Virus record (IMG/VR): IMGVR_UViG_2651869750_000011
Coordinates: 1-5,921 of that record
Reading direction: 5' to 3' (one strand)
DNA length: 5,921 nucleotides
From: a virus
Taxonomy: Duplodnaviria; Heunggongvirae; Uroviricota; Caudoviricetes
The notes beneath the pieces were generated by a model. The model searched no databases. It had not been told where the DNA came from and was given only the letters and a program-made list of their open reading frames with translations. Below are positions 1 through 5,921 of this stretch, piece after piece. The position numbers were made by a program, and so were the translations under genes. How positions within the stretch are numbered: position 1 is the stretch's first letter; each line of letters opens with the position of its first letter.

Positions 1-1158
1 GGCCCACTGGCAAAACTGCGTCTTGGTTTTTCCCTCCTGACCGGATCATTGAATGTTGTCAGGGTTCTGCCTGCATTATGGGGAATGGTGACGGGTTCCA
101 TTTCGTTACTGGGAGGCGCTATCGGGGCGCTGTTCAGTCCGGTCGGATTGATTGCTGCTGCGTTTGTGGCTGCGGCGGTTCTCATCTGGAAATACTGGGA
201 ACCCATCAAGGCGTTTTATGCAGGGGTGTTCAGTGGGATTATGGAGCGACTGGCCCCGTTGCGCGAAACCTTTGAACGGTTTGGCCCTGTTTTTGACGCA
301 ATCGGAAGCGGGATCAGCCAGGTGTTTAACTGGTTTAAATCGCTGCTGTCACCGATGGAGTCCAGCAAGGAAACGCTGGATAAATGTACCAGTGCTGGCG
401 AGATATTCGGTAACGTTCTTGGCGGTGCGTTACAGCTTGTTCTGACACCTGCAAAAATGCTACTGGATACGCTGGCGTGGATACTTGAAAAACTCGGTGT
501 GCTTCCGGATGAAGCGGAAAGGGCGCGCAAGAAAATCGAAGACGCACAGCGTGCGGCCATTCTTCAGGACAAGGTTGCCTTGCTTCAGGGGGACCTGGCG
601 AAAATCAATCTGCCGAAGCCTGTGGAAAATGGCAATGGCACCGGAGGTGATAAACCCAAAGACAACAAACCGCTCACAGACAGCAATACCGGTACGCTAC
701 GCAGACTCAGCAAAATTGCTGATAACACAGGTAAGCTGGTTGATGAGACGAAAAAACGCATTGGCCCCGGCGATATTGTCTTTAAGAACCTGCCCCGCGC
801 ACTTGCTGTTCGTGGGGAGTGGCAGGAGCGGAAGATTGCGCAGGTCAGTAAGCCTGCTTCCGCAATCAACATCACACCCGTGGTCCCGACTCCTCTGCCT
901 CCGGCGCTGGTCCCTGTTGTTGCGGCCAGCTCCCGCCCGGTGGCGGAGGCCATACGATCGCCAGTGGCATCAGTTCCTGCAACTTCCCGTAACCGGGAGC
1001 CTGTTGTCTCCGGATTTGGCGGTGAAATTCATGTTCATCTGCATAACGTTGTTACGCAGAATCCCCGCGAACTGGCGAAACTGGTCGGTGAAATGGTCAG
1101 GGCAGAATTGGAACGACGCGACCGTGCCGGACGTGGCAGTTTTTACGATAAAGATTGA
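1..1158 (+). CDS. Tail tape measure protein, C-terminal portion (P2 gpT-like); 5' end lies upstream of the window
   Basis: The frame-1 ORF is open from base 1 with no in-frame stop before the listed start at 49, so the gene is 5'-truncated by the window. The product has hydrophobic helices near its start, a Pro/Ala/Val-rich stretch (TPVVPTPLPPALVPVVAASSRP) and a charged C-terminus (ELERRDRAGRGSFYDKD). It is followed immediately by a gpU-like gene, as in P2 (T then U). Family assignment is from recalled similarity, not a search. Confidence 0.72.
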   Translation, partial: GPLAKLRLGFSLLTGSLNVVRVLPALWGMVTGSISLLGGAIGALFSPVGLIAAAFVAAAVLIWKYWEPIKAFYAGVFSGIMERLAPLRETFERFGPVFDAIGSGISQVFNWFKSLLSPMESSKETLDKCTSAGEIFGNVLGGALQLVLTPAKMLLDTLAWILEKLGVLPDEAERARKKIEDAQRAAILQDKVALLQGDLAKINLPKPVENGNGTGGDKPKDNKPLTDSNTGTLRRLSKIADNTGKLVDETKKRIGPGDIVFKNLPRALAVRGEWQERKIAQVSKPASAINITPVVPTPLPPALVPVVAASSRPVAEAIRSPVASVPATSRNREPVVSGFGGEIHVHLHNVVTQNPRELAKLVGEMVRAELERRDRAGRGSFYDKD

Positions 1159-1170
1159 GGAGTCATGGCC

Positions 1171-1659
1171 ATGATGATGATCTACGGCATGTTTGTTTTT
1201 GAGCTGCGCACATTGCCGCATCAGCAGTTACAGCAAAATAAAAGCTGGCGGCATGTGAAAAATGAACGCGTTAACCGTTCAGCAAGCTGGCAGTATATCG
1301 GGGCAGGCGATGATCGCATCGTGCTTTCTGGTGTGCTTTATCCTGAAATCACAGGTGGCGAAGTGTCGCTGTCGCTGCTGACCACGCAGGCGTATACAGG
1401 ACGCCCCTGGCCTCTGATTGATGGCGTCGGACAGATTTACGGCATGTATGTACTGACTGAAACGAATACGACCCGCTCCGAGTTTGATCGCTACGGTAAG
1501 GCGAAAAAGATAGAATTTTCACTGACTCTTGAACGCTGTGATGAGGATTTGCGGGAGCGCCTGCAATCCTCATCGTTCAGTGATATGCTGTCCGGCTTCA
1601 AAGATAAGGTCACATCATCCCTTAACAGCGCGGCCAGCTCCGTTAAAGGGCTGTTTTGA
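1171..1659 (+). CDS. Phage tail protein U (P2 gpU-like)
   Basis: The product (MMMIYGMFVFELRTLPHQQLQQNKSWRHVKNERVNRSASWQYIGAGDD...) matches the remembered P2 gpU N-terminus and length (about 160 aa). GAGGAG at 1157-1162 sits 8 nt before the ATG at 1171; an ATG at 1165 is an alternative start but is too close to the RBS. The tape measure stop (TGA 1156-1158) is 12 nt upstream. Confidence 0.85.
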   Translation: MMMIYGMFVFELRTLPHQQLQQNKSWRHVKNERVNRSASWQYIGAGDDRIVLSGVLYPEITGGEVSLSLLTTQAYTGRPWPLIDGVGQIYGMYVLTETNTTRSEFDRYGKAKKIEFSLTLERCDEDLRERLQSSSFSDMLSGFKDKVTSSLNSAASSVKGLF

Positions 1660-1666
1660 TTAACGC

Positions 1667-1696
1667 AAAACCGCTAATGGTCAGATTAGCGGTTTT
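1667..1696. terminator. Bidirectional intrinsic terminator hairpin between the convergent gpU and invertase genes
   Basis: Perfect inverted repeat AAAACCGCTAAT (1667-1678) / ATTAGCGGTTTT (1685-1696) with a 6-nt loop GGTCAG. It is followed by a T-rich run on the + strand (TTTTCATTTTCC) and, read on the minus strand, by TTTTGCGTTAATC. It lies 8 nt after the gpU stop and overlaps the invertase stop codon (1686-1688). Confidence 0.6.
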
Positions 1697-2285
1697 CATT
1701 TTCCTGAGTCTGCCTGGTTGTTTCTTCAGCCTGTATATCGCCTACAGGGTGATAACGATAAATCGTCGATATGCCGATGTCGTAAATGATCGCCAGTTGT
1801 TTCCTGTCATGACCGTTTTTAATCAGCCTCGCTATTTGCTCGTGTTGTTCTTTTGTCAACTTCGGGCGACGTCCGCCAATGCGTCCTTGTGCGCGTGCTG
1901 CTGCCAGCCCGGCCAGTGTACGCTCTACAATTAATTCACGTTCCATTTCGGCTAAAGCTCCCATGACGTGAAAAAAGAAACGCCCCATGGGTGTTGATGT
2001 GTCAATGCTGTCCGTTAGACTACGGAAATTAACACCTTTTTCCCGCAATTCCTCAATAAGCGTGATCAGGTGTTTCATACTTCTGCCCAGTCTGTCCAGC
2101 TTCCAGACAACCAGCGTATCTCCTTCTGATAGCGTTCTGAGCAGTTTTTTCAATCCCGGTCTGGCTGATTTCGTTCCGCTGATTTTATCTTCAAAAATCA
2201 GTTCACATCCTGCGCACTCCAGCGCGTTACGCTGCAATTCTGTATTCTGGTCATTTGTTGATACGCGGACATAGCCAATAAGCAT
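1686..2285 (-). CDS. pin: Serine site-specific DNA invertase (Hin/Gin/Pin/Cin family resolvase-invertase)
   Basis: The 199-aa product begins MLIGYVRVSTNDQNT (catalytic Ser in the YVRVST motif) and carries VVWKLDRLGRSMKHL, GRFFFHVMGALAEMERELIVERT and GRIGGRRPKL plus a C-terminal helix-turn-helix region. These are the hallmarks of the Gin/Pin/Hin/Cin invertases. An AGGGGA Shine-Dalgarno lies 6 nt before the ATG (minus strand). The symbol is a family-level guess; closest remembered match is E. coli e14 Pin. Confidence 0.9.
   Translation of the reverse strand: MLIGYVRVSTNDQNTELQRNALECAGCELIFEDKISGTKSARPGLKKLLRTLSEGDTLVVWKLDRLGRSMKHLITLIEELREKGVNFRSLTDSIDTSTPMGRFFFHVMGALAEMERELIVERTLAGLAAARAQGRIGGRRPKLTKEQHEQIARLIKNGHDRKQLAIIYDIGISTIYRYHPVGDIQAEETTRQTQENENR
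2179..2201. promoter_or_regulatory. Palindrome inside the invertase 5' coding region; candidate recombinational enhancer (Fis-binding) element
   Basis: CTGATTTT-ATCTTCA-AAAATCAG is a perfect 8-bp inverted repeat with a 7-bp spacer. It lies 84-106 bp inside the invertase ORF and about 160 bp from the nearer crossover site. In Hin and Gin systems the Fis-dependent enhancer sits in the 5' part of the invertase gene. Positional inference only. Confidence 0.25.
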
Positions 2286-2340
2286 GATGGATCCCCTGAA
2301 TAAAAACCGGGGATGATGCCAGTTAGCCGTAATCTCTGCA

Positions 2341-2366
2341 TTTTCTTAAACGTTGGTTTGGGAGAA
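2341..2366. repeat. Crossover site (gix/hix/pix-like), invertase-proximal end of the invertible segment
   Basis: TTTTCTTAAACG-TT-GGTTTGGGAGAA is an imperfect 12-2-12 dyad resembling the Hin-family half-site consensus TTATCAAAAACC. Its reverse complement matches the site at 4238-4263 in 13 of the 14 positions covering the inner half plus central dinucleotide. It lies 56 bp upstream of the invertase start. Confidence 0.7.
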
Positions 2367-2885
2367 GGTGCTCCAGCTATTGGCGTTCCGTTCTTCTGGC
2401 CGTCCGCAGCAATGCCAGATACCGTAATCGATAGCTGGTCCAGCATGGTGTTTTTGAAGTTCAACGGCGCGAAATTCTCTGCCACTGATTACCCTGTGCT
2501 GGCGAAAGTGTTTCCGGCGCTGGCATTACCTGACGCACGCGGTGATTTCATTCGTATCTGGGATGACGGACGCGGGATTGATGTCGGACGTACCCTACTT
2601 TCAGGGCAATCACACACAATTATGGATCATGCACACAATATGGAATTGTGGACGGGGGACGGGCTTGTCGCAGGAAGTACACGGGAAGGAGTAAACCCAG
2701 GAATACTGGCTACATATGGTGACGGGGGAATAGTTAAAACGGACGAACCCGGTCTTAGGGTGCCTTCCTCACTACGAGCTATTAGCTCTCGTAGCGTTAA
2801 ACGTTATGGTGAAATTAGTGGAAATGTAGGTACAGAAACCCGCCCACGAAATATTGCATTTAACTTTCTAGTGAGGGCTAAATAA
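2355..2885 (+). CDS. Alternative tail-fibre C-terminal variable domain cassette (silent orientation; no start of its own; Mu S/P1 S-type receptor-binding domain)
   Basis: The frame is open from the crossover site, reading GLGEGAPAIGVPFFWPSAAMPDTVID...NGAKFSATDYPVLAKVFPALALPDARGDFIRIWDDGRGID...DHAHN. This carries the GxPxxWP / aFSaxeYPxLA / LPDxRGxFIRgWDdGRGiD motifs remembered from Mu S and P1 S C-termini. Its stop TAA (2883-2885) overlaps the next ATG (TAATG). The 14 codons upstream of the site in the listed ORF (from 2313) are probably not a real start. Confidence 0.75.
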   Translation, partial: GLGEGAPAIGVPFFWPSAAMPDTVIDSWSSMVFLKFNGAKFSATDYPVLAKVFPALALPDARGDFIRIWDDGRGIDVGRTLLSGQSHTIMDHAHNMELWTGDGLVAGSTREGVNPGILATYGDGGIVKTDEPGLRVPSSLRAISSRSVKRYGEISGNVGTETRPRNIAFNFLVRAK

Positions 2886-3478
2886 TGAAACCTGTTTTTG
2901 ATGAAAATGGGCTGGCTACAGTACCGGGTAATATGCGTTGTTTTTATTATGAGGCAGTTACGTATGAATATACTGGCTGGTCTGATGAATATATTAATAC
3001 TGGCGTAAGTATGCCCGCTTGTTCCACTGGTATTGACCCGGGCGAATACATTCCGGGAAGAGTGGCAGTATTTACGGGTAAGGGATGGAGCCATGAAGAA
3101 GACCACCGCAATGAGACTGTTTACTCAATCGAAAATGGCGCAGCTGTTACAGTGGATTATATCGGTGCCATCAAAGACGGTTATGTCACGCTTTCACCGT
3201 TAACGCCATACGATAAATGGGATGGTGAGAAATGGGTGACGGATACCGAGGCACAGCATAGCGCCGCACTAGACGCGGCAGAAGTAAAGCGCCAGTCGCT
3301 GATTGATGCTGCAATGGCTTCCATCAGTCTGATTCAACTGAAATTACAGGCCGTGCGGAAGCTGACGCAGCCAGAAAACACCCGACTTAACGCTGTGCTG
3401 GATTATATTGACGCGGTGACGGCAACAGATACCAGCACCGCACCGGATGTCATCTGGCCTGAACTGCCGGAGGCGTAG
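2885..3478 (+). CDS. Tail fibre assembly protein (Tfa / Mu U-like chaperone), silent-orientation cassette
   Basis: 197 aa, translationally coupled to the upstream fibre cassette (TAATG overlap; GAGGG RBS at 2873-2877). The C-terminus (LDYIDAVTATDTSTAPDVIWPELPEA) is the conserved tail-fibre-assembly C-terminal motif. It converges on, and overlaps by 29 bp, the 3' end of the opposite-strand chaperone gene. Confidence 0.8.
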   Translation: MKPVFDENGLATVPGNMRCFYYEAVTYEYTGWSDEYINTGVSMPACSTGIDPGEYIPGRVAVFTGKGWSHEEDHRNETVYSIENGAAVTVDYIGAIKDGYVTLSPLTPYDKWDGEKWVTDTEAQHSAALDAAEVKRQSLIDAAMASISLIQLKLQAVRKLTQPENTRLNAVLDYIDAVTATDTSTAPDVIWPELPEA

Positions 3479-3890
3479 GCCATTCAATATCTGGCGCACC
3501 GGAAGTATCGACCAGTTCCAGTGCGTCCAGATAATCCAGCCACAAATTATATTGCACCAGTTCCTCACCTTTCAGGCGACCAATCGCCGCTTTACCAGGC
3601 CATTGCTTACTGTTTATGTATTCGTTGACCTGATTAATCAATTGCTGCTTTTTCAGTTCGGCTGCGGCAATTTGTTCCTCATGAGTTGGCGGTGGAATAT
3701 CAATCCATGCAGGCATTCCGTCGATGACACCTCTGTATTTTCCTTCTGGTGCTTCCTTCATAAATTCGGCAGCAACAGTGTCGTCAATTTCGATTCCATC
3801 ATCGGGCCATTCGCCGGATTCCTGATAAGCGATTTTAAGCTCCACAGGGAAAAACGCATTTTTATCGGCACTGAAAATATATTTCTGCAT
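3450..3890 (-). CDS. Tail fibre assembly protein (Tfa / P2 gpG / Mu U-like chaperone), currently expressed cassette
   Basis: 146 aa, starting 2 nt after the fibre gene stop, with an AGGA RBS 8 nt upstream. The C-terminus (LWLDYLDALELVDTSGAPDIEWPTPP) is the conserved chaperone motif. Confidence 0.85.
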   Translation of the reverse strand: MQKYIFSADKNAFFPVELKIAYQESGEWPDDGIEIDDTVAAEFMKEAPEGKYRGVIDGMPAWIDIPPPTHEEQIAAAELKKQQLINQVNEYINSKQWPGKAAIGRLKGEELVQYNLWLDYLDALELVDTSGAPDIEWPTPPAVQAR

Positions 3891-3892
3891 TT

Positions 3893-5383
3893 CTACCGTC
3901 CTATCGAAATATAACTGAATCTGTATTGCTGTGAGATATCACTGGTTGCCACACGCCACGCTGAATTACTGATATGTTCAAAATTTACAGACAAAACCTG
4001 CGGGGCAGGAATCGACGGGTCTGACTGAACGGCATCAGACATAACACTGACTGAAACCATCGGCTGATTAGGGAATGGTATAGGGAAGTGTCCACTGATA
4101 AAGCGGGTCGTGTTTCCTGCAAAAGTGCCAAACTGAACAATATATCCACCTGGTAGCCTGAACCATCCCGAACCAGAAGCGAATGCTCCCATATCCGGTA
4201 TCTGATTATCTCCTGTGCCCACATTCCGTTTTGCCGCTTCTCCTAAACCAAGGTAATCAAGAACTCCCTGAGTGCTGGTTTTACCAAGAATGGCACGTCC
4301 AACACTTGTCAACGCGGTTAACGCGGCACGATCTGCCCCTGTAAAATATGGGAGTTTATCTGCTGATGTAGCAAGCTCCGCCAGCGCCGTCAGGGTGGCA
4401 TCCTTCGGTTGCTTACCCGCAAGCGCGTTAGTCATGGTGGTCGCAAAATTCGGGTCATTGCCCAGCGCCGCAGCCAGTTCGTTCAGCGTGTTCAGTGCAT
4501 CAGGTGACGAATCTACAAGTGCGGCAATCGCAGCCATAACGAAAGCCGTGCTTGCGATCTGGGTACTATTAGTCCCCTGTGGCGCTGTTGGTGTTGTTGG
4601 CGTTCCGGTCAGTGCCGGGCTGTTTAATGGTGCTTTCTTGTTCGTTTCATCCATTACCGCCTTAACAGCTTTTGGTGTCGCTGCCAGCGTTTCAGACGTG
4701 CTGTTCGTGGCGCTACTGAGCTGAACAATCCCTTTTTGTGTAGTGGTGGCGTTCTGGGCGGTATATTTCCCGTTAGCCAGGTCATATGCAGCCTTAACCG
4801 CTTTCGGTGTTGCGGCCAGTGTTTCTGATTCACTGTTAATTGCACTGCTTAACTGAGTAAAACCTTTTACGGTCAGCGAGGCGTCCGGGTGACGTCGTGA
4901 CTGTTCGTGCTCTGATATTTTATCATCCACATATTTGCGGGTTGCCAGAACCACAGACGGGTCGATTTTCAGCGTGATAGCTTCGGTGTTCGTGACAACC
5001 AGAATCATGCGGATAGTCTGGGTGCGTCCACTGCCTTCCTGCAACTGCGGTTTGTACGTTTCCGGGCAGTTTGCCACCGCAATGAGTACACCTTCATCAT
5101 CATAAAGACCAATCTCACGGATCCAGAATCCTCCCTCGTTTTCAGGGATGATTTGCTCCGCAATAATCTGGCTCTGATTGTTAGGGTCAACACTCAGAAG
5201 ATTCAGCGGTGCAATGCGTTTCTGGTTAATCAGTTTTGTTTGTGCAGGGTCTGGTGTTGGTAACACACCATTTGCATCACCAACGGCCATTTGCGTCAGA
5301 TTCAGCTTACTGCCGAGCATCGTCGCGTTAGCCAGTCGTGCCGCGCCCTGATTAGTCAGAATGGCGTAGTATTTCACTGTCAT
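3893..5383 (-). CDS. Tail fibre protein (P2 gpH-like constant N-terminal 378 aa fused to a 118-aa variable C-terminus encoded inside the invertible segment)
   Basis: 496 aa. The N-terminal region (AVGDANGVLP..., GGFWIREIGLYDDEGVLIAVAN, YVDDKISEHEQSRRHPDASLTVKGFTQLSSA..SETLAATPKAVKA repeats) matches what I recall of P2 gpH. The ORF crosses the crossover site at 4238-4263 at the sequence ...VLDYL/GLGE.... Its start overlaps the gpI-like stop (ATGA at 5380-5383). Confidence 0.9.
   Translation of the reverse strand: MTVKYYAILTNQGAARLANATMLGSKLNLTQMAVGDANGVLPTPDPAQTKLINQKRIAPLNLLSVDPNNQSQIIAEQIIPENEGGFWIREIGLYDDEGVLIAVANCPETYKPQLQEGSGRTQTIRMILVVTNTEAITLKIDPSVVLATRKYVDDKISEHEQSRRHPDASLTVKGFTQLSSAINSESETLAATPKAVKAAYDLANGKYTAQNATTTQKGIVQLSSATNSTSETLAATPKAVKAVMDETNKKAPLNSPALTGTPTTPTAPQGTNSTQIASTAFVMAAIAALVDSSPDALNTLNELAAALGNDPNFATTMTNALAGKQPKDATLTALAELATSADKLPYFTGADRAALTALTSVGRAILGKTSTQGVLDYLGLGEAAKRNVGTGDNQIPDMGAFASGSGWFRLPGGYIVQFGTFAGNTTRFISGHFPIPFPNQPMVSVSVMSDAVQSDPSIPAPQVLSVNFEHISNSAWRVATSDISQQYRFSYISIGR
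4238..4263. repeat. Crossover site (gix/hix/pix-like) inside the tail fibre gene; distal end of the invertible segment
   Basis: TTCTCCTAAACC-AA-GGTAATCAAGAA on the + strand. The outer half read on the minus strand is TTCTTGATTACC, matching the remembered hix half-site TTCTTGAAAACC at 10 of 12 positions. The inner half matches the inner half of the 2341-2366 site at 11 of 12 positions. The site is embedded in the codons for VLDYLGLGE. Confidence 0.7.
4659..4858. repeat. Two copies of an approximately 68-bp direct repeat, 132 bp apart, inside the tail fibre gene
   Basis: GCCTTAACAGCTTTTGGTGTCGCTGCCAGCGTTTCAGA... (from 4659) and GCCTTAACCGCTTTCGGTGTTGCGGCCAGTGTTTCTGA... (from 4791) encode the repeated peptide QLSSA(I/T)NS(E/T)SETLAATPKAVKA. 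The spacing is in frame (44 codons). Confidence 0.6.
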
Positions 5384-5921
5384 GCGTTTACTCTCAGATT
5401 ATCAATTAAATGAATGGCCGGGGCAGGGAAATAATCCCCTTCGACAATAATGGACTCCGGGGTGTAGGGATAAACCGTCAGGGCATCGCCGTGATAGCAT
5501 CCCGTACCAACGAAAATCTTTCCGTTCACACTCAGGCTGATCGCCAGCCCCGTCAGATGGCGACTTACTGGTTTTGCATCCGCAATAAGGCGCTCAAGTT
5601 CCTGATACATTTCATCGGTGATGCCCTGATCAAGTACTCCGACAACAATGCGAAATGTTCCCGGCTCCTCGTTGAGTTGCCACCACTCCTTTACTTCAAT
5701 CAGGTAGCCGAGAGGCTCCACGGCTCTTCGCAGTGCGCTGATGGTCCCTTTGTGTCGGTGTATCAGCCATGCATCACGAATCACCTGTCGCTTTGTCTCT
5801 TCCGGCCAGTTGCGATCCCAGTGGTCAACGGAAAATGCCCAGGCGAGATAAGGCAGCAGATGCACCGGGCAGGTGTCCGGCGACCACAGCGTGTTGAGGT
5901 CTACCGGGATGTCTGTAATGC
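5380..5921 (-). CDS. Baseplate assembly protein (P2 gpI-like), 5'-partial; N-terminus lies beyond the window end
   Basis: The minus-strand frame stays open from 5865 to the window edge (…ITDIPVDLNTLWSPDTCPVHLLPYLAWAF…), so the listed start at 5865 is a GTG inside a longer ORF. The product resembles the P2 tail protein I family and is placed directly upstream of, and overlapping, the fibre gene, as I and H are in P2. Confidence 0.78.
   Translation of the reverse strand, partial: ITDIPVDLNTLWSPDTCPVHLLPYLAWAFSVDHWDRNWPEETKRQVIRDAWLIHRHKGTISALRRAVEPLGYLIEVKEWWQLNEEPGTFRIVVGVLDQGITDEMYQELERLIADAKPVSRHLTGLAISLSVNGKIFVGTGCYHGDALTVYPYTPESIIVEGDYFPAPAIHLIDNLRVNA

Follow-up and report, generated by a model that had tools for sequence, protein, structure and literature searches.

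Why do the tape measure and gpU genes of a P2-type tail point at a DNA invertase and a tail fibre block, with no gpD behind gpU? This question is raised by the stretch of viral DNA analysed here (the window; 5,921 nt), for which the initial annotation had considered that the FI-to-U block might be inverted, that two elements might be joined here, or that the cluster might be a fibre-switching tailocin. We hold with high confidence that the window derives from a temperate Escherichia coli prophage of the P88-like (Xuanwuvirus-type) group within the Peduoviridae, and that the FI-U inversion of this lineage is old and fixed and probably arose once. Given that the window's own flanks lie beyond the 5,921 nt, its completeness as a phage is judged from its relatives, whose flanks its own presumably resemble.

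Results

Gene content and the convergent junction

The features of the window are collected in Table 1. Features of a P2-type tail module were present in the form of gpU, gpI, the N-terminal collar domain of H, and the tape measure (PF06995, PF09684, PF12571 and phrog_28). The tape measure frame (frame 1) is open from the first base, matched phrog_17114 (9.5e-259) and phrog_28 "tail length tape measure protein" (5.9e-33), and aligned with the 3' end of 2808-bp genes in phage P88 and in the JB2 prophage. The gpU protein matched Phage_P2_GpU (5.5e-39) over the full length of the model (positions 1-120 of 120), with identities of 99% to P88 gp44, 62% to a Reipivirus protein, 47% to Fels-2 and 39% to pro483. 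The invertase showed the architecture of a small serine recombinase, with an NH2-terminal resolvase domain (PF00239, 6.2e-52) and a COOH-terminal helix-turn-helix (PF02796 HTH_7, 1.4e-12), and matched phrog_125 "DNA invertase" (1.8e-99), the annotation also carried by its counterparts in P88, P884B11 and phiSM. Its N-terminus, MLIGYVRVSTNDQ, contains the catalytic serine motif, and the catalytic motif YVRVSTNDQ is directly readable in the sequence. Family assignments of the window proteins were unambiguous.

Table 1 Features of the window (positions in nt)
Feature	Position	Strand	Evidence or remark
Tail tape measure protein (gpT), C-terminal 385 codons	1..1158	+	5' end outside window
gpU-type tail protein, final gene of the inverted FI-FII-E-E'-T-U operon	1165..1659	+	PF06995
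Terminator-like hairpin, 12-bp stem, 6-nt loop, T-runs on both sides	1667..1696	both	Top terminator-scan match
Hin/Gin/Cin/Pin-type serine DNA invertase, 199 aa	1686..2285	-	PF00239 and PF02796; phrog_125
Silent alternative fibre C-terminal segment (Hc')	2313..2885	+	phrog_523 "tail collar fiber protein", 5e-52
Crossover site beside invertase, TTTTCTTAAACG-TT-GGTTTGGGAGAA	2341..2366	.	hix/gix-like pattern; same site in JB2
Alternative tail fibre assembly protein (tfa'), paired with Hc'	2885..3478	+	PF02413 Caudo_TAP, 1.5e-24
Tail fibre assembly protein (tfa, gpG-like) for the currently expressed fibre end	3450..3890	-	PF02413, 9.3e-34; phrog_188, 1.7e-62
Tail fibre protein H, 496 aa in present orientation	3893..5383	-	PF12571, 1.5e-62; PF03406, 4.1e-42; PF21882, 1.3e-07
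Crossover site inside H, about codon 374-382, TTCTCCTAAACC-AA-GGTAATCAAGAA	4238..4263	.	Inverted relative to 2341-2366
gpI baseplate protein, N-terminus past window end	5380..5921	-	PF09684 Tail_P2_I, 3.2e-48; JB2 label "phage tail protein I"

The open reading frames and family matches confirmed that the tape measure and gpU genes on the plus strand converge on the invertase gene on the minus strand, and that no sheath, tube or gpD frame lies between gpU and the invertase or elsewhere in the window. The adjacency of gpU and the invertase stands as first described, but the gap between them is 26 bp rather than 27 bp, with gpU ending at 1659 and the invertase stop codon occupying 1686-1688. A 901-bp stretch across gpU and the invertase (1200-2100) was recovered at ≥80% coverage from 621 of 5426 complete E. 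coli genomes (~11%) and from 11 phage records corresponding to six phages. Our P88-type comparison set consisted of the Xuanwuvirus phages P88 and P884B11 together with 520873, 503458, 500465-2 and Citrobacter phage phiSM, all of which carry the T-U/invertase junction at 88-90% identity; a 1401-bp junction probe was collinear with P88 along 100% of its length. Because it recurs in these 621 closed genomes and 11 phage records, the junction is not an accident of assembly.

The FI-U block is inverted relative to P2

Compared with P2, the FI-to-U block is turned round, as the flanks of near-identical prophages and of P88 bear out. Both P88 and the JB2 prophage, the latter 99.3% identical to the window, carry genes for portal, terminase, capsid, lysis, R, S, V, W, J, I, H, tfa and the invertase, followed by U-T-E'-E-FII-FI on the other strand and then by D and ogr. 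These last two genes are placed and oriented as usual, and gpD diverges from FI. The initial statement that gpU lacks a following gpD is thus right locally but not overall, as gpD is found at the opposite end of the inverted block, still beside ogr. Among 80 IMG/VR loci whose gpU is identical or 99% identical to that of the window, the order was D- FI+ FII+ U+ [INV-] H- I- J- as far as each contig extends. The JB2 prophage shows signs of decay, in that H is labelled a pseudogene and the annotated D gene spans only 801 bp; given that some close relatives such as this one are decaying, the copy in the window could also be defective.

The P88 group has the same order as the window throughout its length and beyond it (T, U, convergent invertase, invertible Hc'/tfa'/tfa/Hc, H, I), and the conserved 55-57% of the window matches it with a nucleotide identity of 88-93%. 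It differs in its variable C-terminal fibre cassettes and chaperones, which is why megablast aligns only about 55% of the window, and the H protein of the window is much shorter than that of P88 (2295-bp gene). For P88 and P884B11, identity was 88.5-90% over 55% of the window, a comparison that covers only 5.9 kb, of which the rest consists of hypervariable fibre cassettes. By ICTV convention, a genus corresponds to about 70% nucleotide identity over the whole genome. The synteny seen was of the Xuanwuvirus type, with the FI-U block inverted and gpU convergent with the invertase/fibre block. The FI-U block is likewise inverted in Klebsiella phage ST16-OXA48phi5.4 (Reipivirus) and in Escherichia phage PhiR44_2, where D and FI diverge and U and the fibre genes converge. 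Neither phage has an invertase. Other cargo genes (DUF262) follow gpU in the former; the latter has kept the hairpin of the junction together with a remnant of the invertase gene, its last ~58 nt.

P2, Fels-2 (Felsduovirus) and pro483 (Peduovirus) contain the same set of tail genes as the window. Fels-2 and pro483 also have the same fibre-switch cassette, directly after tfa, and the fibre/invertase module of pro483 matches positions 1900-5890 of the window at 87.8% identity. Their genes, however, all lie on one strand in the order I-H-tfa-[switch]-invertase-FI-FII-E-E'-T-U-D-ogr, and U overlaps D in Fels-2. In the type represented by the window, FI-U runs the opposite way and D is separated from U.

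We surveyed 80 loci of different species, which were seeded with gpU N-terminal peptide patterns of five phages and are therefore not an unbiased sample of the family. The inverted order was found in 46 of the 80, distributed over more than 20 genera of Enterobacterales, and two further loci were consistent with it; a capsid gene lies 9-10 kb downstream in most of the inverted loci. The remaining P2 genes (P2-type capsid N, scaffold O, terminase P/M, portal Q, gpD and ogr) are present in P88, in the JB2 prophage and in most of the species loci. Classical P2 order was found in 28 loci, with three more consistent, and one locus showed gpU alone. Simple neighbour-joining trees of FI, D and U, constructed without bootstrap support, each contain one split that parts all inverted from all collinear loci. 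Such complete separation of the two classes points to one old, fixed inversion, and the change of order appears to have been a single event.

We propose that the FI-FII-E-E'-T-U operon was turned round in place, its own late promoter included, in an old ancestor, and that this single inversion has been fixed since. With the block inverted, the operon would be read toward the fibre/invertase block and end at gpU. Rather than being lost, the gpD gene would have kept its position beside ogr, where it now adjoins FI in divergent orientation about 6.5 kb beyond the left end of the window.

The invertase acts on the fibre segment, not on the tail operon

A search for a 26-bp hix/gix-like pattern gave two matches in the window, compared with 0.01 expected by chance, and the central dinucleotides of the two sites are complementary (TT and AA). 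The Hc' segment matches the C-terminal part alone of the phrog_523 profile and is predicted to be expressed only after inversion, from about position 2367 onward. When the segment was flipped in silico, Hc' became fused in frame to the constant part of H to yield a protein of 554 amino acids, with tfa' starting right after the new stop codon. The flipped form of positions 3197-4254 was present in three loci (L013, L019 and L043), and the breakpoints in flipped relatives fell at 2367 and at 4237-4254. In our reading, the invertase flips only the 1.9-kb segment from 2353 to 4251, swapping the C-terminal end of H together with the matching assembly chaperone. This arrangement resembles the G segment of Mu with Gin, the C segment of P1 with Cin, the P segment of e14 with Pin, and Salmonella Hin, in each of which a serine invertase lies beside a segment with 26-bp inverted crossover sites, and the switch in the window likewise swaps a fibre C-terminal part and a chaperone, although, unlike Mu and P1, the phage that hosts it is of P2 type.

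The inverted block occurs without an invertase in PhiR44_2 and the Klebsiella Reipivirus, and an invertase occurs with collinear order in Fels-2 and pro483. In 45.9 kb of JB2, a search for hix-like sites within three mismatches returned the two fibre sites only and none near the D/FI end. A search for inverted repeats bracketing the FI-U block found only short, imperfect repeats at chance level and no long one. Given that relatives lacking the invertase share the order and that the D/FI end has no crossover site, the FI-U inversion was not caused by the invertase. In our reading, the invertase is a movable fibre-switching cassette, unconnected to the FI-U rearrangement.

Hairpin at the junction and late promoters

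The terminator-like hairpin occupies the gap where the gpU and invertase genes converge and extends into the final codons of the invertase. Its predicted folding energy was -17.7 kcal/mol on the plus strand (z = -3.1) and -16.9 kcal/mol on the minus strand (z = -3.4), and its stem-loop is unchanged in P88 and in the invertase-less PhiR44_2. On the basis of these features, it probably stops both convergent transcripts. Scanning of the window for sigma-70 promoters gave eight hits, no excess over the 6.2 in shuffled sequence, and we therefore claim no promoters inside it.

Upstream of FI, a dyad was located at a distance of 74-88 bp where found, with the form TGT-N12-ACA or, in the P88 group, TGT-N12-AGA. 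The exact Ogr dyad, TGT-N12-ACA, was present in 14 of the 50 loci listed, 74-85 bp upstream of FI, including loci of Photorhabdus, Xenorhabdus, Pectobacterium, Morganella and Yersinia. It is absent from the D/FI spacer of the P88 group, in which the form with one mismatch alone is present. The dyad upstream of FI is a candidate for the PF promoter. For gpD, no convincing sigma-70 promoter was apparent in the D/FI spacer, and the distance from the dyad to D varies between about 46 and 79 bp.

Discussion

The inverted layout is already known: a very common group of prophages, sequenced and classified by ICTV, has it as its standard order. The possibility, raised at the outset, that such an arrangement belongs to a described phage family holds in substance, because the inverted order is standard in the ICTV genus Xuanwuvirus and in Reipivirus. 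We found no paper explicitly describing the FI-U inversion in literature outside the Casjens & Grose 2016 review of P2-like prophages. The P88 paper mentions neither inversion, orientation nor invertase (PMC5285337), the phiSM paper names the invertase in passing only (PMC6456863), and our search for "Xuanwuvirus" returned incidental mentions only.

The window, whose flanks are beyond view, might instead belong to a head-less, tail-only cluster, such as an R-type tailocin of the carotovoricin kind with a switchable fibre, or to a decayed remnant rather than a complete phage. Carotovoricin is known for fibre switching by an invertase (PMC13195805), carotovoricin Er and xenorhabdicin have P2-type contractile tail genes in common with the window, and some relatives of the window have pseudogenes in H or D. 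We consider this reading very unlikely, however. P2-type capsid, terminase and portal genes are present in every sufficiently long relative, and the tailocin idea fails against relatives that carry portal, terminase, capsid, replication and lysis genes; P88 is an inducible, lytic phage (PMC5285337), and phiSM forms plaques and lysogens (PMC6456863). The two tailocins are collinear and lack head genes, whereas the relatives of the window are complete phages with a different order. Neither tailocin layout resembles the convergence of gpU and invertase: carotovoricin has the order sheath, tube, chaperone, tape measure, gpU, baseplate, fibres and invertase (ein) (PMC13195805), and in xenorhabdicin the variable fibre region directly adjoins the sheath gene (PMC13280938). 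The one-strand order of carotovoricin was not seen in the window, where gpU is followed directly by the convergent invertase and fibre genes.

A mis-assembly, or a recombinational seam of two unrelated elements at 1660-1685, is barely credible. Invertible and repeated fibre regions often break assemblies, and 23 of the 80 IMG/VR contigs end right after the invertase, but the identical junction exists in the 621 closed E. coli genomes and in phages that were sequenced independently, base composition shows no step there, and the hairpin is invariant across P88 and PhiR44_2. The junction is kept across the whole clade, contrary to the suggestion that two elements meet here. It is also highly improbable that the invertase flips not only the fibre segment but the 6.5-kb tail operon too, in which case the FI-U block would itself be switchable and the window would represent one of two states. 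In favour of such a switch, the block has the invertase immediately at one of its ends, and serine invertases can use secondary sites. Against this reading, JB2 lacks a hix-like site near the D/FI end, no long inverted repeat surrounds the block, a single orientation was seen in all 80 close relatives and in all 46 inverted species loci, the order is common to relatives without any invertase, and flipping would part the operon from nothing useful.

The preferred reading, a fixed inversion in a P88-like prophage, might additionally entail regulatory effects, in the form of transcription antisense to the invertase or of one dyad that drives both divergent late transcripts, but we regard such effects as unlikely. 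Should they exist, read-through of the strong late tail operon past the hairpin at 1667-1696 would be antisense to the invertase and could silence fibre switching during lytic growth, and a single Ogr-type dyad in the short D/FI spacer might serve both divergent late transcripts. Either effect, if true, would add a minor new element to what is known of P2-family regulation, restricted to the inverted clade. The layout matters little in itself. It does mean that P2 order is not universal within the Peduoviridae, a large clade in more than 20 Enterobacterales genera having an inverted sheath-to-gpU operon, and that annotators as well as prophage and tailocin callers should not take the inverted layout as a signature of rearrangement, chimera or tailocin.

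Results

Gene content of the window

An ORF listing combined with Pfam and PHROGs scans yielded an unambiguous gene map of the window. The initial annotation had placed the tape measure gene and gpU in convergence with the invertase and fibre block, with no gpD, sheath or tube gene after gpU. Both points were borne out by the ORFs and family matches, with 26 bases separating the gpU and invertase stop codons in the ORF map, and neither the listing nor the scans revealed a sheath, tube or gpD gene anywhere in the window. The convergent tfa and tfa' genes overlap at their 3' ends by 29 bp. An 18-nt inverted repeat corresponds to the (L)DYIDA/LDYLDA C-terminal motif conserved in both chaperones and is not a regulatory hairpin.

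Features of the window
Feature	Position	Strand	Evidence or description
Tape measure protein (T), C-terminal 385 codons	1-1158	+	Open frame from base 1; phrog_17114 9.5e-259; phrog_28 5.9e-33
gpU	1165-1659	+	PF06995 5.5e-39, full model length
Hairpin	1667-1696		12-bp stem, 6-nt loop
Serine invertase, 199 aa	1686-2285	-	PF00239 6.2e-52; PF02796 1.4e-12; phrog_125 1.8e-99; catalytic motif YVRVSTNDQ
Hc', promoterless alternative fibre C-terminus	2313-2885	+	phrog_523 5e-52, C-terminal profile part only
hix/gix-like sites, 26 bp	2341-2366, 4238-4263		Inverted relative to each other
tfa', assembly chaperone of Hc'	2885-3478	+	PF02413 1.5e-24
18-nt inverted repeat	3397-3414, 3523-3540		Conserved chaperone motif
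tfa/tfa' overlap	3450-3478		29 bp
tfa, expressed chaperone	3450-3890	-	PF02413 9.3e-34
Fibre gene H, 496 aa	3893-5383	-	PF12571, PF03406, PF21882
gpI	5380 to window end	-	PF09684 3.2e-48

Layout of complete relatives

Over the 86% that the two share, the E. coli JB2 prophage and the window are 99.3% identical, and the prophage has a complete P2-type phage layout identical to that of P88 (Peduoviridae, genus Xuanwuvirus). Read along the direction of the baseplate genes, this layout comprises portal and large terminase genes, divergent from scaffold, P2-family capsid and small terminase genes; head completion, X, holin, endolysin and spanin genes; R, S, V, W, J, I, H, tfa, the invertible segment and the invertase; then, on the other strand, U, T, E', E, FII and FI; and, again on the first strand, gpD, ogr (so named in the JB2 annotation) and a Hok/Gef toxin gene. 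For gpD and ogr this is the P2 position and orientation; the reversed part in P88 and JB2 is only the FI-to-U block with its upstream spacer, and the turning of this block sets gpD back to back with FI. The proposal of an inverted FI-to-U block was therefore correct. Both pro483 (Peduovirus) and Fels-2 carry a fibre-switch cassette like that of the window but show the classical order of invertase, FI, FII, E, E', T, U, D and ogr, all on the same strand; in Fels-2 the U and D genes overlap.

The gpD annotation in JB2 covers only 801 bp, whereas homology extends about 300 bp further (L002, the JB2 locus, 14807-15916), and H is annotated as a pseudogene with a separate gp53-like ORF (L002 23872-25362); this copy, in the closest complete genome, appears to be decaying. 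Genes for ParM and a partition protein adjoin the replication gene in P88-like prophages (locus L001 26000-26959; L002 38080-39039), a hint that this lineage may have the option of plasmid-like maintenance.

Alternative explanations

A junction of two elements had also been considered, and we reject it. Window positions 1200-2100 (901 bp, gpU and invertase) were found in 621 of 5426 complete E. coli genomes at a coverage of at least 80% and with identity up to 100%, and a 1401-bp junction probe was collinear at 88-90% identity in six phages (P88, P884B11, 520873, 503458, 500465-2 and Citrobacter phiSM). No step in base composition was seen at the gpU/invertase junction, which is neither an artefact nor a seam. 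No gene past the invertase was detected in 23 of the 80 IMG/VR contigs compared (L007-L086), as fits assembly breaks at the invertible, repetitive fibre segment.

The suggestion of a phage-tail-like bacteriocin was likewise not supported, a judgement based on relatives and on published tailocin layouts, the flanks of the window itself being unseen. Carotovoricin clusters comprise holin, transglycosylase, sheath, tube, chaperone, tape measure, gpU, baseplate, spike and fibre genes, and their invertase gene (ein) lies at the fibre locus (PMC13195805). In xenorhabdicin loci, which contain no invertase, the variable fibre region immediately adjoins the sheath gene (PMC13280938); neither layout resembles the gpU/invertase convergence. 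P88 can be induced and can grow lytically (PMC5285337), and phiSM, which is 76.8% identical to P88, forms plaques and lysogens (PMC6456863). The phiSM record matches the tape measure, gpU, invertase and fibre genes of the window. Its virions were described as long and non-contractile, or siphovirus-like (PMC6456863), a morphology call that looks inconsistent with a P2-type genome.

Distribution of the inverted order

In each of the 80 IMG/VR loci whose gpU is identical or 99% identical, scored as far as the contig reaches, gpD lies on the minus strand, FI, FII and U on the plus strand, and H, I and J on the minus strand; the minus-strand invertase is absent in about 15. We also searched a single genome of each species with a gpU alignment and classed 80 loci by tblastn. 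Where all three of D, FI and U were detected, 46 loci had the inverted order, with 2 further loci consistent with it (gpU identity to the window at least 54%), and 28 had the classical collinear order, with 3 further loci consistent (at most 51%); one locus, with gpU only, was unclassifiable. Inverted loci spanned more than 20 genera, including Salmonella, Serratia, Kosakonia, Enterobacter, Pantoea, Erwinia, Klebsiella, Edwardsiella, Providencia, Morganella, Photorhabdus, Xenorhabdus, Pectobacterium, Yersinia and Citrobacter. Most had a P2-type capsid gene 9-10 kb past gpU, and in eight an invertase lay directly behind gpU. Neighbor-joining trees (without bootstrap) of FI, D and U each contained one split parting all inverted from all collinear loci. 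The inverted order marks a deep clade across many Enterobacterales genera, and the data are most simply explained by one old inversion in an ancestor, fixed since then, as the mark of a large P2-family sub-lineage. An enterobacterial prophage of this type, with 98% gpU identity, lies on a 226-kb contig of a genome labelled as a Firmicute ('Vagococcus sp. WN89Y', NZ_JBQPOM010000071.1); that genome is probably contaminated or a mislabelled assembly.

Putative signals flanking the block

Among the 50 loci listed, 14 carry an Ogr-type dyad, TGT-N12-ACA, in the D/FI spacer at 74-85 bp before the start of FI, including loci from Photorhabdus, Xenorhabdus, Pectobacterium, Morganella and Yersinia, and the P88-like group has a one-mismatch form, TGT-N12-AGA, 82-88 bp upstream of FI. 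Given its conserved spacing from FI and a spacing from D that ranges between about 46 and 79 bp, the dyad is probably part of the FI promoter, which would have travelled along with the inverted block. gpD would be transcriptionally uncoupled from gpU in this layout. Many inverted-clade members share a conserved GC-rich CACGCGCGCGCGGGA-like element near the gpD start in the D/FI spacer (L001 2483-2639; also loci L112, L134 and L124), which might be part of a gpD promoter or leader.

Among terminator-like sites in the window, the hairpin at the gpU/invertase junction, flanked by T-runs both ways, ranks first. Its folding energies were -17.7 and -16.9 kcal/mol for the two strands (z about -3), and the stem-loop is invariant in P88 and PhiR44_2. 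It is probably a terminator shared by the tail operon and the invertase transcript.

The invertase and the fibre module

Two hix/gix-like sites were found against 0.01 expected by chance, with complementary central dinucleotides. In-silico flipping of 2353-4251 kept H in frame, changing it from 496 to 554 aa with a shared junction peptide (...DYLGLGE), and put tfa' immediately after the new H. Window positions 3197-4254 are reversed in three closely related prophages (L013, L019 and L043), with breakpoints at both crossover sites. The role of the invertase is that of a standard Gin/Cin/Pin-type host-range switch.

The inverted order is independent of the invertase. PhiR44_2 and Klebsiella Reipivirus ST16-OXA48phi5.4 have the inverted block without it, and we found neither a crossover-like site at the D/FI end in JB2 nor a substantial inverted repeat bracketing the FI-to-U block. 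In PhiR44_2 the hairpin of the junction persists together with the final ~58 nt of the invertase gene (L004 9141-9230 versus window 1660-1744), indicating that the cassette was secondarily lost or replaced there, with a recombination boundary within the 3' end of that gene. Nucleotide homology with collinear Peduovirus phages (pro483, S164 and P2 from O157:H43) runs from inside the invertase gene (~1876-1900) to 5890, so that the fibre/invertase module has been exchanged between lineages of opposite tail-operon orientation; judged from sequence, the C-terminal ~70 codons of the invertase would be of local-lineage origin. The simplest reading is that the cassette was gained and lost independently, together with the fibre module. 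Its independent movement is supported by pro483, whose module is 87.8% identical to window positions 1900-5890 despite T and U genes with no DNA-level match to the window.

Discussion

The window shows the usual layout of a phage group that has been described and is very common, and this layout is thus already known. The present analysis makes modest additions: the inverted order forms a deep, multi-genus clade, it is independent of the invertase, and it would leave gpD uncoupled from gpU.

Follow-up and report, generated by a model that had tools for sequence, protein, structure and literature searches.

Probable crossover sites of a Pin/Min-type tail-fibre switch in a P88-like Escherichia coli prophage and the asymmetry of their half-sites

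Two asymmetric sequences that border a tail-fibre segment of a P88-like prophage very probably serve as crossover sites for a serine-invertase switch of the Pin/Min type (Din family); their asymmetry most likely stems from unequal constraints on the two halves of each site. The DNA that we analyzed (5,921 nt, referred to here as the window) corresponds to the tail region of an E. coli prophage that is P88-like (Xuanwuvirus, Peduoviridae; Table 1). The segment between the two sites follows the plan of the tail-fibre host-range switches (G, C, P, Min): it holds alternative fibre C-termini, each with a chaperone, and each C-terminus is read in frame with the constant N-terminal part across the site. 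The best matches of the window are E. coli prophages and the phages P88, P884B11, and 500465-2, in which the gene order is identical. Since these relatives show the same order, the convergence of the tape measure and gpU genes on the fibre gene is normal for the P88-like group, and we rejected the idea that it is a rearrangement made by the invertase.

Table 1. Features of the 5,921-nt window
Feature	Position (nt)	Strand	Basis or remark
Tape measure C-terminus	49-1158	+	ORF/Pfam
gpU-like tail protein	1165-1659	+	ORF/Pfam
Din-family serine DNA invertase, 199 aa (by sequence)	1686-2285	-	Pfam Resolvase + HTH_7; transcribed away from segment
Predicted recombinational (Fis) enhancer	2196..2267	-	nt 19-90 of invertase gene; homology to P1 cin enhancer
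Left (invertase-proximal) crossover site	2341..2366	-	core 2353-2354; outer half 2341-2352
Invertible segment, ~1.9 kb	2355..4249	.	two alternative fibre C-termini + two cognate assembly chaperones
Silent alternative fibre C-terminus (Sv')	2355..2885	+	in-silico flip; 554-aa fibre
Tail-fibre assembly chaperone for Sv'	2885..3478	+	Pfam Caudo_TAP, 1.5e-24
Tail-fibre assembly chaperone for expressed Sv	3450..3890	-	Pfam Caudo_TAP, 9e-34
Expressed variable C-terminus (Sv), gp53-like C-terminal domain	3893..4250	-	in-frame fusion to Sc; 496-aa product
Right (distal) crossover site, inside tail-fibre gene H	4238..4263	+	core 4250-4251; outer half 4252-4263
Constant N-terminal part (Sc), tail-fibre gene H	4251..5383	-	Pfam Phage_tail_fib + Phage_fiber_2 repeats
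Tail-fibre gene H, complete ORF, 496 aa	3893-5383	-	ORF + Pfam
gpI	5380-5865	-	ORF/Pfam

On the plus strand, the left site (2341-2366) reads TTTTCTTAAACG TT GGTTTGGGAGAA, and the minus strand from 4263 to 4238 gives TTCTTGATTACC TT GGTTTAGGAGAA for the right site. Written from the inner to the outer half, they become TTCTCCCAAACC AA CGTTTAAGAAAA (left site, minus strand) and TTCTCCTAAACC AA GGTAATCAAGAA (right site, plus strand). The coordinates and strings that a preceding sequence-only reading had assigned to them proved exact when the window was read again, and the sites are inverted relative to each other. Its comparison of the halves also holds: the inner halves agree at 11 of 12 positions, the sole difference being a synonymous leucine codon (TTG vs. 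TTA), and the outer halves share 5 of 12 bases. As it had proposed, the central dinucleotides are reverse complementary; read from the inner to the outer half, both cores are AA, non-palindromic, and in inverted orientation. Work on Hin, Gin, and Cin has taught that identical, non-palindromic cores are needed for religation in the inverted configuration.

When up to one mismatch is allowed, the 14-nt motif composed of the inner half plus the core (TTCYCCNAAACCAA) is present exactly twice in the window, on opposite strands and both times at a predicted site; the 0.03 occurrences expected from 200 shuffles exclude that the sites are there by chance. Only two 12-mers of the window score 7/7 against the Din half-site consensus TTCNNNNAAAC, and these are the two inner halves. 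The outer halves reach 6/7 (left) and 5/7 (right); by binomial chance, such scores would arise at a fixed position with probabilities of 0.0013 and 0.013, respectively. We read both as putative half-sites that are degenerate and different from each other, yet recognizable, and not as DNA unrelated to the consensus. A search for a third site or a quasi-site (at most three mismatches to the 14-mer) yielded no credible candidate in the window or upstream of the sheath gene in E. coli strain 12A.

The inner halves had been taken to encode a conserved G-L-G-E junction, and they do so in both fusion products, the native one and that obtained by flipping the segment in silico. The accompanying description, conserved inner halves within coding sequence and divergent outer halves, needs one correction, as only the left outer half is non-coding: it is part of the invertase leader, while the right outer half also lies in coding sequence and specifies (V-)L-D-Y-L in the constant fibre part.

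A natural isomer of the segment is found in E. coli O111:H2 strain 12A. The predicted flipped left junction (a 400-nt query in which 2155-2354 is joined to the reverse complement of 4050-4249) is matched there at 100% over 400 nt, and the window with 2355-4249 flipped aligns end to end to the 12A prophage locus with 3 mismatches in 5,921 nt (at 5836, 5889, and 5908), none of them near the junctions. The fibre gene is in frame in both states, with 496 aa in the native and 554 aa in the flipped orientation, and the 554-aa fibre gene is annotated in strain 12A. By shifting the flip boundaries in silico against the 12A sequence, we bounded the exchange point to the interval from 2352/2353 to 2359/2360 on the left and to 4245-4251 on the right. 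The left stretch, 2353-2359 (TTGGTTT), comprises 7 nt that are common to both sites and includes the predicted TT core. The sequence-only reading had set the exchange at 2353-2354 and 4250-4251; the stretch mapped in the isomer includes both of these cores, and the data thus support an exchange at or adjoining the central dinucleotide that is resolved to 7 nt and not to 2. Homology to unrelated phages stops at 2348 and at 4251 or 4254.

These junctions bear on two other explanations of the locus. One holds that sites and invertase are what is left of a decayed switch at which recombination no longer takes place; the element is a prophage, and its fibre gene is annotated as a pseudogene in some related genomes. 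We consider this very improbable, since a near-identical prophage with precise junctions exists in the opposite orientation (strain 12A), since 124 flipped left junctions stand beside 255 native ones in complete E. coli genomes (at least 80% of the 400-nt query in each case), and since the invertase ORF is uninterrupted and retains every family-invariant residue. On this sequence evidence, the two sites are taken to be functional. The other explanation invokes general homologous recombination between inverted repeats instead of site-specific exchange. Longer inverted repeats do occur in some related prophages, such as the 227-bp repeat of Phi2 in strain EC958 (PMC4134206), but the repeat at the two sites of the window spans 14/15 nt without any extension beyond, far too short for RecA, and the junction coincides with a canonical invertase site that adjoins an invertase gene. 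We therefore rejected this explanation, which we regard as hardly credible.

The 199-aa product of the gene next to the left site matches the Pfam families Resolvase (6e-52) and HTH_7 (1e-12). It shares 83% of its residues with the P88 invertase, 82% with PinE, 75% with Cin, and 73% with Gin, and the column of Ser9 does not vary when it is aligned to the Pin, Cin, Gin, and P88 invertases. Among structures, it matches Gin (3uj3, E 7e-91; 3uj3 and 4m6f both at about 1e-91), and Hin's DNA-binding domain (1hcr) matches its residues 139-185 (E 2e-11). Judged by these similarities, the protein is a member of the Din family (Hin/Gin/Cin/Pin/Min), small serine recombinases in which the N-terminal resolvase domain bears the nucleophilic serine and the C-terminus forms an HTH. 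The proposal that the two sequences are crossover sites of a serine invertase draws support from the match to the consensus, the near-identity to published sites, and the adjacent Din-type invertase gene. The DNA-binding domain at the C-terminus is close to that of the P88 invertase, with few differences over the HTH region; the P88 sites are nonetheless of the gix/bix type with a GA core. Near-identical HTH regions paired with unlike sites would fit with half-site positions 4-7 and the core not being read by the protein. The invertase looks mosaic (C-terminus, 1686-1870 of the window; locus L003, 3822-3847 and 6893-6918), and P88 itself has GA-core sites of the gix/bix type.

The left site starts about 80 nt (81) upstream of the invertase ATG, and its outer half together with the leader resembles the leader of e14 pinE. 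Within the leader (2286-2340, minus strand), a conserved TGGCATCAT/TGGCATGAT block recurs that is also present in the e14 pinE and Mu gin leaders, and a small stem-loop (2324-2305) directly precedes the ribosome-binding site. We found no sigma-70-like promoter for the invertase gene between 1600 and 2500 on either strand, the stretch from the left site to the ATG included. The record of phage P1 annotates the recombinational enhancer at nt 19-90 of cin. The corresponding nucleotides of the invertase gene are 79-85% identical to cin, gin, and pinE, compared to 68-76% for nt 91-420. Across 35 distinct invertase genes, conservation at synonymous sites is slightly raised over the first ~45 nt and over nt 61-105, which is a weak signal, and simple Fis-like patterns gave no decisive match in the enhancer-homologous stretch. 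The homology points to nt 19-90 of the gene as a candidate enhancer. Its distance from the left site would be about 90-160 bp, similar to the spacing of about 100 bp that is reported for hixL (PMC3798978).

We read the sites of Mu, P1, the K-12 element e14, and P88 from their records, and these agree with Table 3 of PMC3241671. Aligned with gix, hix, cix, and pix, the sites of the window have the same 12+2+12 plan; the left site is identical to e14 pixR at 25 of 26 positions. The right site is identical to p15B mixQ''R' at 24 of 26, with the same outer half GGTAATCAAGAA. Each of the published Din sites examined combines one half that scores 7/7 on TTCNNNNAAAC with one weaker half (hixR, 2/7; cixL, 4/7; cixR and mix, 5/7; pix and gix, 6/7). 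Site asymmetry is hence not special to this locus but the norm of the family, in hix, cix, pix, and mix sites as well as in 80 related loci described below. The right outer half differs from the left half of hixL solely by an AA to TT change in the A-tract, and A/T pairs are thereby kept at the contact positions. In Hin-hix structures, the A-tract contact lies in the minor groove.

The closest known systems include those of e14 and p15B. Pin/pix of e14 (E. coli K-12) has an identical inner half (TTCTCCCAAACC) and AA core, an invertase gene that points away from the segment behind a similar leader, and a segment made up of two fibre C-termini and two chaperones; it differs in its host element, which is not a P88/P2-like myovirus prophage as found here, and in the distal outer half, which is GGTTTTCGAGAG in e14 and GGTAATCAAGAA (codons L-D-Y-L) in the window. 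Min/mix of p15B shares the AA core, the G-L-G-E junction, and the exact sequence of the outer half that lies in the constant part of the fibre gene, but it is a shufflon-like system with six sites and many cassettes, whereas the window has two sites only. The sites of prophage Phi2 of E. coli EC958, TCCTCAATTACC TT GGTTTAGGAGAA and GAGAGATAAACG TT GGTTTGGGGGAA, are of the identical asymmetric type; their outer halves and cassettes are different, they lie inside a 227-bp imperfect inverted repeat, and their inversion was directly observed in PacBio reads (PMC4134206). In Phi1 of the same strain, another Din-type switch, about 50% of the PacBio reads were inverted (PMC4134206).

Cin/cix of P1, Gin/gix of Mu, and PinB with the bix-type sites of P88 are further close systems. 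Their invertases are 73-83% identical to that of the window, their sites follow the 12+2+12 plan, and their junction, L-G-L-x-E, is likewise inside the fibre gene. In the gix and P88 sites, however, the core is GA and the inner half is TTCCTGTAAACC; the two gix sites do not differ in sequence; and P1 cin is transcribed towards the segment, with an enhancer about 0.5 kb from cixL. Hin/hix of Salmonella flagellar phase variation has a common inner half and divergent outer halves as well, but it controls a promoter instead of fusing fibre genes, and hin resides inside the invertible segment. The switch in the window is a classic Pin/Min host-range switch, and the asymmetry of its sites is an already known, textbook property of the family.

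A scan of IMG/VR with the invertase yielded 80 loci (84-100% protein identity). In the 75 of these that have enough upstream DNA, the proximal site invariably starts about 80 nt ahead of the invertase ATG. As the inner half itself served as the search pattern for locating the sites, its conservation in this survey (12 distinct inner halves) is partly circular and thus inflated, whereas the figure for the outer halves (37 distinct ones) and the position of the proximal site are unbiased. The AA-core variants of the inner half, TTC[CT]CC[CT]AAACC, all encode G-L-G-E and differ at synonymous positions only, and each related locus uses one core type throughout. The outer halves are informative only at their five core-proximal bases, AAAC[GC]. 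Distal outer halves track the codons of the constant fibre part (e.g., L-D-Y, L-N-Y, L-E-N, L-A-Y); the proximal ones vary among loci and follow the leader type in eight aligned leaders. Phage vB_EcoM-611R5 carries the same cassettes (91-96% identity) between outer halves of the e14 type, with homology that stops at the sites, and the inner half plus core is therefore a common connector between phages. Many of the surveyed loci possess 3-8 sites and resemble Min in this respect.

Many close relatives of the invertase adjoin such multi-site (3-8), Min-like shufflons in L019-L047 and other IMG/VR loci; at the internal sites of these shufflons, outer halves like CGTTTTCATGCT and CGTTTCTATGCC have only the core-proximal CGTTT in common with consensus-type ones. 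The locus in UViG_2690316161_000021 (L017; sites at 1507 and 7936) departs from the usual layout: a Sc-type site, TTCTCCCAAACC AA GGTAATCAAGAA, is oriented directly relative to the proximal site and found 5.7 kb downstream of the invertase, and the fibre gene (7600-9081, minus strand) shares its strand with the tape measure and gpU genes. This element could be a rearranged or hybrid prophage.

Din invertases depend on Fis, on negative supercoiling, and on sites placed in cis in inverted orientation; their enhancer has two Fis sites and usually lies towards the 5' side of the invertase gene. By analogy with the family, an invertase dimer would bind each 26-bp site, and the two dimers would synapse at such an enhancer with Fis bound to it. 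Cleavage of all four strands at the central AA/TT, with a 2-nt stagger, would be followed by a 180-degree turn of one pair of subunits and by religation; this invertasome mechanism is described in PMC3798978. Inversion of 2355-4249 would exchange the final third of the fibre and, along with it, the chaperone, so that a 496-aa fibre and a 554-aa fibre alternate. The inner half plus core would move along with the cassettes; it would have to read G-L-G-E in frame and at the same time be a good half-site, and it may serve as the common connector when cassettes move between phages. The outer halves would stay in place and be shaped by their surroundings, the right one by the L-D-Y-L codons and the left one by the invertase leader, provided that they keep the core-proximal A/T tract for cooperative binding of the dimer. 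The asymmetry is thus most likely a consequence of unequal constraints on the two halves, a reading with which selection on the inversion rate is compatible. Since only the near-identical inner halves are exchanged, the sites would have the same composition in both orientations, and the forward and reverse rates should therefore be alike.

The sequence-only reading had suggested that a weak outer half could tune the inversion frequency. If so, degenerate outer halves would have been selected for lower affinity or synapsis, which would set inversion at a low frequency. One half falls below the consensus in all natural Din sites examined, which could mean that a perfect palindrome is avoided. 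The symmetrized site hixC has a symmetric core in addition, and this would confound comparisons made with it. In the Hin system, hixC is bound more tightly by Hin and inverts 16-fold more slowly than hixL/hixR (PMC2427008); site symmetry can thus alter the rate, but the precedent runs opposite to the notion that a weaker half makes a slower site. Moreover, the outer halves track their local context, be it constant-fibre codons or the leader type, and the 37 context-tracking variants behind the same inner half fit drift under weak constraint. Adaptive tuning therefore appears unlikely, although it retains some plausibility. A little less likely still is that the sub-consensus outer halves, along with the choice of core, keep inversion rare and prevent cross-recombination with other Din-type switches in the chromosome. 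The core is AA here and GA in P88, whose invertase has a nearly identical DNA-binding domain. In genomes with any match to the window, the median number of matching places is 2 and the maximum 12, a count that refers to the whole 5.9-kb window and not to switches specifically.

With sites nearly identical to published ones, the window adds one more case of the classic Pin/Min host-range switch, and little is new about its asymmetry, as this is a textbook property of a known family. The exact junctions are of practical use: they allow the invertible segment to be annotated, let assemblers spot heterogeneity in its orientation, and help to avoid mistaking the silent cassette for a stand-alone gene. 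RefSeq presents this cassette as a separate 'phage tail protein' or 'gp53-like' gene (2313-2885) that begins at an ATG at 2313 and crosses the crossover site; this gene is an annotation artefact of invertible segments. The survey, in turn, portrays the 14-bp inner half plus core as a portable connector that lets receptor-binding cassettes pass from one phage to an unrelated one.

In the phage group that includes the prophage of E. coli 12A (window 1-2285, L004, L088), the sheath-tube-E-T-U block and the genes for invertase and fibre are convergent, and gpD and ogr, located on the far side of the sheath gene, face away from it. Compared with the gene order of P2, the P88-like group has its FI-to-U block inverted; no crossover-like site was found at the ends of this block in the phage group. 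Between the stop codons of the gpU and invertase genes, a perfect 12-bp hairpin (1667-1696) with T and A runs on both flanks resembles a bidirectional terminator. The chaperone genes are convergent, with an overlap of 29 nt (3450-3478). Within them lies an 18-nt inverted repeat (89%; 3397-3414 and 3523-3540), which seems to arise because the two strands encode similar motifs at the protein C-termini (LDYIDAV and LDYLDAL).
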